Notes: generated from the letters alone by a model not told the origin. A stretch of 64,000 nt of DNA from an uncultured Actinomycetota bacterium (GCA_964610315.1 CAZSVM010000005.1:6960-70959), one strand, 5' to 3'. Shown: positions 1 through 64,000, numbered from the stretch's first letter. Numbers and translations are program-made.

Positions 1-720
1 ATATTTTACTTTAATAATGTAAATGAAGAGTTTTTAAATATTTACGCAAAAATAGCCGAAGATGGCAATAAGGGTATAAAGATAATTTTTGGAGAAGATC
101 TGGATAAAAAGATAGAGATTTTTTTATGTGAAAATTTAGAAGAATTTGAAATGGCAGCGGACGGTATTTCTCCTCCCGGGTTTGATGGAAGTGAGCCGGT
201 AGGCCAATCGGTAAATGGAGCTATTCATATGTATAGAGCAGAGGAGTTTAAACCCGGACCCGGCGGTATAGATGAAATGCTGAGCTATAAGATAGCTCTT
301 CTACATGAAATAGGACATACCTATTATTTTTGGGTGTATCCGAATGCAGCGAAAAAAAATGATTGGCTGAATGAAGCGCTGGCAGATAAATCAATAACAG
401 GCGAATATGTTGACCCTTACTCAATTAGTAATGATTTTTTGAAAGATCTTATCTCAAATGGAAATTTCGTGGCACTTTCCGAATTAGAGAGTAATGGAAG
501 GCGAACCTTTGACCAGGATGGGAATACTATATTTTCTGAATATATTTCATTTGTTAATTTTATTTCTTTACAGTTCGGCTTTAGTATTTTAAATCTACTT
601 CTTGCAGAATATGACGGCTCTGACGATCTTTTAACTTCCCTTGAAACTGCAACAGAACTGGATTCAGGTTCTTTTGAAGAACAATGGCTGGACGCAATCC
701 GGTATCCCTCTGCATTTTGA
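1..720 (+). CDS. Zn-metallopeptidase-like protein (peptidase MA-like), 5'-truncated by the window
   Basis: Frame is open from base 1; HEIGH (HExxH) followed by WLNEALA third-ligand motif. Confidence 0.65.
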   Translation: MFYFNNVNEEFLNIYAKIAEDGNKGIKIIFGEDLDKKIEIFLCENLEEFEMAADGISPPGFDGSEPVGQSVNGAIHMYRAEEFKPGPGGIDEMLSYKIALLHEIGHTYYFWVYPNAAKKNDWLNEALADKSITGEYVDPYSISNDFLKDLISNGNFVALSELESNGRRTFDQDGNTIFSEYISFVNFISLQFGFSILNLLLAEYDGSDDLLTSLETATELDSGSFEEQWLDAIRYPSAF

Positions 721-839
721 ATAACATCTGAAAATAGCGTAGTACACTAACCACTTTAAATTTACCTATTGACAAATAATGTAGAATTAGATTAGATATA
801 TTTTTTTTTAAATTTTTCAGATTAATATTAGCTTCCAGT

Positions 840-1310
840 ATGGAAAATATTGTTTTCCGGGAAATAAAAAATTTTGACTGGAAATTGGTTGAAAAAATCG
901 CAGAACTTGAAAAGAGGAATCTGGGACGGGAAGCATCCATAAATAAGTGGATTATACCGGTAATAATAAGATACGGGAAATTTATTGTAGCTGAGAAAAA
1001 TAGCCATAGCTCCGATATTATCGGGGTATGCGAACTTATAAAGCATTGGAAAAAAGAAAATACTGCTTTTATCCACTCATTTTATGTAGATAAGAAATAC
1101 AGAAACAAAGGTATCGGCAAAAAGCTTCTGCAGAAGGTAATCGATATTTTAAAAAATAATAATTTCAAAGTAATCGAATTAACGGTTGACCCTGATAATG
1201 AAGCCGGCGGTCGGCTTTATAAGCTATTCGGTTTTGAGAAAATCAGTTTAAGAAAAAATGAATACGGCAGGGGAGCGGACCGTAATTTAATGAGATTAGA
1301 ATTACAATGA
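840..1310 (+). CDS. GNAT family N-acetyltransferase
   Basis: Motif A VDKKYRNKGIGKKLL; N..A..LY..FGF C-terminal motif. Confidence 0.9.
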   Translation: MENIVFREIKNFDWKLVEKIAELEKRNLGREASINKWIIPVIIRYGKFIVAEKNSHSSDIIGVCELIKHWKKENTAFIHSFYVDKKYRNKGIGKKLLQKVIDILKNNNFKVIELTVDPDNEAGGRLYKLFGFEKISLRKNEYGRGADRNLMRLELQ

Positions 1311-2209
1311 ACGAAAATAATTTCAAATCAGGGTTTGTGGGCCTGATAGGCAGGACCAATGTAGGAAAATCTACATTGATAAATAAAATAATAAATCAGA
1401 AAATAGTTATTACTTCCGGCAGGGCGCAGACTACCAGAAATAAAATTAATTGTATTTTGAATACCAGAAACTCCCAGATAATTTTTATGGATTGTCCCGG
1501 TTTTTTTAAACCAAGAAATCTGCTTGGAAAAAGATTGTACAGCACCGTTTTAAGTGTGATTGATGATTCTGACTTAATCGTGGTTATGGTGGATGCAGCG
1601 GGAGGAATAAGCAGCGGCGATTTTTTTGTTTTTGACCGGATAAAATCTAAAACTCAGCCCAAGTTTCTGCTGCTGAATAAAATAGATCTGGTTTCAAAAG
1701 ACAGGATAGAAAAAGAAAGAGAAAAAATAAAAAGTTTTGATTACTTCAACTATATAGGTGAGATTTCGGCAAAAACCGGAGAAAATATTAACGAATTTTT
1801 AACATTTTTGACCCAAAAACTTCCAGTGGGCCCCAGATATTTTGAGAAAGATATTACTACCGATCAACCCCTGGAGAAAGTAATTTCGGAGATAGTAAGG
1901 GAAAAATTATTTGCAAATCTATCCCAGGAACTTCCGCACAGTATAAACGTCAACCTGGAGAGGTTTGAAGAGACCAGAGACAGCAATGGAGAGAAGCTGA
2001 TGATTATAGGGTGTACCGTCTATACCGAAAGAGAATCACAAAAAGCTATAATTATCGGCAGGTCTGGAAATATGCTTAAGAAAATAGGAAGAGAAGCAAG
2101 ATTGGAGCTTGAAAACTGGCTGAAGAGTAAAGTTTTTCTGGAATTATGGGTCAAAGTTGAAAAAAACTGGACAAAAAGCGAACTTTTACTTAACCGGTTT
2201 GGCTACTAA
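1307..2209 (+). CDS. era: GTPase Era
   Basis: GRTNVGKST, QTTR, NKID, C-terminal KH domain (IIIGRSG...LELWVKV). Confidence 0.97.
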   Translation: MNENNFKSGFVGLIGRTNVGKSTLINKIINQKIVITSGRAQTTRNKINCILNTRNSQIIFMDCPGFFKPRNLLGKRLYSTVLSVIDDSDLIVVMVDAAGGISSGDFFVFDRIKSKTQPKFLLLNKIDLVSKDRIEKEREKIKSFDYFNYIGEISAKTGENINEFLTFLTQKLPVGPRYFEKDITTDQPLEKVISEIVREKLFANLSQELPHSINVNLERFEETRDSNGEKLMIIGCTVYTERESQKAIIIGRSGNMLKKIGREARLELENWLKSKVFLELWVKVEKNWTKSELLLNRFGY

Positions 2210-2306
2210 TTACCCAAAAGTATTGTTTGAAGCAGAAAGTAAAAAAAAGAAAAAATTGGACTATGGATTATGTTAAAAATATTATTAGTTCAGGTACGAA
2301 AGGCTG

Positions 2307-3017
2307 GTGATAAAAACGTTAACTAAAGAGCAATTGGCAAAAACCATTGATCAGACATTACTTAATCCTGTGGCAACCTCGAAAGATATAGAACAGCTGT
2401 GTATTAATGCCAAAAAATATCATTTTGCTGCGGTATGTATTAATCCTACTTTTATAACCCAGGCAAAGAAAATACTGACCGGCAGCGATGTAAAGGTTTG
2501 TTCTGTGGTGGGTTACCCATTAGGAGCGAACACTATAGAGACAAAAGTATTCGAAGCAAGAGATAATGTGAAAAAAGGCGCAGATGAACTGGATATGGTT
2601 ATAAATCTAGGAGCAGTAAAAGGCGGCAATTATGAGTATGTGGAAAGAGAAATAAAAATAGTGGTAAATGTAATAAGGCGAGAGCAGATAGCAGAATATA
2701 ATAAACACATTAATATTAAAATTATAATAGAAACTGCAATTTTAACCAGAGATGAAATTAAAAAGGTATGCTCCATTATTGAAAGATCAGGAGCGGATTT
2801 TGTAAAAACATCAACCGGATTTGGGGTAAAGGGTGTAGAGCTTGACGATATAAGACTGATAAGAGAAGTAGTTACCAGAAATATAGGAGTTAAAGCGTCG
2901 GGAGGAATAAGGACATTCGGAGATGCACAGGCACTTATAGATGCCGGTGCCACCAGGCTGGGGACCAGCAGCGGAGTCAACATAATAAAAGAATACGGCG
3001 CTATTTTTGATAAATAA
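2307..3017 (+). CDS. deoC: Deoxyribose-phosphate aldolase
   Basis: GYPLG, GADELDMVIN, FVKTSTGF, VKASGGIR, RLGTS motifs. Confidence 0.96.
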   Translation: MIKTLTKEQLAKTIDQTLLNPVATSKDIEQLCINAKKYHFAAVCINPTFITQAKKILTGSDVKVCSVVGYPLGANTIETKVFEARDNVKKGADELDMVINLGAVKGGNYEYVEREIKIVVNVIRREQIAEYNKHINIKIIIETAILTRDEIKKVCSIIERSGADFVKTSTGFGVKGVELDDIRLIREVVTRNIGVKASGGIRTFGDAQALIDAGATRLGTSSGVNIIKEYGAIFDK

Positions 3018-3027
3018 AAAGAGTAAG

Positions 3028-3810
3028 ATGCCATCTTACAAAGCAAAGGCTATTATTTTAAAATCATATAAACTGGGTGAGTCGGATAAGATAATCAAAA
3101 TGTACTCCCGTGATGGAGATATAATCAGTGCAGTGGCCAAGGGAGCCAGAAAAGTACATAGTAAATTTGGCGGAAGACTGGAGCTTTTTAATCTGGTAGA
3201 ATTGGAACTCACCAGGGGAAGAAACCTGGATATTATAAATCAGGCAGAAATATTAAAAAGCTTCAAAAATATTGCTTCCGATTTTTATAAATTCGTTTTC
3301 TGCGAAATAATAAGTAAAATTATATTAAAGACACAGGTATCGGGCGGAGATTCGTCTCCTCTTCTATTTAAATTAATTTATGCTTGTTTTGATGAAATCA
3401 ATGATACCGATCCGGAGGATATTTTATCCCTGAAAAAAATTATGTGTTTTTTTGGGATTAAGTTTTTAAGAATTACAGGATACACACCTCTACTGGAAAA
3501 CTGCAGCAAATGTAACCGGCAATTAAAAAATCTGTATTCTTTTAGTAAAGATAGAATTCATTTTTCGGTTAGATATGGAGGAATTCTCTGTAGTAAATGC
3601 GCCAGTTCTCTGGCAGACCAGGAAACTCTAAGTGCTTCGGACTATAGATTTTTATATGATTTGTTTAATCTTAAACTGGGAGATTTCAGGGATATGGAGG
3701 TAAATTCCCTCACTCTTAAAAGAGTGTATAAACTGATAGAAGATTATATAATCTATCATACCGATTGTAATGTGGACAGTTTTAAATATCTTAAAAAAAT
3801 CGGGATGTAG
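3028..3810 (+). CDS. recO: DNA repair protein RecO
   Basis: LGESDKII, AVAKGARK, Zn-finger CSKC...CSKC; era-recO-glyQ context. Confidence 0.95.
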   Translation: MPSYKAKAIILKSYKLGESDKIIKMYSRDGDIISAVAKGARKVHSKFGGRLELFNLVELELTRGRNLDIINQAEILKSFKNIASDFYKFVFCEIISKIILKTQVSGGDSSPLLFKLIYACFDEINDTDPEDILSLKKIMCFFGIKFLRITGYTPLLENCSKCNRQLKNLYSFSKDRIHFSVRYGGILCSKCASSLADQETLSASDYRFLYDLFNLKLGDFRDMEVNSLTLKRVYKLIEDYIIYHTDCNVDSFKYLKKIGM

Positions 3811-3865
3811 CCAGTCTGATATTTTTACTTTAGCTTAGGGCTCAAATATGCCATTCTGTGTTTAA

Positions 3866-3894
3866 TTGACTATTAAAATTAATGTTATTAAAAT
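3866..3894 (+). promoter_or_regulatory. Sigma70-type promoter of glyQS (TTGACT-17-TAAAAT), probably (near-)leaderless
   Basis: -10 ends 8 nt before the glyQ ATG; no Shine-Dalgarno. Confidence 0.55.
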
Positions 3895-3902
3895 AAGAAA
3901 CT

Positions 3903-4784
3903 ATGAATTTTCAGGATATTATTTTTAACCTTCAGAAATACTGGGCGAAAAACAACTGTATTATAAAACAGCCTTTGGATCTTGAGAAAGGGGCAGGAAC
4001 GTTTAATCCCGATACTTTTCTCCGCTGTTTGGGCCCCGAGCCGTGGAATGTAGCCTACGTCGAACCCAGCAGAAGGCCTACCGATGGAAGATACGGCCAG
4101 AATCCCTTTAGGACCCAGTTTTTTTACCAATTTCAAGTGCTGCTAAAGCCATCTCCGGATAATGTAATAGATGTTTACCTGGGGTCTCTCGAAAGTCTGG
4201 GAATTGATTTAATGCTGCATGATATACGTTTTGTTGAAGATGACTGGCAGTCTCCTACTATCGGAGCTGCCGGTCTGGGATGGGAAGTATGGGCAGATGG
4301 AATGGAAATAACCCAGTTTACCTACTTCCAGCAGATGGGAGGGCAGGTACTTAAGCCGGTTTCGGCGGAAATATCTTATGGCCTGGAACGAATTGCTATG
4401 TATCTGCAGGATAAAGATAGTTTCTGGGAACTCAACTGGTCCGACGGCATAAGTTATGGGGATATACATCTTGAGTCGGAAAAGCAGTGGTCGGTTTATA
4501 ACTTTGAAGTGGCTACCATTGATATGCTTCTTGACCTCTTTGAAAAATATGAGAAAGAGTTTCATAAGGTTATAAAAAAAGGTCTGGTTTTTGTGGGATG
4601 CGAATATGTACTTAAGTGTTCGCACATTTTTAATTTACTTGATGCCAGAGAAGCCATAAGTGTAGCGGAGAGAACGCTGTATATTGCCAGAGTGAGAAAT
4701 CTTGCCAAAATTTTATGCTCCGCCTATCTTAAGCAGAGAGAGGAACTGGGTTATCCTTTGCTTAAAAGAGGTCAGAGGAAATAG
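3903..4784 (+). CDS. glyQ: Glycine-tRNA ligase alpha subunit
   Basis: [42 protein letters not shown]. Confidence 0.98.
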
Positions 4785-4824
4785 AAAATAATTACGGATA
4801 GGGCAGACAGGGGAAAAGATATAT

Positions 4825-6957
4825 ATGGGAAAAAAACTACTTTTCGAAATCGGAACCGAAGAATTGCCTCCTTCCTGCACCGGGGAAGGAGTTAAGGGAT
4901 TAAAAACGGTTCTGGAAAATAAATTGATCGAAAGCAGACTGGAATTTGGTAATATTCAAACCTACAGTTCGCCAAGGAGACTGGTTGCCATAGTGGAGAA
5001 CCTGAGTGAGGTACAGAAATCCGAAGAAAAAGTAATTACTGGACCACCGGAAGGGATTGCCTTTGACAGGAATGGCAGCTCTACTGAAGCTGTAAAAGGC
5101 TTTGCCAGAAGTTTAAATCTCAAAGTCGGTGATCTTGAAAAAATAGAAGTAGAAGGCAAAGGTTTATATCTGGGAAAAAAAATTATAGAAAAAGGGAAAA
5201 AAACAAGTGACTTACTTCCGGATATACTTAAAGATTCCATACTTTCACTGACTTTTAGCAAACAAATGACCTGGGCTGACTACGATATCAAATTTGTTCG
5301 TCCCATAAGATGGATCCTTGCTCTGTTTGATAATAAGATAATAAATTTCAGTATAGCAAATTTACAATCGGGAAATATTACTTTTGGGCATCGTACCATT
5401 AGCCCCGGCTCTATAATTATTAAAGATAGTGAAAATTATTTTAAGCTGCTTGAGGATAAAGGTAAAGTAATAGTGGATGCCTCTAAAAGAAAGGAACTAA
5501 TCCTTATTGGAATAAAACAACTGGAAGATAGGGTATGGAAGGGTAAATTTAAGGTTGTTCTGAATGAAAATCTGCTGGAAGATGTGGTAAATCTGGTGGA
5601 GATGCCCAATGTTATTGCAGGCAGTTTTCCGGAGGAGTTCCTGTATATTCCAAAGGAATTACTTATAGAAGCAATACAGCATCACCAGAGATATTTTGCA
5701 GTTCTGGATAGTTCCGGAAATGTCAGTACCAGCTTTATAATCGTACAAAACGGGATAAAGGATGAAGGTGGAATAAGAAAAGGAAACGAGAGGGTACTTA
5801 AAGCTCGCCTGAGTGATGCAGCTTATTTTTACGAGGAAGACAGAAAGCATAACTTTGATTACTGGACTGATAAGCTCAAAGGGGTAATTTTCTTTTCAGG
5901 GTTGGGCAGCATGTATGATAAGGCTGTAAGACTGGAAAAGATAAGCACCCGGCTTGCGGAATGGTTAGAAGAAAGCGATAAGGCTGGAAGCAGTGATTTA
6001 CCCAGGGGCCTGGCCAGAGCAAGTATGCTGTGTAAGTGCGACCTGGTTACCAATATGGTGGTGGAATTTCCTTCTCTTCAAGGAATTGTGGGCCGTCAGT
6101 ATGCCATGGAAAGAGGGGAAAAGATTGAAATATCCGATGCGGTATTCGAACACTACCTCCCAAGATCCGCTGGTGACATCCTGCCTTCGACTGATGTGGG
6201 ACTGATACTGTCTATTACCGATAAGATGGATGTCATAACCGGAATGTTTATGTCCGGGGAAATACCAACCGGCTCCGAAGATCCTTTTGCTTTAAGAAGG
6301 AAAGCTTCCGGTGTGGTCCTTTCGGTACTCAAAGGTAAATATGATTTTAATCTGGAGGATTTGATTGATTATAATCTGAAACTATACCTTGAAAATCCTG
6401 ATTTTAAAGATAAAGATAAAAATAAAGGGGTTTTAAAAATAACTAAAGAGGTTAGGGATTTTATTACCGCTAGATTCAGGTTCATGCTGGAAAAAGAGGG
6501 AAGGAGGCTGGATATTCTGGAGTCGATACTGGGTTCGGGGTGCAGTTCCATTCTGGATATCAGCTTAAGATATAATGCCCTGGAGGAATTTATCAAAAAC
6601 GAAGATATTAAAAAAATTTCTCTTCCCATGATAAGATGCAGAAATATAATAGGCAAAGAAGAAAAATTCGATAAGGTAAATCCTGAATTGTTTGCCGAAG
6701 ATTATGAAAAAAAATTATTCTCATCTCTTGAAAAAGAGGAGATCTTGATAAAAGATCTTATAAATGATAAAGACTATAAATCAGTTCTTGGTGAACTTTA
6801 CGGATTTGGAGAGATTGTAGATATATTTTTCGATAAGGTTCTGGTTATGGACAAGAATAATGAGATAAGATCCAATCGTATTAATTTAATAAAGAGAGCA
6901 GTAGGTCTTTACCTGATGATGGCGGACTTTTCGAAATTGGTGCTAAATAATAATTAG
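4825..6957 (+). CDS. glyS: Glycine-tRNA ligase beta subunit
   Basis: LLFEIGTEELP, FVRPIRW, GNERVLKARLSDA, GSEDPFALRR. Confidence 0.97.
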   Translation: MGKKLLFEIGTEELPPSCTGEGVKGLKTVLENKLIESRLEFGNIQTYSSPRRLVAIVENLSEVQKSEEKVITGPPEGIAFDRNGSSTEAVKGFARSLNLKVGDLEKIEVEGKGLYLGKKIIEKGKKTSDLLPDILKDSILSLTFSKQMTWADYDIKFVRPIRWILALFDNKIINFSIANLQSGNITFGHRTISPGSIIIKDSENYFKLLEDKGKVIVDASKRKELILIGIKQLEDRVWKGKFKVVLNENLLEDVVNLVEMPNVIAGSFPEEFLYIPKELLIEAIQHHQRYFAVLDSSGNVSTSFIIVQNGIKDEGGIRKGNERVLKARLSDAAYFYEEDRKHNFDYWTDKLKGVIFFSGLGSMYDKAVRLEKISTRLAEWLEESDKAGSSDLPRGLARASMLCKCDLVTNMVVEFPSLQGIVGRQYAMERGEKIEISDAVFEHYLPRSAGDILPSTDVGLILSITDKMDVITGMFMSGEIPTGSEDPFALRRKASGVVLSVLKGKYDFNLEDLIDYNLKLYLENPDFKDKDKNKGVLKITKEVRDFITARFRFMLEKEGRRLDILESILGSGCSSILDISLRYNALEEFIKNEDIKKISLPMIRCRNIIGKEEKFDKVNPELFAEDYEKKLFSSLEKEEILIKDLINDKDYKSVLGELYGFGEIVDIFFDKVLVMDKNNEIRSNRINLIKRAVGLYLMMADFSKLVLNNN

Positions 6958-7064
6958 TATTACTATTAATTTTTTTTTATTTTTCTGTTATCATATTTCA
7001 ATTTGCTTTTTTAAGATTATGCAATTAAGTTAGTATCCTATAAATAGGAAAGGGTTTGATAAAA

Positions 7065-9689
7065 ATGGCTTCTAAAAAGTATGTGTATTTTTTTGGTGAA
7101 GGTAAAAAAGAGATGAAAAAACTTCTGGGAGGAAAGGGAGCTAATCTATCGGAAATGACCAATATCGGTCTGCCGGTGCCCTATGGTTTCACCATAACCA
7201 CGGAAGTTTGTAATCTGTTTTATGAACTGGGGAAAAAATACCCCGAAGGTCTGGAGAACCAGATTGAAAAAAATTTAATAAAATTGGAAGAAAAGATGGG
7301 TATGAGCTTCGGAGATGAAAAAAATCCGCTTCTGGTTTCCGTAAGGTCGGGGGCAGCTATTTCCATGCCCGGTATGATGGATACAGTACTGAACTTGGGT
7401 TTGAATGATAAAACGGTAATGGGGCTGATTAGGAAGACTAACAATGAAAGATTTTGCTGGGACTCATATAGAAGGTTTATTCAAATGTTTGGTGATGTGG
7501 TAATGGGTGCAGAGCACGACCAATTCGAGGAAGCGCTGCAGGCAAAAAAAGATAAAAAGAAGGTAAAGTTCGATACTGAATTGAATGCCCAGGATTTAAA
7601 GGAACTGGTAGAGGATTATAAAAGGATCGTAAAGAAATCCAAAGGCAAAAGTTTTCCCCAGGACCCAAGAAAGCAGCTTAAAATGTCTATTGATGCTGTA
7701 TTTGGTTCCTGGAACAATAAAAGAGCTATCTCCTACAGAAATCTTCATGATATCCCTCATAATATTGGGACCGCCGTAAATGTGCAGGCCATGGTTTTCG
7801 GAAATATGGGTAATAATTCGGGAACCGGCGTAGCCTTTACCCGAAACCCGGCAACTGGTGAGGATAAATTTTACGGAGAGTATCTATTGAATGCTCAGGG
7901 TGAAGATGTGGTTGCGGGAATAAGAACTCCCCAGCCTATTTCCAAACTAAATAAGGATATGCCTAAAATTTATAAGCAGCTGATTAATATAAGGAAAAAA
8001 CTGGAAGATCATTATCGGGACATGCAAGATGTCGAGTTTACTATTCAGGAGGGTAAATTGTACATGCTTCAGACCAGAACCGGTAAGAGAACGGCAGCTG
8101 CGGCACTAAAAATAGCAGTTGATATGGTTGATCGTGGATATATAGATAAAAAAACTGCAGTAACCAGAGTGGAGCCTGAAATGCTGGATCAGTTACTGCA
8201 CAAGCAGCTTGATAAAAAAGCTAAAGAAAAAGCGGAATTACTTACAAAAGGCCTCCCTGCCTCTCCCGGTGCGGCGCTGGGTAAAGTTGTTTTTGATGCC
8301 GATACAGCTGTAAAAGAGGCAAAGGATGAAAAAGTAATTCTGGTAAGGACGGAAACGTCTCCTGAAGATATTCAGGGTATGGCAGTGGCACAGGGAATTT
8401 TGACCGCCAGAGGAGGAATGACTTCACATGCCGCCGTGGTGGCCAGAGGTATGGGTAAGAGCTGCGTGGCTGGGGCGGAGGATATTAAAGTGTTTGAAAG
8501 CAAGCAGTATTTCGAAGTAAACGGAAGTAAAATAAATAAAGGTGATTGGATTACTCTTGATGGTTCTACCGGAGAAGTATTTAAAGGTAAGATTCCGGTG
8601 GTGGACCCTGAAATAGGGGAAGACTTCAGGAAATTTATGAGCTGGGTTGATAAATACAGAACTATGGGAGTAAGAGCCAATGCCGATACCCCCCATGACT
8701 CAAAAGTTGCCCGGGATTTTGGAGCAGAAGGTATCGGACTGTGCAGGACGGAGCACATGTTCTTTGAAGGAGATAGAATCAAAGCAGTAAGGAAAATGAT
8801 AATAGCCAGCAGTAGAGAAGAGAGAGAAAAGGCTCTGGTGCAGCTTTTGCCCATTCAGAAAAAAGATTTTATGGAGATATTTAAGGTGATGAATGGGCTG
8901 CCGGTAATTATAAGATTACTGGACCCGCCTCTTCATGAATTCCTGCCCCATGAAGATGAGGATATAAAAGAGATAGCAGGAGAGCTTGGAATGGAATTTG
9001 ACGAACTGAAAGCAACGGTTAATTCTCTTCATGAAATGAATCCAATGCTGGGGCATAGAGGATGCAGGCTTTCCATTACCTATCCTGAAATTCTTGAAAT
9101 GCAAGTCAGAGCTATATTCGAAGCGGTTGTTGAACTTACCAAAAAAGGATACAAGGTTAAACCAGAAGTAATGATTCCACTGGTGGGAAATGTAAAGGAA
9201 ATTAAAATACTAAAAGAGCAAATTGTCCAGATTGCCGATGAAATAATGAAGAAAAAGAATAAAAAGTTTAATTATAAAGTAGGAACCATGATAGAAATTC
9301 CCAGAGCCTGTGTTACAGCTGATGAAATAGCAGAGGAAGCCGAGTTTTTCAGTTTTGGAACAAATGATCTGACCCAGATGACCTTTGGATTTTCCAGAGA
9401 TGATGCCGGTAAATTTCTTCCCGATTATATAGAAAAAGGGATACTGGAAAAAGACCCCTTTGCTACCATTGACCGGAAGGGAGTGGGACAGTTAATTAAG
9501 ATGGGTCTGGAAAAAGGCAGAAAAGCGAGGGGAAATATGAAAATTGGTATATGCGGTGAGCACGGTGGTGACCCCAATTCAGTGGAATTCTGCCATATGA
9601 TAGGGATGGATTATGTAAGCTGTTCACCTTACAGGGTTCCCATTGCCAGGCTGGCTGCAGCTCATGCGGCTATAAAGGAAAAAGAGTAA
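7065..9689 (+). CDS. ppdK: Pyruvate, phosphate dikinase
   Basis: LLGGKGANL, GGMTSHAAVVARG (phospho-His), FSFGTNDLTQ, GICGEHGG. Confidence 0.98.
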   Translation: MASKKYVYFFGEGKKEMKKLLGGKGANLSEMTNIGLPVPYGFTITTEVCNLFYELGKKYPEGLENQIEKNLIKLEEKMGMSFGDEKNPLLVSVRSGAAISMPGMMDTVLNLGLNDKTVMGLIRKTNNERFCWDSYRRFIQMFGDVVMGAEHDQFEEALQAKKDKKKVKFDTELNAQDLKELVEDYKRIVKKSKGKSFPQDPRKQLKMSIDAVFGSWNNKRAISYRNLHDIPHNIGTAVNVQAMVFGNMGNNSGTGVAFTRNPATGEDKFYGEYLLNAQGEDVVAGIRTPQPISKLNKDMPKIYKQLINIRKKLEDHYRDMQDVEFTIQEGKLYMLQTRTGKRTAAAALKIAVDMVDRGYIDKKTAVTRVEPEMLDQLLHKQLDKKAKEKAELLTKGLPASPGAALGKVVFDADTAVKEAKDEKVILVRTETSPEDIQGMAVAQGILTARGGMTSHAAVVARGMGKSCVAGAEDIKVFESKQYFEVNGSKINKGDWITLDGSTGEVFKGKIPVVDPEIGEDFRKFMSWVDKYRTMGVRANADTPHDSKVARDFGAEGIGLCRTEHMFFEGDRIKAVRKMIIASSREEREKALVQLLPIQKKDFMEIFKVMNGLPVIIRLLDPPLHEFLPHEDEDIKEIAGELGMEFDELKATVNSLHEMNPMLGHRGCRLSITYPEILEMQVRAIFEAVVELTKKGYKVKPEVMIPLVGNVKEIKILKEQIVQIADEIMKKKNKKFNYKVGTMIEIPRACVTADEIAEEAEFFSFGTNDLTQMTFGFSRDDAGKFLPDYIEKGILEKDPFATIDRKGVGQLIKMGLEKGRKARGNMKIGICGEHGGDPNSVEFCHMIGMDYVSCSPYRVPIARLAAAHAAIKEKE

Positions 9690-9794
9690 AAATATCAAAA
9701 TCTTTTGAAATTTTTAGAAATAACCCACTTATCAAAAAATATATTGGTGGTAGAATAAGTTTATAACTATTATATTTTTTGTTAGAAAAACATA

Positions 9795-11708
9795 ATGAGT
9801 AGAAGTCTAAAAGAGGGCGAGGTAGAGGAACTAAAATCTAAAGCAGACATTCACAGCATCATATCCAATTATGTTAAATTAAAGAAAACAGGTAAAAACT
9901 ATACCGGCCTCTGTCCTTTCCATAAAGAAAAAACCCCTTCTTTTACCGTTGATACTTCAAAGCAGCTTTACCACTGCTTTGGATGTGGAGAAGGTGGGGA
10001 TGTAATAAGCTTTATAGAGAAGATTGAAAATATGGAATTTGTAGAGGCTGTCGAATTCCTGGCCAAAAAGATTGGCTACAGTTTAAAGTATAACTATAGT
10101 GGTTCCAGAGAGTCGTCGAAGTTAAAAAACAGGCTGGTGGAGTTAAATGAGCAGGCTAAAAAATATTTTAATTTTATACTTTTTAACAGTAAAAAGGGCC
10201 TGCCTTCTCTGGATTATCTAAAAAATAGGGGTTTTACAGAGGATATTTTAAAAGAATTTGAGGTTGGTTTTAGCCTGGATAGCTGGGACTGTTTTACGGA
10301 GTTTGCCATAAAAAGGGGATATAAAGCGGAGGAGCTGGTACAATGTGGATTGGCTATCGAAAGTACCAGGGAAAACGGCCGAGGGGTATACGACCGGTTC
10401 AGGGGAAGAATAATGTTTCCCATCGAAGATATAGTAGGAAAAACCATAGGTTTTGGAGGAAGAATTATTTCTGAGACCAGCAACACCGGAGACCAGAAGG
10501 CCAAGTATATAAACACACCAGAGACCAGGCTTTATTCCAAAAGTAAAAACATATACAGGATATCTCAGGCTAAAAATCATATTGTTGAAAAAGATGAGGT
10601 GCTCATAGTGGAGGGTTATACTGATGTAATGGCTCTGCACCAATCGGGGATAAAAAATGTAGTTGCCAGTCTTGGTACAGCCTTAACTTCTGATCAGATA
10701 AAACTTCTGGGGCGGTTTACAAAGAATATCGTACTGGTTTTTGACAGTGATAAAGCGGGTATGGATGCTTCTCTTAAAGGAATGGAGAGATTAAGGGAGT
10801 ATAACGAAAGGCTGGACCTGTATTATGAAAATAATTTGAATATAAGAGTGGCAGTGCTTGAAGAGGATTACGACCCTGCCGATTTTATATTTAAGAAAGG
10901 TAAAGAAGCTTTTGTAAAGAAGATTGAGGATTCACCAGGTATTATCGATTTTACTATTGACGTAATTGTAAATAAATATAATATAAGTAATCTGGCAGGT
11001 AAACTTAAAGCAAGCGACCATTTGATAAGATTTATATCCACTCTCTCTTCAGGAATCATTCAGGAGGAGTGTATAAAAAGGGTGGCCCAGAAATTAAATT
11101 TAAAAGAAAGCCTGCTTATGGAAGAAATGTTGAAGAAGCATGAAGCAAGAAGCAGCCGGATATACTGGGACGAGGGATACTCAGGTGAAGAAAAGGAAGC
11201 CGGGACCAGCGGTATGGTTCCCTTGAAAAGAATTGAAGTGGAAGCACTTAGATTGATAATAAATGGGTTGGGGAGTAAAATTGATGAGCTTCTAGGAATG
11301 GGTCCCGACTATTTCAGATTTGAAGATACCAGGCAGCTTTATCTTATTATAAGAAATGAGATAGTAAGGGCAAGGGAAGATAATAAAAAGATAAACTTTC
11401 CTGTAAAAATTACGTCAGGGGCAGTAGAAAAAGAGGATGTGAGAAAGTTATATAATTATATTTTATTTAGCGAACCGCATTTTGCAGACCAGGATGTGGA
11501 CCTGGTAAGCAGTGAAATAATCAATAATCTAAAGGGAATCCGTATTTCGGAAGAAATTGAAGACATAAGAAAAAAAATGATAGAATATGAAAAAAGCAGA
11601 AGTACGGACAGCGGTATGAAAGATGATGAATTCAGCAGTAAGTATGACCAGTTGTATCAGAGGTTAATTGAGCTGGAAAAAGAAAGAATGAATTTGAGGA
11701 TAAATTAA
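9795..11708 (+). CDS. dnaG: DNA primase
   Basis: [11 protein letters not shown] Zn finger, [20 protein letters not shown] / FDSDKAG. Confidence 0.98.
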
Positions 11709-11727
11709 ATTTAGAGGTGAATTAAAT

Positions 11728-12828
11728 ATGAAGAGAGGATCAGAATTCAAGCTTGAAGAAGTAAAAATGTTGATTAATAAAGGTAAAGCTGATGGTATTC
11801 TAACCACAGAGGAGATTGCTGAAACCCTTTCAGATATAGAGCTTTCCAAAGAGCAGATTGAAAACATTTACGATGTTATACAGAATCTGGGAATAGAAAT
11901 TGTAAGCGAAGAAGATGAAGATATCGACAGCGGAAGTTCGGATAAAAAAAGCGGCGATGGGGTTCTGGGCAAGGGCCTGGATCTGACTATAAAATCTCCT
12001 ACCAATGATCCGGTTAGAATGTATCTTAAGGAAATCGGAAAGGTCAGACTTCTGACTGCTTTTGAAGAGGTTAGTCTTGCCAAGAAGATCGAAGCAGGTG
12101 ATCCGGAAGCTAAAAGAATGCTGGTTGAGGCTAATTTAAGACTGGTGGTAAGCATTGCCAAAAAATATGTAGGAAGAGGAATGCTGTTTCTGGATCTTAT
12201 ACAGGAAGGCAATCTGGGCCTTATCAGAGCGGTGGAGAAATTCGATTATAAAAAGGGCTATAAATTTTCTACCTATGCTACATGGTGGATAAGGCAGGCC
12301 ATAACCAGAGCAATAGCAGATCAGGCCAGGACCATAAGAATTCCGGTGCATATGGTGGAAACCATAAACAAATTAATAAGGGTGCAGAGACAGCTTCTGC
12401 AAAAACTGGGAAGAGAACCTACCCCGGAAGAGATTGCCAGAAAAATGAAGTTTTCAGCAGAGAAGGTAAGGGAAATTATGAAGATATCTCAGGAGCCTGT
12501 ATCTCTTGAAACTCCTATAGGCGAGGAGGAGGACAGTCATCTGGGAGATTTTATAGAGGATTCCGAAGTTGAAGCGCCTTCCGATGCTGCTTCCTTCACC
12601 ATGCTGCAGGAACAGCTTCAGGAAGTTTTGAATACATTAAATGACAGGGAAAGAAAAGTCATCCAGTTAAGATTTGGACTTCAGGATGGACACCCCCGAA
12701 CTCTGGAGGAAGTAGGCAGGGAGTTTGGAGTGACCAGGGAAAGAATAAGACAGATAGAGTCAAAAACCCTGGGAAAACTCAGACATCCAAACAGAAGTGG
12801 AGTACTCAGGGATTTTCTAGAGCACTGA
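11728..12828 (+). CDS. rpoD: RNA polymerase primary sigma factor RpoD/SigA
   Basis: [51 protein letters not shown]; follows dnaG. Confidence 0.98.
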
Positions 12829-12853
12829 GACAGCTTCAGGCTGTAAATTACTA

Positions 12854-12881
12854 TTGAAATAAACTTCTTATATACTATAAT
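12854..12881 (+). promoter_or_regulatory. tRNA-Asn promoter TTGAAA-16-TATAAT
   Basis: Near-consensus hexamers ending 24 nt before the tRNA. Confidence 0.7.
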
Positions 12882-12904
12882 AGCTTATCGTGCTTTAATC
12901 AGGT

Positions 12905-12979
<75 letters not shown>

Positions 12980-13127
12980 GAAAATTTGACCCTTCATAAC
13001 AATAAAAATTGGCTGATCTCCTTGGATTTATTTATAAGCAATTGCTTTGTATTTCGATAGACAAATTAATTATTTTTTGTAATAATTTTTTTAATCTTTT
13101 TTAAAAACTTAACCAATACTTTAAAGT

Positions 13128-14024
13128 ATGTCTACAGTTGAAGTAAATCACATAGTCAAATCATATGCAGATAAGCTCGCGGTTGACGATCTGTCTTTCT
13201 CTATAGCTCAAAATGAGATATTTGGTCTAATAGGACCTAATGGTGCGGGCAAGACTACCACCATCAGGATGATGATGGATATAATTAAACCTGATTCGGG
13301 CGAGGTTATAGTTTTTGGAGAGAAATTGAATGAAGCAAGTAAGAATAGACTTGGCTATCTACCCGAAGAAAGAGGATTGTATAAAAAACTGACTGTGATG
13401 GAATCTATTATCTACCTGGCTTCACTTAAAAATATGGTCAGGTCCTCTATAGGGGAAAAAGCTGATGAGTTGCTTAAACAAACAGGTATGCTTCCTTACA
13501 AGAATAAGCGGATTGAAGAATTGAGCAAAGGCATGGGTCAGATTATTCAGCTCATAGTCACCATTATCCATGACCCTGAACTGGTTATTTTTGATGAACC
13601 ATTTTCAAGTCTTGATCCAATTAATACAGAACTAATTAAAAAGTTATTTGTAGGTTTGAGAAACCAGGGTAAGGCAGTAGTTCTAAGTACCCATCAGATA
13701 AATCAGGTAGAGGAACTCTGTGACCGTGTATTAATGATAGACAATGGACATAAAATTCTTTACGGGAGTCTTTCAGAAATCAAAGCCAGGTATAAAACTA
13801 ACACAGTTATTATTGATTTTGAAGGTGAGCTGGGACATATACCGGGAATTATAAAAAAGAGAGTTAACAAAGACTCTGCTGAATTAATCCTTGATAGAAG
13901 TACTACTCCTGAACAAGTCCTAAAACGGTTATTGGACACTGGCTTAACAATCAATCGATTCGAAGTCTCAATTCCTTCACTTAACGAAGTATTTATTGAG
14001 GTGGTGAGTGAAAATAAGAAATAA
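13128..14024 (+). CDS. ABC exporter ATP-binding subunit (YhaQ/NatA-like)
   Basis: GPNGAGKTT, LSKGM, IFDEP; C-terminal DUF4162-like extension. Confidence 0.9.
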   Translation: MSTVEVNHIVKSYADKLAVDDLSFSIAQNEIFGLIGPNGAGKTTTIRMMMDIIKPDSGEVIVFGEKLNEASKNRLGYLPEERGLYKKLTVMESIIYLASLKNMVRSSIGEKADELLKQTGMLPYKNKRIEELSKGMGQIIQLIVTIIHDPELVIFDEPFSSLDPINTELIKKLFVGLRNQGKAVVLSTHQINQVEELCDRVLMIDNGHKILYGSLSEIKARYKTNTVIIDFEGELGHIPGIIKKRVNKDSAELILDRSTTPEQVLKRLLDTGLTINRFEVSIPSLNEVFIEVVSENKK

Positions 14025-15231
14025 GACATTGTTAGTATTCAGACATGAGTTCTTTCATACAGTAAAAAGAGCAGGGTTCATTATACTCGCTCTCTCACTG
14101 CCCGTGCTAGCTCTTCTGGGTATAGGAGTTTATCATATTGTCTCAGGAGCTATTAAACCTTCCACAGAAGTATCCAGGATAGGATATGTCGATGAATCTG
14201 GTGATTTTGACCAGTACACTACACAGGGAAATATAATTCTTATCAGCTATGAAACCCAGGAATCGGCCACACAGGCTTTGATTAAAAAGGACATTAAAGA
14301 ATATTTCATCATTCCACAGGATTTTGTATCAACAGGGATAATCAAACGTTATGTCACACAGCGAGAGCTTGCACCACCCCTTGATACAGTAAATGCAATT
14401 GATGTTTTCCTTTCAAGTAATCTATTGGCCGGAAAAGTACCAGAAAGCACTATTGCAAGGATTGAATCTTCCCCGAATCTTATTACAACCACGCTGACTT
14501 CAACAGGTGACACAGCTACACAACAGGGTGGATACGCAAACTTTATCGTTCCAGGTGTTTTCAGCCTACTGTTGGCATTATCACTTATGCTTAACTCCAG
14601 TTATGTGGTGCAAAGTCTTAGTGAAGAGAAAGAAAATCGGCTTATGGAAATATTGTTATCCTCAGTTTCCACTCGGCAATTGTTGACAGGTAAGGTTCTG
14701 GGTCGGGGGACTGCTGGATTTATACAGGTAATAGTATGGGCAATTTCAATACCTTTACTGCTACGATTGGCATCCTCATCAATTGGAGGTTTTATAAGCA
14801 GTATAAAAATACCACCTGGTTTCCTGGTTCTTGGAATAGTATATTTTATTCTCGGTTATTTGTTATTCAGTGTCCTTTCTGCGGCTGTGGCTGCTATCAG
14901 TCCCACCATAAGAGAAGCACAGTCATTGGCATCAATATACACACTTTTCGCTTTTGTACCATTGTGGTTTTTGTCTTTGCTGATGTTCTTCCCTAATAAT
15001 CCAATTTGGATTGTTTTTAGTATTTTTCCTTTTAGTGCACCTGTGATGATAATGTTGCGCATGGGTATTACTGACGTACCTGTATGGCAAATTGTTGTTA
15101 GTATGATCGTATTGTTGTCATGCATTATTGGGGGATTGTTTTTAGCAGCCAAACTACTGAGGACTTATATACTGATGTATGGCAAAAGACCAAATCTTAA
15201 AGAGATTATAAAGAATTTTAAAAGTGTATAG
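14008..15231 (+). CDS. ABC-2 type permease (YhaP/NatB-like)
   Basis: SEEKENRLMEILLSSVS...LLTGKVLG motif; multiple TM helices. Confidence 0.9.
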   Translation: MKIRNKTLLVFRHEFFHTVKRAGFIILALSLPVLALLGIGVYHIVSGAIKPSTEVSRIGYVDESGDFDQYTTQGNIILISYETQESATQALIKKDIKEYFIIPQDFVSTGIIKRYVTQRELAPPLDTVNAIDVFLSSNLLAGKVPESTIARIESSPNLITTTLTSTGDTATQQGGYANFIVPGVFSLLLALSLMLNSSYVVQSLSEEKENRLMEILLSSVSTRQLLTGKVLGRGTAGFIQVIVWAISIPLLLRLASSSIGGFISSIKIPPGFLVLGIVYFILGYLLFSVLSAAVAAISPTIREAQSLASIYTLFAFVPLWFLSLLMFFPNNPIWIVFSIFPFSAPVMIMLRMGITDVPVWQIVVSMIVLLSCIIGGLFLAAKLLRTYILMYGKRPNLKEIIKNFKSV

Positions 15232-15319
15232 ATGCAATTATTCTGATATTATTTCGCATTGAATATTTGATTCTAACAGTGAATGTTTATAACTTATACA
15301 TATATCTAATTTATAAGAA

Positions 15320-15347
15320 ATTCTAAAAGCGTCCATACAGAGAGCCA
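15320..15347 (+). repeat. tRNA-3'-like att site 1 (degenerate, 1-nt deletion; DAFR type)
   Basis: ATTCTAAAAGCGTCCATACAGAGAGCCA. Confidence 0.7.
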
Positions 15348-15438
15348 GATAATTAAGGATCTTGATTATATAAAAATATAGGTAGTTTTAATTTTTTCTA
15401 ATTCATCTTTTAAATCAGTAAATTCATTAAAATAAAAA

Positions 15439-15467
15439 GTTCGAAATGTGTCCACTAAGGGGAGCCA
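15439..15467 (+). repeat. tRNA-3'-like att site 2 (DTFRTFY type)
   Basis: GTTCGAAATGTGTCCACTAAGGGGAGCCA; minus strand reads WLPLVDTFRTFYFNEFTDLKDELEKIKTTYIFI*. Confidence 0.85.
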
Positions 15468-15643
15468 GCATAAAATCCGGGCTCTTCACCAACAAACGGG
15501 GCAACCCGCTCTAACAACATAGTGCTTTAACTCTCAATCTGTAGTTTTCAAAGTTCCTAAACCTATAAAACCTGTAGGAGATCTCTAAAAGTTTTTAAGG
15601 ATCTTTTCGAATTAATAAGAAGGACGATAAAAAGAATTTAAAT

Positions 15644-15683
15644 TTACCATAAATTATGGTAATATATACATAAATTATGGTAA
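15644..15683. promoter_or_regulatory. Palindromic operator TTACCATAA-A-TTATGGTAA plus a partial tandem copy upstream of the HTH gene
   Basis: Perfect 9-1-9 inverted repeat at 15644-15662; CATAAATTATGGTAA repeated at 15669-15683. Confidence 0.7.
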
Positions 15684-15695
15684 AGGAGTTAAAGT

Positions 15696-16025
15696 ATGTT
15701 GGAACCAGTTCTGGGTAATAGTACGATAGAAAAAATTTTATTTACTCTTGAATCTTATGGACAGGCGTATCCTTTAGAGTTATCAAAATTGTTTGATATT
15801 CCAGTAAATGGAATTCAGCAGCAGATGGATCGTCTTGAGAACGGTGGAGTAATAGTTAGTTCAATGGTAGGAAGAACTAGATTATATAAATTTAATCCAA
15901 GGTACCCTTTTTTAAAAGAGTTGAGAGCATTAGTCCAAAGAGCAATGGAATTTCTTTCTGAAAAAGAAATACGAAAATATTACCGAAGGAGAACAAGACC
16001 AAGAAAAAAGGGTAAACCATTATGA
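15696..16025 (+). CDS. Winged-helix (ArsR-like) HTH protein, putative antitoxin/regulator
   Basis: ELSKLF...IQQQMDRLENGGVIVS...GRTRLY.FN pattern; overlaps the next ORF. Confidence 0.75.
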   Translation: MLEPVLGNSTIEKILFTLESYGQAYPLELSKLFDIPVNGIQQQMDRLENGGVIVSSMVGRTRLYKFNPRYPFLKELRALVQRAMEFLSEKEIRKYYRRRTRPRKKGKPL

Positions 16026-16570
16026 ATATAGATTGGGAAAGGGTTGAAATTAAAGAACTGGCAGCGATAATCTCTTCTCATTTACAAAAGAATGGCATTG
16101 AAGTTGTTTTAGTAGGGGGAGCCTGTGTTTCACTCTACTCGGAAAATCAATATATATCATATGATATCGATTTGATAACAGATACCCCTATAAAAAAAAT
16201 AACTCCAGTGCTTGAAGAGTTAGGATTTAAAAATGCTGGTGGTCGTTTATTTGAAAACCCTAAATGTGGATTCTTGATAGATTTTCCTGCTCCTCCTGTA
16301 TCAGTTGGAGATGAACGACCAGTCTCCGAATTTAATTATCTAAATACACAATTCGGTACAATATGTTTATTAACGCCCACAGATTGTATTAAAGATAGGT
16401 TAGCAGCATATTTTTTCTGGAATGATAACCAATCTTTTGACCAGGCTATCATGGTAGCAGAAAGGAATAAAATCAATTTTCAAGAAATAAAAAAGTGGGC
16501 TGAAAAACAAAGTGAGTTGGAAAAGTATGAGGTCTTTAAGAAGAAATGCAGAGAGAAGAAGGTTTGCTAA
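16022..16570 (+). CDS. Nucleotidyltransferase-fold protein (AbiEii/DUF6036-like)
   Basis: VVLVGGACVS...SYDIDL (GG + DxD) motif. Confidence 0.7.
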   Translation: MNIDWERVEIKELAAIISSHLQKNGIEVVLVGGACVSLYSENQYISYDIDLITDTPIKKITPVLEELGFKNAGGRLFENPKCGFLIDFPAPPVSVGDERPVSEFNYLNTQFGTICLLTPTDCIKDRLAAYFFWNDNQSFDQAIMVAERNKINFQEIKKWAEKQSELEKYEVFKKKCREKKVC

Positions 16571-16625
16571 TATAGTGGATAATATATTTTTTTAAAATGA
16601 TATCTAAAAATTTTAGAAATGATTG

Positions 16626-16654
16626 TTATTAATATCGTCCAGTCCTGGGAGCCA
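16626..16654 (+). repeat. tRNA-3'-like att site 3 (divergent)
   Basis: TTATTAATATCGTCCAGTCCTGGGAGCCA; minus strand WLPGLDDI... Confidence 0.7.
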
Positions 16655-17064
16655 GCAATTTTTTAATTAAATTAAAGATTTTTTATAAACTCTTGTCAAT
16701 GTATATATTTATGGATGCCCAAAAACATTTTATATATAAGCAATCTCTTTTAGAACAGGATATTAAATTTAAATTTTTATTTCAGGGTTTGGATGTTTCT
16801 AAAATATACTTTACATTAATCTCTAATTAAAGTTATATAATAATAAATATAATATATAATAAATACACGCTAATACTTTCATGGTATAATGGAAAAGAAC
16901 AGTAAGGTTAGCAGCAAGGTTATTATTAAATAATGTTTTGATATAAAGAGTCCGCATTTTTAAGCGAACCTTCCAAAATAAAGTCAGAGTTTTTTACATT
17001 AATTTATACTATTCCTGTTTTTCTTGTATAAAGATAATTTATAAAAAAATGAAAGGAAATTGGA

Positions 17065-17412
17065 GTGAATAAAAGACTATATGTAGGTAATCTGGAATAC
17101 TCTACCACAGACAAAGAACTGGAGGAATTATTCTCCAGTGAAGGAAGTATAACCTATGCAAAGGTAATTAGAAGTCTGGATGGTAAGTCGAAGGGTTTTG
17201 GATTTGTAGAAATGGGAACCGAGGAAGAGGCAGCTAAAGCCATAGAAAAGTACAACCAGGGTAGTTTCAAAGAAAGAACTATTGTGGTAAATGAAGCCCG
17301 TCCTCAGAGAAATAGAAGTTTTAACGGAAACAGAAGAAGTGGAAATTACCGAAATACACCTAAAGATGATCTTAATTATAAGTTAAGAAGAATAAGAAGA
17401 AGGGTTAGGTAG
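17065..17412 (+). CDS. RRM-domain RNA-binding protein
   Basis: RNP2 LYVGNL, RNP1 KGFGFVEM, VNEARP, basic tail. Confidence 0.93.
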   Translation: MNKRLYVGNLEYSTTDKELEELFSSEGSITYAKVIRSLDGKSKGFGFVEMGTEEEAAKAIEKYNQGSFKERTIVVNEARPQRNRSFNGNRRSGNYRNTPKDDLNYKLRRIRRRVR

Positions 17413-17539
17413 GTTTTTTAGAATCCTTAAGTAAAGGCAAGATGTTGCGTATTGTTTTATCCATGATTCCGAACCCAGGAACCTTCGTAATTCTTACCTA
17501 ATAAAGATTAAAAAGTTTAAGTTGTTTATAAGGATCAAG

Positions 17540-18649
17540 GTGATAGAAATTAAAAGAGGGTCAGAGTTTAAAATAGAAGAAGTAAAGATGTTGATTAGTA
17601 AAGGTAAGGTAGACGGCCTGCTTACCATGGAGGAAATCACTGAAACACTTTCAGATATAGAACTTTCCAAAGAGCAGGTTGAAAACATTTATGATGTTAT
17701 TCAAAACCTGGGAATAGAAATTGTAAGCGAAGATGATGAAGATATTAACAGTGGAGGTTCAGGTAAAAAAGACGAGGGGGAGGTTTTAGGCAAAGGGCTG
17801 GATCTTACTATTAAATCTCCTACAAATGATCCGGTTAGAATGTACCTTAAGGAAATTGGAAAGGTTAGGCTTCTTACTGCTTTTGAAGAAGTGCAGCTGG
17901 CAAAAAAAAATGAAGCGGGGAACTTAGCGGCAAGACAATTGCTGGTGGAGGCGAACCTGAGACTGGTGGTAAGTATCGCCAAAAAGTATTTTGGAAGAGG
18001 TTTGCTTTTTTTAGACCTCATACAGGAAGGAAATCTTGGACTGATAAAGGCGGTAGAGAAATTTGATTACAGGAGAGGTTTTAAATTTTCTACATACGCA
18101 ACCTGGTGGATAAGACAGGCTATTACAAGAGCTTTGGCTGATCAGGCCAGGACTATTAGAATCCCGGTTCATATGATAGAGAACATTAATAAATTAGTCA
18201 GGGTCCAAAGACAATTGCTTCAAGAGCTTGGTAGGGATCCTTCACCAGAAGAGATTTCAAAGAAAATGGATTTTACCCCTGGCAAGATAAGGGAAATAAT
18301 CAAAATAAGCCAGCATCCTATTTCATTTGAAACTCCCATAGGTGACGAGGGTGATAGTAACCTTGGCGATTTCATAGAGGATTCTGAAGTAGAAGCGCCT
18401 TCTGCAGCTGCTTCTTTTACTATGTTACAGGAGCAGCTGCATGAAGTTCTAAATACATTAAATGACAGAGAAAGAAAAATTATCCAGTTAAGGTTCGGGC
18501 TTCAAGATGGACATCCCAGAACTCTGGAAGAAGTGGGCAGGGAGTTTGGAGTAACCAGAGAAAGAATAAGACAGATAGAATCAAAAGCTTTGGGAAAGCT
18601 CAGACATCCAAATAGAAGCGGTGTTTTAAGGGATTTTCTGGAGCACTAA
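17540..18649 (+). CDS. rpoD: Second RpoD/SigA paralogue (start uncertain: TTG 17522, GTG 17540 or ATT 17549)
   Basis: Colinear with 11728-12828 over its full length; intact frame. Confidence 0.92.
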
Positions 18650-18814
18650 GTTAACTGTAGACTGTAATTTAGTTGTGGTCTATCATGTTAGTAGGTTTGT
18701 TACCGGCTTTGTTACTGGGTATTTTAAAGTGGAATTTAATCACTTTTTTTAGCTAAATTACTATTGAAATAAACTTCTTATATACTATAAAAGCTTATCG
18801 TGTGCTATCCAAGT

Positions 18815-18888
<74 letters not shown>

Positions 18889-19095
18889 GCATAAAATCCT
18901 TTGGCTCTTCACCAACAAATGGGGCAACTCATTCTAACCTAATACTTTAGTTAATAAATTTATCGATAAATTACTTATGATTTAAATTCTCTCTCCTCAG
19001 CTAAAGAATAATTTTTTTGTAACAATTTCTACAAAAAATGGTCAGATATAATGTTATTTAAAATATTTTTTATGTAAAAAAGTATAACTGTTGAT

Positions 19096-20397
19096 ATGTC
19101 ATTTATAGATTTTTCTAGAAACAAAATTAAGAAACTGCTGATTAAAGAGGACAATATAATACTTGAAAATAATGCTCCTTCCTATGAGAGCCTTGAATAT
19201 AAGTTTCAGGATATAGATGAATTCGGACTTTATCTTCATATTCCTTTCTGCAGGCAAATCTGTCCCTACTGCCCTTACAACAAAGAAATCTATAAACCCG
19301 AGGTAGCAAAATTGTATGCAGAAGCTGTGAAAAAGGAAATTAACTTCTATTGCAAACTTTTTGGTGGTAAGCCTGTAACTACATTCTATGTTGGTGGTGG
19401 GACCCCTACAACTATGCTTTATAGTGGTCTTTACGAGATTTTAGAATATATATATAGAAATTTTAATATGCAGTGTGATATACATATGGAGAGCCATCCT
19501 AATGATTTGAGTGAAGATAATCTTAACACTATAAAGTCTCTTGGCATAAAGCACTTGAGCACAGGAGTGGAGGCTCTTGAAGATAAGTACTTAAAAGTTC
19601 TTAACAGGCTATATAATACTAAAAGAGTAAAGGAAGCAGCTGAAAGGGTAGCCAGTAAAGGATTTAAATGTTTTAATGTAGACTTCATCTTTGCTTTACC
19701 TAATCAGTCCTACAGTGAGGTAGAGAAAGCAGGTCACGATTTAGTTAAAATGGGTGTTGATCAAGTAGCAGCTTACCCCTTCTTTAAATTCCCATATACT
19801 AAAATGGGGGGAGATTCTGATGAGGTAAATTATAACGTATCTACGGTATTTAAAAGACGTAAAATGCTCAGTATTCTTGAGAGCATTTTCTATGATGCTG
19901 GTTTTGAAAGAACTTCTGTCTGGGCATTTACCAAAAAAGGAGTTCCAAAATACTGTTCGGTAACAGTACCTCTTTATGTTGGTCTTGGTGCCAGCGGTGG
20001 AACATATCTAAAGGATATTTTTTATCTAAATACTTTCAATGTTTCTGAATATATCATGGCGATGGATAGTGGAAAGATGCCAATTGCCTTATCACTTGAT
20101 CTCTCAGAAAACATGCAGATGGCCTGGTGGCTTTATTGGAGAGTCTATGAAACCAGGTTTAAGAGAAGCGATTTTGAAAGAAGATTTGGAAAGAAGTTCA
20201 ATGAAATCTACGGAAAATGCATAAAGTGGTTTTCCCTTTTTGGTTTAATAAAAAAAGATGATGGAGACCGAATAGTTCTTACAGATAGGGGGGCATATTG
20301 GCTACATTCAATTGAGGATCTATTTTCATTAAATTATATAGGTAAGTTATGGGGAACTTCAAAGCAAGAGCCTTGGCCTAAAAGGGTAGAACTGTAA
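19096..20397 (+). CDS. HemN/HemW-like radical SAM protein
   Basis: LYLHIPFCRQICPYC, YVGGGTPT, NVDFIFALPNQ. Confidence 0.9.
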   Translation: MSFIDFSRNKIKKLLIKEDNIILENNAPSYESLEYKFQDIDEFGLYLHIPFCRQICPYCPYNKEIYKPEVAKLYAEAVKKEINFYCKLFGGKPVTTFYVGGGTPTTMLYSGLYEILEYIYRNFNMQCDIHMESHPNDLSEDNLNTIKSLGIKHLSTGVEALEDKYLKVLNRLYNTKRVKEAAERVASKGFKCFNVDFIFALPNQSYSEVEKAGHDLVKMGVDQVAAYPFFKFPYTKMGGDSDEVNYNVSTVFKRRKMLSILESIFYDAGFERTSVWAFTKKGVPKYCSVTVPLYVGLGASGGTYLKDIFYLNTFNVSEYIMAMDSGKMPIALSLDLSENMQMAWWLYWRVYETRFKRSDFERRFGKKFNEIYGKCIKWFSLFGLIKKDDGDRIVLTDRGAYWLHSIEDLFSLNYIGKLWGTSKQEPWPKRVEL

Positions 20398-20410
20398 CAG
20401 ATTTAATAAA

Positions 20411-21289
20411 ATGAAAAATATAATCTTTGGAATAAAATATATAATTGGTAATCAAATCTTAAAAAGACGCACCCCTCTTATTGCTGGGTTAGCTATAACC
20501 AACAAATGTAATTTACGATGCAAACATTGTAGAGTACCCGAACGCAAGACAGAAGATATGAGTTTTGAGAAAATAATTACTGTAATTGATTCATTTTACA
20601 AAGAGGGAGGTCGTACTGTCTATATTGAAGGTGGCGAACCATTTATTTGGCATGATAGACAACATAATCTTGAAGATATTGTCGAATATGCCCATAAAAA
20701 AAGATTTCATACGGTTATTATTTATACAAATGGTACATTCCCGATAGAAACCTCAGCTGATACTGTTTTTATTAGTGTTGATGGACTCAAGGAAACTCAC
20801 AATCTCATACGCGGGAAAACGTTTGACAGGATAATGGGAAATATTCATGAATCAGAGCATCCTTCACTATATATAAATTTTACAATTAATAATTACAACA
20901 AAGATGAAATAGAAGCATTTTGTGAAAATGTAGATAGAATAAATCAGATACGTGGTATATTTTTTTATTTCCATACACCCTATTATGGACATGATGATTT
21001 ATATATAGAAACTCCCAAAAGAGAGGAAATTTTACTCAGGTTATTAGATTTTAAAAAGAAATACAAAATATTGAACTCGCAAGCAGGTATAAAATCAGCA
21101 ATAAAAAATGATTGGAAGCGACCTTTAGATATTTGTCGTATTTATGAAAACAAGGTCGTGTATGAATGTTGCAGATATTCTGGAGATGCTGAACTATGTA
21201 AAAAATGTGGGTATCTGAGTTACGCTGAAATAGATCAGACATTAAAATTAAAGCCATCAGCTATTTTCAATGCATTAAAATATTTTTAG
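20411..21289 (+). CDS. Radical SAM protein (C-terminal Cys cluster)
   Basis: CNLRCKHC, GGEP, YTNG, ISVDG; C-terminal C...CC...CKKC. Confidence 0.9.
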   Translation: MKNIIFGIKYIIGNQILKRRTPLIAGLAITNKCNLRCKHCRVPERKTEDMSFEKIITVIDSFYKEGGRTVYIEGGEPFIWHDRQHNLEDIVEYAHKKRFHTVIIYTNGTFPIETSADTVFISVDGLKETHNLIRGKTFDRIMGNIHESEHPSLYINFTINNYNKDEIEAFCENVDRINQIRGIFFYFHTPYYGHDDLYIETPKREEILLRLLDFKKKYKILNSQAGIKSAIKNDWKRPLDICRIYENKVVYECCRYSGDAELCKKCGYLSYAEIDQTLKLKPSAIFNALKYF

Positions 21290-21422
21290 TTCCAATTTTT
21301 TTATTATATATAAAAAGGATATCAAAGCTCAAATATTGTTAATATTAACCAATCATCTGAGACAGCTACCCATTATTTATAATAATTCTTGATTTAATTT
21401 AAAGTTTAAGTTGATTGGATTA

Positions 21423-21451
21423 GTTCTAAAAGCGTCCGATATGGGGAGCCA
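21423..21451 (+). repeat. tRNA-3'-like att site 4 (DAFRT type)
   Basis: GTTCTAAAAGCGTCCGATATGGGGAGCCA; minus strand WLPISDAFRTNPINLNFKLNQELL*. Confidence 0.85.
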
Positions 21452-21602
21452 ACAACTCTTTTACTTTAGCTTTTCGCGAGGTGATTGTATAATATTTCCT
21501 AAATATATTCAGATTTAGTAATGTGAAGCTTTAACGAATAACAATAAAGTTAAAAATAAATTCTTCCGAACTTTGTTTGTATGCTAAGAGGGTGAAATTC
21601 AA

Positions 21603-21842
21603 ATGAAAGTGACTATAATCAACGGCAGCCCTCGCATGGATAAGGGATACACCTCACAGATTCTGGAGCCACTCATCGAAGGAATGAAAGATGCAAGAGC
21701 GGAAGTGACTTTAAAGAATCCCAAGAGCCGGAATAAGCCCCTGTTAAATCCTGGAGGGCCAGTTTCAATAACTGCAAATGAAAGGGCATTCTATTTATGG
21801 AATTGGAACGTAAAAAGTATTGGCTTCTTTTTTACGGATTAA
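21603..21842 (+). pseudogene. N-terminal fragment of a flavodoxin/NADPH-dependent FMN reductase
   Basis: MKVTIINGSPRMDKGYT...GMKDARAEV, then similarity is lost. Confidence 0.6.
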
Positions 21843-23260
21843 TAATTGGAGTCTCGTTTGATATTTTTTTCTATGATAGGACACTGGGTATTTCTTATCC
21901 GATTTTTATTATTCTAATTCTACTGATGTTTCTGGGAAGCTTCTGGGGTTCTTTAAAGAAATTAAATAATCTGATATGGTTATTTACAGTTCCTATATTA
22001 TTACTGGCGATTACTTTCTTTGTCTACTCTAATCAAATACTTAGAATTTTAAATTATCTGATTGTTCCTATTCTTATAATAATGTTTAGTTCTCTGGTTA
22101 CAGAGGTGAATAAATCAAGTTGGTCGGATATAAGATTTATAGGAGATGTTGCTAAGAGGATTTTCGTGCCTTTTGGATTTATACATAAACCATTTTTAAC
22201 ATTGTTTAAAATAAATGTTGGTGAAGGTAAAGATAATAGAAGTAGGGTTCTGCCAAAAGTGTTTATTGGAATATTGATTTCGATTCCAATTCTGGCAATT
22301 ATTATATGGCTTCTCTCGTCTGCAGATATTATATTTAAGAATCTTTTTGTAAATATCCCTGTTTCAAAAATAATCAAACACTTTTTAACGATAATTGCAG
22401 TTTTTGTTTATGCCACTTGTTTTCTATGGTCGTTGATAAAAGCCTTTGATGAGAGGAAGGGGTCTACATATAGTAAGATAAAATGGAAATTATTTTTTGA
22501 TCCTATAATTTTATTGACTTTACTGGTTTTAATAAATGTAATTTACGCTGTATTCTCTGTTATTCAGTTTGCTTATCTTTTTGGTGGGAGTTCTTTTGTT
22601 TTACCTTCTTCTTATACTTATGCAGAATATGCAAGAAGAGGCTTTTTTGAACTGGTTATTGTATCAATTATTAATTTTGGAGTTCTACTTTTTGGTATCA
22701 CATTTGTAAAGAAAGATAATAAAAGAATCTTTGCTGTTATTAAGGCTCTTCTTACCTTGCTTGTAATCTTTACCTTTATTTTATTGATATCCGCGTTTTA
22801 TAGAATGCTGGTTTATGAGCAAGCATATGGATTTACATATCTCAGGATATTTGTTCAGACTTTTATGATAATGCTATTTTTCTTGTTTATTATTAATGTT
22901 GCCTATATTTGGCAGCCGAAGCTACCTATAATTAAATCTTATTTTATAATTTCACTTGCAGTTTATATAATAATGAATTTTTCAAATGTGGATGTCATAA
23001 TAGCAAAAAATAACATCAATCGTTATTTTGAAACCGGACAAATTGATATGGTTTATTTAGAAGGTCTGTCCTACGATGCTACACCTGAAATGCAGAGACT
23101 TTTAATGTCGGTTAAAGATTCATCAGACCCGGAAGAAAAACAAATTGCAGAGAAAATCGTAGAATACTTCAATAAAAGAAAATTAGATCTTGAAGATCAA
23201 AAAAGCTGGCAGAGTTTTAATATTTCAAAATTTAAAGCTGAAAAAATAATAGATAAATAA
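21797..23260 (+). CDS. DUF4153/DUF4173 membrane protein
   Basis: LLSSAD..F, TYAEYARRGFFEL, YEQAYGFTYLR, YLEGLSYDA motifs. Confidence 0.85.
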   Translation: MELERKKYWLLFYGLIIGVSFDIFFYDRTLGISYPIFIILILLMFLGSFWGSLKKLNNLIWLFTVPILLLAITFFVYSNQILRILNYLIVPILIIMFSSLVTEVNKSSWSDIRFIGDVAKRIFVPFGFIHKPFLTLFKINVGEGKDNRSRVLPKVFIGILISIPILAIIIWLLSSADIIFKNLFVNIPVSKIIKHFLTIIAVFVYATCFLWSLIKAFDERKGSTYSKIKWKLFFDPIILLTLLVLINVIYAVFSVIQFAYLFGGSSFVLPSSYTYAEYARRGFFELVIVSIINFGVLLFGITFVKKDNKRIFAVIKALLTLLVIFTFILLISAFYRMLVYEQAYGFTYLRIFVQTFMIMLFFLFIINVAYIWQPKLPIIKSYFIISLAVYIIMNFSNVDVIIAKNNINRYFETGQIDMVYLEGLSYDATPEMQRLLMSVKDSSDPEEKQIAEKIVEYFNKRKLDLEDQKSWQSFNISKFKAEKIIDK

Positions 23261-23266
23261 TTCTTT

Positions 23267-24259
23267 TCAGCCTTTGAATTTTTCTGGATAACAAGCTCTC
23301 ACAGTGGCAACAATTGATTCCTTTAGTCCTCCTCTTTTATACCCCAGCTTTTCTGCAGTATCCGAAGGATCAAAGAATAAATTATGAGTTAAAATATCAC
23401 GCATAAGGTACTTGCCGTCAAGCCCGCCTTCCAATCCTTTTTTCTTCCATCCCTTATTTATCATACTGCCGGCTATTACAGCTATAAATCGCGGAATATT
23501 TATTATTTTTTTATGTGTTCCTATAGCTGATAGCATCATATCCAGCATTTCATTGTATGAGTGGTTTTCATCACCTATGGTGTACCGTTCACCATGTTCA
23601 CCATGCTCTAGAGCTCCTATAATTGCTTCGCCGACATGCTCTACAGCAATCATATTTGTTCCGCCCTTAGGGAAAAAGATGATTTTACTTTTTATAATGC
23701 GATCCAGTAGAACATCCTTCCATAAAGGAATACGGTTGGGCATGGAACCAAATATGTAAGGAAGTTCTAGGATCATAACTGCCATTTTATCTCCGCCTGC
23801 AGCAATAGCTCGCTCTGCCTGTTCCACACGACATCTTATATAAGGATGGTGTTTGCTCAGCTCTTTTTCCGGCCAGATCCTGTCAAAATATGCAAAATAG
23901 GAATTAAGAACAACGCATTTATTGACATTCGCTTTACGTGCTGCGATTACTACTTTTTTGCAGGCCTTCACAAGTCTGGTATGAAAAAATCCATACGAGG
24001 GAGCAGGCGGTGTGATTCTATCGTCCGGACCTACAGCGTACACCATAGCATCACAACCGGCAAAACGTTCCTGCAGGTTTTCCTCTGAAAGTTCAAATAC
24101 ATCACCATACTGGACATTTACTTCTTTAGGATACCAGTCCTCAAGTTCTATATCGTCAATCGCAAGAGTATTCACCGAGTATCCTCTTTTTAATGCTACA
24201 AGCATTGCGTGGTAGCCTAGAAATCCAGTTCCCCCTACAATCATAATTTTCATATGCAC
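23267..24259 (-). CDS. NAD-dependent epimerase/dehydratase family protein
   Basis: GGTGFLG Rossmann motif; extended SDR length. Confidence 0.85.
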   Translation of the reverse strand: MHMKIMIVGGTGFLGYHAMLVALKRGYSVNTLAIDDIELEDWYPKEVNVQYGDVFELSEENLQERFAGCDAMVYAVGPDDRITPPAPSYGFFHTRLVKACKKVVIAARKANVNKCVVLNSYFAYFDRIWPEKELSKHHPYIRCRVEQAERAIAAGGDKMAVMILELPYIFGSMPNRIPLWKDVLLDRIIKSKIIFFPKGGTNMIAVEHVGEAIIGALEHGEHGERYTIGDENHSYNEMLDMMLSAIGTHKKIINIPRFIAVIAGSMINKGWKKKGLEGGLDGKYLMRDILTHNLFFDPSDTAEKLGYKRGGLKESIVATVRACYPEKFKG

Positions 24260-24390
24260 CGCTCCTTTATGTAAGATTTCCTATTTTTTTGCTTCTTCCT
24301 TTATTAAATTTTGCATAAAGAAATAATATTAGAGTTTTTTTAATTAAATTGGTTTTTTCTTTTACTGAACTAATTTCATTAAAATAAAAA

Positions 24391-24419
24391 GTTCTAAATA
24401 TGTCAATTAAGGGGAGCCA
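24391..24419 (+). repeat. tRNA-3'-like att site 5 (DxFRTFY type)
   Basis: GTTCTAAATATGTCAATTAAGGGGAGCCA; minus strand WLPLIDIFRTFYFNEI... 50 aa to stop at 24267. Confidence 0.85.
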
Positions 24420-24531
24420 GATTTGATCGATTGTAAGAACTTTTTTATATTTCTTAAAATTGATGTAAATTACCCTATCTCTTTATAGCAATTTTAAGTT
24501 ATAATTTATACATATATTTAATACTCCTATA

Positions 24532-24560
24532 GTTCTAAAAGCGTCCAATATAGGGAGCTA
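24532..24560 (+). repeat. tRNA-3'-like att site 6 (DAFRT type, CCA->CTA)
   Basis: GTTCTAAAAGCGTCCAATATAGGGAGCTA; minus strand *LPILDAFRTIGVLN... Confidence 0.8.
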
Positions 24561-24683
24561 ATCTTCATAGTTGCATTTATTATCAGATTTACTGCAAAAA
24601 TAAATTCCGGTAACTATTTTTTTAAATTGAATCGACAATTATTAAATTCAAGTATTTACTATTAGTTTATAAGTATTGTATAA

Positions 24684-25814
24684 TTGTCTAAATTTAAAAA
24701 ATTAATAGTCCGGCACATCTATATTATGAGATTGAATATAAGTTATAAAAAAATAATAACCATTATATTTATTACAATTGTACTTATATTTTTCCCTTTT
24801 CGCTTTATTTTAGGGGAAAGCGAAAACATTAATGCAGAAAATAATATCACATCAGGGAATTCTGCAGAAGATATAATAGTATATTGTGATTATTATACCT
24901 GGTGGAGCGAAAGTAAATGGAATATAGGGCATTCCAATTGTCCTTTACTTGGATTTTATAACAGTCTTGATCTGAAAGTTTTAAAAGAACATTCAAGATT
25001 AGCTAATGAATACGGCATTGATGTTTTTAAAGTTGAATATGTCCCAGCATTGGACGGAAGTATAATAAATGGAATATTGAAAACGGATCTGGGAAATACA
25101 AGGGTCTGCCTGATGTATGATACCCTGGTAAGGTTTTTAAGCTTGGGTAAGGGGCGGCCGCCTTATAATTTTAATGATCCCGAAATCTATAACACATTTA
25201 TAGATGATATGAATCATATAGCTGATGTTTATTTTTCTAACCCGAATTACTTTAATATAAATGGAAGACCAGTATTATGGATTTATATTACAAGAGAGAT
25301 GCGTGGGAACTGGAAAAGTGCTATTAATACTGCAAGGCAGAATATGAATAGCAAGGGATTTAATGTGTACTTAGTAGGAGATCATGTTTTTTGGAGTTAT
25401 AATTATAATGGCATTGAATTATTTGATGCTGTTTCTACTTATCATGTTTACGCAGGCAGACCGCAAAATACTTCAGATTTTGCTAATAAAATAAAATTGT
25501 TGTATTCAAGATGGGATAAAGTTGTGCAGTCCAAAGGCAAGGATTTTATCCCAGGAGCGTTACCTGCTTATAATGATACCTGTATGGCATATGCAAGATA
25601 TTGTGTACCTTCATTAAGTGGTACAAAAGAAGATTTTAATTATATGCTAAGAACTGTTTCAAATTATCTAGATCGTATAAATGGTGCTGAAAATTTAATG
25701 CAGGTAACAATAGCTACATTCAATGAAAATCAGGAGGGAAGTGGCGTTGAACCTTCATTAGAGTGGGGATATGATAGAATAAGCCAGATACCAATTGTTT
25801 TTGGGAGCAATTAG
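24684..25814 (+). CDS. Secreted glycoside hydrolase, GH99/GH71-like
   Basis: N-terminal TM; YYTWW, PLLGFYNS, GIDVF, NGRPVLWIY, PAYNDT, TFNENQEGSGVEP; start may be the ATG at 24726. Confidence 0.75.
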   Translation: MSKFKKLIVRHIYIMRLNISYKKIITIIFITIVLIFFPFRFILGESENINAENNITSGNSAEDIIVYCDYYTWWSESKWNIGHSNCPLLGFYNSLDLKVLKEHSRLANEYGIDVFKVEYVPALDGSIINGILKTDLGNTRVCLMYDTLVRFLSLGKGRPPYNFNDPEIYNTFIDDMNHIADVYFSNPNYFNINGRPVLWIYITREMRGNWKSAINTARQNMNSKGFNVYLVGDHVFWSYNYNGIELFDAVSTYHVYAGRPQNTSDFANKIKLLYSRWDKVVQSKGKDFIPGALPAYNDTCMAYARYCVPSLSGTKEDFNYMLRTVSNYLDRINGAENLMQVTIATFNENQEGSGVEPSLEWGYDRISQIPIVFGSN

Positions 25815-25836
25815 CATATATTTTCATATCTTTTAT

Positions 25837-25865
25837 GTTCTAAAAGCATCCAAGATGGGGAGCCA
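25837..25865 (+). repeat. tRNA-3'-like att site 7 (DAFRT type)
   Basis: GTTCTAAAAGCATCCAAGATGGGGAGCCA; minus strand WLPILDAFRT*. Confidence 0.85.
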
Positions 25866-25993
25866 AAAAGTATTCTTTCTATCCTTGTAGGAAGCTAAAT
25901 TACTCTGGGTCCTTAGCTGCAATAATTTATCATACGCATTACTATGCAAAACTCTAGGGCTCTTAATATTTTGCATTGAGGGAAATTTCTATA

Positions 25994-26212
25994 TTATTGT
26001 ATAATATCTTCTATTTTTACAAATTTGGTTTTAGATTTCTTTTTCCTAGTTTCAAACTCTTCAATTACTTTCTTGTCTTTAATTTCATCGTAAAGGTCCC
26101 ACAAAGATCTTTTAAGTAAACTTGAAGAATCACAATTGTAGTATTTTCTTAAAATTTTCAATATCTTTTCTTCTTTAGTATTAAATCTTACAGTATTACT
26201 GCCACTTTTCAT
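25994..26212 (-). CDS. Small ribbon-helix-helix antitoxin-like protein (DUF6290/RelB-like), no toxin partner
   Basis: 72 aa; TVRF.. beta strand, SSLLKRSL..LYDEIKD..VIEEFE. Confidence 0.55.
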   Translation of the reverse strand: MKSGSNTVRFNTKEEKILKILRKYYNCDSSSLLKRSLWDLYDEIKDKKVIEEFETRKKKSKTKFVKIEDIIQ

Positions 26213-26362
26213 ACACCTCTTCTCTTTTACCGATGTAAATTATATAAAAATCATCATTTAATATATAAAAAAGTGCTCTGCATTTACCTTTTCTTAATCT
26301 ATAGTAGTCTCTATGGTAATTGAATTAAGTTATCAAAACTTAAGCAATTTTCAGAATAAAAA

Positions 26363-26391
26363 GTTCGAAATGTGTCAACTAAGGGGAGCCA
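26363..26391 (+). repeat. tRNA-3'-like att site 8 (DTFRTFY type)
   Basis: GTTCGAAATGTGTCAACTAAGGGGAGCCA; minus strand WLPLVDTFRTFYSENCLSFDNLIQLP*. Confidence 0.85.
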
Positions 26392-26554
26392 GCACAAATA
26401 TACAGAAGCATAATATAAATAACTCTTCGGCTTAATTTATATATTTATTAATAAATTATTTATGGGTTTAACCCTTCCCGACTATCTGTTTCTAATTTGT
26501 TTCTGATATTATTAATTTCTTAAAAAAAGTTTGAATATATCAGCAAATGTTAAA

Positions 26555-27334
26555 TTATTTTGTACAGAAATATATATCTTCACTTTCAGGAAGTCCCATA
26601 TATTTAACTGTTTTATCTCCTAATTTTTTTACAAAACCATCTACTTTTACTGAAAATCCAGCAGCAATCAGAAAATCTCTATAATCTTTTCCATAACCTC
26701 TCACATGCTCTGCAAAACCATATATTTTTTCCCTGGCTTTAGGGGTTGTAGCGACTGGATCTTCAAAGGTTAATTCACCAAGTATCGGAACCTGTAGTAT
26801 TGCCCATCCTCCAGGTTTTAAAATCCTATAAATTTCACGCATCGCATTTTTATGATCTGGAATATGCTCAAAAACATGGTTACAGATTATTACATCAAAA
26901 ATATTATCACTCATTTTTATATCTGTTATGTCAATGTAAATCATAGCACGAGTTGGATCAAGATCAGCGCTTAAATATTCTATAAATTCATTTTTTCTAA
27001 TTCTATCGGATAATACAACTTCAGGAGCAACATGTAGGATTTTCTTTTTAGGGCTTTTAAAGAAATTGGTATATTCTTCGAGGTAGAACCATAAAAGCCT
27101 TTCTCTTTCAATAGAGCCACAAACAGGACAAAGTGCATATGGTCTTGGACCAATTTTGATATGTGGTGGGAAATAATATGTGTAAAATTTTCTAATTTTG
27201 CTATCACAGACAGGACAGAATCTTTCATTTCCATAAAAAATTTCTTTCTTTAATTTTTCTCTATATCTGCCTGGGGTTATTTTAATAGCGCCTTCAATTA
27301 AAAATCTTTTTAAATTTTTTATTTTATTAATCAT
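26555..27334 (-). CDS. Class I SAM-dependent methyltransferase with N-terminal CxxC..CxxC
   Basis: CPVC x2, ILHVAPE, FDVIICNHVFEHI, RILKPGG. Confidence 0.88.
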   Translation of the reverse strand: MINKIKNLKRFLIEGAIKITPGRYREKLKKEIFYGNERFCPVCDSKIRKFYTYYFPPHIKIGPRPYALCPVCGSIERERLLWFYLEEYTNFFKSPKKKILHVAPEVVLSDRIRKNEFIEYLSADLDPTRAMIYIDITDIKMSDNIFDVIICNHVFEHIPDHKNAMREIYRILKPGGWAILQVPILGELTFEDPVATTPKAREKIYGFAEHVRGYGKDYRDFLIAAGFSVKVDGFVKKLGDKTVKYMGLPESEDIYFCTK

Positions 27335-27526
27335 TCTAATTATTTTCTCATTATATCTTTTTTTTAACTTCTATGTATATAACTAAACTTCTAATAATTT
27401 TTAAAGGACTTAAGGAAAGTGGTTAAAATATATAAAAATACCCTTATCTAAACCAATAACTCTTATTTGAATATTGTCTATTTAATTCAGTAATTTTCTA
27501 AATTTCTCTAATTCCCTTAATAATTG

Positions 27527-27555
27527 GTTAGAAGTTAGTCTTATAGGGGGAGCCA
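27527..27555 (+). repeat. tRNA-3'-like att site 9 (most distal, decayed)
   Basis: GTTAGAAGTTAGTCTTATAGGGGGAGCCA; minus strand WLPL*D*LLT. Confidence 0.7.
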
Positions 27556-27630
27556 AGTTACATCTCTCAAACCATTTTAATAATATTATTTAATACAATC
27601 CATTCCTGTGAGAAGAAAAACTTATAAGCC

Positions 27631-27750
27631 TTTATAGAACCAGGAAATCACTGGGAGAGTGGCTATATTGAATTATTTAACTTAAAAGATGAGGATGAAT
27701 TGTTAAACTGTAATATCTTTGATACCATGAAGGAAGCCAATTATTACTAG
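27631..27750 (+). mobile_element. IS3-family transposase (integrase core) remnant
   Basis: Translates FIEPGNHWESGYIELFNLKDEDELLNCNIFDTMKEA, resembling the IS3 OrfB motif [26 protein letters not shown]. Confidence 0.75.
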
Positions 27751-27899
27751 AGGTCTGTGGAGTTTAAATTTATAAAGTCACAGAAAAATTTTAAAATAAT
27801 ATTTAGATAAGTTTGGAATAATTAATTATATAAAAATAACCAAAACCAAAAAGTTGACCTAGAATTAATACCATAATAGATAATATAAGGAGAGAAATC

Positions 27900-29173
27900 A
27901 TGCCTGTAAAAATTGTAGTCGGATGCAATTGGGGAGATGAAGGAAAAGGAAGGATGGTTGATTATTTTTCCAAAAATGCCGATTATGTTGTAAGATACCA
28001 GGGCGGTAGCAATGCCGGGCATACTGTTGTAAATGATTATGGTACAAGCAGACTGCACTTGCTCCCCTCTGGAATATTTTACAGTAATGTCATAAATGTA
28101 CTCGGTCCCGGAACCGTAATTAATCTTGAGTCACTATGCAGTGAAATAGACGACATTGAAAAAAGGGAATAAAGATAAGTGAGAAAAACTTAAGGATTTC
28201 CGATAGGGCACTTATAAGTTTCCCTTTCCACTCACTGCAGGAAAAGTATGAAGAGGAACGATTAAAAAAGAACAAGTTCGGTTCTACTTTGCAGGGTATC
28301 GCTCCTGTATATAGTGACAAATATTTAAAATACGGTGTCCAGATAGGGACATTAAAAAATCCCGATTTCTTAAAAGAACAGGTTAGGAGAGTGTTGGCTT
28401 TAAAAAACCAGATATTTAGATCCGTTTATAAAAAACAGGAGATAGATGAAGAAGAAGTATTTAAATGGGTCTTTTATTACGGAGAAAGACTAGGACCTTT
28501 TATAGAGGATACTATTGAGTTGTTTGATAAAGCAATAAAAGAGAGCAGAGAAATACTGCTTGAAGCCCAGCTGGGATCATTAAGGGATATTCATTATGGC
28601 ATTTATCCGTTTACTACATCTTCATCCACATTGGCAGGATTTGGTAGTGTTGGAGCCGGTATATTTTCAAAAGAACCACCGATTGTTATTGGAGTAGTAA
28701 AGGCGTTCTCTACAAGTATTGGCGAGGGGCCATTTGTAACTGAAATGGAAAAAGGACCCGCTGATATATTTCGTAAAATATCAGGTGAATTTGGAGCCAC
28801 TACAGGAAGGCCCAGGAGAATTGGTTATTTTGATGCTGTTGCTTCAAGATTTGGTGCAAAGATTCAATGTACCGACAAAATTGCTTTAACCAAACTTGAC
28901 TGTCTTTCCGGGCAGAAAAAACTGAAGATTTGCACAAAGTATATAATTGATAACAGAGAGATAGATTATTTCCCATTAACCTCGGATTTAATCAAAGCAA
29001 GGCCTAAATATATTGAGGTTGATGGCTGGGATGGTGATATAAGCGGGATACGTGATTATGAAAGACTTCCCAAAGAAGCCTTATTCTATATTGAGACCAT
29101 AGAGGGGCTTTTAGATAAGCCAATAAAATACATCTCGGTTGGACCACAAAGAGAGGCATTGATTATAAGGTAG
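27900..29173 (+). pseudogene. purA: Adenylosuccinate synthetase, frameshifted near 28159-28167
   Basis: GCNWGDEGKG, RYQGGSNAGHT, GEFGATTGRPRRIG; the -1 frame after IEKR continues GIKISEKNLRISDRA...GSTLQGIAP. Confidence 0.85.
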
Positions 29174-29250
29174 GGTTTATCATATGCCATTAAATAGTAA
29201 TGTTAAGTTATCGGAGGCCAAGTTTTATAGATTCAAAGGAAGGGATAATC

Positions 29251-29757
29251 ATGAGTTTTGAAAAACAATTTTTAGAGCAGACGAATGAAAGAATTAATAA
29301 TTCATTCGAAAGAATTATTCATTGTCTCGATCAATTAGAAGAAGAGCATATCTGGCATAGGCCGGCTAGTAGTGTAAATAGTATTGGAATAATAATTAAT
29401 CATTTATGCGGCAATTTAAGGCAGTGGATTATTTCTGGAATTGGGGGGCTTAAAGATATAAGAAATCGTCCACTTGAATTTAACGACAGTGGAAAACTTA
29501 GCAAGCAAGAACTTATAAATAAATTTGAAAAAATTATTATTGACTGTAAAAAAACAATAAATAATTTTAATCCTGCTAATCTACTGGAAGTGCGGCGCAT
29601 ACAGGGATTTGATGAGAATGCATTGAGTGCAATTTATGGATCAGTTACTCATTTGGAATTGCATGCAGGACAAATAACATATATAACACGTTTAATATTG
29701 AAGTCGAAATATAAATTAAGATGGGTTCCGGAAACAAAGGAACAGGGTGCTGAATAA
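29251..29757 (+). CDS. DinB/DUF1572 family protein
   Basis: NSIGIIINHLCGNLRQW, RNRPLEF, H..LHAGQITYI. Confidence 0.85.
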   Translation: MSFEKQFLEQTNERINNSFERIIHCLDQLEEEHIWHRPASSVNSIGIIINHLCGNLRQWIISGIGGLKDIRNRPLEFNDSGKLSKQELINKFEKIIIDCKKTINNFNPANLLEVRRIQGFDENALSAIYGSVTHLELHAGQITYITRLILKSKYKLRWVPETKEQGAE

Positions 29758-29765
29758 TTTATTAT

Positions 29766-30647
29766 TCAGGTATTCATCAGGGTTTTTAGTGCTGCGGTTA
29801 TTGAATTGATTTTTTCTGCTTTTTCCTTAAGTAACTCTGTTTCCTCTTCCGTTATTGGTTTGAATTTATCAGTAATATCACAGGTCCACCAAAAAAGTTC
29901 TGCATGGGAAGGTGCGATTGCGGAGGTCACTGGTTTAGAAAGAGTAAATCTTAAAGTCAGAGAGGCTTCATCACGGTTATCTACAGGAGCATACCAGCAT
30001 TTGGGCCATTTTTTTTCTTCATTTTTACCCCAGGTTCTTTTTGCCAGTGCCTTTAAAGCCAGTATACCTATTTCTTTTTCTTTGGCTTTATTTAAAACTC
30101 TGGGACCGAAACCATCTTTTAGCCAGCAAACCCAGTTAAATGGAAAAAGTATGGTGTCAAAGTTATAACGATCCATAAGAGCAAGAGCCGCTTCTTCGGT
30201 ATGAGCTGAAAATCCGATATATTTGATAATTCCCTTGTCTCTTGCTTCGATAAAGGTTTCCAAAGCACCATCAGATCCTGTTATCCTGTCTACTTCCTCT
30301 AATGTCGTAACTCCATGAAGCTGATACAGGTCAAAGTAATCCGTTTCGAGAAGCTCTAATGACCTGGCCAATTCTTTGGCTGCTTTGGCTCCGGTCCTTT
30401 CCATGGTCTTACAGGCTAAAAAGCAGTTTTTTCGATAGGGTTTGAGAGCAGGTCCCAGTATTTCCTGGGCATTACCATAGGTCGGAGCCACATCAAAATA
30501 ATTTACTCCTCTGTCGATTGCTTTAGAAACATATTCAGAAGCGGCTTTGGGTGTTTCATTGGTAACAATTATACCTCCAAAGCCTATAACGGATAGTTTC
30601 TCTCCGGTTTTTCCCAGTATCCTTTTATCCATTTTTTTCCCAACCAT
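29766..30647 (-). CDS. Aldo/keto reductase
   Basis: LGKTG..LSVIGFGG, GVNYFDVAPTYG, DYFDLYQLH, IGFSAH. Confidence 0.92.
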   Translation of the reverse strand: MVGKKMDKRILGKTGEKLSVIGFGGIIVTNETPKAASEYVSKAIDRGVNYFDVAPTYGNAQEILGPALKPYRKNCFLACKTMERTGAKAAKELARSLELLETDYFDLYQLHGVTTLEEVDRITGSDGALETFIEARDKGIIKYIGFSAHTEEAALALMDRYNFDTILFPFNWVCWLKDGFGPRVLNKAKEKEIGILALKALAKRTWGKNEEKKWPKCWYAPVDNRDEASLTLRFTLSKPVTSAIAPSHAELFWWTCDITDKFKPITEEETELLKEKAEKINSITAALKTLMNT

Positions 30648-31001
30648 AAAAAATAATTATATTAAAAAGATATCATCCATTTAACGGAAATACAATAATC
30701 ATGATGAATGGATATTAAGCCTGTATCAATGATTCAAATCATTTGTCCGGCAACATCAACTGCTCCGTTAAAAGAAAGTTAAAAAAAGATTGTATTATTT
30801 CAGGCTGGGAGGTACGATTCTGGGATTGTTTTAATTTATATACTTTTTTGCTATATTTGTTTTGGAAGGCACCGAGATTCAATTCATAATTTATATAACA
30901 TAAACGGTATATTCTATATTTATTATTTTTAAAATAAACAGGTGTCCCTTTTTCAAGATTAATACTAATATAAATTCCCGGGATAAATAAATTAGGAGTT
31001 T

Positions 31002-32306
31002 TTGGAAATGGTAAAAAAATACAAATGGATAAAAGAAATTATACTGGTATTAATTTTATTTATATTTATCTTATTTTTATCTATCTCCTGCAGAGCAGCT
31101 CCTCCGGGTATACAGGATAGTAATAAGGAAGTCTTACAGCAGGGAGGAGATACTGGCAGTACTGATGGTAATAAACAGGAAACTGCAAACAAAGTCGATT
31201 CCGGTTTTTCGATACCAGGGGCTGATGAGGTAGAAAACCAATTCGCTGTTTCAGATGTTTTCCCTCAGCTTAGTTTTATACAACCACTTGACCTGCAGAA
31301 TGCAGGTGACGGCAGCAACAGGATTTTTGTGGTGGAAAGAGGGGGCCGTATCTACATTCTGGATAACGATCCTGAAACAGATAAACAGTTATTTCTTGAT
31401 ATAAGTAATCGAATAGATGACCGGGGGCAGGAAATGGGCCTTCTGGGCCTTGCTTTTCATCCGGAATTTGAAAGTAACGGCCGGTTTTTTGTAAATTATA
31501 CAGCCGGCAATAATACAGTTATATCAGAATTTAAGGTCAGTGCCGATAATAAAAATCAAGCTGATGCTGCCAGCGAAGAAGTAATTTTAACTTTTCTGCA
31601 GCTCTATTCCAATCATAATGGGGGGCGGATTGTATTCGGACCTGATGATGGATATCTGTATATTGGTACCGGTGACGGAGGAGGAGCCGGTGACCCTAAT
31701 GGAAATGCACAGAATCTGGAAACGCTGCTGGGAAAGATTCTAAGGATCGATATTGATAAGAAAGAAAATCAGCTTAATTATGCCATTCCGCCAGACAATC
31801 CATTTGCCAATAATCCGGATGGATACAGGGAAGAAATTTATGCCTATGGTCTGCGGAATCCCTGGAGGTTCAGCTTTGATCCTGTAACCGGTTGGCTGTG
31901 GGTAGCTGATGTGGGACAGGATAGAATAGAAGAGATCGATCTGGTCGAAAATGGGAAAAATTATGGCTGGAACATTATGGAGGGTAACCAGTGCTATAAT
32001 CCTCCGGAAGGTTGTAATACCGCTGGTCTTGAGCTGCCTTTATACCAGTATGAGCATTCACTTGGAGAATCCATTACCGGCGGATTTGTTTATAGGAATA
32101 GCCGTATTCCTATACTTGAAGGTGCCTATATTTATGCGGATTATATCAGCGGTTATATCTGGGGCCTATGGTATGATGGTAAAAATGAATCTCAAAATTA
32201 TACACTTACAAAATCCAGCTTGAATATATCATCTTTCGGTCTGGATGAGAATAATGAACTGTATATTACCGCCTTTGACGGCAAGATATACCGGTTGAGT
32301 AAATAG
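31002..32306 (+). CDS. PQQ-dependent glucose/sorbosone dehydrogenase-like lipoprotein
   Basis: GLLGLAFHP, NHNGGRI.FGPDDGYLY, YGLRNPWRFSFD, DVGQDRIEE. Confidence 0.9.
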   Translation: MEMVKKYKWIKEIILVLILFIFILFLSISCRAAPPGIQDSNKEVLQQGGDTGSTDGNKQETANKVDSGFSIPGADEVENQFAVSDVFPQLSFIQPLDLQNAGDGSNRIFVVERGGRIYILDNDPETDKQLFLDISNRIDDRGQEMGLLGLAFHPEFESNGRFFVNYTAGNNTVISEFKVSADNKNQADAASEEVILTFLQLYSNHNGGRIVFGPDDGYLYIGTGDGGGAGDPNGNAQNLETLLGKILRIDIDKKENQLNYAIPPDNPFANNPDGYREEIYAYGLRNPWRFSFDPVTGWLWVADVGQDRIEEIDLVENGKNYGWNIMEGNQCYNPPEGCNTAGLELPLYQYEHSLGESITGGFVYRNSRIPILEGAYIYADYISGYIWGLWYDGKNESQNYTLTKSSLNISSFGLDENNELYITAFDGKIYRLSK

Positions 32307-32322
32307 TATTCTCCCTTTGTAT

Positions 32323-32553
32323 CTACATATGGATAAACTGCAGAAGGTCATAAACCAGAAATGCAGGCCATACAAGGGCTTTTAAAAAACCGACTACCCC
32401 CAGACCGAAAGTAGCCGCACCCTGTATATAGTATACCGCTGCACCAATGAAGGCCATAAAATATGCACTGCCCGCGATTCCGGAGCCGCTGTGCTTTTTT
32501 ATTATCCTGGTTTCCTGATGATAATGCTTGGTTGTGTCATTATTATTTTCCAT
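32323..32553 (-). CDS. Small membrane protein
   Basis: 76 aa; AYFMAFIGAAVYYIQ...GFLKALVWPAFLVY; RBS-like sequence upstream. Confidence 0.7.
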   Translation of the reverse strand: MENNNDTTKHYHQETRIIKKHSGSGIAGSAYFMAFIGAAVYYIQGAATFGLGVVGFLKALVWPAFLVYDLLQFIHM

Positions 32554-32739
32554 TTTGTTTTCCTTTCTCTTTTTTTATAATTTACTATTTTATTATAAAA
32601 GTATTTAAAAAACAGCATTAAATTAAAACCAATAAATTATTATTAAAAATTAAGTATGGTTGCAATTCTTCGGATGAGTAAAATAAGTAAGGAAAAAAAA
32701 ATTAAATGTATTATAATCAGTTAATAAAAAAAGTGGTAT

Positions 32740-33852
32740 TTGTCGGAAGATAAAGTTTTTATTAATGGAGAAACTTTAAAGGAAAACAGATTTATGCAAA
32801 AGAAACCATCTGAATTATTAAGAGATATTAACATTAGCTTAAGAGTAACCGGAATCGGTAGTGTGCCTTTTACGGATGTAAATGAAGCCTGCGATCTTAT
32901 TCTAAAATATTGTCCGGCAATTCCTTATGTACCCCAGCTGATAAAAAGAGACCCCAGGGAAAATATGTTTTTGCAGTTCAGCGAGAATTTACCCTGTGTA
33001 ATGGAGGATTATGAAAAGAAACAGGTTTTTTTTGATGAGGCCAAAGACAGGGGAAAAAGTCTGGCTGAATTTTATGATTATGTAATAAATAATTGCTATG
33101 AATATTTTAAAATAAGCCCTCGGTATTTAGAAGGGTTTTACCCTATGATTGAGAAATGCAGGGATAGGGACAATCTCTTTATCAAAACCCAGGTTACTGG
33201 TCCCATTACCTATTTAATTTCTTTAACTAAAAAAGACAAGCAGTCCATGATTTATGATGATGAAATTGCTGACGCCATAACTATGGGCCTGGCTATGAAA
33301 GGTTTATGGCAGGTGCAGGAAATTATAAAAGCAGGAAAAATACCTGTACTCTTTATTGATGAACCGTCCTTATGGGGGGTGGGTTCGGCATATTTGGCGG
33401 TTAGCGATGAAAAGGTGGCTTCTCTTATAGGCAGTTTAATCGATTTTATAAGAGAGCGTAATAAGGATTTGCTTCTGGGAATACATTGCTGTGGCAATAC
33501 CAACTGGCGAATTATATTTGAATCGGGAATTGATATTGTCAGTTTCGATTCATACAGTTTCGGAGATAAATTGATACTTTACCCGGAAGAAATAAATAAA
33601 TTCCTGGGAAGAGGCGGCTTTCTTGCTTTTGGAATTACTCCCCTTTCGGAATACAAAGAAGGGATTTCGGAAGACGCACTCTACAACAAATTTATTTCGA
33701 TTTTAGGGGAATTTGAGAAAAAAAGTATCAATAGGGATCTGTTATTGAATAATATTATACTTACCCCTGCCTGCGGTTTGGGTCCAATGTCCCAGCCTGA
33801 TGCCAGAAGAGTAATTGAGCTTACCAGTTCGTTGGCAAAGAGAATATTATAG
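32740..33852 (+). CDS. Cobalamin-independent methionine synthase-like (single barrel) protein
   Basis: GIGSVP, KTQVTGPIT, FIDEP, GIHCCG, TPACGLG. Confidence 0.8.
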   Translation: MSEDKVFINGETLKENRFMQKKPSELLRDINISLRVTGIGSVPFTDVNEACDLILKYCPAIPYVPQLIKRDPRENMFLQFSENLPCVMEDYEKKQVFFDEAKDRGKSLAEFYDYVINNCYEYFKISPRYLEGFYPMIEKCRDRDNLFIKTQVTGPITYLISLTKKDKQSMIYDDEIADAITMGLAMKGLWQVQEIIKAGKIPVLFIDEPSLWGVGSAYLAVSDEKVASLIGSLIDFIRERNKDLLLGIHCCGNTNWRIIFESGIDIVSFDSYSFGDKLILYPEEINKFLGRGGFLAFGITPLSEYKEGISEDALYNKFISILGEFEKKSINRDLLLNNIILTPACGLGPMSQPDARRVIELTSSLAKRIL

Positions 33853-33911
33853 AGAATTCATCTTATATAGAACGTAAAACCATATTTTATAGGGAGCTAT
33901 TCCGGAAAACA

Positions 33912-34361
33912 CTACTTACTACTGCCAACAATCTTTCTTGCCCAATCAGCGGCACGTTCTTCTTCTCCTTCGTTAAGCGGACCTTCTTTACCTTTTACAA
34001 AGAAACCCTCGGGAGGCAGAGTAAGAGTACCGCCTTTGGCTTTTAAACTGGCTGCGATTTTATTTGCAGCATAACCAAAGATTTTGGCAAATTTCGCAGA
34101 TACCCTGGTATCAAATGCAGCCACCTTAATATCTTTAAGAGCAGATTCCGGAATTCTATTAATAAAATTTTGAACTGGTGGCATCGGTCTGCCTGCATAG
34201 GTAGGGGAACCAATAATAAGAAAGTCAATAGATTCCAGTTGAGAAAGATTTGCTTCCCCTGGGCGGAGCACCATGATATCACCGCCAATGGCATTGCCTA
34301 TGGATTTTGCGATTTTTTCCGTATTTCCGTAACCTGAATCATAGACTATCAAGGATTTCAT
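33912..34361 (-). CDS. Flavodoxin
   Basis: IVYDSGYGNTEKIA, IGSPT, AAFDTR. Confidence 0.9.
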   Translation of the reverse strand: MKSLIVYDSGYGNTEKIAKSIGNAIGGDIMVLRPGEANLSQLESIDFLIIGSPTYAGRPMPPVQNFINRIPESALKDIKVAAFDTRVSAKFAKIFGYAANKIAASLKAKGGTLTLPPEGFFVKGKEGPLNEGEEERAADWARKIVGSSK

Positions 34362-34472
34362 TAAGTACCTCCATATTTTATTTTATGGATAGTATATAAT
34401 TCTTCACTTTAAAAACCAATACTCTAACCGGATATTAAGTGGGCAGTGTTATGGAGTAGTAAAGAGGTTTTA

Positions 34473-35369
34473 TTAACTGCGTTTTCTTACTGCATGTCTG
34501 GGAGATGCACCTAAGTCCCAGAAGTCTTTAATTTTCTTGGGTAAAGAGGGGCTGCTTTTTTTTGATAATTTACTCCCGGCTTCGATAATTTCTCTGGTTA
34601 AGCTTTCATATGCACGGGCACCTTTACAGGATGGATCGTAAGTTTTAATGGGTTTACTCGCACCCGATGCTTCAACCAATTTTACGTTCTTAGGTATAAT
34701 GGTTTTAAATACCTTGTTAGGCAGATATTTTTTTACTTTTTTTATTACCTGTCTTGACAGCACTGTTTTCTGATACATAGTAAATACTATACCCAATATT
34801 TCGAGTGGTTCATTAAAGCCTTTTTTAATATTGTTTATGGTTTCTATTAACCGGTTGATTCCTTCAAAAGCATAAAACTCACATTGCATGGGAATTAGTA
34901 CTTCACTGGCTGAGACAAGGGCATTAGTGGTAAGAATTCCCAGGGAAGGCGAGCAGTCTATGACCATAAAATCAAAATTATATTCAATATTCTCGAGAGC
35001 ATTTTTTAATCTGAACTCTCTTCCGCTTACCACGGCAAGTTCTATTTCTGCATTTGAAAGAATTTTACTGGATGGCAATAGCGTCAGATTATTATAAGGG
35101 GTTTCCATGATCGCATTATTTGGATTTTCATTATAAATTAAAATATCATAAATGGATTTTTTTAGTTTCTTATAATCCACTCCCAGTCCTCTGGTGGAAT
35201 TGCTCTGGGGGTCCAAATCTATTAGAATGGTCCGGTAACCATATTCACCTAAATAAGCTGCTACATTTACGGCAGTGGTACTTTTACCTACACCGCCTTT
35301 CTGACTGGAGACAGCAATTATCCGATGAGATTGCTCTTTATAATTATAAGAATGTTTTACCTTAATCAT
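34473..35369 (-). CDS. ParA/Soj family ATPase (no adjacent parB)
   Basis: QKGGVGKSTTAVN, IDLDPQSN, IDCSPSLG, PMQCEFYA. Confidence 0.92.
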   Translation of the reverse strand: MIKVKHSYNYKEQSHRIIAVSSQKGGVGKSTTAVNVAAYLGEYGYRTILIDLDPQSNSTRGLGVDYKKLKKSIYDILIYNENPNNAIMETPYNNLTLLPSSKILSNAEIELAVVSGREFRLKNALENIEYNFDFMVIDCSPSLGILTTNALVSASEVLIPMQCEFYAFEGINRLIETINNIKKGFNEPLEILGIVFTMYQKTVLSRQVIKKVKKYLPNKVFKTIIPKNVKLVEASGASKPIKTYDPSCKGARAYESLTREIIEAGSKLSKKSSPSLPKKIKDFWDLGASPRHAVRKRS

Positions 35370-35672
35370 AGAAAATCTTGTTCTATATAAGAATATATAC
35401 GGTATATAATAACAGGCGTCTGACATCGGGTATCGAAACCTGATATTTGCTTATAATTTTATAACAGATTTATAAAATTTTTTCACTCGTTTTATTCAAA
35501 AATTTACGGAAATGATAAAAAATTTTTTAATCTGATCTTTTTACATTGAATTTTTTAAAAAAAATTTATTTTAAATACCTTTGTGTATAAAATTATGATA
35601 GCATCTACGGTTATATTTTTTAAATCTTTAGTGTAAAATAAGATTTAATTTTTAAAAACAAAGAAAAAATCA

Positions 35673-36542
35673 ATGAGAAATATAGCAATTGTAACTGATA
35701 CTACTGCTGATATTCCCGAAGAATTGATCAAAGCTAACCACATAACTGTTATACCGCTTAACGTGGGATTCGGTGGCAAGTTATATAAAGAGGGTAAAGA
35801 GATAAATAGCGGGATTGTATTTGATAAACTAAGAGAAGGTATAAAGGTGTACACTTCAACGCCCTCAGTAGGAGAATTCGCAGAAACTTACCACCACCTC
35901 ATTGAAAACAAGAAAAAAGATTTAATTTACTCTATTCATCTAAGTTCAAGATTATCTGCTACAGTTAATTCTGCAAATCAGGCGAAAAAATTTTTTCCTG
36001 AAACAGAGATTAAGATTATTGACTCCAGAACTGCTGCTATCGGTTTGGGTTTTATTGTACTGGAAGCAGCCAGAGCGGTAAAAAGAGGGGAAAGTGAAGA
36101 AAAAATAGATAAAATTATCGATTATCTTATTAGATATAACCGGCTTTTTGCGACTATTGATAATTTCAGGTATATATTCGTGGGGGGCAGAGCGCCTTTT
36201 CTGGGAAAATTTTTATCTATGTCAATAAGATTTAAACCGATTGTTACTCTGGGGAGTGACGGAAAGGTAAAATTGATTAAATTTGTTAGAAACAAGAGGA
36301 ATTCCTTAATAGAGCTTTACTGGCAGGTTAAAAAAATTTATTATCCTGTTAACAGGAAAAAGATTGGCATTTTTTACGGTGAAGACATAGGTCCTGCTTT
36401 AGAATTGGAAAAAATAATAAGAAGCGATAATAAAATCGAAATAGACGAATTAATATTAACCAAAGTAACCACAGTAATGAGCGCGCATACCGGTCCCGGA
36501 ATATGGGGAGTATCTTTCTGCTCCGCAGCCGGGTGGGATTAA
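35673..36542 (+). CDS. DegV family fatty-acid-binding protein
   Basis: IVTDTTADI, TSTPS, SSRLSAT, IDSR, AHTGPG. Confidence 0.93.
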   Translation: MRNIAIVTDTTADIPEELIKANHITVIPLNVGFGGKLYKEGKEINSGIVFDKLREGIKVYTSTPSVGEFAETYHHLIENKKKDLIYSIHLSSRLSATVNSANQAKKFFPETEIKIIDSRTAAIGLGFIVLEAARAVKRGESEEKIDKIIDYLIRYNRLFATIDNFRYIFVGGRAPFLGKFLSMSIRFKPIVTLGSDGKVKLIKFVRNKRNSLIELYWQVKKIYYPVNRKKIGIFYGEDIGPALELEKIIRSDNKIEIDELILTKVTTVMSAHTGPGIWGVSFCSAAGWD

Positions 36543-36581
36543 TTTTAATACTGCTTTTTTTATATTTCGGTCTATATTTTC

Positions 36582-37310
36582 TTATTTAATTGTAAAAATT
36601 ACCGTAACCGGAATCATTACTTCTTTTTCGATAGTGGATGTATCGTAAGTTCCCCAATCCGAAACCTCGGTAGAATTAACAGGCAGAACCTGAACCACTC
36701 CCAGATTTGCAGATTTTATGGTTCCTATTTTTTTACCGCTGCCCTCGGCAATCTTTTGAGCTCTCAATTTGGCATCATTTATTGCATCCGGGATTAATTC
36801 TATTCTGAGTTCCGGAAGTTTGGAATAATAATACTCAAGAGACTGGGTGGAGAATATAACTCCCAGGTTTATTAGTTCCTGAGTACTCTTGGCCATACCG
36901 GTAATTTTTTCAACATCACCTGATTGGATTGTAACTGTCTGTTTTAGTATGTTTTCCTTGGGGGCGTTCGGATCATACAAATATAGCTGTTCCATAAATA
37001 CCGGGGAGATAGTTAAATCGTTTTCGGTAAAACCATTATCCTTAAAAAAATCCAGTACCAGTTTCTGGTCATTCTGCATCATTCTATATCCTTCTTTTAA
37101 ATCTTCGGTAGAAATGGTTCTGCTGAAATTAGATGTCCATATAGCAATATCCGAAGTTACTCTTTCCCTGACTGATCCGGTTACTGAAAGGGTATCTTCG
37201 GGTGATCTTACTTTATAAAAAGTAAAAGAGCCAATTGAAGCACTAATTATCAAGCAGATCCCCACAATAATTGCAAAGTAAATAATTTTATTTGAATTTT
37301 CCTTTACCAT
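36582..37310 (-). CDS. SIMPL domain (DUF541) protein
   Basis: TM anchor, LSVTGS...SD.AIW, AINDAKLRAQKIA. Confidence 0.85.
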   Translation of the reverse strand: MVKENSNKIIYFAIIVGICLIISASIGSFTFYKVRSPEDTLSVTGSVRERVTSDIAIWTSNFSRTISTEDLKEGYRMMQNDQKLVLDFFKDNGFTENDLTISPVFMEQLYLYDPNAPKENILKQTVTIQSGDVEKITGMAKSTQELINLGVIFSTQSLEYYYSKLPELRIELIPDAINDAKLRAQKIAEGSGKKIGTIKSANLGVVQVLPVNSTEVSDWGTYDTSTIEKEVMIPVTVIFTIK

Positions 37311-37779
37311 TTTTTACTCCGTATATATGTTATTTAGATTTTATCTTCTGTGTATATGTTAATTTGTGTATATTAATTTTTGCATTTAATAATATCAACT
37401 TTAAGAGTTTTGTCAAGGAATAACCCTCAGGAAATAATCCTTATATTGGATTAAATAAAATAATTGACAATTAATATTAATTCTTATATAGTTAATAATA
37501 GTAATTAGTAATAAAATGAGATTTATAAGATTGAATATTTACAGGATTTCATGAATAGAATAATTAGGAATAAGTAGAATATTTTACTGATAGATTTTTT
37601 AAAAAAACCATATTATACTTTAAAAGTAACCTGTAATACAAAAGATGAGTTTAAAAATTCTAAAATATTCAAATACACCTCCAAAAAAATTTAGGGTTTT
37701 AAACAGCTGATAATAACTAAAATTGAATTTTAAAAAATATTTGTCAAAAAGCTACCGAGGTAAAAGAAAGGAGTAAAAA

Positions 37780-38331
37780 ATGGCTAAAGTAGCTAGAGAG
37801 ATGGTAGAGAAAGCCGGTGTAAATGTTGATGAGGTTGTAGAGCTTCTTGTAAAAAATGCAGGAGCTGAACTGACCACCTACTATTATTACACCATACTAA
37901 GGGCTAACCTGATCGGCCTTAAAGGAGAAGGAATAAAAGAAATAGCGGAGACGGCAAGAATTGAAGATAGAAACCACTTTGAGGCCATTGTTCCCAGAAT
38001 TTACGAGTTGGGAGGCAAACTTCCCGAGCGTATGAAGGATTTTCATGATGTTTCAGCCTGTCCACCTGCTGCTCTGCCTGAAGATCCTACGGATGTTATG
38101 GCTATTCTGAAAGTACTGGTTGAGGCTGAAAGATGTGCGGTAAGGGGTTATACTCATATCTGTAATGTTACAGCAGGAAAAGATCACCGGACTTATGATT
38201 TAGCCCTGTCTATCCTTAATGAAGAAATCGAGCATGAAAGCTGGTTTTCGGAATTTTTAGGTGAGGGTCCATCGGGCCATTTCTTGAGAAGAGGAGAAAC
38301 TTCACCGTTTGTAGGAAAATTCCTGAAATAA
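37780..38331 (+). CDS. dps: DPS-like (DPSL, thioferritin) ferritin-family protein
   Basis: AELTTYYYYTILR, EDRNHFE, SACP, EAERCA, EEIEHESWF, GPSGHF. Confidence 0.9.
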   Translation: MAKVAREMVEKAGVNVDEVVELLVKNAGAELTTYYYYTILRANLIGLKGEGIKEIAETARIEDRNHFEAIVPRIYELGGKLPERMKDFHDVSACPPAALPEDPTDVMAILKVLVEAERCAVRGYTHICNVTAGKDHRTYDLALSILNEEIEHESWFSEFLGEGPSGHFLRRGETSPFVGKFLK

Positions 38332-38419
38332 TATAATAGTTCTAATTCGAAAGTATTCTTGTTAGTAGAAGGCTTTGTGTCAAAAGCGAAGCCTTCTATT
38401 ACCATTAAAGGAGGTAATA

Positions 38420-39160
38420 TTGAAAAAACTGAGGTGGCAGTTGTTTTTAGGAATTATCTTAATATTATTATCCGGGTTACTTTATGTTTTTCATTATCTC
38501 ATATTCAGAGATGCACATCATATTTTTATTTATTTACTGGGGGATGTTGCATTTGTGCCCATAGAAGTGTTTTTGGTAACTGTTGTTATTCACAGGCTTT
38601 TGAGTGACAGAGAAAAAAGAGCTCTTCTTACCAAACTAAATATGGTAATAGGAGCTTTCTTCAGTGAGGCGGGGACCAATCTTTTAATCTATCTTTCCGA
38701 TCTTGATTCCAGATGCAGTATTTTAATCGAACATCTATCTAAAGTTAAAATATGGACAGATAGAGATTTTAAAGAAATTTATAAAAAATTTAAGGACTAT
38801 CAGTCGGATATTAAGATAGATCCCCAGAATCTGGAAAATTTGAAAATCTTTTTAATCAAAAAGAGAGAGTTCCTATTGAGACTTCTGGAAAATCCCAATT
38901 TGCTGGAGCATGAGTCATTTACCGATCTTTTATGGGCTGTATTCCATTTAACCGAGGAACTGGAAAAAAGAAAAAGTTTCGAAACGATGCCCGAAGCGGA
39001 TTATGAGCACCTGGTTGGTGATATTAAAAGAGCCTATAATCTGTTGATTTTAGAGTGGATTGCCTATATGAACCATCTTAAAAACAGTTATCCCTATCTG
39101 TTTTCACTGGCTATGAGGACCAATCCTTTTGACCTTGAAGCGTCACTGATAATAAGTTAA
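38420..39160 (+). CDS. Conserved membrane-anchored hypothetical protein
   Basis: GGAGG RBS + TTG; KLNMVIGAFFSE, LLENPNLLEHESFTDLLWAVFHL, YPYLFSLA.RTNPF. Confidence 0.75.
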   Translation: MKKLRWQLFLGIILILLSGLLYVFHYLIFRDAHHIFIYLLGDVAFVPIEVFLVTVVIHRLLSDREKRALLTKLNMVIGAFFSEAGTNLLIYLSDLDSRCSILIEHLSKVKIWTDRDFKEIYKKFKDYQSDIKIDPQNLENLKIFLIKKREFLLRLLENPNLLEHESFTDLLWAVFHLTEELEKRKSFETMPEADYEHLVGDIKRAYNLLILEWIAYMNHLKNSYPYLFSLAMRTNPFDLEASLIIS

Positions 39161-39236
39161 GATCAGCAATAATTTAGCGGCAGTAATAAGATAAGACTAA
39201 TAATGGTATTTAATACCGGCAGTAAACTGGAGCAGG

Positions 39237-39470
39237 ATGAAAGAATTCACAGAAAGGCGATTAAAAAAATATGACGGCAGAGAGGGCCGGAGAGCTTATG
39301 TTGCCTGTTATGGAAAAGTTTATGATGTAACGGATAGTTTCCTCTGGAAGGAAGGAAAACATCAAGTAACCCATTTTGCCGGAAAAGATCTAACTGAGGA
39401 GCTTGAAAAAGCTCCTCATGGAGTAGATCTTCTTGAGAAATTTCCCCTGATAGGCAGGCTGAAAAAATAA
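39237..39470 (+). CDS. Cytochrome b5-like heme/steroid-binding protein
   Basis: YDG..G..AYVA..GKVYDVT.S..W..G.H...HFAG.DLT, APHG. Confidence 0.88.
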   Translation: MKEFTERRLKKYDGREGRRAYVACYGKVYDVTDSFLWKEGKHQVTHFAGKDLTEELEKAPHGVDLLEKFPLIGRLKK

Positions 39471-39475
39471 TTGTT

Positions 39476-40237
39476 TTATTTTATGAGCGCCAAACTTAAA
39501 ATCATTACCATCATCCCGGCTATGAAGCTTACTATGGGAAGGTGAAGATATCCGTAGGATTTGGAGACTGGAATAAGCTCGTCAATGGATATAAAGACCA
39601 TGAGCCCTGCAATACCTGAAAGAAGGTAGCCTAAAATCTGAGAGTTTAGGAAAGGAAGAAGTATTACGGCGGTGATTAGTGCACCGATGGGCTCTACTAC
39701 TCCTGACAAAAAGGACCATAAAAAAGCCTTTTTCCTGCTCCCGGTTGCCTTATATACCGGTGCTGATACGGCGATACCTTCCGGAATGTTGTGGATAGCA
39801 ATAGCCACGGCTATGGCTGTTCCGATTTTTATGTTTACCAGCGAACTGTAAAATGTTGCCATCCCTTCAGGAAAATTATGAATCCCTATTCCCAGGGCAA
39901 CAAAAAGCCCTGTCCTGAGAAGTTTTTTATTAGTTATATCGCCCATCTTTTCTTTTTGCCCGATGTATTCGTGGGGGATAAGGAAGTCAATTAAAAAAAT
40001 AAAAATAAAGCCGATAATAAATGCTGCACTTGCTTTTATGAATCCCAGCTGCTCGAATCCGGAAGGAAGGAGTTCGAAAAAGGAGATTCCTATCATAACC
40101 CCAGCCGTAAAACCGAGAACGGCGCTCATGAACTTAGAGCTTTCCCTTTTGAAAGCGAGGCCTATAATACTTCCGATGGTGGTAGAAAGACCTGCAATCG
40201 AGGTTAAAATCAGCGGTCTTATTATTTGTTGGTCCAT
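39476..40237 (-). CDS. zupT: ZIP family zinc transporter
   Basis: IHNFPEG, AIHNIPEG, ISIDELIP. Confidence 0.92.
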   Translation of the reverse strand: MDQQIIRPLILTSIAGLSTTIGSIIGLAFKRESSKFMSAVLGFTAGVMIGISFFELLPSGFEQLGFIKASAAFIIGFIFIFLIDFLIPHEYIGQKEKMGDITNKKLLRTGLFVALGIGIHNFPEGMATFYSSLVNIKIGTAIAVAIAIHNIPEGIAVSAPVYKATGSRKKAFLWSFLSGVVEPIGALITAVILLPFLNSQILGYLLSGIAGLMVFISIDELIPVSKSYGYLHLPIVSFIAGMMVMILSLALIK

Positions 40238-40521
40238 TTTTTAAAAACAGTTTTATCTAAGATTTAAATTTTATTCAATGGCTATTTATTCAAATAACCA
40301 TTTAATTATATTGATTTGCCTGAAATTTGTCTACCGGTGGATGGCCCTAAAAATAATCAGAGTATAATTTTTTAAAGGAGAAAAAATAAATTGCAACAAA
40401 ATTATTTATAATCCTGAAATGAACCCGGTAAAAAAACTTACCATTCAAGAGTAAAAAGTCTATAATAATAAATAACCGGAGAATTAAAAAATAATTTAAT
40501 GAACAAAGGTTTTTAATTAAA

Positions 40522-41643
40522 ATGTCAAAAATTGCTCTCAGGAACATTACTAAATATTATGATAAGCTGCTGGTTCTTAATGACATCTCTCTGGATATAA
40601 GCGATAGAGAATTTTTATGTATAACCGGACCATCGGGCTGTGGAAAAACAACGTTACTCAGAATTATCTCCGGTTTGGATACCAACCATTCCGGTAAAAT
40701 ATATTTTGATGATGTTGATTTCACAGATCTAAGCCCCTCCGAGAGAAATATTTCTATGGTTTTTCAAGAATTTGCCCTTTATCCTTTTTTAATTGCAAGG
40801 GAAAACATAGCTTTCCCTTTAAGATTAAAAAAATATCCTCTGGAAGAAATACTCCAAAAATTAAAATCTACTGTAAAAATGATTGATGTTGGAGTGGAGA
40901 AATATCTTGATTTCTTTCCTAAAGAACTGTCGGCCGGTCACCGGCAGAGGGTAGCTACCGGCAGGGCAATTATCAGGGATAATCCCAGAGCTCTTTTGAT
41001 GGATGAACCTCTCAGCAATCTTGATGCCAAGATAAGAATGAATACCAAAACTTATCTTAAGAAATTGGTAACAAGATTGAAAATAACCACAATTTATGTT
41101 ACCTCTGACAGCAGTGAAGCATTGGCTTTGGCTGACCGGATTGCAGTATTGAATAATGGCCGGTTTGTTCAGATTGATAGCCCCTATAATATTTATAATT
41201 GCCCCAAAAATATGTTTATCGCCGATTTTTTTGGAACACTGGGAATGAATTTTATTAATGGGGTTGTAAAAGACCAGAATTTTTTCTTTGATGGCTGTTC
41301 AGTGGATATCAAATACTATACCGATAAGGATACTATGAAAGAGTTATATAAGAAACCTGAATTGGTACTAGGAATTAGACCTGAAAATATAAATTTTTCC
41401 ATCAAACCTTTAAAAGCGGGAATAAAGGTAAAAGTTGATTTAATACAGAGATTCCCTCCAAAGGCAAATATAAGATGTAAATTGGGGAAATATATTATCA
41501 ATGTTATATGCTTTATGGAAGATTTGGCCGGAATATGTCAGGGAATGGAAATTTATCTGGATTTCGATAAAAGCAAAATACTCCTTTTCTATCCTTATAA
41601 TGGAGACTTGATTACACCGGAATTATATCATATATGTATTTGA
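40522..41643 (+). CDS. MalK-like sugar ABC ATPase (no adjacent permease)
   Basis: GPSGCGKTT, LSAGHRQR, MDEPLSNLDAK, GIRPE. Confidence 0.88.
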   Translation: MSKIALRNITKYYDKLLVLNDISLDISDREFLCITGPSGCGKTTLLRIISGLDTNHSGKIYFDDVDFTDLSPSERNISMVFQEFALYPFLIARENIAFPLRLKKYPLEEILQKLKSTVKMIDVGVEKYLDFFPKELSAGHRQRVATGRAIIRDNPRALLMDEPLSNLDAKIRMNTKTYLKKLVTRLKITTIYVTSDSSEALALADRIAVLNNGRFVQIDSPYNIYNCPKNMFIADFFGTLGMNFINGVVKDQNFFFDGCSVDIKYYTDKDTMKELYKKPELVLGIRPENINFSIKPLKAGIKVKVDLIQRFPPKANIRCKLGKYIINVICFMEDLAGICQGMEIYLDFDKSKILLFYPYNGDLITPELYHICI

Positions 41644-41958
41644 AGTGTTAATCGTTCGAATGGTAATTTGGTCGTATTGATTTATTTAAAATTTATATAT
41701 AAGCTGGTAGTAGGAAAGTGATTTTATTATTCTGAGAATATAAATGTCTTTAAAGAAATTATAATAAAGGATATAATCTCATTATTATAGAGGTGCTGTT
41801 CGTGACAATATTATTAAATAGGATTAAATAAATTATCTCGGGATTTAACTATATTAAAAAGATAAAAGATCAAAAATAAAATAAAAGTGCGATTATTTTA
41901 GTTGATTATTATGCTATAATTATCGTAAATATTTTCAGAAATTGTAATTAAAAGAGAT

Positions 41959-42624
41959 ATGGATATGGACAGAAGTGATAAATTTTATACTATTGAAGAA
42001 GCTACCGACCTGCTGGGGGTAAGTGAGCAGGAAATAATGAATATGATTTCCATGAAAAAATTACCTGCTGTAAAGATAGAAAAATCCATAAAAATAAGAG
42101 AGGAAGATATGGAAAGATTTCTGGACAGTCTGGGTAAAAAAGATATGGAGAGTAATAATGTTATAGAAAATGAAACCGAACCGGCAGCGGAGACAGAGGA
42201 AGTATATGAAGAAGAAATTGAAAATGGATATGAAGTAAAAGAAGAACCTGAAAGCGGTAAAATCCAGTCGGAGAATTCGTACAGAGAGTTGTTAAGAAAA
42301 AAACAGGAACTTGAAGAAGATATAAATTATCTGCAGTTTAAGTATGACGAGTTTAAAAAAAGGATAAAAAGTATAATTTCAGAAGAGTTTAAGTTGTTTT
42401 TAAAGGAAATAGATGAAGGAAATTTACCGGAAGGTGATGAGGTTCTGGGAAATAATTTTGATAATGATTTAGATATGTACAAGGATATTGATAGAAAAGA
42501 AGAAAATGATTACCATAACCATGAAGAAGATCTGTTCGCGGAAGATAATGGAAAGGAAGAGAAAAAACTAATACCGGAAAAGGATGATAAAATCGAACTG
42601 GGAGAGAACGGAACTGATAATTAA
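41959..42624 (+). CDS. Excisionase-type HTH (HTH_17) protein with an acidic coiled-coil tail
   Basis: FYTIEEATDLLGVS...LPAVKI...IREED; E/D-rich remainder. Confidence 0.7.
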   Translation: MDMDRSDKFYTIEEATDLLGVSEQEIMNMISMKKLPAVKIEKSIKIREEDMERFLDSLGKKDMESNNVIENETEPAAETEEVYEEEIENGYEVKEEPESGKIQSENSYRELLRKKQELEEDINYLQFKYDEFKKRIKSIISEEFKLFLKEIDEGNLPEGDEVLGNNFDNDLDMYKDIDRKEENDYHNHEEDLFAEDNGKEEKKLIPEKDDKIELGENGTDN

Positions 42625-42742
42625 TAATTTTATCTTAAGATAAATCTGGGTAGAAGAAGATAAGTGTTGTTCAAATGAGGGTTTATTATTTTTTAATTAA
42701 AAGCAGTTACAGATTGGTGCAGAAAAATTTAAGGCTTAAAGA

Positions 42743-42777
42743 AGTCAGGGGTGAAATTTCACTTCTGATTTTTTTTT
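42743..42777 (+). terminator. Intrinsic terminator
   Basis: AGTCAGGGGTGAA...TCACTTCTGATT hairpin followed by a T run. Confidence 0.75.
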
Positions 42778-42811
42778 AATTATATAAAAAATGAAAAGGT
42801 ATAGTTGAAAG

Positions 42812-44689
42812 ATGGATATTGAAAGGATTACAAAAGAGCAGCTTATAAATAAACTGGTAGAAATGAATCAGAGGATTATTGATCTCAGGAAATATGAAAA
42901 ACAGTCTATAAATTTTAAAGAATTGATAAAAGAAAACGAGGGGAAATACAAGAGCCTGCTGGAAACTAATTCCATAGGTATTATTCTAATAGACAGTAGA
43001 GGAATAATAACCGAATGCAATGATGCCATACTGGATTTTTCAGGTTATTCAAGAGAGGAATTAATCGGTAAGTATTTTACCAGGCGGGTTAATATCAGCA
43101 CCAAAGACATCCCAAAATACCTTGAAATATTCAGGGCCATTTTAGATGGGAAAGAAGTCAGCTCATTTGAAATTACACAGCATAGAGAAAATGGCGATGT
43201 TCTTTTTGGTGAAGTTTATTTTGGCCCCTTAAAAGATAAGGATGATAGAATTATTGGTTTTAAGGTAATTATAAAAGATATCACCGAGCAGAAAAAACTG
43301 GAAAGTAAATTTAAGGAGAGTAAAGAAAAATTTAATACTCTGTTTAAATCCTCCATGGAAGGAATTATCTTTCACGACCATGGAAAAATCCTGGAAGTGA
43401 ATAATGCTTTTAGTGTACTGTTTGGGTGTAGTTCTTCATATGCTGTTGGCCGAAATTTACTGGAATTTATTGCACCTGAGTATAAAGAGTCCATGATGGA
43501 TAAAATAAAATCCGGATATGATCTTTCGTACGAGATTGCCGGGATTAGAAGTACCGGTAGTAAAATATTCCTGGAAGTAAGGGGCAGGCCTGTTATATAC
43601 AATGGCCTGGAGGCAAGAATGGAGATTTTAAATAGTATTAATGAACGGAAGAAAGCGGAAAGAAGAATTAGATATCTCAGTTTTCATGATAAACTGACCG
43701 AACTTTACAATAGAACTTATTTTGAAAAGGTAATGATAAACATTTATAAAGATAGAGATTTTCCCCTGAACTTTATAATTTGTGATCTGAATGGGCTTAA
43801 ACTGGTAAATGATGCCTTTGGTTATAACGAAGGAGACAGGCTATTAAAAAGAGTAGCAAAAATATTAAAATACTGCTCCCGTGAAGAGGATATTATTGCC
43901 AGGTGGGGTGAAGATGAATTTTTTATACTCCTGCCCCGATCTACGGAAAAGGATGTAGAGGAAGTATTGAATAAAATAAAGAAAATCTGCTCAAAGACCA
44001 AGGATCAGAAAATACCTTTGAATATCTCCATAGGTATTTCGACAAGGGAAAACCAGGGTCAAAATTTAAGAGATGTTATTAAAGAAGCTGAAAATAATAT
44101 GTATAAAAACAAATTGCTCAAACGAAAGAGCATATATAATTCCATTATTTTGTCACTGGAAAGAATATTGTGGGAGAAGAACCGTGAAACCAAAGAGCAT
44201 GCAGAGCGCCTCAAGAGTCTGGCACTACAGCTGGGGAATGCCATTAATTTACCGCAAAATAAACTGGATGAGCTGGAATTACTTTCCACTCTTCATGATA
44301 TTGGTAAAGTGGGGATACCCGACAAAATTTTAATGAAGAAGGGAAGATTAACCGCCAGAGAATGGAAGGTTATAAAAAGGCATCCAGAGATAGGCTATAA
44401 GATTGCGGAGTCAACCCCACAAATTGCCTCTATTGCCGATGATATTCTGTCACATCACGAGTGGTGGGATGGGTCCGGTTATCCACAGGGATTGAGGGGA
44501 AGTGAGATACCGATTAATGCCTGTATTGCTTCCATTGTGGATGCTTATGATGTTATGACCTTTGGCAGACATTACAAACCGGCAATTTCCGAAGAAGAGG
44601 CAAAAGAGGAGCTTATCAGATGTTCGGGTGCCCAGTTTAATCCAAAGCTTGTGGAAAAGTTTATTACCTATCGGGAAAAGTTAAATTGA
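42812..44689 (+). CDS. PAS-PAS-GGDEF-HD-GYP c-di-GMP signalling protein
   Basis: HDKLTELYNR, DLNGLKLVND, RWGEDEF, HDIGK, HHEWWDGSGYP. Confidence 0.92.
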   Translation: MDIERITKEQLINKLVEMNQRIIDLRKYEKQSINFKELIKENEGKYKSLLETNSIGIILIDSRGIITECNDAILDFSGYSREELIGKYFTRRVNISTKDIPKYLEIFRAILDGKEVSSFEITQHRENGDVLFGEVYFGPLKDKDDRIIGFKVIIKDITEQKKLESKFKESKEKFNTLFKSSMEGIIFHDHGKILEVNNAFSVLFGCSSSYAVGRNLLEFIAPEYKESMMDKIKSGYDLSYEIAGIRSTGSKIFLEVRGRPVIYNGLEARMEILNSINERKKAERRIRYLSFHDKLTELYNRTYFEKVMINIYKDRDFPLNFIICDLNGLKLVNDAFGYNEGDRLLKRVAKILKYCSREEDIIARWGEDEFFILLPRSTEKDVEEVLNKIKKICSKTKDQKIPLNISIGISTRENQGQNLRDVIKEAENNMYKNKLLKRKSIYNSIILSLERILWEKNRETKEHAERLKSLALQLGNAINLPQNKLDELELLSTLHDIGKVGIPDKILMKKGRLTAREWKVIKRHPEIGYKIAESTPQIASIADDILSHHEWWDGSGYPQGLRGSEIPINACIASIVDAYDVMTFGRHYKPAISEEEAKEELIRCSGAQFNPKLVEKFITYREKLN

Positions 44690-44824
44690 AAGCGGAGAAG
44701 TGTAAATTCATATAAGCTTTGGAGCCCTTCGTAATCTTTTAATTCTTTTAATATAATCTGTGGTATATAACTTTCCTATTTTTTGATTTTAAGAATTAAA
44801 TTAAAAAATTGAGGCGTAAAAAAA

Positions 44825-45766
44825 TTGAGGCGCATATTAACAGTATTAGTTTATGTAATAATAACCGCCATCCTTTTAACAGTGATTCTTATAGGTTGTA
44901 GCCGAATGTCAAATGAGGGTCCCGGGGATGGGAGGATCAAAGTTGCGGTGAGTATACTGCCTCAGGTTGAATTTACAGAAAAAGTAGGAGGTGATAAAGT
45001 GGATGTTACGGTTATGATCCCTCCAGGGGCTAGTCCTCATACCTATGAACTTACTCCCGGACAACTGGAAGAGGTAAGTAAAGCTGAAATGTACGCTAAA
45101 GTTGGTTCCGGAATTGAGTTTGAGTTGGAATGGATGGATAAAATAATTGAACTAAATAAAAAGATGCTGGTAGTAGATTGTGCCAGAGGAGTAAAATTTA
45201 TTGCATCTGATCATAAATATGATGAGCCTTTTATTTATTATGAATATAATGAAATTAACGGAATCAAAGATAGTTTCAGGGGAGTGGACCCTCATATCTG
45301 GCTTTCACCGGCAAATGCAAAAATAATGTCTGAGAATATTTATGAGGGTCTGGTTAAAATAGAACCTCAAAACAGGGAGTATTACAGAAAAAATCTGGAC
45401 AGCTTCATAGCTGAATTAGATAAACTGGATAAAGAAATCAGCCGGATGTTTGAGGGAAAAAAGAATAAAATAATAATGGTTTATCATCCCAATTGGACTT
45501 ATTTCGCATCGGATTACGGTATCGAGCAGATACCTATCGAAGAGGAGGGAAAAGAACCAACCGCTGAGGTTATGAAAAATTTAATAGACCAGGCTGTAAA
45601 ATATAATATTAAAGTAATTTTCGCCTCTCCCCAATTCAGCACCAGAAGTGCCGAAACCCTGGCCAGAGAGATTGGAGGCTCCGTGATTCTGGTAAGTCCA
45701 TTGGAAAAGAATTATATAGAAAATATGAGAAAAACTGCCGAAGCCTTTGCAGAATCTATGGAATAA
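44825..45766 (+). CDS. znuA: Zn/Mn ABC transporter substrate-binding lipoprotein
   Basis: PGASPHTYE, DPHIWLSP, YHPNW. Confidence 0.9.
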   Translation: MRRILTVLVYVIITAILLTVILIGCSRMSNEGPGDGRIKVAVSILPQVEFTEKVGGDKVDVTVMIPPGASPHTYELTPGQLEEVSKAEMYAKVGSGIEFELEWMDKIIELNKKMLVVDCARGVKFIASDHKYDEPFIYYEYNEINGIKDSFRGVDPHIWLSPANAKIMSENIYEGLVKIEPQNREYYRKNLDSFIAELDKLDKEISRMFEGKKNKIIMVYHPNWTYFASDYGIEQIPIEEEGKEPTAEVMKNLIDQAVKYNIKVIFASPQFSTRSAETLAREIGGSVILVSPLEKNYIENMRKTAEAFAESME

Positions 45767-45793
45767 AATTGGGTTATTTTATGGTTAATTAAA

Positions 45794-46549
45794 ATGGAAG
45801 ACAAGGTTATTATAGATTTTAAAAATGTATTTTTCCATTATGGCGAAAGATTGGTGCTGGAAGATATAAGCTTTTCGGTAAAGCAAAATGATTTTATTGC
45901 ATTAATAGGACCCAACGGTGGAGGAAAAACCACCATACTTAGAATTATTCTGGGTCTGCTTAGGCCGGAGAGAGGAAGAGTAAAAGTTTTTGACAGCGAG
46001 CCCCGGGAGGGTAGAAAATCAATTGGTTACTTACCGCAAAGTATCTTTTTTGATTTGAATTTTCCCATTAACGTATTCGATGCCGTTATTATGGGAAGAT
46101 ACAGGGGACCGCTGCAAAAATATACGGAAAAGGATAAAAGAGCGGTATTAGATGCCCTGGCAACTGTAGGAATGCTTGAATATAAAAACAGACACATAAG
46201 TATGCTTTCAGGAGGCCAGCTGCAAAGAGTACTTATAGCCAGAGCTATTGTGAGAGAACCGAAACTGCTTTTACTTGACGAGCCTATGAGCAGCGTGGAC
46301 CCTGAAACTCAGAAATCGATTTATGAGCTATTCCAGGAATTAAACAGGAAAATGGCTGTTATATTCGTAACCCATGATATTGGTGCCATATCAGCCTATA
46401 TCGATAGGGTTTTTTGCCTTAACCGTAAACTTTATTATCACGGACCCAGGGAAGGCAGCCTGGGCAAGCTTGAGGAAGCTTACCGATGCCCGGTTGAAAT
46501 ACTGGCTCACGGAATACCGCATAGAGTTCTGGGGAGGCATAAGAAGTAA
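45794..46549 (+). CDS. znuC: Zn ABC transporter ATPase
   Basis: [23 protein letters not shown]-terminal HGIPHR. Confidence 0.9.
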
Positions 46550-47391
46550 TGGAATTTTTCCAATATGAATTTATGAGGAATGCTTTAATAGCTGCAGTGC
46601 TGGTTAATATAGCCTGCGGTATCGTGGGCACCTATGTAGTCATAAAAAAGATAGTATTTATCAGCGGGGGTATCTCGCATGCAGCTTTCGGAGGTATTGG
46701 GCTGGGCTACTTTCTGGGAGTAAATCCAATTATAACCGCCATTCCTTTTAGTTTGTTTTCTGCACTTGCTATTGGATTTATAAGTAAAAAAAGCAAGTTA
46801 AGCGAGGATTCGGCCATAGGGATAATCTGGGCATTGGGAATGGCAATGGGTATTATTTTTATCAATTTGACTCCCGGTTACGCACCGGATCTTTTTAGTT
46901 ACTTATTTGGGAATATTCTTACCATTCCTGTAAATGATTTATATATTATGCTTGCACTGGATTTAATAATTATTTTAGTTATTGCTTTATTCTTCAAAGA
47001 ATTTTATTCCATTTCCTTTGATGAGGAATTTTCGATGGTTACAGGCATTCCCAATGAAATTTTATATCTGGTACTTCTCTGCATGGTGGCTTTGAGTGTA
47101 GTTATCCTTATTAGAATCGTGGGTATTATCCTGGTCATCGCTCTGCTTACAATACCATCATCAATATGCAGGCAGTTCACTTACAATATAAAAAAATTAA
47201 TAATCAGTTCCATTATTGTTGGAATTATTTTAACCACAGCGGGCCTGTGGATTTCATATCTTCTGAACCTGGCATCGGGAGCAACTATAATTATCCTTTT
47301 AGTGGTAGTATTTATTTTCTCTTTTTTCGTAAAAAGGGTTTTTAAAGCCATAAGACAGCTAAAAAGTAAAAATAGAGCTTCATCTTTTTAA
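46549..47391 (+). CDS. znuB: Zn ABC transporter permease
   Basis: [24 protein letters not shown]. Confidence 0.9.
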
Positions 47392-47414
47392 ATTAACCAA
47401 GGGACATATTCATA

Positions 47415-49943
47415 ATGAACTCCGGCTTGTTTGACTATCTTAAAAAAAATATAAAATCAAAAAATAGATACTTTTGCTACCATGGGAAATACCGTACGTC
47501 AATATGGGATTTCGGGAAAGTGCATGACTATGCAAAGAAATTTGCAGCACTTCTTCGCCAATTGGATATTAAAAAGGGTGATAGAGTTATAATAAAGGGG
47601 CAGAATCGCCCGGAATGGATAATTGTTTTTTTGGGATGTCTGCAGGAGGGAGTAGTGGCGGTACCTCTTGACGTAAATTCCGGTTCCGAATTTGAAAAAA
47701 GAGTTCAGGCCAAAGTAAAATCTAAATTGAAGATCTATGACGGTATCCAAAAAAAATCTTCCCACGTTAGATCCATTAATATGGAGGATATTGAGGAAAT
47801 TCTTTCCCCTATTCAGCCTGCGGCTGGCATAAATGCAGATATTCATTCTGACGATTTAGCCCAGATTATTTTTACTTCGGGTACTACAGCCAAACCCAAG
47901 GGTGTGATGGTCACCCATGGAAATATCGAATCTAATTTAAAATCCATCCAGCCGGTTATGGACAGGTGGAAAAAATTCTTTCGCCTCATGTGGAATCTGA
48001 AAATTTTATCGGTTGTTCCTCTCAGTCATATGTATGGACAATTAATAGGAATATATATACCCCTAATGATAAACGGTTCCATAGTTTTTATGGATAGTAT
48101 AAATCCGGTAGAAATTTTAAAGGCAATAAGAAAAGAGAGAATCTGGATTCTGGGAACACTCCCCAAGATTCTTGAAATGTTAAAGGATCATATAACTAAA
48201 AAATTCAATCTTGACAGTGAAAAATTTAAGAAAAAGTACAAAAGATTCCAGAAAATTAAATGGCCGCTTAGGTTTCTGGCATTTATAAATATTCATTTGA
48301 GAATCGGCTGGAGATTGGTAGCTATAGTTGTGGGTGGAGCCGCTTTCGATAAGAATATGGATGAGTTCTGGAGATGTATAGCATATACTATTTTTCAGGG
48401 TTACGGATTAACTGAAACAGCACCGCTTATAACTCTGGCTGATCCTGCATGGGTAGGTGCGGGATCTATCGGGAGGGCACTGTCGGGATTGCAGATTCGG
48501 CTGGTAAATGGAGAGATATATGTAAAGGGAAACAATGTGACTCCCGGTTATTTTGGAAATACTTCACTTACCCGGAAAGCCTTTTCCGGGGAATGGTTTA
48601 AAACCGGGGATCTGGCTGAAATGGATAAAAACGGTAATCTTTTCTTTAGAGGCAGGAAAGATGCGGTTATAGTAAGGGAAGATGGTTTGAATATTTATCC
48701 TGAAGATATCGAGTCCGTGCTGAAAGCATTTAATTCAGTAAAGGATTGTGTGGTTTTGGGATTAAAAGAGGGGAAAAATCTGGAAATCCATGCCGTATTA
48801 ATGCTGGAAGACAACTCAAGAGAAGATCCTCGGGAAATAATAGAGAAAGCAAATAAAAAGTTAAATGTATATCAGCATATAAACAGTTACAGTATATGGC
48901 AGGGAGATGATTTTCCAAGAACCGCTACCAAAAAAATAAAAAGAGATGAAGTGCAGGCGATTCTGTCCGCGCATCAAAAACAAAAAACAAGTCCGGAGAG
49001 AGAATCTTTAAAAGATTCCGGAACGGTACTGGAAGTTATAAAAAGTTTGGACAAGGTTAAACCGGAAAGCATCAGGAAAGATTCTCAGCTTGAAAAAGAC
49101 CTGGGGCTGGATTCTCTCGATCTGGTACAGCTTTCAGGTATGATTGAGGAAAAATATGGTGTAGAAGTGGATGATTCTTATATAAGCAGGGATACTACCG
49201 TTAGCGAACTGGAAAATTTAATTAAATCTCCGAAGGAAAGTTCCGGGAAATTACCCTTTTATAGCTTTCCGTTCTGGTTTCCTGTCCGCATTATTAGAAC
49301 TGTTTTCCAGTATATTTTATATCCTTTTACCCTTTTGGTTTGCAGGATGGAAGTCAGAGGAAAGGAGAATTTAAAAGATTTTAAGAAATCTGTCGTATTT
49401 GCAGCAAATCACACCAGTATTCTGGATACGTTCGTGATTCTTTATTCCTTACCTCTAAGAATTCGCCGAAAGGTTGTTGTACTGATGTCCATAGAATATC
49501 ATTTCAAACATTTTTTCTATCATTCAGGTCCGTGGTGGAGAAGAGCAGCGGAAGCAATGGGGTTTTATCTTCTGGTAAATTTATTTATTAATGCTTCTCC
49601 TCTGTCCAGAACTCATGGATTCAGGCAGGTTCTGGAAAATACCGGCGGGCTGCTGGACAGGGGTTGGTCTGTATTAATTTATCCCGAGGGGAGAGTTACT
49701 ACCGACGGCAGCATAAAAAGATTTGAATTTGGAATAGGAGTAATAGCACTGGATATGAAAGTACCGGTAATCCCGGTAAGAGTCAAAGGACTTTTCAATA
49801 TTTTAAGAAATGGAGTCCTTCCCTGGGGTCACCTTCCAAAATGGCCTCTTATAAAAGTTAGTTTTGGCAGGCCGTTAAAATTTAAGAAAAAGAGTTATCA
49901 AGAGGCAACGGCCGTAATTGAAAGGAAAGTAAGGTCGCTTTGA
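47415..49943 (+). CDS. Acyl-AMP ligase + ACP + PlsC-type acyltransferase fusion (Aas-like)
   Basis: FTSGTTAKPKG, GYGLTE, LGLDSLD (Ppant Ser), NHTSILD, YPEG. Confidence 0.9.
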   Translation: MNSGLFDYLKKNIKSKNRYFCYHGKYRTSIWDFGKVHDYAKKFAALLRQLDIKKGDRVIIKGQNRPEWIIVFLGCLQEGVVAVPLDVNSGSEFEKRVQAKVKSKLKIYDGIQKKSSHVRSINMEDIEEILSPIQPAAGINADIHSDDLAQIIFTSGTTAKPKGVMVTHGNIESNLKSIQPVMDRWKKFFRLMWNLKILSVVPLSHMYGQLIGIYIPLMINGSIVFMDSINPVEILKAIRKERIWILGTLPKILEMLKDHITKKFNLDSEKFKKKYKRFQKIKWPLRFLAFINIHLRIGWRLVAIVVGGAAFDKNMDEFWRCIAYTIFQGYGLTETAPLITLADPAWVGAGSIGRALSGLQIRLVNGEIYVKGNNVTPGYFGNTSLTRKAFSGEWFKTGDLAEMDKNGNLFFRGRKDAVIVREDGLNIYPEDIESVLKAFNSVKDCVVLGLKEGKNLEIHAVLMLEDNSREDPREIIEKANKKLNVYQHINSYSIWQGDDFPRTATKKIKRDEVQAILSAHQKQKTSPERESLKDSGTVLEVIKSLDKVKPESIRKDSQLEKDLGLDSLDLVQLSGMIEEKYGVEVDDSYISRDTTVSELENLIKSPKESSGKLPFYSFPFWFPVRIIRTVFQYILYPFTLLVCRMEVRGKENLKDFKKSVVFAANHTSILDTFVILYSLPLRIRRKVVVLMSIEYHFKHFFYHSGPWWRRAAEAMGFYLLVNLFINASPLSRTHGFRQVLENTGGLLDRGWSVLIYPEGRVTTDGSIKRFEFGIGVIALDMKVPVIPVRVKGLFNILRNGVLPWGHLPKWPLIKVSFGRPLKFKKKSYQEATAVIERKVRSL

Positions 49944-50051
49944 GTCTGGTACCCTCTTTTTAAATTTACACTCACTTCCCGGAGGAATATAATAAAATAA
50001 TTAGTCAGATCGAAATAATAAAATAATGTTGAAATGGTAAGGGAGGTTGAA

Positions 50052-50426
50052 ATGACTGAAAGGTTACAGATTTATAAATGTGAGATTTGCGGGAATATTG
50101 TTGAGGTTCTCAATAGCGGTGCAGGTGAACTGGTTTGCTGCGGTCAGCCTATGAAATTATATAAAGAAAATACGGTTGACGCTGCCCTGGAAAAACATGT
50201 ATCGGTAATTGAAAAAACCGGTACCGGATTCAAGGTCAAAGTCGGAAGGATTGCCCACCCTATGATAAGTGAACATTATATCCAATGGATTGAAGTAATA
50301 GCAGACGGAACCAGTTACAGAAAATTCTTAAGTCCGGGAGATGAACCGGAAGCTGAATTCTGTATAAAAGCTGATAATTTAACCGCCAGAGAGTACTGCA
50401 ATATTCACGGATTGTGGAAGAGTTAG
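50052..50426 (+). CDS. dfx: Desulfoferrodoxin (2Fe superoxide reductase)
   Basis: CEICGN...[21 protein letters not shown]. Confidence 0.95.
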
Positions 50427-50526
50427 GGAAGAGTAAAAGCAAATCGGATTTAAATTAAAAAATTATATCTTCACCTTATGGTGTAAGGTGTGATAATATT
50501 CAATACTAAAAAAAGGATTGGTTTAA

Positions 50527-51714
50527 ATGAGTATAAAGAAAATTAAGGAAAATATTTATTTTGTGGGAGCACTGGATCCGGATAGAAAATTATTCGATGA
50601 ATTGATACCGCTGCCGGACGGAACTTCATACAATTCTTATTTAATTAAGGGGTCGGAAAAAATTGCTCTGCTTGATAGTGTGGATCCGCCAATGTACCCT
50701 GTTCTGAAGGATAATCTTAAAGAGCTGGGACTAAACAGCATAGATTATATTGTATCGCATCATGCGGAACAGGACCATTCGGGTTCTCTACCGGAACTGG
50801 TAAAAGATTATCCCGGGGCTAAAATTATAACTAATGAGAAATGTAAATCGATGCTTATTGATTTGCTTTTGATTCCTGATGAAAAATTTTTGGTTATTGG
50901 AGACGGAGATACCATTTCTCTTGGTGACAAGACACTACAATTTATTTTTACTCCCTGGGTTCACTGGCCGGAAACAATGTCTACTTATCTTAAGGAAGAT
51001 AGGATACTTTTCAGCTGTGATTTTTTCGGTTCTCATTATGCCACTGATGAATTATTTGTAAAAGACGAAAATAAAATATATAAAGCCGCCAAGCGGTACT
51101 ATGCAGAAATTATGATGCCTTTCAGGAATAATATAATAAAAAATCTGGAGAAAATTAAAGATCTGGATATAGAGATTATCGCTCCCAGTCATGGCCAGGT
51201 TTATGGTAATATAAATTTTATCGTGGACGCTTATAAAGATTGGTCTTCCGATAAGGTTAAAAACGAAGTCATAATACCTTATATATCCATGCATGGCAGT
51301 ACCCAAAAAATGGTTGAATATTTTAAGGAATCCCTGGTTAAAAAAGGAATTACAGTCAAGGTTTTCCATCTTACCGATTCCGATGTAGGGGAGCTTGCCA
51401 TGGCTCTGGTTGATGCAGCTACGGTGGTAATCGCAACCCCCACCGTACTTGCCGGTCCCCATCCCAATATGGTTTATGCGGCCTATCTGGTAAAAGCGTT
51501 GAGACCGAAACTAAAATATATTTCAATTATCGGTTCATATGGGTGGGGTGGAAAAACTGTGGATATGCTTTCGGATATGGTATCTACTTTAAAAGCGGAG
51601 ATCATAGAGCCGGTGATTATAAAAGGATATCCCAAAGAAACTGATTTTAAATTACTTGACGAGCTGGCAGAAAAAATAAGCAGCAGGCACAGAGAAATTT
51701 CCGCAGCAGATTAG
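50527..51714 (+). CDS. fprA: Flavodiiron protein (FprA type)
   Basis: GTSYNSY, HAEQDHSG, HWPE, SCDFFG, SMHGST, GSYGWG. Confidence 0.94.
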   Translation: MSIKKIKENIYFVGALDPDRKLFDELIPLPDGTSYNSYLIKGSEKIALLDSVDPPMYPVLKDNLKELGLNSIDYIVSHHAEQDHSGSLPELVKDYPGAKIITNEKCKSMLIDLLLIPDEKFLVIGDGDTISLGDKTLQFIFTPWVHWPETMSTYLKEDRILFSCDFFGSHYATDELFVKDENKIYKAAKRYYAEIMMPFRNNIIKNLEKIKDLDIEIIAPSHGQVYGNINFIVDAYKDWSSDKVKNEVIIPYISMHGSTQKMVEYFKESLVKKGITVKVFHLTDSDVGELAMALVDAATVVIATPTVLAGPHPNMVYAAYLVKALRPKLKYISIIGSYGWGGKTVDMLSDMVSTLKAEIIEPVIIKGYPKETDFKLLDELAEKISSRHREISAAD

Positions 51715-51788
51715 CCAGAAGGCAGTGGTTTGCGGAAAATAGGAAAAAAAATAAAAATAAAAAAAGGAATCAATTGGTTATAAGGTAG

Positions 51789-52616
51789 ATGGGGCTCAAA
51801 AGAGAGCTTGATAAATTATATCTGGAATATAATCATAGAAAGTTTGTCCATCCCGATCCTCTGGAATTTTTATATAATTATAATAATATAGAGGATCGTG
51901 AAATCGTCGGTCTGGTTGCTTCTGCGTTGGCATATGGACGGGTGATTCAAATACTTAAGAGTGTATCACTGGTGCTGAGTAAAATGATACCCTACCCTTC
52001 TGTTTTTATAAGAAAATCATCTCCCGATCTGATTTGTAACAGTTTTAAGGATTTTAAGCACAGATTTACAACCGGGGGTGAATTATGCTGCCTGCTAACC
52101 GGTATAAAAAATACCCTGGAAAAATACGGATCTTTAAATAATTGTTTCCTGGAAGGTTTAAGGATTAAAGGCAAAACCTGGAAAAAGACCGGTGAGATAG
52201 ACCAGGAAGGAAGCCGGGAAGAGACCATTCTTCCCGCTGCCTTGTATTTTTTAAAAAATCTTAATACCTTTGCAGGAATAAAATGTAACAGTCTTATGCC
52301 CTCTCCCACAGGAGGCAGTGCATTTAAGAGATTGAATCTTTACCTGCGCTGGATGGTGCGTAAGGATAATGTAGACCCAGGCGGTTGGACCGGTATTCCA
52401 GCATCCAGATTAATTATTCCGCTGGATACTCATATATACAGGATTTCGGTAAAACTGGGATTTACTAGAAGAAAACAGGCAGATATCAAAACTGCTATAG
52501 AGATAACCAATACTTTAAAGGAGTTCGATAAAAACGATCCGGTTAAATATGATTTTGTTTTAACCAGATTGGGAATGAACAGAATAGAAGAGGTTCTCTT
52601 AAAAAAAATTATTTAA
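51789..52616 (+). CDS. TIGR02757 family (HhH-GPD-like) protein
   Basis: DPL.F, LAYGRV, KRLNLYLRWMVRKD.VD.G.W, PLDTH, DPVKYDF. Confidence 0.9.
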   Translation: MGLKRELDKLYLEYNHRKFVHPDPLEFLYNYNNIEDREIVGLVASALAYGRVIQILKSVSLVLSKMIPYPSVFIRKSSPDLICNSFKDFKHRFTTGGELCCLLTGIKNTLEKYGSLNNCFLEGLRIKGKTWKKTGEIDQEGSREETILPAALYFLKNLNTFAGIKCNSLMPSPTGGSAFKRLNLYLRWMVRKDNVDPGGWTGIPASRLIIPLDTHIYRISVKLGFTRRKQADIKTAIEITNTLKEFDKNDPVKYDFVLTRLGMNRIEEVLLKKII

Positions 52617-52709
52617 TGTTTTTAACCTTCTTAGAATAATTGTATAATAATGGGAAGCTTTAAAACTTTATATAGCATTGATGTAAATTAATTTTATAAG
52701 GAGTGGGCA

Positions 52710-53978
52710 ATGGCAAGAAAAATACTTACCAAATCCAGGTATTTTTTAATGGTGGTTCTGATCGGAGTTCTGGTTATAACTCTTTTCCCTACCGCTCTTG
52801 ATGGCGGATCGGCAGAACAGGTACAGAGTTTTGTTACCCGTTTCTATGTCCAGTGCCTGGAAAGGCAACCTGACCTTGATGGGCTAAATGAATGGGTTGG
52901 CCGGCTTCTGAATGGTTCCAAAACAGGAGCAGATGTTGCGGAAGGTTTTGTTTTTAGTGAAGAGTTTTTAAGTCATAATCATTCAAATGAAGCATTTGTT
53001 ACCATACTTTACCAGGCATTTTTTAATCGGGAACCAGATACCAGCGGCTATAACACCTGGTTGGAGAGGTTGGCCGGAGGAATGAGCCGAAAATCGGTCC
53101 TGGATGGATTTTTAAAATCACAGGAGTTTGCCGAGCTCTGTAATGATTATGGAATTATACCCTATGCCGGGGCATCGACAAGTACTTCTTCTTCCACTTA
53201 TTCCGGCTATGGTTCCGGTGTTGCTGCCAGCTTTAATGCAGGAAGAAAAGTTAATTTTATGGTGTGGGGAGATGATAGTGCCCATGACAGAGCCGGGGGC
53301 AGGATTAGCGGCAGAACCGATATCAATATATTTGTACATTTAAATCTTGATACCCGAAAAGCATATCTGGTTACCATACCGCGTGATACCTGGTTCGGCG
53401 GACGCAAAATTAATGGTTATCATGCTACAGGTGGTAATGATTATGCGGTAAGCAAATTTGAGCAGTTTACCGGAGCGAAAATCGATTTTTATGTAATAAC
53501 TGATTTTGATGGGTTTATTCCTCTTGTTGATTATTTCGGAGGGGTAGATACTACGGTTGAGGAAAATATAGCGGACTCATTTTCAGGATGTTACTTAACT
53601 CCCGGAACGCATCATATAAATGGCACTCAGGCACTTGCTCTAAGCAGGGCAAGACATGGCAGATCTCTTTACGGTGGAGGAGCTTATGCCAGGGAGAGAC
53701 AATCTGCTATGCTTCTGGCTGATCTGCTTCTGCAAAAAAGATCGATGGTAAACTCTGGAAATCTGGCTAATTTCTTGAATACTATGGGGCAGTATGTCTG
53801 GACCAATATATCATTGAGCCAGGCTGCACAGGTGCTCCCGGTAATTCTTTCCCTGAACAGAGGAGATATTACTATAACCACTTTTAATTCATGGCCTCAG
53901 TGGTTCGGAAATTCAAGTGCTGTCGGTTATAACGAAGCGGAAAAGAATCAGTTTTTCAGGAATATTTTAAATCAATAA
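52710..53978 (+). CDS. DUF4214 + LytR-CpsA-Psr (LCP) domain protein
   Basis: FVTRFY..CL.R.PD..GL..W repeats; GRTD, IPRDT, ALALSRAR, RERQ. Confidence 0.85.
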   Translation: MARKILTKSRYFLMVVLIGVLVITLFPTALDGGSAEQVQSFVTRFYVQCLERQPDLDGLNEWVGRLLNGSKTGADVAEGFVFSEEFLSHNHSNEAFVTILYQAFFNREPDTSGYNTWLERLAGGMSRKSVLDGFLKSQEFAELCNDYGIIPYAGASTSTSSSTYSGYGSGVAASFNAGRKVNFMVWGDDSAHDRAGGRISGRTDINIFVHLNLDTRKAYLVTIPRDTWFGGRKINGYHATGGNDYAVSKFEQFTGAKIDFYVITDFDGFIPLVDYFGGVDTTVEENIADSFSGCYLTPGTHHINGTQALALSRARHGRSLYGGGAYARERQSAMLLADLLLQKRSMVNSGNLANFLNTMGQYVWTNISLSQAAQVLPVILSLNRGDITITTFNSWPQWFGNSSAVGYNEAEKNQFFRNILNQ

Positions 53979-54039
53979 AATCAATAATTAATAAATTTAT
54001 AAGTTATATTTAATATTGGAAATATAATGATTTAAGATC

Positions 54040-55401
54040 ATGAAATCTAATCGTGAACTGCTGTTAAGCGGCAATATATCCAGTTTGCTGTTTAAATTTT
54101 CGGCACCTGCTATCATTGGAATGGTAACCGGTGCCTTATATAATATTATAGATACTATATTTGTAGGTAAAGGCGTAGGCTCCCTTGCCATTGCAGCACT
54201 TTCCATAGTACTGCCTATACAACTTTTTATAATGGGTATCGGAACTATGTTAGGTGTGGGCAGTGCATCCATTGTCTCGAGAGCACTGGGAAGGAATAGA
54301 AAAGATATTGCCCAGGATGCTTTTGAGAATGCATTTATGCTTAATATTCTTATAAGTGCCTTTTTTATGGCTCTTATCTATATATTTATGGATAAGTTTT
54401 TAACTTTTTTTGGAGCATCTGCCCAGGTACTTCCCTACGCCAGAGACTATGCCTACATAACCCTGGCCGGCTTTATCTTTCTTTCTTTTTCCATTTGCAG
54501 CAACAATTATATAAGGGCTGAGGGGAATCCCAGAGCCTCTATGTATGTAGTGGCCATCGGAGCTTTGATAAATATTATTCTTGATCCCATATTTATTTTT
54601 GTAATGGGATTAGGTATAAAGGGTGCGGCTATTGCTACGGTTATCAGTCAAGTACTCAGTTCCATTTATGTCATATTCTATGTTCTTTTTGGCAAGAGTG
54701 TCTTTAGGTTAAGACTCAGTATATTCAAAATGAAACTTTCTGTCATGAAGGAAATTCTATTTGTTGGTTTTTCTTCATTTATAAGATTGTCTATGGCCAG
54801 TATAATAACTCTCATTTTTAACAGACTGCTGCTTTTTTATGGAAGCGATCTTTATATAGCCATAATGGGGATTGGTATGAGATTGTTAAGTCTAGTACAG
54901 ATGCCTTTAATCGGTATAACTCAGGGGTTTTCCACTATTGTCGGTTTTAATTACGGGGCAAAACTTTATCCCAGAGTTAAAAAAGTGCTGAGTATATCTG
55001 CGGGCTGGACAATTGTTATTGCCGGAATGGTATTTTTAATTATGATGATTTTTCCCAGATTTGTAATAAGCCTTTTTAGCAACGATGTTATTCTGATCGA
55101 TGAAGGTATTAATATTTTAAGATTGGTGATAATTTTTCTCCCCTTTATCGGGATACAGATGCTTGGTGCAGGCTTATTCCAGGCTATTGGTAAGGCAGCT
55201 CCTGCTCTTATTTTAACTATTTCCAGACAGGTTCTTTTTTTAATTCCCGCAGCCTTCCTTCTGCCTCTGGTTTTTGGATTGAATGGAGTTTGGCTGGCAG
55301 TCCCGGTTTCGGATTTTCTATCTATAGTAATTACTGCCGGCTGGATGCTTAAGGAAATAAAGAATTTTAATGGGGTAACGTTACAGGAAGAGACAGTTTA
55401 G
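54040..55401 (+). CDS. MATE efflux transporter (MepA-like)
   Basis: LYNIIDTIFVG, NIILDPIFIF..GLGIKGAAIAT, GFNYGA. Confidence 0.93.
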   Translation: MKSNRELLLSGNISSLLFKFSAPAIIGMVTGALYNIIDTIFVGKGVGSLAIAALSIVLPIQLFIMGIGTMLGVGSASIVSRALGRNRKDIAQDAFENAFMLNILISAFFMALIYIFMDKFLTFFGASAQVLPYARDYAYITLAGFIFLSFSICSNNYIRAEGNPRASMYVVAIGALINIILDPIFIFVMGLGIKGAAIATVISQVLSSIYVIFYVLFGKSVFRLRLSIFKMKLSVMKEILFVGFSSFIRLSMASIITLIFNRLLLFYGSDLYIAIMGIGMRLLSLVQMPLIGITQGFSTIVGFNYGAKLYPRVKKVLSISAGWTIVIAGMVFLIMMIFPRFVISLFSNDVILIDEGINILRLVIIFLPFIGIQMLGAGLFQAIGKAAPALILTISRQVLFLIPAAFLLPLVFGLNGVWLAVPVSDFLSIVITAGWMLKEIKNFNGVTLQEETV

Positions 55402-55430
55402 AATTCTTATTTAAAAGTTTATTATGAAAG

Positions 55431-56252
55431 CTAAATACTATTAAGAAAATCCAGTATAATTTGTTTTGCTATCTCGCTATTTTCTGTTCCGTCAAAGATA
55501 TTGGTTCCATGGTTCTTACCCTCCAGTATTTTTATGCTTTTAGGTTCCGGTGATGCCTGATACAAAGCTTCTGCATCCCCTGCATAAGGCTGGTCTTGCC
55601 GGCTGACTATAAAAAATTTTGGTGCATCTATATTAACCACTGCGTCCAGGGCAGACAAGTCACCCATTTCTGCAGGAGAAGATATAGATATGACCCCATC
55701 TATAGTCTGCTTTGAAGCTACTACCAGACTGATTGTTCCACCCATACTGGCACCTGTTAGAAATATTTTTTCCGCATCATACTGTTTTATAAAATTCAGG
55801 GCAGATTCCAGGTCCTTATCCATATTTAATATCTCTGATGTATCCCTACTTCCGCCAGATTTGCCGTATCCCCTGAAATCATAAGTCAGGACTATATAAC
55901 CGTTATCTACCAGATACTGTGCAAAATAATACCAGGCTGCCTGGCTACTGCCAAACATATGAGATAATATTACCCACTTATTTCCGGTACCGAATATGTT
56001 TCCATTTATTTCGATGCCATCTTCGGTGATAAAGGTCACTTCTCCTTCCGGCGCCTGCGGTTTTATCTCTTCTGCTGCTTCTCCCGTTTTCTCCCCGGTT
56101 TGCTCTTCTTCAGCCACTTCTTCTGCAGTTCCTTCTTCCAGTTGAGTACCAGCGGCTGTTTCCGAAGTTGTTTTGGTTTCTTTACATCCCCACAGGTTAA
56201 ACGAGAAGATTAATATAATGATAAGTAATAATGTTGATATTTTATTTATCAC
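55431..56252 (-). CDS. Alpha/beta-hydrolase lipoprotein
   Basis: Lipobox LWGC, DFRGYGKS, GASMGG, catalytic HG. Confidence 0.85.
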   Translation of the reverse strand: MINKISTLLLIIILIFSFNLWGCKETKTTSETAAGTQLEEGTAEEVAEEEQTGEKTGEAAEEIKPQAPEGEVTFITEDGIEINGNIFGTGNKWVILSHMFGSSQAAWYYFAQYLVDNGYIVLTYDFRGYGKSGGSRDTSEILNMDKDLESALNFIKQYDAEKIFLTGASMGGTISLVVASKQTIDGVISISSPAEMGDLSALDAVVNIDAPKFFIVSRQDQPYAGDAEALYQASPEPKSIKILEGKNHGTNIFDGTENSEIAKQIILDFLNSI

Positions 56253-56400
56253 TTGAACCCCCGTACCGTTTGAGTGATTTTTTTAACTATGATTTCAGTA
56301 TTATAATGGAAATGTTATTTTTTGTCAGTGGATAAAATTTTCGATAAAACATTCAAATATTTTTATAATTGATATGATGGTTAGGTGAAAAGGAATCAAA

Positions 56401-56491
56401 ACTGGTCCAATGACCAGTAAAAAAACTCTCCCTTTTATATCCAAAAACTAGACTTACTGCCGTTATCATATTATATCTTTAAACCTATAAT
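56401..56491 (+). promoter_or_regulatory. Duplicated regulatory module, copy 1 (ACTGGTC-N4-GACCAGT ... TATAAT)
   Basis: Similar to 61804-61894; perfect 7-4-7 palindrome. Confidence 0.7.
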
Positions 56492-56498
56492 TCACCCT

Positions 56499-56870
56499 AT
56501 GAATATTTTAATTGCAGAAGAAAGAAAAAACCTGCTGTCAGCTTTAAAGCTTTTGCTGGAGACAGAGATAGAACAAATAGATTATATAAGAGAAGTATCC
56601 GAGCGTATGGACCTGGATAAAGCGGTAGAAGAAGAAAAACCGGATATTTTAATCATGGATGGGGAATTCTTGAACCATAATACCAAAGATGCCATTATAT
56701 CTTTTAAAAAGTCTTACCCGGATATGTCACTGGTCATTATTGATTTTGATCATGGGAAAGAAAAGCAATATTTGAAACTAAATATAGATTTATTTATTAC
56801 CAAAGGGAATCCCTCCACCAGGATATTAAATTCTCTTATAAATTTTGTAAAAAAGAAAGCAAGCAGGTGA
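56499..56870 (+). CDS. Stand-alone response-regulator receiver domain (atypical)
   Basis: ILIAEE, KPDILIMD, FITK; no output domain. Confidence 0.75.
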   Translation: MNILIAEERKNLLSALKLLLETEIEQIDYIREVSERMDLDKAVEEEKPDILIMDGEFLNHNTKDAIISFKKSYPDMSLVIIDFDHGKEKQYLKLNIDLFITKGNPSTRILNSLINFVKKKASR

Positions 56871-56956
56871 CATTGCCCTTATGGATAAAATGATCGGATT
56901 AAGAGGTACATTATTTAAGTTAATGGAAATATTAATATAAAGAAAGGAAGTAAAAA

Positions 56957-57355
56957 ATGACTGAGATCAATGAACTACTGCAAAGTGCGGATTTTAAAAA
57001 AGAAAAACATGTCCCGGTAATAGATGCTCCGGATGTGGCCCAAAAAGGTGAACAGATAATGGTGGGTATAAGTGTAGGTAAAGAAATAGCTCACCCTAAT
57101 ACTACTCAGCATCATATAAGATGGATATCTGTTTTTTTCCTGCCTGATGGTGAAAAGTACCCTATACAGATTGGAGAGATTACCTTCACCGCCCACGGCA
57201 GTTCCACTCAGGGAGCAGATACCAGTACCGTATATACCAATCACCAGGGTACTCTGGTATTTAAAACAGAAAAATCGGGAACCATACTGGCTTCCTCTTA
57301 CTGTAATATACATGGATTATGGCAGAGTTCTAAAAAATTGGAAATTACCGGTTAA
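56957..57355 (+). CDS. Neelaredoxin / class II SOR-like protein
   Basis: [28 protein letters not shown]. Confidence 0.92.
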   Translation: MTEINELLQSADFKKEKHVPVIDAPDVAQKGEQIMVGISVGKEIAHPNTTQHHIRWISVFFLPDGEKYPIQIGEITFTAHGSSTQGADTSTVYTNHQGTLVFKTEKSGTILASSYCNIHGLWQSSKKLEITG

Positions 57356-57360
57356 GTACT

Positions 57361-57969
57361 GTGTTTGAATTTATAATGAGAAAATTATTTATAATTTTAA
57401 TTATGGGAGTATTCATCTTATCCATAAGTTGCGCTAAAAAAGATGCGGATAACAATTCTCAGGATTACTTCAGTAAAGCAGATCTTTTAAAGTATGGTTT
57501 AAATGAAAAAAGTGAAATGAATCCCCGGGAACAGTTTGAAATTCAATTAAAGGAATTCCATGATTTCAGCAGGGAGTTTTTTTCGGTATGGGATAATCAT
57601 ATTGAGGCAACGACTCCGCTTCTGAAAAAATTCAATAACAAAGATACCATTCTGGATGATAAAATTATGTATTCCGGAATGCTTAGGGAAAAATATGAAA
57701 AATTCAGCGATGACATAAAACAAATTACTCCTCCCCCGGAAGCAGCCAAAGCTTATCAATATGCCCTGAATGCCATATCCAAAAGGATATTATTCTTTAA
57801 GGAATTTGAAAAGGGAACCAGTATATACCAATTGACTGAGATTGAAAATGAGGCTTATCTTTATGAGACACTTTTTTGGGAGGAAATAGATAATATTTAT
57901 AATCATTTTGACGAAATATCAGACCAACTAGGAATATCCGGTGATAGTGAATTTTTTTCCACAATCTAA
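57361..57969 (+). CDS. Hypothetical lipoprotein
   Basis: Signal peptide with SISC lipobox; helical. Confidence 0.65.
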   Translation: MFEFIMRKLFIILIMGVFILSISCAKKDADNNSQDYFSKADLLKYGLNEKSEMNPREQFEIQLKEFHDFSREFFSVWDNHIEATTPLLKKFNNKDTILDDKIMYSGMLREKYEKFSDDIKQITPPPEAAKAYQYALNAISKRILFFKEFEKGTSIYQLTEIENEAYLYETLFWEEIDNIYNHFDEISDQLGISGDSEFFSTI

Positions 57970-58043
57970 AGTAATACCATTTTAAGAATATATTTGAACT
58001 ATTCAAGGGAAATTTATAAAAAAAATTAAGGTCAGGATTTAAA

Positions 58044-58271
58044 ATGAACAAAGAAAACCGTGACATTAAATGTCCTCACTGTGGAAAATTTATAAGAAAG
58101 TTGGCTTCTATATGCCCCTACTGCGGAGCAAAACCTGTGAATCCTCCGGATAAAGGAGGATTTATCTGCAGAAATTGCGGCAAGAAAATACCACCAAAAA
58201 ATATTCAGCCCCACAAAAAGAACTACAGCAGTGCTATTAGTCGCTGTCCTTATTGCGGCATAAAAATTTAG
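58044..58271 (+). CDS. Double zinc-ribbon protein
   Basis: CPHC, CPYC, CRNC, CPYC. Confidence 0.7.
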   Translation: MNKENRDIKCPHCGKFIRKLASICPYCGAKPVNPPDKGGFICRNCGKKIPPKNIQPHKKNYSSAISRCPYCGIKI

Positions 58272-58302
58272 TTAAGAAATAATACGATAGAAAGGTGTTT
58301 AT

Positions 58303-58743
58303 ATGTTAAGAGAAAAAATAGAAGCTCCCGATTTTAAGTTAATGGATCAGAATAATAAATTTCATACTCTCTCTGACTATAAAGGCAAATGGGTAGTTAT
58401 TTATTTTTACCCCAGAGACAATAGTCCTGGCTGTACCAGGGAAGCAGCAAATTTCAGGGATAATATCGATAAATTTAAAAAACTTAATGCGGAAGTGATA
58501 GGAATAAGTCCGGACTCACCGATGAGCCATAAAAAATTCGCAAAGCACTATAATCTGCCTATAATTCTTCTTTCGGATAAGACAAAAGAGGTAATAAATA
58601 AATATCAAGCCAGTGGAATCATTACCAAAAGAATTTCTTATCTGATTAATCCGGATGGGATTATTGAAAAAACCTATCCTACAGTAAATCCTGCCAGACA
58701 TGCAGAGGAAATTTTAAGTGATCTGGAAGAATTCAGTAAATAA
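58303..58743 (+). CDS. bcp: Peroxiredoxin Bcp/PrxQ
   Basis: APDF, YFYPRDNSPGCTREA, GISPD. Confidence 0.92.
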   Translation: MLREKIEAPDFKLMDQNNKFHTLSDYKGKWVVIYFYPRDNSPGCTREAANFRDNIDKFKKLNAEVIGISPDSPMSHKKFAKHYNLPIILLSDKTKEVINKYQASGIITKRISYLINPDGIIEKTYPTVNPARHAEEILSDLEEFSK

Positions 58744-58785
58744 TAGAAATTAATTTATAAATAGCTAATTTTAGGAAGGATTAAG

Positions 58786-58980
58786 ATGAAAGTAAGAATA
58801 GATAAAGATCGCTGTACCGGTGAAGGAATTTGCCAGGATACCTGTCCGGAGATTTTCAGATTAAATGAGGAAACGGATCTGGCAGAAGTAATTAAAACGG
58901 ATTATGACGAAAATGATATGGAATGCATCAGGGAAGCTTCGGAAAGCTGTCCTTCGGAAGCTATAATAATCGAAGAATGA
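58786..58980 (+). CDS. Ferredoxin (single cluster)
   Basis: CTGEGICQDTCP...CPSEAI. Confidence 0.9.
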   Translation: MKVRIDKDRCTGEGICQDTCPEIFRLNEETDLAEVIKTDYDENDMECIREASESCPSEAIIIEE

Positions 58981-59441
58981 AAAAATTAAAGTTAAAAGGC
59001 GAAGATTCAGAGGAAACAAAGGTGCTCTATATAAATTATTATCTGGAGCATTATATTGTAGATGAAGACAATAATGAGATTGTCATTAAAACCAGAGAGG
59101 GGGAAATGGTATATTTCAGAGATAATCTGGATACCCATGCCTTTACCGGCAGCAGAAAGATAAGCGGTAAAAAAACGGAGAGATATTTTGATTTTGCCAA
59201 AGCCAGGATACTAAGCTGGATAAGAGAAATAATTGAAGAGAATAGTAAACTTGAAATAATAAAAAAAGATTACTATGATCTCCGGAAGAAAATATGGAAA
59301 AGATATTATCTGTATCCGGAGAAAAAATATTTTGTAGTATTATTGAAAGATAAAAAAGGTGATTTTGTTTTCAAATCCCACTACCGGATGAATAACTCCA
59401 AAAAGTATAAAAATAAGTTAAAATTTTTAAGTATAAATTAA
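58977..59441 (+). CDS. Basic hypothetical protein, possibly BECR-fold nuclease-like
   Basis: ATGA overlap with the ferredoxin stop; HAFT..., ARILSWI, YFVVL...F.F.SHY. Confidence 0.55.
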   Translation: MKKLKLKGEDSEETKVLYINYYLEHYIVDEDNNEIVIKTREGEMVYFRDNLDTHAFTGSRKISGKKTERYFDFAKARILSWIREIIEENSKLEIIKKDYYDLRKKIWKRYYLYPEKKYFVVLLKDKKGDFVFKSHYRMNNSKKYKNKLKFLSIN

Positions 59442-59442
59442 A

Positions 59443-59467
59443 AACCGCTGATTAAGACTCAGCGGTT
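59443..59467. terminator. Hairpin AACCGCTGA-N7-TCAGCGGTT
   Basis: Perfect 9-bp stem just after the 59441 stop. Confidence 0.6.
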
Positions 59468-59653
59468 AAGCCCTTACTTATACAAAAAAGCATAAGTAAC
59501 TGTTATCACTAACATCAATTTTATTTTAGACTCTTTGCATAAACTTGTAAAGTATCAGATCTAATAATTCAATTAAAAATTGAGGAATACACGGAAATAT
59601 TATAATATTTAGCTAGTTTTGTTTTTGAAAAATACACTGATTTATTAATTATA

Positions 59654-61789
59654 ATGATAAAGTCTTTTTTGAAGCGTAATTATGTTACCCTTATAATCGG
59701 TCTGGTTTCTATTATAGGCCTTTATTTTATAAGCCTTTACAGCTATCTTCTGTATCACAGTCTTGTAGAATTATTTAGCATTATAATCGCCTTTGCTATA
59801 TTCATTATCGCCTGGAACTCAAAAAAGTTCCTGGATAATAATTATCTATTATTTATAGGGATCGCCTACCTCTTTGTAGCTTTGTTGGATTTATTTCACG
59901 CCCTTGCATACAAGGGAATGGGCGTATTCATCGGTTTTATGGGATCGAACCTGGCAACCCAGCTCTGGATATCTTCGAGATATCTTGAAAGCATTTCTCT
60001 TCTTCTGGCTCTGTTCTTTATTATAAGAAAGTTGAATTACAAAATTCAATTTATTAGTTATTCGATAGTTACCATTTTGATTTTACTCTCTATTTTTTAC
60101 TGGAAAATATTCCCGACTTGTTATATAGAGGGATTGGGCCTTACCCACTTTAAAATTATAAGTGAATATGTAATATCCTTTATAATCCTTACCGCAATCT
60201 TTTTTCTATATCTGTTCCGGAAGGAATTCAACCGAATGGTTTTGAACCTGATTATAGCTTCTCTGGTTGTAACTATTTTATCGGAATTATCTTTTACTTT
60301 GTACGTAGATGTATATGGGTTTTTAAACCAGTTAGGACATTTTTTTAAACTTTTATCATTTTTTCTAATCTATAAAGCTATTATCGAAACAGGATTTTCC
60401 CAGCCTTTTGATTTACTTTTTTTCAAATTAAAAAGAAGCGAAAAATATCTCAAGGAAAGTGAAGAAAAATTTCGTTCACTTTATTTTTCCATGAATGAAG
60501 GTGCCTGTTTGTATGAAATAATATATGATGATTCAAAAAAGCCGGTAGATTATAGAATTATAGATGTCAATAATGCTTATCAGTCTATGTTGGGTTTTGG
60601 AAGAGACCAGGTTATCGGTAAGAAAGCTTCGGAAATTTACGGAACCGATATAACTCCTTATCTTGGTATTTATGCAAAGGTTGCAGAATCGGGAGAACCA
60701 GCCAGATTCGAAGCTTATTTCCCTTCCATGACAAAGTATTTTTCCGTTTCGGTTTTTTCTCCTTCCAGGGGGAAAATTGCCACTTTATTTTCTGATGTAA
60801 CCGATCAGAAAAAAAATGAAAAGGAAATAGAAAACTTATCAAGATTCCCATCGGAAAACCCCAATCCGGTAATGAGAATAAATGACAAAAATTTAGTTAT
60901 TTATGCGAATGAGCCGGCTGGAAAAATATTACAACAATTAAATACCGGGAAAAGAGATATATTTTTAAAATTTTTACATGATTTGATTGGCAGCGGGAAG
61001 AAAGATAATAAAACCGGACTGAAAACAGTTGAAATTAAAATCGGCGAATCAATTTATGGATTTACCGTTATTCCGGTAAAAGATTTTAACTATTTCAACA
61101 TTTACGGAAAGGACATAACGGACAGCAAAAAAACTGAAAGACTGCATTATAAAATAAAAAAAGAAAAAGCCTTGAATGAAGAAAGAAACAAGCTGGCCAG
61201 AGAATTGCATGATACCGTAACCCAAACCCTTTTTTCGGCAAATCTTATTGCGGAGGTTATTCCAAAATTATGGAAAAAGAATCCGGATATGGTGATGGAA
61301 AGGCTGGAAGAAGTAAGGCAATTGAATAAGGCTGCTCTTATGGAAATGCGTACTTTACTTTATGAATTGAAACCTTCTACTCTTGAAAATGAGAATCTTG
61401 GAGATTTACTGCGGGAGCTGGTAAAATCCATGGGCACCAGAACCGGAATTCATATGGAGATAGATATAAGCGGGGAATATAAATTTCCGGTAAAAATCGA
61501 ACTTGGTTTTTACCGGATTGCGCAGGAAGCGTTAAATAATATAATTAAACATTCCAGTGCGGCTCATGCCCGTCTTATTTTAAAAGTTCTTTCCCGAAAA
61601 ATATATATGGAAATTACTGATGACGGACGGGGCTTTGATGAAGAAAAGATTTCCTCTACAAATTTGGGGCTGTCCATAATGAGAGAAAGAGCAAAACTAA
61701 TAGGTGCATCCATCGGTATCAATAGTTCACCAGGTGAAGGTACCAAAATTACGGTTATTTATAAAAAAAAGAATAGAATAAAGAAGTAA
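59654..61789 (+). CDS. MASE3-PAS-HisKA_3 sensor histidine kinase (NarX/UhpB class)
   Basis: YLLYHSLVELFSI, ERNKLARELHDTVTQ, QEALNNIIKHS, DDGRGF, LGLSIMRER. Confidence 0.92.
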   Translation: MIKSFLKRNYVTLIIGLVSIIGLYFISLYSYLLYHSLVELFSIIIAFAIFIIAWNSKKFLDNNYLLFIGIAYLFVALLDLFHALAYKGMGVFIGFMGSNLATQLWISSRYLESISLLLALFFIIRKLNYKIQFISYSIVTILILLSIFYWKIFPTCYIEGLGLTHFKIISEYVISFIILTAIFFLYLFRKEFNRMVLNLIIASLVVTILSELSFTLYVDVYGFLNQLGHFFKLLSFFLIYKAIIETGFSQPFDLLFFKLKRSEKYLKESEEKFRSLYFSMNEGACLYEIIYDDSKKPVDYRIIDVNNAYQSMLGFGRDQVIGKKASEIYGTDITPYLGIYAKVAESGEPARFEAYFPSMTKYFSVSVFSPSRGKIATLFSDVTDQKKNEKEIENLSRFPSENPNPVMRINDKNLVIYANEPAGKILQQLNTGKRDIFLKFLHDLIGSGKKDNKTGLKTVEIKIGESIYGFTVIPVKDFNYFNIYGKDITDSKKTERLHYKIKKEKALNEERNKLARELHDTVTQTLFSANLIAEVIPKLWKKNPDMVMERLEEVRQLNKAALMEMRTLLYELKPSTLENENLGDLLRELVKSMGTRTGIHMEIDISGEYKFPVKIELGFYRIAQEALNNIIKHSSAAHARLILKVLSRKIYMEITDDGRGFDEEKISSTNLGLSIMRERAKLIGASIGINSSPGEGTKITVIYKKKNRIKK

Positions 61790-61803
61790 CCTCTCAGTAA
61801 TTA

Positions 61804-61894
61804 ACTGGTCCAATGGCCAGTAAAAAAACCCTTCCTTTTATATTCAAAAACTATACTTAATATCATTACCATAAGTTATCTTTGAACCTATAAT
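61804..61894 (+). promoter_or_regulatory. Duplicated regulatory module, copy 2 (ACTGGTC-N4-GGCCAGT ... TATAAT)
   Basis: Similar to 56401-56491. Confidence 0.7.
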
Positions 61895-62025
61895 AATTTC
61901 TATTAGTATTCTGGCTGTTGTCAAAGGAAACCTATGGCAGTTTTAGTTTTATCATTAAGGAAACAAATAAACTAAAAAAAAAACCGGTAACCCGCTCTTC
62001 ATAAGAGTTCCCGGGAGGTTTTAAG

Positions 62026-63261
62026 GTGGGAAAGCTAAAAAGAATTTTAAGAGAGAAATGCGATGGTATAAACAGTATATTCATATCTTCGTTCGTTCCC
62101 CGAAAATGTGGTATTGCTACCTATACCAGGGATTTGACCAGAGCCATTGATCTCATAAGCCCTCACTGCCAGTCAAAAATCATAGCCATGGTTAAGCCTG
62201 AGGATAATATCGATTATCCTCCCCAGGTTAAGTTTAAAATCAACCAGTATGATATCGGTTCCTATTTTAAAGCTGCTGATTATATCAATAAATCCCCGGT
62301 AGATATAGTTATTCTGGAACATGAATTCGGACTGTACGGCGGTGAGTTCGGAACTTATATCAATAAAATAGCTGAATTGATAAAAAAACCCCTGATTATA
62401 ACCGCTCACACGGTTCCCGATGACCCGGATGAAGGATTTGGCCTGGCTTTAAAAGATGTCATCCGGTTTGCAGACCGGTTAATAGTCATGATGCCGGAAA
62501 GCCTGCAGAAGCTTATTAGAAGATATAACTATCCCCCAGAAAAAATAGAAATTATCCCTCACGGGGTTCCCGATATCCCTCCTGAATTTGACGGCCTGTA
62601 TAAAAGTAAAAAGGGACTCAAAAATAACTTGATTCTGGGAAATATAAATCTGCTCTCGGCAAATAAGGGACTTGAATATACCATAGAGGCCTTGAAGGAA
62701 ATTAAAAGTCATATCCCCGATGTCCTGTACCTGATAATCGGCCAGACCCATCCCAACGTGCTGCAGTTCGAGGGTGAGAGATACAGGAATTTCCTAAAAG
62801 AAGAAATAAAGAGGCTGGGCCTGCAGGATAACGTAAGGTTTATAAATAAATATATATCCTTAGAAGAACTTATTTCCTGGCTAAGAACCATTGATATATA
62901 TATAACTCCCTATATGGACCCCCAGCAGTCTGCCTCCGGCGCCCTGGCCTATGCCATCGGAGTTGGTAAAGTATGCATCTCCACTCCTTATCTATATGCC
63001 AAAGAGGTCCTGGCCAGGGGAAGAGGTATAATAGTACCTTTTAAGGACCCCGGGGCAATTGCTCATGCAGTAATGGAGATATCCGGAAATCCTCAAAAAA
63101 GACTGGAGATCGAAGATAAGGCATACAAATACGGGAGACTTATGACCTGGTATAATGTAGCATTGCAATATCTTCGTTCATTCAATGAGATTTTATATGG
63201 GTATGAGAGTAGGGAAGAGGAATTTGATCAGGGCAGTATGGTGGAAACTTATTCCGCCTGA
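62026..63261 (+). CDS. GT4 family glycosyltransferase
   Basis: PRKCGIATYT, HEFGLYGG, IPHGVP, GQTHP, SGALAYA.G.GK..ISTPY. Confidence 0.92.
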   Translation: MGKLKRILREKCDGINSIFISSFVPRKCGIATYTRDLTRAIDLISPHCQSKIIAMVKPEDNIDYPPQVKFKINQYDIGSYFKAADYINKSPVDIVILEHEFGLYGGEFGTYINKIAELIKKPLIITAHTVPDDPDEGFGLALKDVIRFADRLIVMMPESLQKLIRRYNYPPEKIEIIPHGVPDIPPEFDGLYKSKKGLKNNLILGNINLLSANKGLEYTIEALKEIKSHIPDVLYLIIGQTHPNVLQFEGERYRNFLKEEIKRLGLQDNVRFINKYISLEELISWLRTIDIYITPYMDPQQSASGALAYAIGVGKVCISTPYLYAKEVLARGRGIIVPFKDPGAIAHAVMEISGNPQKRLEIEDKAYKYGRLMTWYNVALQYLRSFNEILYGYESREEEFDQGSMVETYSA

Positions 63262-63354
63262 TTTCGGGAGCGTTTTTTGGATACTCTTAAAAAGATAAGG
63301 TTGAAAACAATTTGAAATAGAAAATTTAATATAGGGTGAGCACGGAAAAAACAT

Positions 63355-64000
63355 ATGTTTAAAGATAGAAAAGAAGCCGGCATAAAATTGGCATTGGAAC
63401 TGGATAAATATAAAAATCAGAATGCAGTGGTTCTGGCCATTCCCAGGGGAGGGGTTGAAGTTGGTTTGGAAGTAGCTGTATATCTAAACAGTGACTTCGA
63501 TATTCTGGTTTCCAGAAAATTACCCATACCCTATAATCCAGAAGCAGGTTTTGGTGCTATTGCAGAGGACGGCAGTGTTTATATAAATGAGGATGCCTCT
63601 CTATGGGTTGGGAAGGATGAGATAGAAAGGATAAAAAAGGAACAGATAAATGAAATAAAAAGAAGGATTAAAGTATTGCGAGGAGGCAAGCCATTGATTC
63701 CAGTGGAGCAAAGGGTAGTTATTTTAATAGATGATGGCCTGGCTATGGGTTCAACAATGCGAGCCTCCATTCGTTATTGTCGAAATAAAAATGCCGGCAA
63801 GATAATCACAGCCGTGCCTGTTTCGGGAAGGGATGTTTTTGATGAAATAAGACAGCTGGTCGATGAAGCTTATGTTTTGGAGATACCCTATAATTTTATG
63901 GCGGTAGCTCAGGCTTATCTGAATTGGACTGATGTAACCGATGAAGATGTAATAGAACTGATAGATAAGTGGAAGCTGCACACTAATCATAAATCACAAG
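63355..64000 (+). CDS. Phosphoribosyltransferase family protein (3'-truncated by the window; absent from the ORF track)
   Basis: MFKDRKEAG..LA, VLAIPRGGVEVG, RKLP.P.NPE.GFGA, ILIDDGLAMGSTM. Confidence 0.9.
   Translation, partial: MFKDRKEAGIKLALELDKYKNQNAVVLAIPRGGVEVGLEVAVYLNSDFDILVSRKLPIPYNPEAGFGAIAEDGSVYINEDASLWVGKDEIERIKKEQINEIKRRIKVLRGGKPLIPVEQRVVILIDDGLAMGSTMRASIRYCRNKNAGKIITAVPVSGRDVFDEIRQLVDEAYVLEIPYNFMAVAQAYLNWTDVTDEDVIELIDKWKLHTNHKSQ

Follow-up and report, generated by a model that had tools for sequence, protein, structure and literature searches.

The window analysed here, a 64,000-nt stretch of DNA from an uncultured Actinomycetota bacterium, contains nine copies of a repeat of ~30 nt, all on the same strand and all downstream of two tRNA-Asn genes. 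Translated on the minus strand from the CCA position, they yield peptides of the type WLPxxDxFRT, referred to below as tails. The earlier note had listed seven of these sites, every one of which is present and translates as it described; the copies ending at 15347 and 27555 were missing from its list. It had also read the tRNA in the same frame as WLPE-stop, which holds for both tRNA-Asn genes. The tails are set among cargo genes: an ABC transporter, an HTH and nucleotidyltransferase-like pair, an RRM protein with a second rpoD and the second tRNA-Asn, two radical-SAM genes, a DUF4153 membrane protein with an NAD-epimerase-like gene, a WbsX/GH99-like gene, and a methyltransferase. The features are as follows (LSR, large serine recombinase):

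12905..12979, plus strand: tRNA-Asn(GTT) copy 1 (Rfam tRNA, 74.3 bits)
12980..27522, no strand assigned: island of integrase-less cargo modules with tails between them
15318..15347, minus strand: degenerate repeat copy, core AGAGAGCCA (nhmmer E 0.0074)
15366..15467, minus strand: long A-type tail, read as a detached LSR tail, 33 codons plus stop (outside-tail HMM, E 8.5e-7)
15480..15515, plus strand: right-flank sequence (repeat family D11), 89% to 18903-18938, the flank of tRNA copy 2
16613..16654, minus strand: decayed repeat copy, WLPGLDDI..., GAAC motif lost
18815..18888, plus strand: tRNA-Asn(GTT) copy 2, within the island (Rfam tRNA, 54.7 bits, lower than copy 1)
21377..21451, minus strand: B-type tail, WLPISDAFRT plus 14 unconserved residues (24 aa), closing the radical-SAM module
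24267..24419, minus strand: A-type tail, 50 codons open (HMM E 6.5e-6)
24528..24560, minus strand: B-type copy, TGG codon replaced by TAG
25833..25865, minus strand: B-type tail, stop right after FRT (10 aa)
26311..26391, minus strand: A-type tail, 26 codons, diverging past codon 12 (HMM E 5.1e-5)
27523..27555, minus strand: most degenerate copy, WLPL-stop, at the distal edge of the array

With up to two mismatches allowed, the pattern GTTCKAAAN3GTCN7GGGAGCCA has seven matches, all on the plus strand at 15.4-27.6 kb, compared with none in 100 dinucleotide-preserving shuffles. Elsewhere in this genome, further repeat copies are found at the ends of contigs C2 and C7, and C7 also carries a flank similar to 15480..15515. 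Tails as long as the copy at 15366..15467 occur at seven other loci. The second tRNA-Asn has an altered D-loop. Among other genomes of the family, 12 of 36 have the repeat, as against none of 24 from outside it, with no matches to a reversed-pattern control in the same survey; in five relatives it again lies downstream of tRNA-Asn.

No LSR gene or LSR fragment was found in the window (tblastn, E 1e-3; family HMM, E 1), and the array is therefore one of integrase-less cargo modules. Contig C5, on which it lies, has no tyrosine or serine recombinase match; the five Phage_integrase matches in the genome are on C1, C14, C7, C12, and C13. An integron cassette array (attC) was considered and rejected: it needs an IntI-type tyrosine recombinase with attI, and C5 has no Phage_integrase match.

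A recombinase ending in WLP beside tRNA-Asn, as anticipated by the earlier note, is encoded not in the window but in another genome of the same family (G024, family f1). It is a 492-aa LSR with Resolvase, Recombinase, and Zn_ribbon_recom domains, whose C-terminus reads ...NANKCSNWLPE and whose TAG stop is inside the reverse-complement tRNA-Asn. Among 80 metagenome loci, LSR ORFs stop inside an opposite-strand tRNA at 43 (26 Asn, 6 Arg, 5 Gln, 4 His, 1 Pro, and 1 Glu); of the rest, 10 have tail forms, 8 are cut off by the contig end, and 19 are of other kinds. Tails of the W-L-P-x-x-D-x-F-R-T type, which had been predicted for recombinase C-termini, thus end the protein at 10 of these 80 loci, and also in 23 of 119 homologues among the matches listed. 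One LSR is seen in both states: the copies at L174, which has the tail, and L179, which stops in tRNA-His, are 100% identical over 497 aa. In a second pair, L126 (tail) and L117 (tRNA-Asn), the LSRs are 89% identical. In G009 a degraded LSR remains joined, in frame, to an A-type long tail like that of the window, and an LSR fragment at L187 represents a decay stage in another relative. A profile built from 29 outside LSR tails finds window tails as the top six-frame matches of the genome (E 8.5e-7, 6.5e-6, and 5.1e-5).

The repeats are probably (at roughly 0.85) scars of mobile elements in which the serine integrase gene spans its own attachment site, their tails now detached. The end of the G024 protein, the tailed homologues, and the L174/L179 pair all support the proposal, first made from the window sequence, that each repeat is the detached C-terminal tail of a recombinase, possibly an LSR; the accompanying suggestion of an integrated form ending WLPE-stop and a second form bearing the tail agrees with the G024 LSR for the former and with L174, as against L179, for the latter. 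Each repeat would then consist of the P arm and crossover core of the attP of a tRNA-Asn-targeting LSR element. This attP would lie inside the last ~30 codons of the LSR gene, itself at the tRNA-proximal end of the element and reading towards the tRNA. Crossover within the shared 9 bp GGGGAGCCA would join the gene body to the tRNA, with a stop after WLPE, and would leave the original 3′ end of the gene (WLPxxDxFRT...) within attR, at the far end of the insert. The window would be the outcome of many such insertions, giving two tRNA-Asn copies and then nine tails bounding cargo modules, with the LSR genes presumably since gone from the array. On no contig were both ends of a complete element seen, the G024 contig ending 2 kb into its element; it is therefore by inference that excision would restore LSR plus tail.

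Several parts of the window can be assigned on this basis. The first tRNA-Asn forms the B arm of the attachment site and supplies, at its 3′ end, the WLPE-stop of the minus strand, and the tail at 15366..15467 is the P arm and core of an attR-type junction, closing the ABC-transporter module. The flank at 15480..15515 is likely the B′ side of the original attB.

Nine tails without a single LSR could also mark a platform of P-arm-bounded, integrase-less modules that are inserted, excised, or shuffled in trans by the LSR of a visiting element, in the manner of integron cassettes or cis-mobilizable elements. The right flanks of the window tails would suit this: none resembles the LSR 3′ end except, marginally, that of 25865 (0.57 identity over 30 nt, background 99th percentile 0.50), and simple tandem integration is therefore insufficient unless further deletions, or some other route, are assumed. 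All that the islands of five relatives have in common with the window is the tails and the rpoD-tRNA, not the cargo, as shuffling might produce, yet in the same comparison no module recurred at a second place or in a different order. Over a length of 29 nt, B-type repeats are the same in four genera (g1, g4, g7, and the C7 copy of this genome), which again favors exchange in trans; LSRs, however, are not known to recombine one P-type site with another, and their directionality rules, as set out in PMC3783163, speak against attR-type sites acting alone. A search of 80 family genomes with a C-terminal query found only two intact LSRs of this lineage, as against fragments or tails in 26, a ratio that could be expected of such a platform; but because LSR decay stages are seen in relatives (the L187 fragment, the G009 pseudogene), loss by deletion is a sufficient explanation. 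On balance the platform seems rather improbable.

Insertion by an LSR whose gene spans attP leaves a further question, whether the repeats are conserved as DNA or as peptide. The 9-bp core, made up of acceptor end and CCA, is common to both tRNAs and the tails. In a MAFFT alignment of both tRNA 3′ ends with six tails there is a single gap of 5 nt, and the same offset recurs in the L126/L117 and L174/L179 pairs. The motif copies the T-arm of the tRNA, but the hexamer of the T-loop (TCGAAC or TAGAAC on the coding strand, corresponding to F-R-T) lies exactly 5 bp farther from the putative crossover in the tail than in the tRNA, a shift that is clear for one arm only. According to Rutherford 2013 (PMC3783163), the LSR ZD motif occupies positions 16-24 in attP and 11-19 in attB. 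Because the tail/tRNA gap matches this rule, the motif can be read as an attP half-site with its ZD motif 5 bp farther out, in which the exact crossover position and the binding of arm to domain are putative.

The earlier note had argued for coding from largely synonymous variation. The variants it listed exist, but there is no third-position excess: in the seven intact copies of this genome diversity per codon position is 0.25/0.08/0.19, the first varying most, and pN/pS is 0.46 (0.56 and 0.94 in shifted frames), while codons 1-10 of eight long A-type tails from seven genomes give 0.96. Substitution patterns in these two sets give no sign of protein-level selection on detached tails. In all nine Arg-bearing tails with DNA, xRT has AGA or CGA as its Arg codon (a tenth tail has GGA), even on contigs of 62% and 51% GC, where these make up 14% and 7% of Arg codons; the product of the expected AGA/CGA fractions is 2.2e-4. 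In one relative (L134) the DNA motif is kept with a stop codon inside it. The ten-residue motif looks DNA-driven, being better explained by DNA constraint than by coding, and is conserved mainly because it is a DNA half-site.

These same observations would suit purely DNA-level att scars, with the peptide a translated T-arm look-alike and its in-frame continuation incidental read-through. B- and C-type tails would fit as well, since past the half-site they vary in length and frame, and no conserved reading frame was found in them past codon 10-12; the tails of intact LSRs go down to 13-15 aa, and McMurdie 2011 (PMC3146451) regards the corresponding part of DsiB as divergent and perhaps without function. 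Against this, the LSR ORF crosses the attachment site in every state observed. Position-specific residues are kept at tail positions 11-22 of 29 diverged LSRs (10.71 bits, vs. 6.14 +/- 0.46 in within-tail shuffles, 0 of 2000 of which reach the observed value), and the WLP frame of eight A-type tails (8 x 33 codons) has no stops where the other five frames have 12-37 each, although both figures overstate independence because the sequences used are related. A-type tails have 33 codons and the same stop at seven of eight loci, in 24%-GC DNA, with that of L061 one codon longer. An AF2 model of a tailed LSR (mean pLDDT 83) shows a helical tail, in which block pLDDT falls from ~80 to 45. Residues 11-22 show some protein-level conservation, and the tail past codon 10 is a lineage-specific extension of the full-length enzyme, partly conserved and predicted to be helical; scars without any coding role are accordingly judged distinctly unlikely.

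A classical tyrosine-integrase island, in which the repeats would be displaced fragments of the target, the decayed 3′ halves of tRNA-Asn genes, is barely credible: acceptor end and T-loop-like GTTCGA/GTTCTA are common to repeats and tRNA, and partial tRNA repeats are common in tRNA-linked islands (Islander; available text of the tycheposon preprint, 10.1101/2020.12.28.424599), but a displaced fragment would match the tRNA, whereas all copies have the same 5-nt insertion and non-tRNA bases between core and GTC, the tRNA covariance model (E up to 1) matches only the two full tRNA-Asn genes and no tail, the contig is without a tyrosine recombinase, and in relatives the adjoining enzyme is an LSR.

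If the repeats are detached LSR tails, the exchange of gene ends could conceivably act as a sensor of state, a candidate role suggested by sequence and a doubtful one. The tailed enzyme of the free circle would integrate, and the tail-less enzyme of the integrated copy, with its tRNA-derived end, would excise, with or without a directionality factor. The 3′ end carried by the LSR gene would then help to set the direction; in tandem arrays a resident recombinase would be re-armed by the tail of a neighbor, and visiting elements would be able to move integrase-less modules by way of the conserved tails on them. The switch of directionality or stability put forward in the earlier note, and its swapping of tails between elements, would follow logically from the two gene states.

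An attP inside the integrase gene has reportedly been described for archaeal SSV1-type Int and myxophage Mx8 IntP, whose integrated and free forms are said to encode different proteins. Both are tyrosine recombinases; here, by comparison, the exchange is limited to the last ~30 codons and leaves the catalytic and DNA-binding domains intact. Modules that lack an integrase and have att sites on either side, in tandem with integrative elements or left by them, are also known as CIMEs, products of site-specific accretion in streptococcal ICEs that relies on tyrosine integrases. The modules of the window, known from sequence alone, are likewise integrase-less and between att sites.

Dehalococcoides ssrA islands are a precedent. 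As described in McMurdie 2011 (PMC3146451), they have an LSR (DsiB) at the left edge, reading outwards, tandem arrays between direct repeats of the target 3′ end, and a conserved motif adjoining the repeat that cannot be aligned to the target; its authors already suggest that it may take the circle, or a neighboring island, for the DsiB gene to be complete. An LSR gene that overlaps attL and stops inside the target RNA gene is present in the relatives here too. The targets differ, ssrA (tmRNA) for DsiB as against tRNA-Asn, Arg, Gln, His, Pro, and Glu here. The six-gene integration module of DsiB, with a second, small serine recombinase (DsiA), was not found: the 10 ORFs upstream of LSRs at nine loci (2.5 kb per locus) match Toprim, HTH, DUF4357, HerA-like, Phage_CRI, helicase, methylase, or nothing, and none has a Resolvase domain. 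The C-terminal part, divergent in the account of McMurdie 2011, has here a family-wide tail motif, a 5-bp T-loop shift, and both states of one enzyme.

The Listeria A118 (LI) integrase resembles the present LSR in domain set and fold, and according to PMC3783163 the distance of its ZD motif from the crossover is likewise 5 bp greater in attP than in attB. Unlike in LI, the shifted motif here is a copy of the tRNA T-loop inside the reading frame of the enzyme itself, and the shift is clear only for one arm (B vs. P). Since the LI CTD can be aligned to no more than profile positions 199-468 of 522, the tail is without a counterpart in LI.

Tycheposons of Prochlorococcus are similar in being tRNA-linked variable islands with repeated integration, partial-tRNA repeats, degraded elements, and a cargo of environmental genes (Hackl et al., 10.1101/2020.12.28.424599, available text). 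Assignment to them was rejected, since that text defines them by an inward-facing, lineage-specific tyrosine recombinase, whereas in relatives of the present genome a serine recombinase reads outwards into the tRNA. In the same text no statement was found of an attP inside a recombinase gene; a large serine recombinase is given there for 27 of 937 elements.

Downstream of the two tRNA-Asn genes in the window there are nine copies of a repeat of ~30 nt, all on the plus strand.

tRNA-Asn genes and repeat copies in the window
12905-12979, plus strand: tRNA-Asn(GTT), copy 1, preceded by a copy of rpoD
18815-18888, plus strand: tRNA-Asn(GTT), copy 2, preceded by a copy of rpoD
15347, 15467, 16654, 21451, 24419, 24560, 25865, 26391, and 27555, plus strand: ends of the nine repeat copies

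The pattern GTTCKAAAN3GTCN7GGGAGCCA, with up to two mismatches allowed, has seven matches in the window and none in 100 shuffles. Translated on the minus strand, with the CCA position as the start, the repeats yield the WLPxxDxFRT peptides (here called tails) exactly as they were listed in the earlier note, and both tRNA-Asn genes read WLPE followed by a stop codon. The repeat reading frames are shut between 0 and 41 codons upstream of the W, and are therefore not free-standing genes. The cargo between repeats consists of unrelated genes: an ABC transporter, a pair encoding HTH and nucleotidyltransferase-like proteins, an RRM protein, two radical-SAM enzymes, a DUF4153 membrane protein, a WbsX/GH99-like protein, and a methyltransferase. 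Neither tblastn nor the family HMM detected a recombinase in the window.

The repeat is a property of the bacterial family, beyond this one genome. With at most one mismatch, its pattern is found in 12 of 36 other genomes of the family and in none of 24 outside it; the reversed pattern, used as a control, has no matches. In five relatives, for each of which 20 kb were examined, rpoD and tRNA-Asn are followed by one to four tails within ~1-13 kb. No intact recombinase was found in these 20-kb regions, and they have no cargo in common with the window; only the tails and the rpoD-tRNA unit align. Three types of tail can be distinguished: A, of 33 codons, with an identical stop in seven of eight loci and one additional codon in the other (L061); B, which begins with 29 nearly invariant nt and then continues as an unconserved reading of variable length; and C, of 12 codons.

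The earlier note proposed that each tail is the detached C-terminus of a recombinase, possibly a large serine recombinase (LSR), with an integrated form ending in WLPE and a free form carrying the tail, and the relatives support this. In one of them (G009), an open frame of 89 codons continues into an A-type tail. Used as a query (P0002), this frame has matches in 26 of 80 family genomes, one of them a full-length gene of 492 aa in G024, a genome of the same bacterial family. The G024 protein has Resolvase, Recombinase, and Zn_ribbon_recom domains and ends in ...NANKCSNWLPE, with its TAG stop codon inside the reverse complement of tRNA-Asn, which is the integrated form that had been predicted. 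A second gene, in genome G065, ends in WLGRKDSNL within another tRNA. The window's own genome has an intact member of the tail family on contig C12; this LSR terminates in a 24-nt tRNA-like 3′ fragment, with no tRNA called at this position. Viral contigs scanned with the G024 LSR did not match the pattern.

Positions 68304-75541 of C12 (loci L008, L077, and L004) form a second island, which also has a C-terminal piece of an LSR, whose tail differs (WLSAFEKIRT...), with a tyrosine integrase close by. Further six-frame matches to the tail profile (E 9e-6 to 0.04) are found in the same genome on contigs C15 (~2007), C17 (~56498 and ~58770), and C12 (~74956); they are mostly close to contig ends, and suggest additional candidate junctions of this kind at assembly breaks. 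The genome encodes one more LSR, a distinct protein of 546 aa on contig C14 (44955-46669, L006), which was dropped as a source of the tails because its homologs (36 loci at 24-39% identity and one 57-residue fragment at 60%, on genome contigs) carry no such motif. It is ~36-39% identical to proteins from CPR/Patescibacteria MAGs. A repeat-like site is found 35 nt after its stop codon, behind a hairpin and outside the gene, with a different core (AGCGAGCCA) and in another frame, reading WLALVDNFRT. On the contig of the window (C5), neither the tyrosine nor the serine recombinase family has a match.

The tail-family LSRs are abundant: of 8000 candidates scored, 1587 are homologous to the G024 protein at E ≤ 1e-20. 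W-L-P-x-x-D-x-F-R-T or a close variant begins the tail of 23 of the 119 homologs listed, with tail lengths of 13-54 residues, and many of the others listed end as reverse-read tRNA T-arms (...DSN..., for example). In 80 metagenome loci, retrieved with an alignment of tailed forms, the LSR stop codon lies within an opposite-strand tRNA in 43 cases (26 Asn, 6 Arg, 5 Gln, 4 His, 1 Pro, and 1 Glu). The remainder comprise 10 tail forms, 8 loci that run off the contig, and 19 others, several of which have tRNA-like endings at contig ends. Both states can be found for the same enzyme: L174, with a tail, and L179, with its stop in tRNA-His, are 100% identical over 497 aa, and L126 (tail) and L117 (tRNA-Asn) are 89% identical. 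These paired states, together with the tail forms, indicate that the tail is the native 3′ end of the LSR gene in its predicted attP configuration, for which integration would substitute tRNA sequence. If only the enzyme without a tail can be made from the integrated copy, and only the tailed enzyme from the circle, a functional switch between the two would be a logically attractive consequence.

Many of the metagenome contigs (L109, L111, L116, L118, L120, L129, L130, and others) stop ~30-120 nt past the LSR stop codon, which is what assembly breaks at the tRNA/att repeat would produce. Upstream of the LSR, loci L127, L132, L145, L147, and L173 encode a Toprim-domain protein, a Phage_CRI rolling-circle initiator, an HTH regulator, a helicase, and a restriction-modification methylase, so these elements carry replication and defence modules. 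L085 (contig C40 of genome G033) is a 532-codon frame in which a ParB-like/DNA-methylase N-terminal portion is joined to the final ~190 residues of an LSR, with a shift of frame ahead of the W; a deletion chimera is the probable explanation.

Conservation of the WLPxxDxFRT motif could be at the DNA or the protein level. A MAFFT alignment of both tRNA 3′ ends with six tails has a single gap of 5 nt, between GTTC and GAGTCC. On the coding strand, the T-loop hexamer TCGAAC of the tRNA is at nt 19-24 after TGG; in the tails, the same hexamer or a one-base variant is 5 nt farther out, where it is read as F-R-T. The offset is identical in a tRNA-His lineage and in a second tRNA-Asn lineage. For the Listeria LI integrase, the zinc-ribbon (ZD) motif has been placed at positions 16-24 of the attP half-site but at 11-19 of the attB half-site, which amounts to a shift of 5 bp (PMC3783163). 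If the distal 9 nt of the present motif are set at positions 16-24, the central dinucleotide would fall inside the 9-bp core shared with the tRNA. Codon choice is also restricted: the Arg codon is AGA or CGA in all nine Arg-bearing tails with DNA sequence, including those on contigs of 62 and 51% GC, in whose LSR genes these codons make up 14 and 7% of Arg codons, respectively; the product of the expected fractions is 2.2e-4.

Substitution counts in codons 1-10 give no coding signal in either set of copies: pN/pS is 0.96 for eight A-type copies, and for the genome's seven copies it is 0.46, vs. 0.56 and 0.94 in the shifted frames, with the greatest variability at the first codon position. The argument from synonymous change in the earlier note is thus unsupported, dN/dS being inconclusive to negative for protein-level selection. 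From the hexamer shift, the Arg codons, and the lack of a substitution signal, we conclude that the 10-residue motif is chiefly a putative DNA half-site read in frame.

For the rest of the tail, a protein role has evidence on both sides. There are no stop codons in the WLP frame of the A-type tails over 8 × 33 codons of 24%-GC DNA, against 12-37 in each of the other frames, and positions 11-22 of 29 outside LSR tails hold 10.71 bits of information, compared to 6.14 ± 0.46 in shuffles and attained by none of 2000, although the sequences in both counts are related, so that their independence is overstated. Position 13 favours an aromatic residue or Arg, position 15 favours E, S, or D, and position 16 favours I or V. 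With a profile of the outside tails, the A-type tails of the window are the best six-frame matches in the genome; an HMM of positions 11-22 alone, which is too short a profile, has no match at E 10. The family has the fold of the SPbeta, Bxb1, phiC31, and LI integrases, and the C-terminal domain of LI aligns only to position 468 of the 522 in the profile, which makes the tail an addition. In an AlphaFold2 model of a 524-aa member the tail is predicted as helices, with pLDDT of ~80 falling to 45 at the end. A predicted complex of the P0012 tail (residues 487-524) with residues 150-486 scores 0.51 (best of three controls, 0.01), which amounts to weak support and carries little weight, since both chains come from the same polypeptide and adjoin each other in it. 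Of 80 solved complexes, 58 attain the mark used, as do 2 of 110 mismatched pairs, but only seven of those solved complexes and both mismatches are at ≤0.60. Contact agreement between runs is 69% or more, with a partner pLDDT of 63 or more. Against a protein role, intact enzymes may have tails as short as 13-15 residues, and B-type and C-type tails keep no frame. In codons 11-33, pN/pS is 0.59 vs. 0.77-0.78 in shifted frames, a weak difference.

Least certain is the route by which the array came about. Tandem integration in its simple form would leave the 3′ end of an LSR gene (P′) to the right of each tail, and no convincing remnant of one was found to the right of the tails in the window. Stages of LSR decay are seen in the relatives, as a frame-shifted LSR beside a tail in G009 and a 44-residue fragment in another genome, G008, so loss by deletion is a sufficient explanation. 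Alternatively, the tails could serve as sites for enzymes supplied in trans: B-type repeats are near-identical across genera, and intact LSRs are scarce, with two among 80 genomes by the P0002 query. For one tail, the flank after 15467 and that after tRNA copy 2 match at 89%, which would fit a single clean insertion of the ABC-transporter module into a tRNA and its flank. The tRNA-Asn island of this genome is a graveyard, or a platform, of such insertions.

Serine integrases are prized for genome engineering for their short att sites and one-way reaction. They have long been said to avoid tRNA genes as targets (Islander paper, 2014); a very large tRNA-targeting LSR family is indicated here, with attB and attP readable straight from the 3′ end of the gene itself. 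The literature searched yielded no account of an LSR that targets tRNA genes and has attP within its own gene, apart from that of McMurdie et al. (2011). For the ssrA islands of Dehalococcoides, that paper describes a recombinase stop codon in ssrA or the next island, islands in tandem, and a conserved motif adjacent to the repeat; its authors speculate that only the circle carries the complete gene. The architecture is the same here, at tRNA genes, in a family of far greater size and taxonomic breadth; added to it are a defined motif for the tail, an enzyme found in both states, and the T-loop shift of 5 bp. The six-gene module of the Dehalococcoides islands was not seen upstream of nine LSR loci. 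In a preprint on tycheposons, a minority of tRNA-located elements carry an LSR, and the text available has no statement placing attP in the gene (Hackl et al., 10.1101/2020.12.28.424599). The Dehalococcoides suggestion, two enzyme forms depending on integration state, becomes testable. The family exemplifies the 5-bp attP/attB rule in nature, since the T-loop of the tRNA recurs in the element as a copy whose position is shifted. It also explains a recurrent annotation oddity, recombinase C-termini that are reverse-read tRNAs, and the tail is a simple marker for delimiting integrase-less island modules.

The rpoD and tRNA-Asn unit of the window is itself duplicated (11728-12979 and 17522-18888), with ~77% identity in rpoD and 90-97% around the tRNA. 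The second unit sits within the island, between tails, and its tRNA has an altered D-loop (54.7 bits, vs. 74.3 for copy 1); the unit could be flanking DNA that was carried in, or a paralog in decay. Three sediment-metagenome runs, all from one study, contain 0.91-0.98 of the sampled words, and any one of the three could be the source; 17 others contain small shares. A conserved flank of ~36 nt follows the core after the 15467 tail (15480-15515), after tRNA copy 2 (18903-18938), and after a tail on contig C7 of the same genome (near 1530-1590). It contains a possible CGGG-GCAA-CCCG hairpin, and may represent either a terminator or the attB B′ arm.
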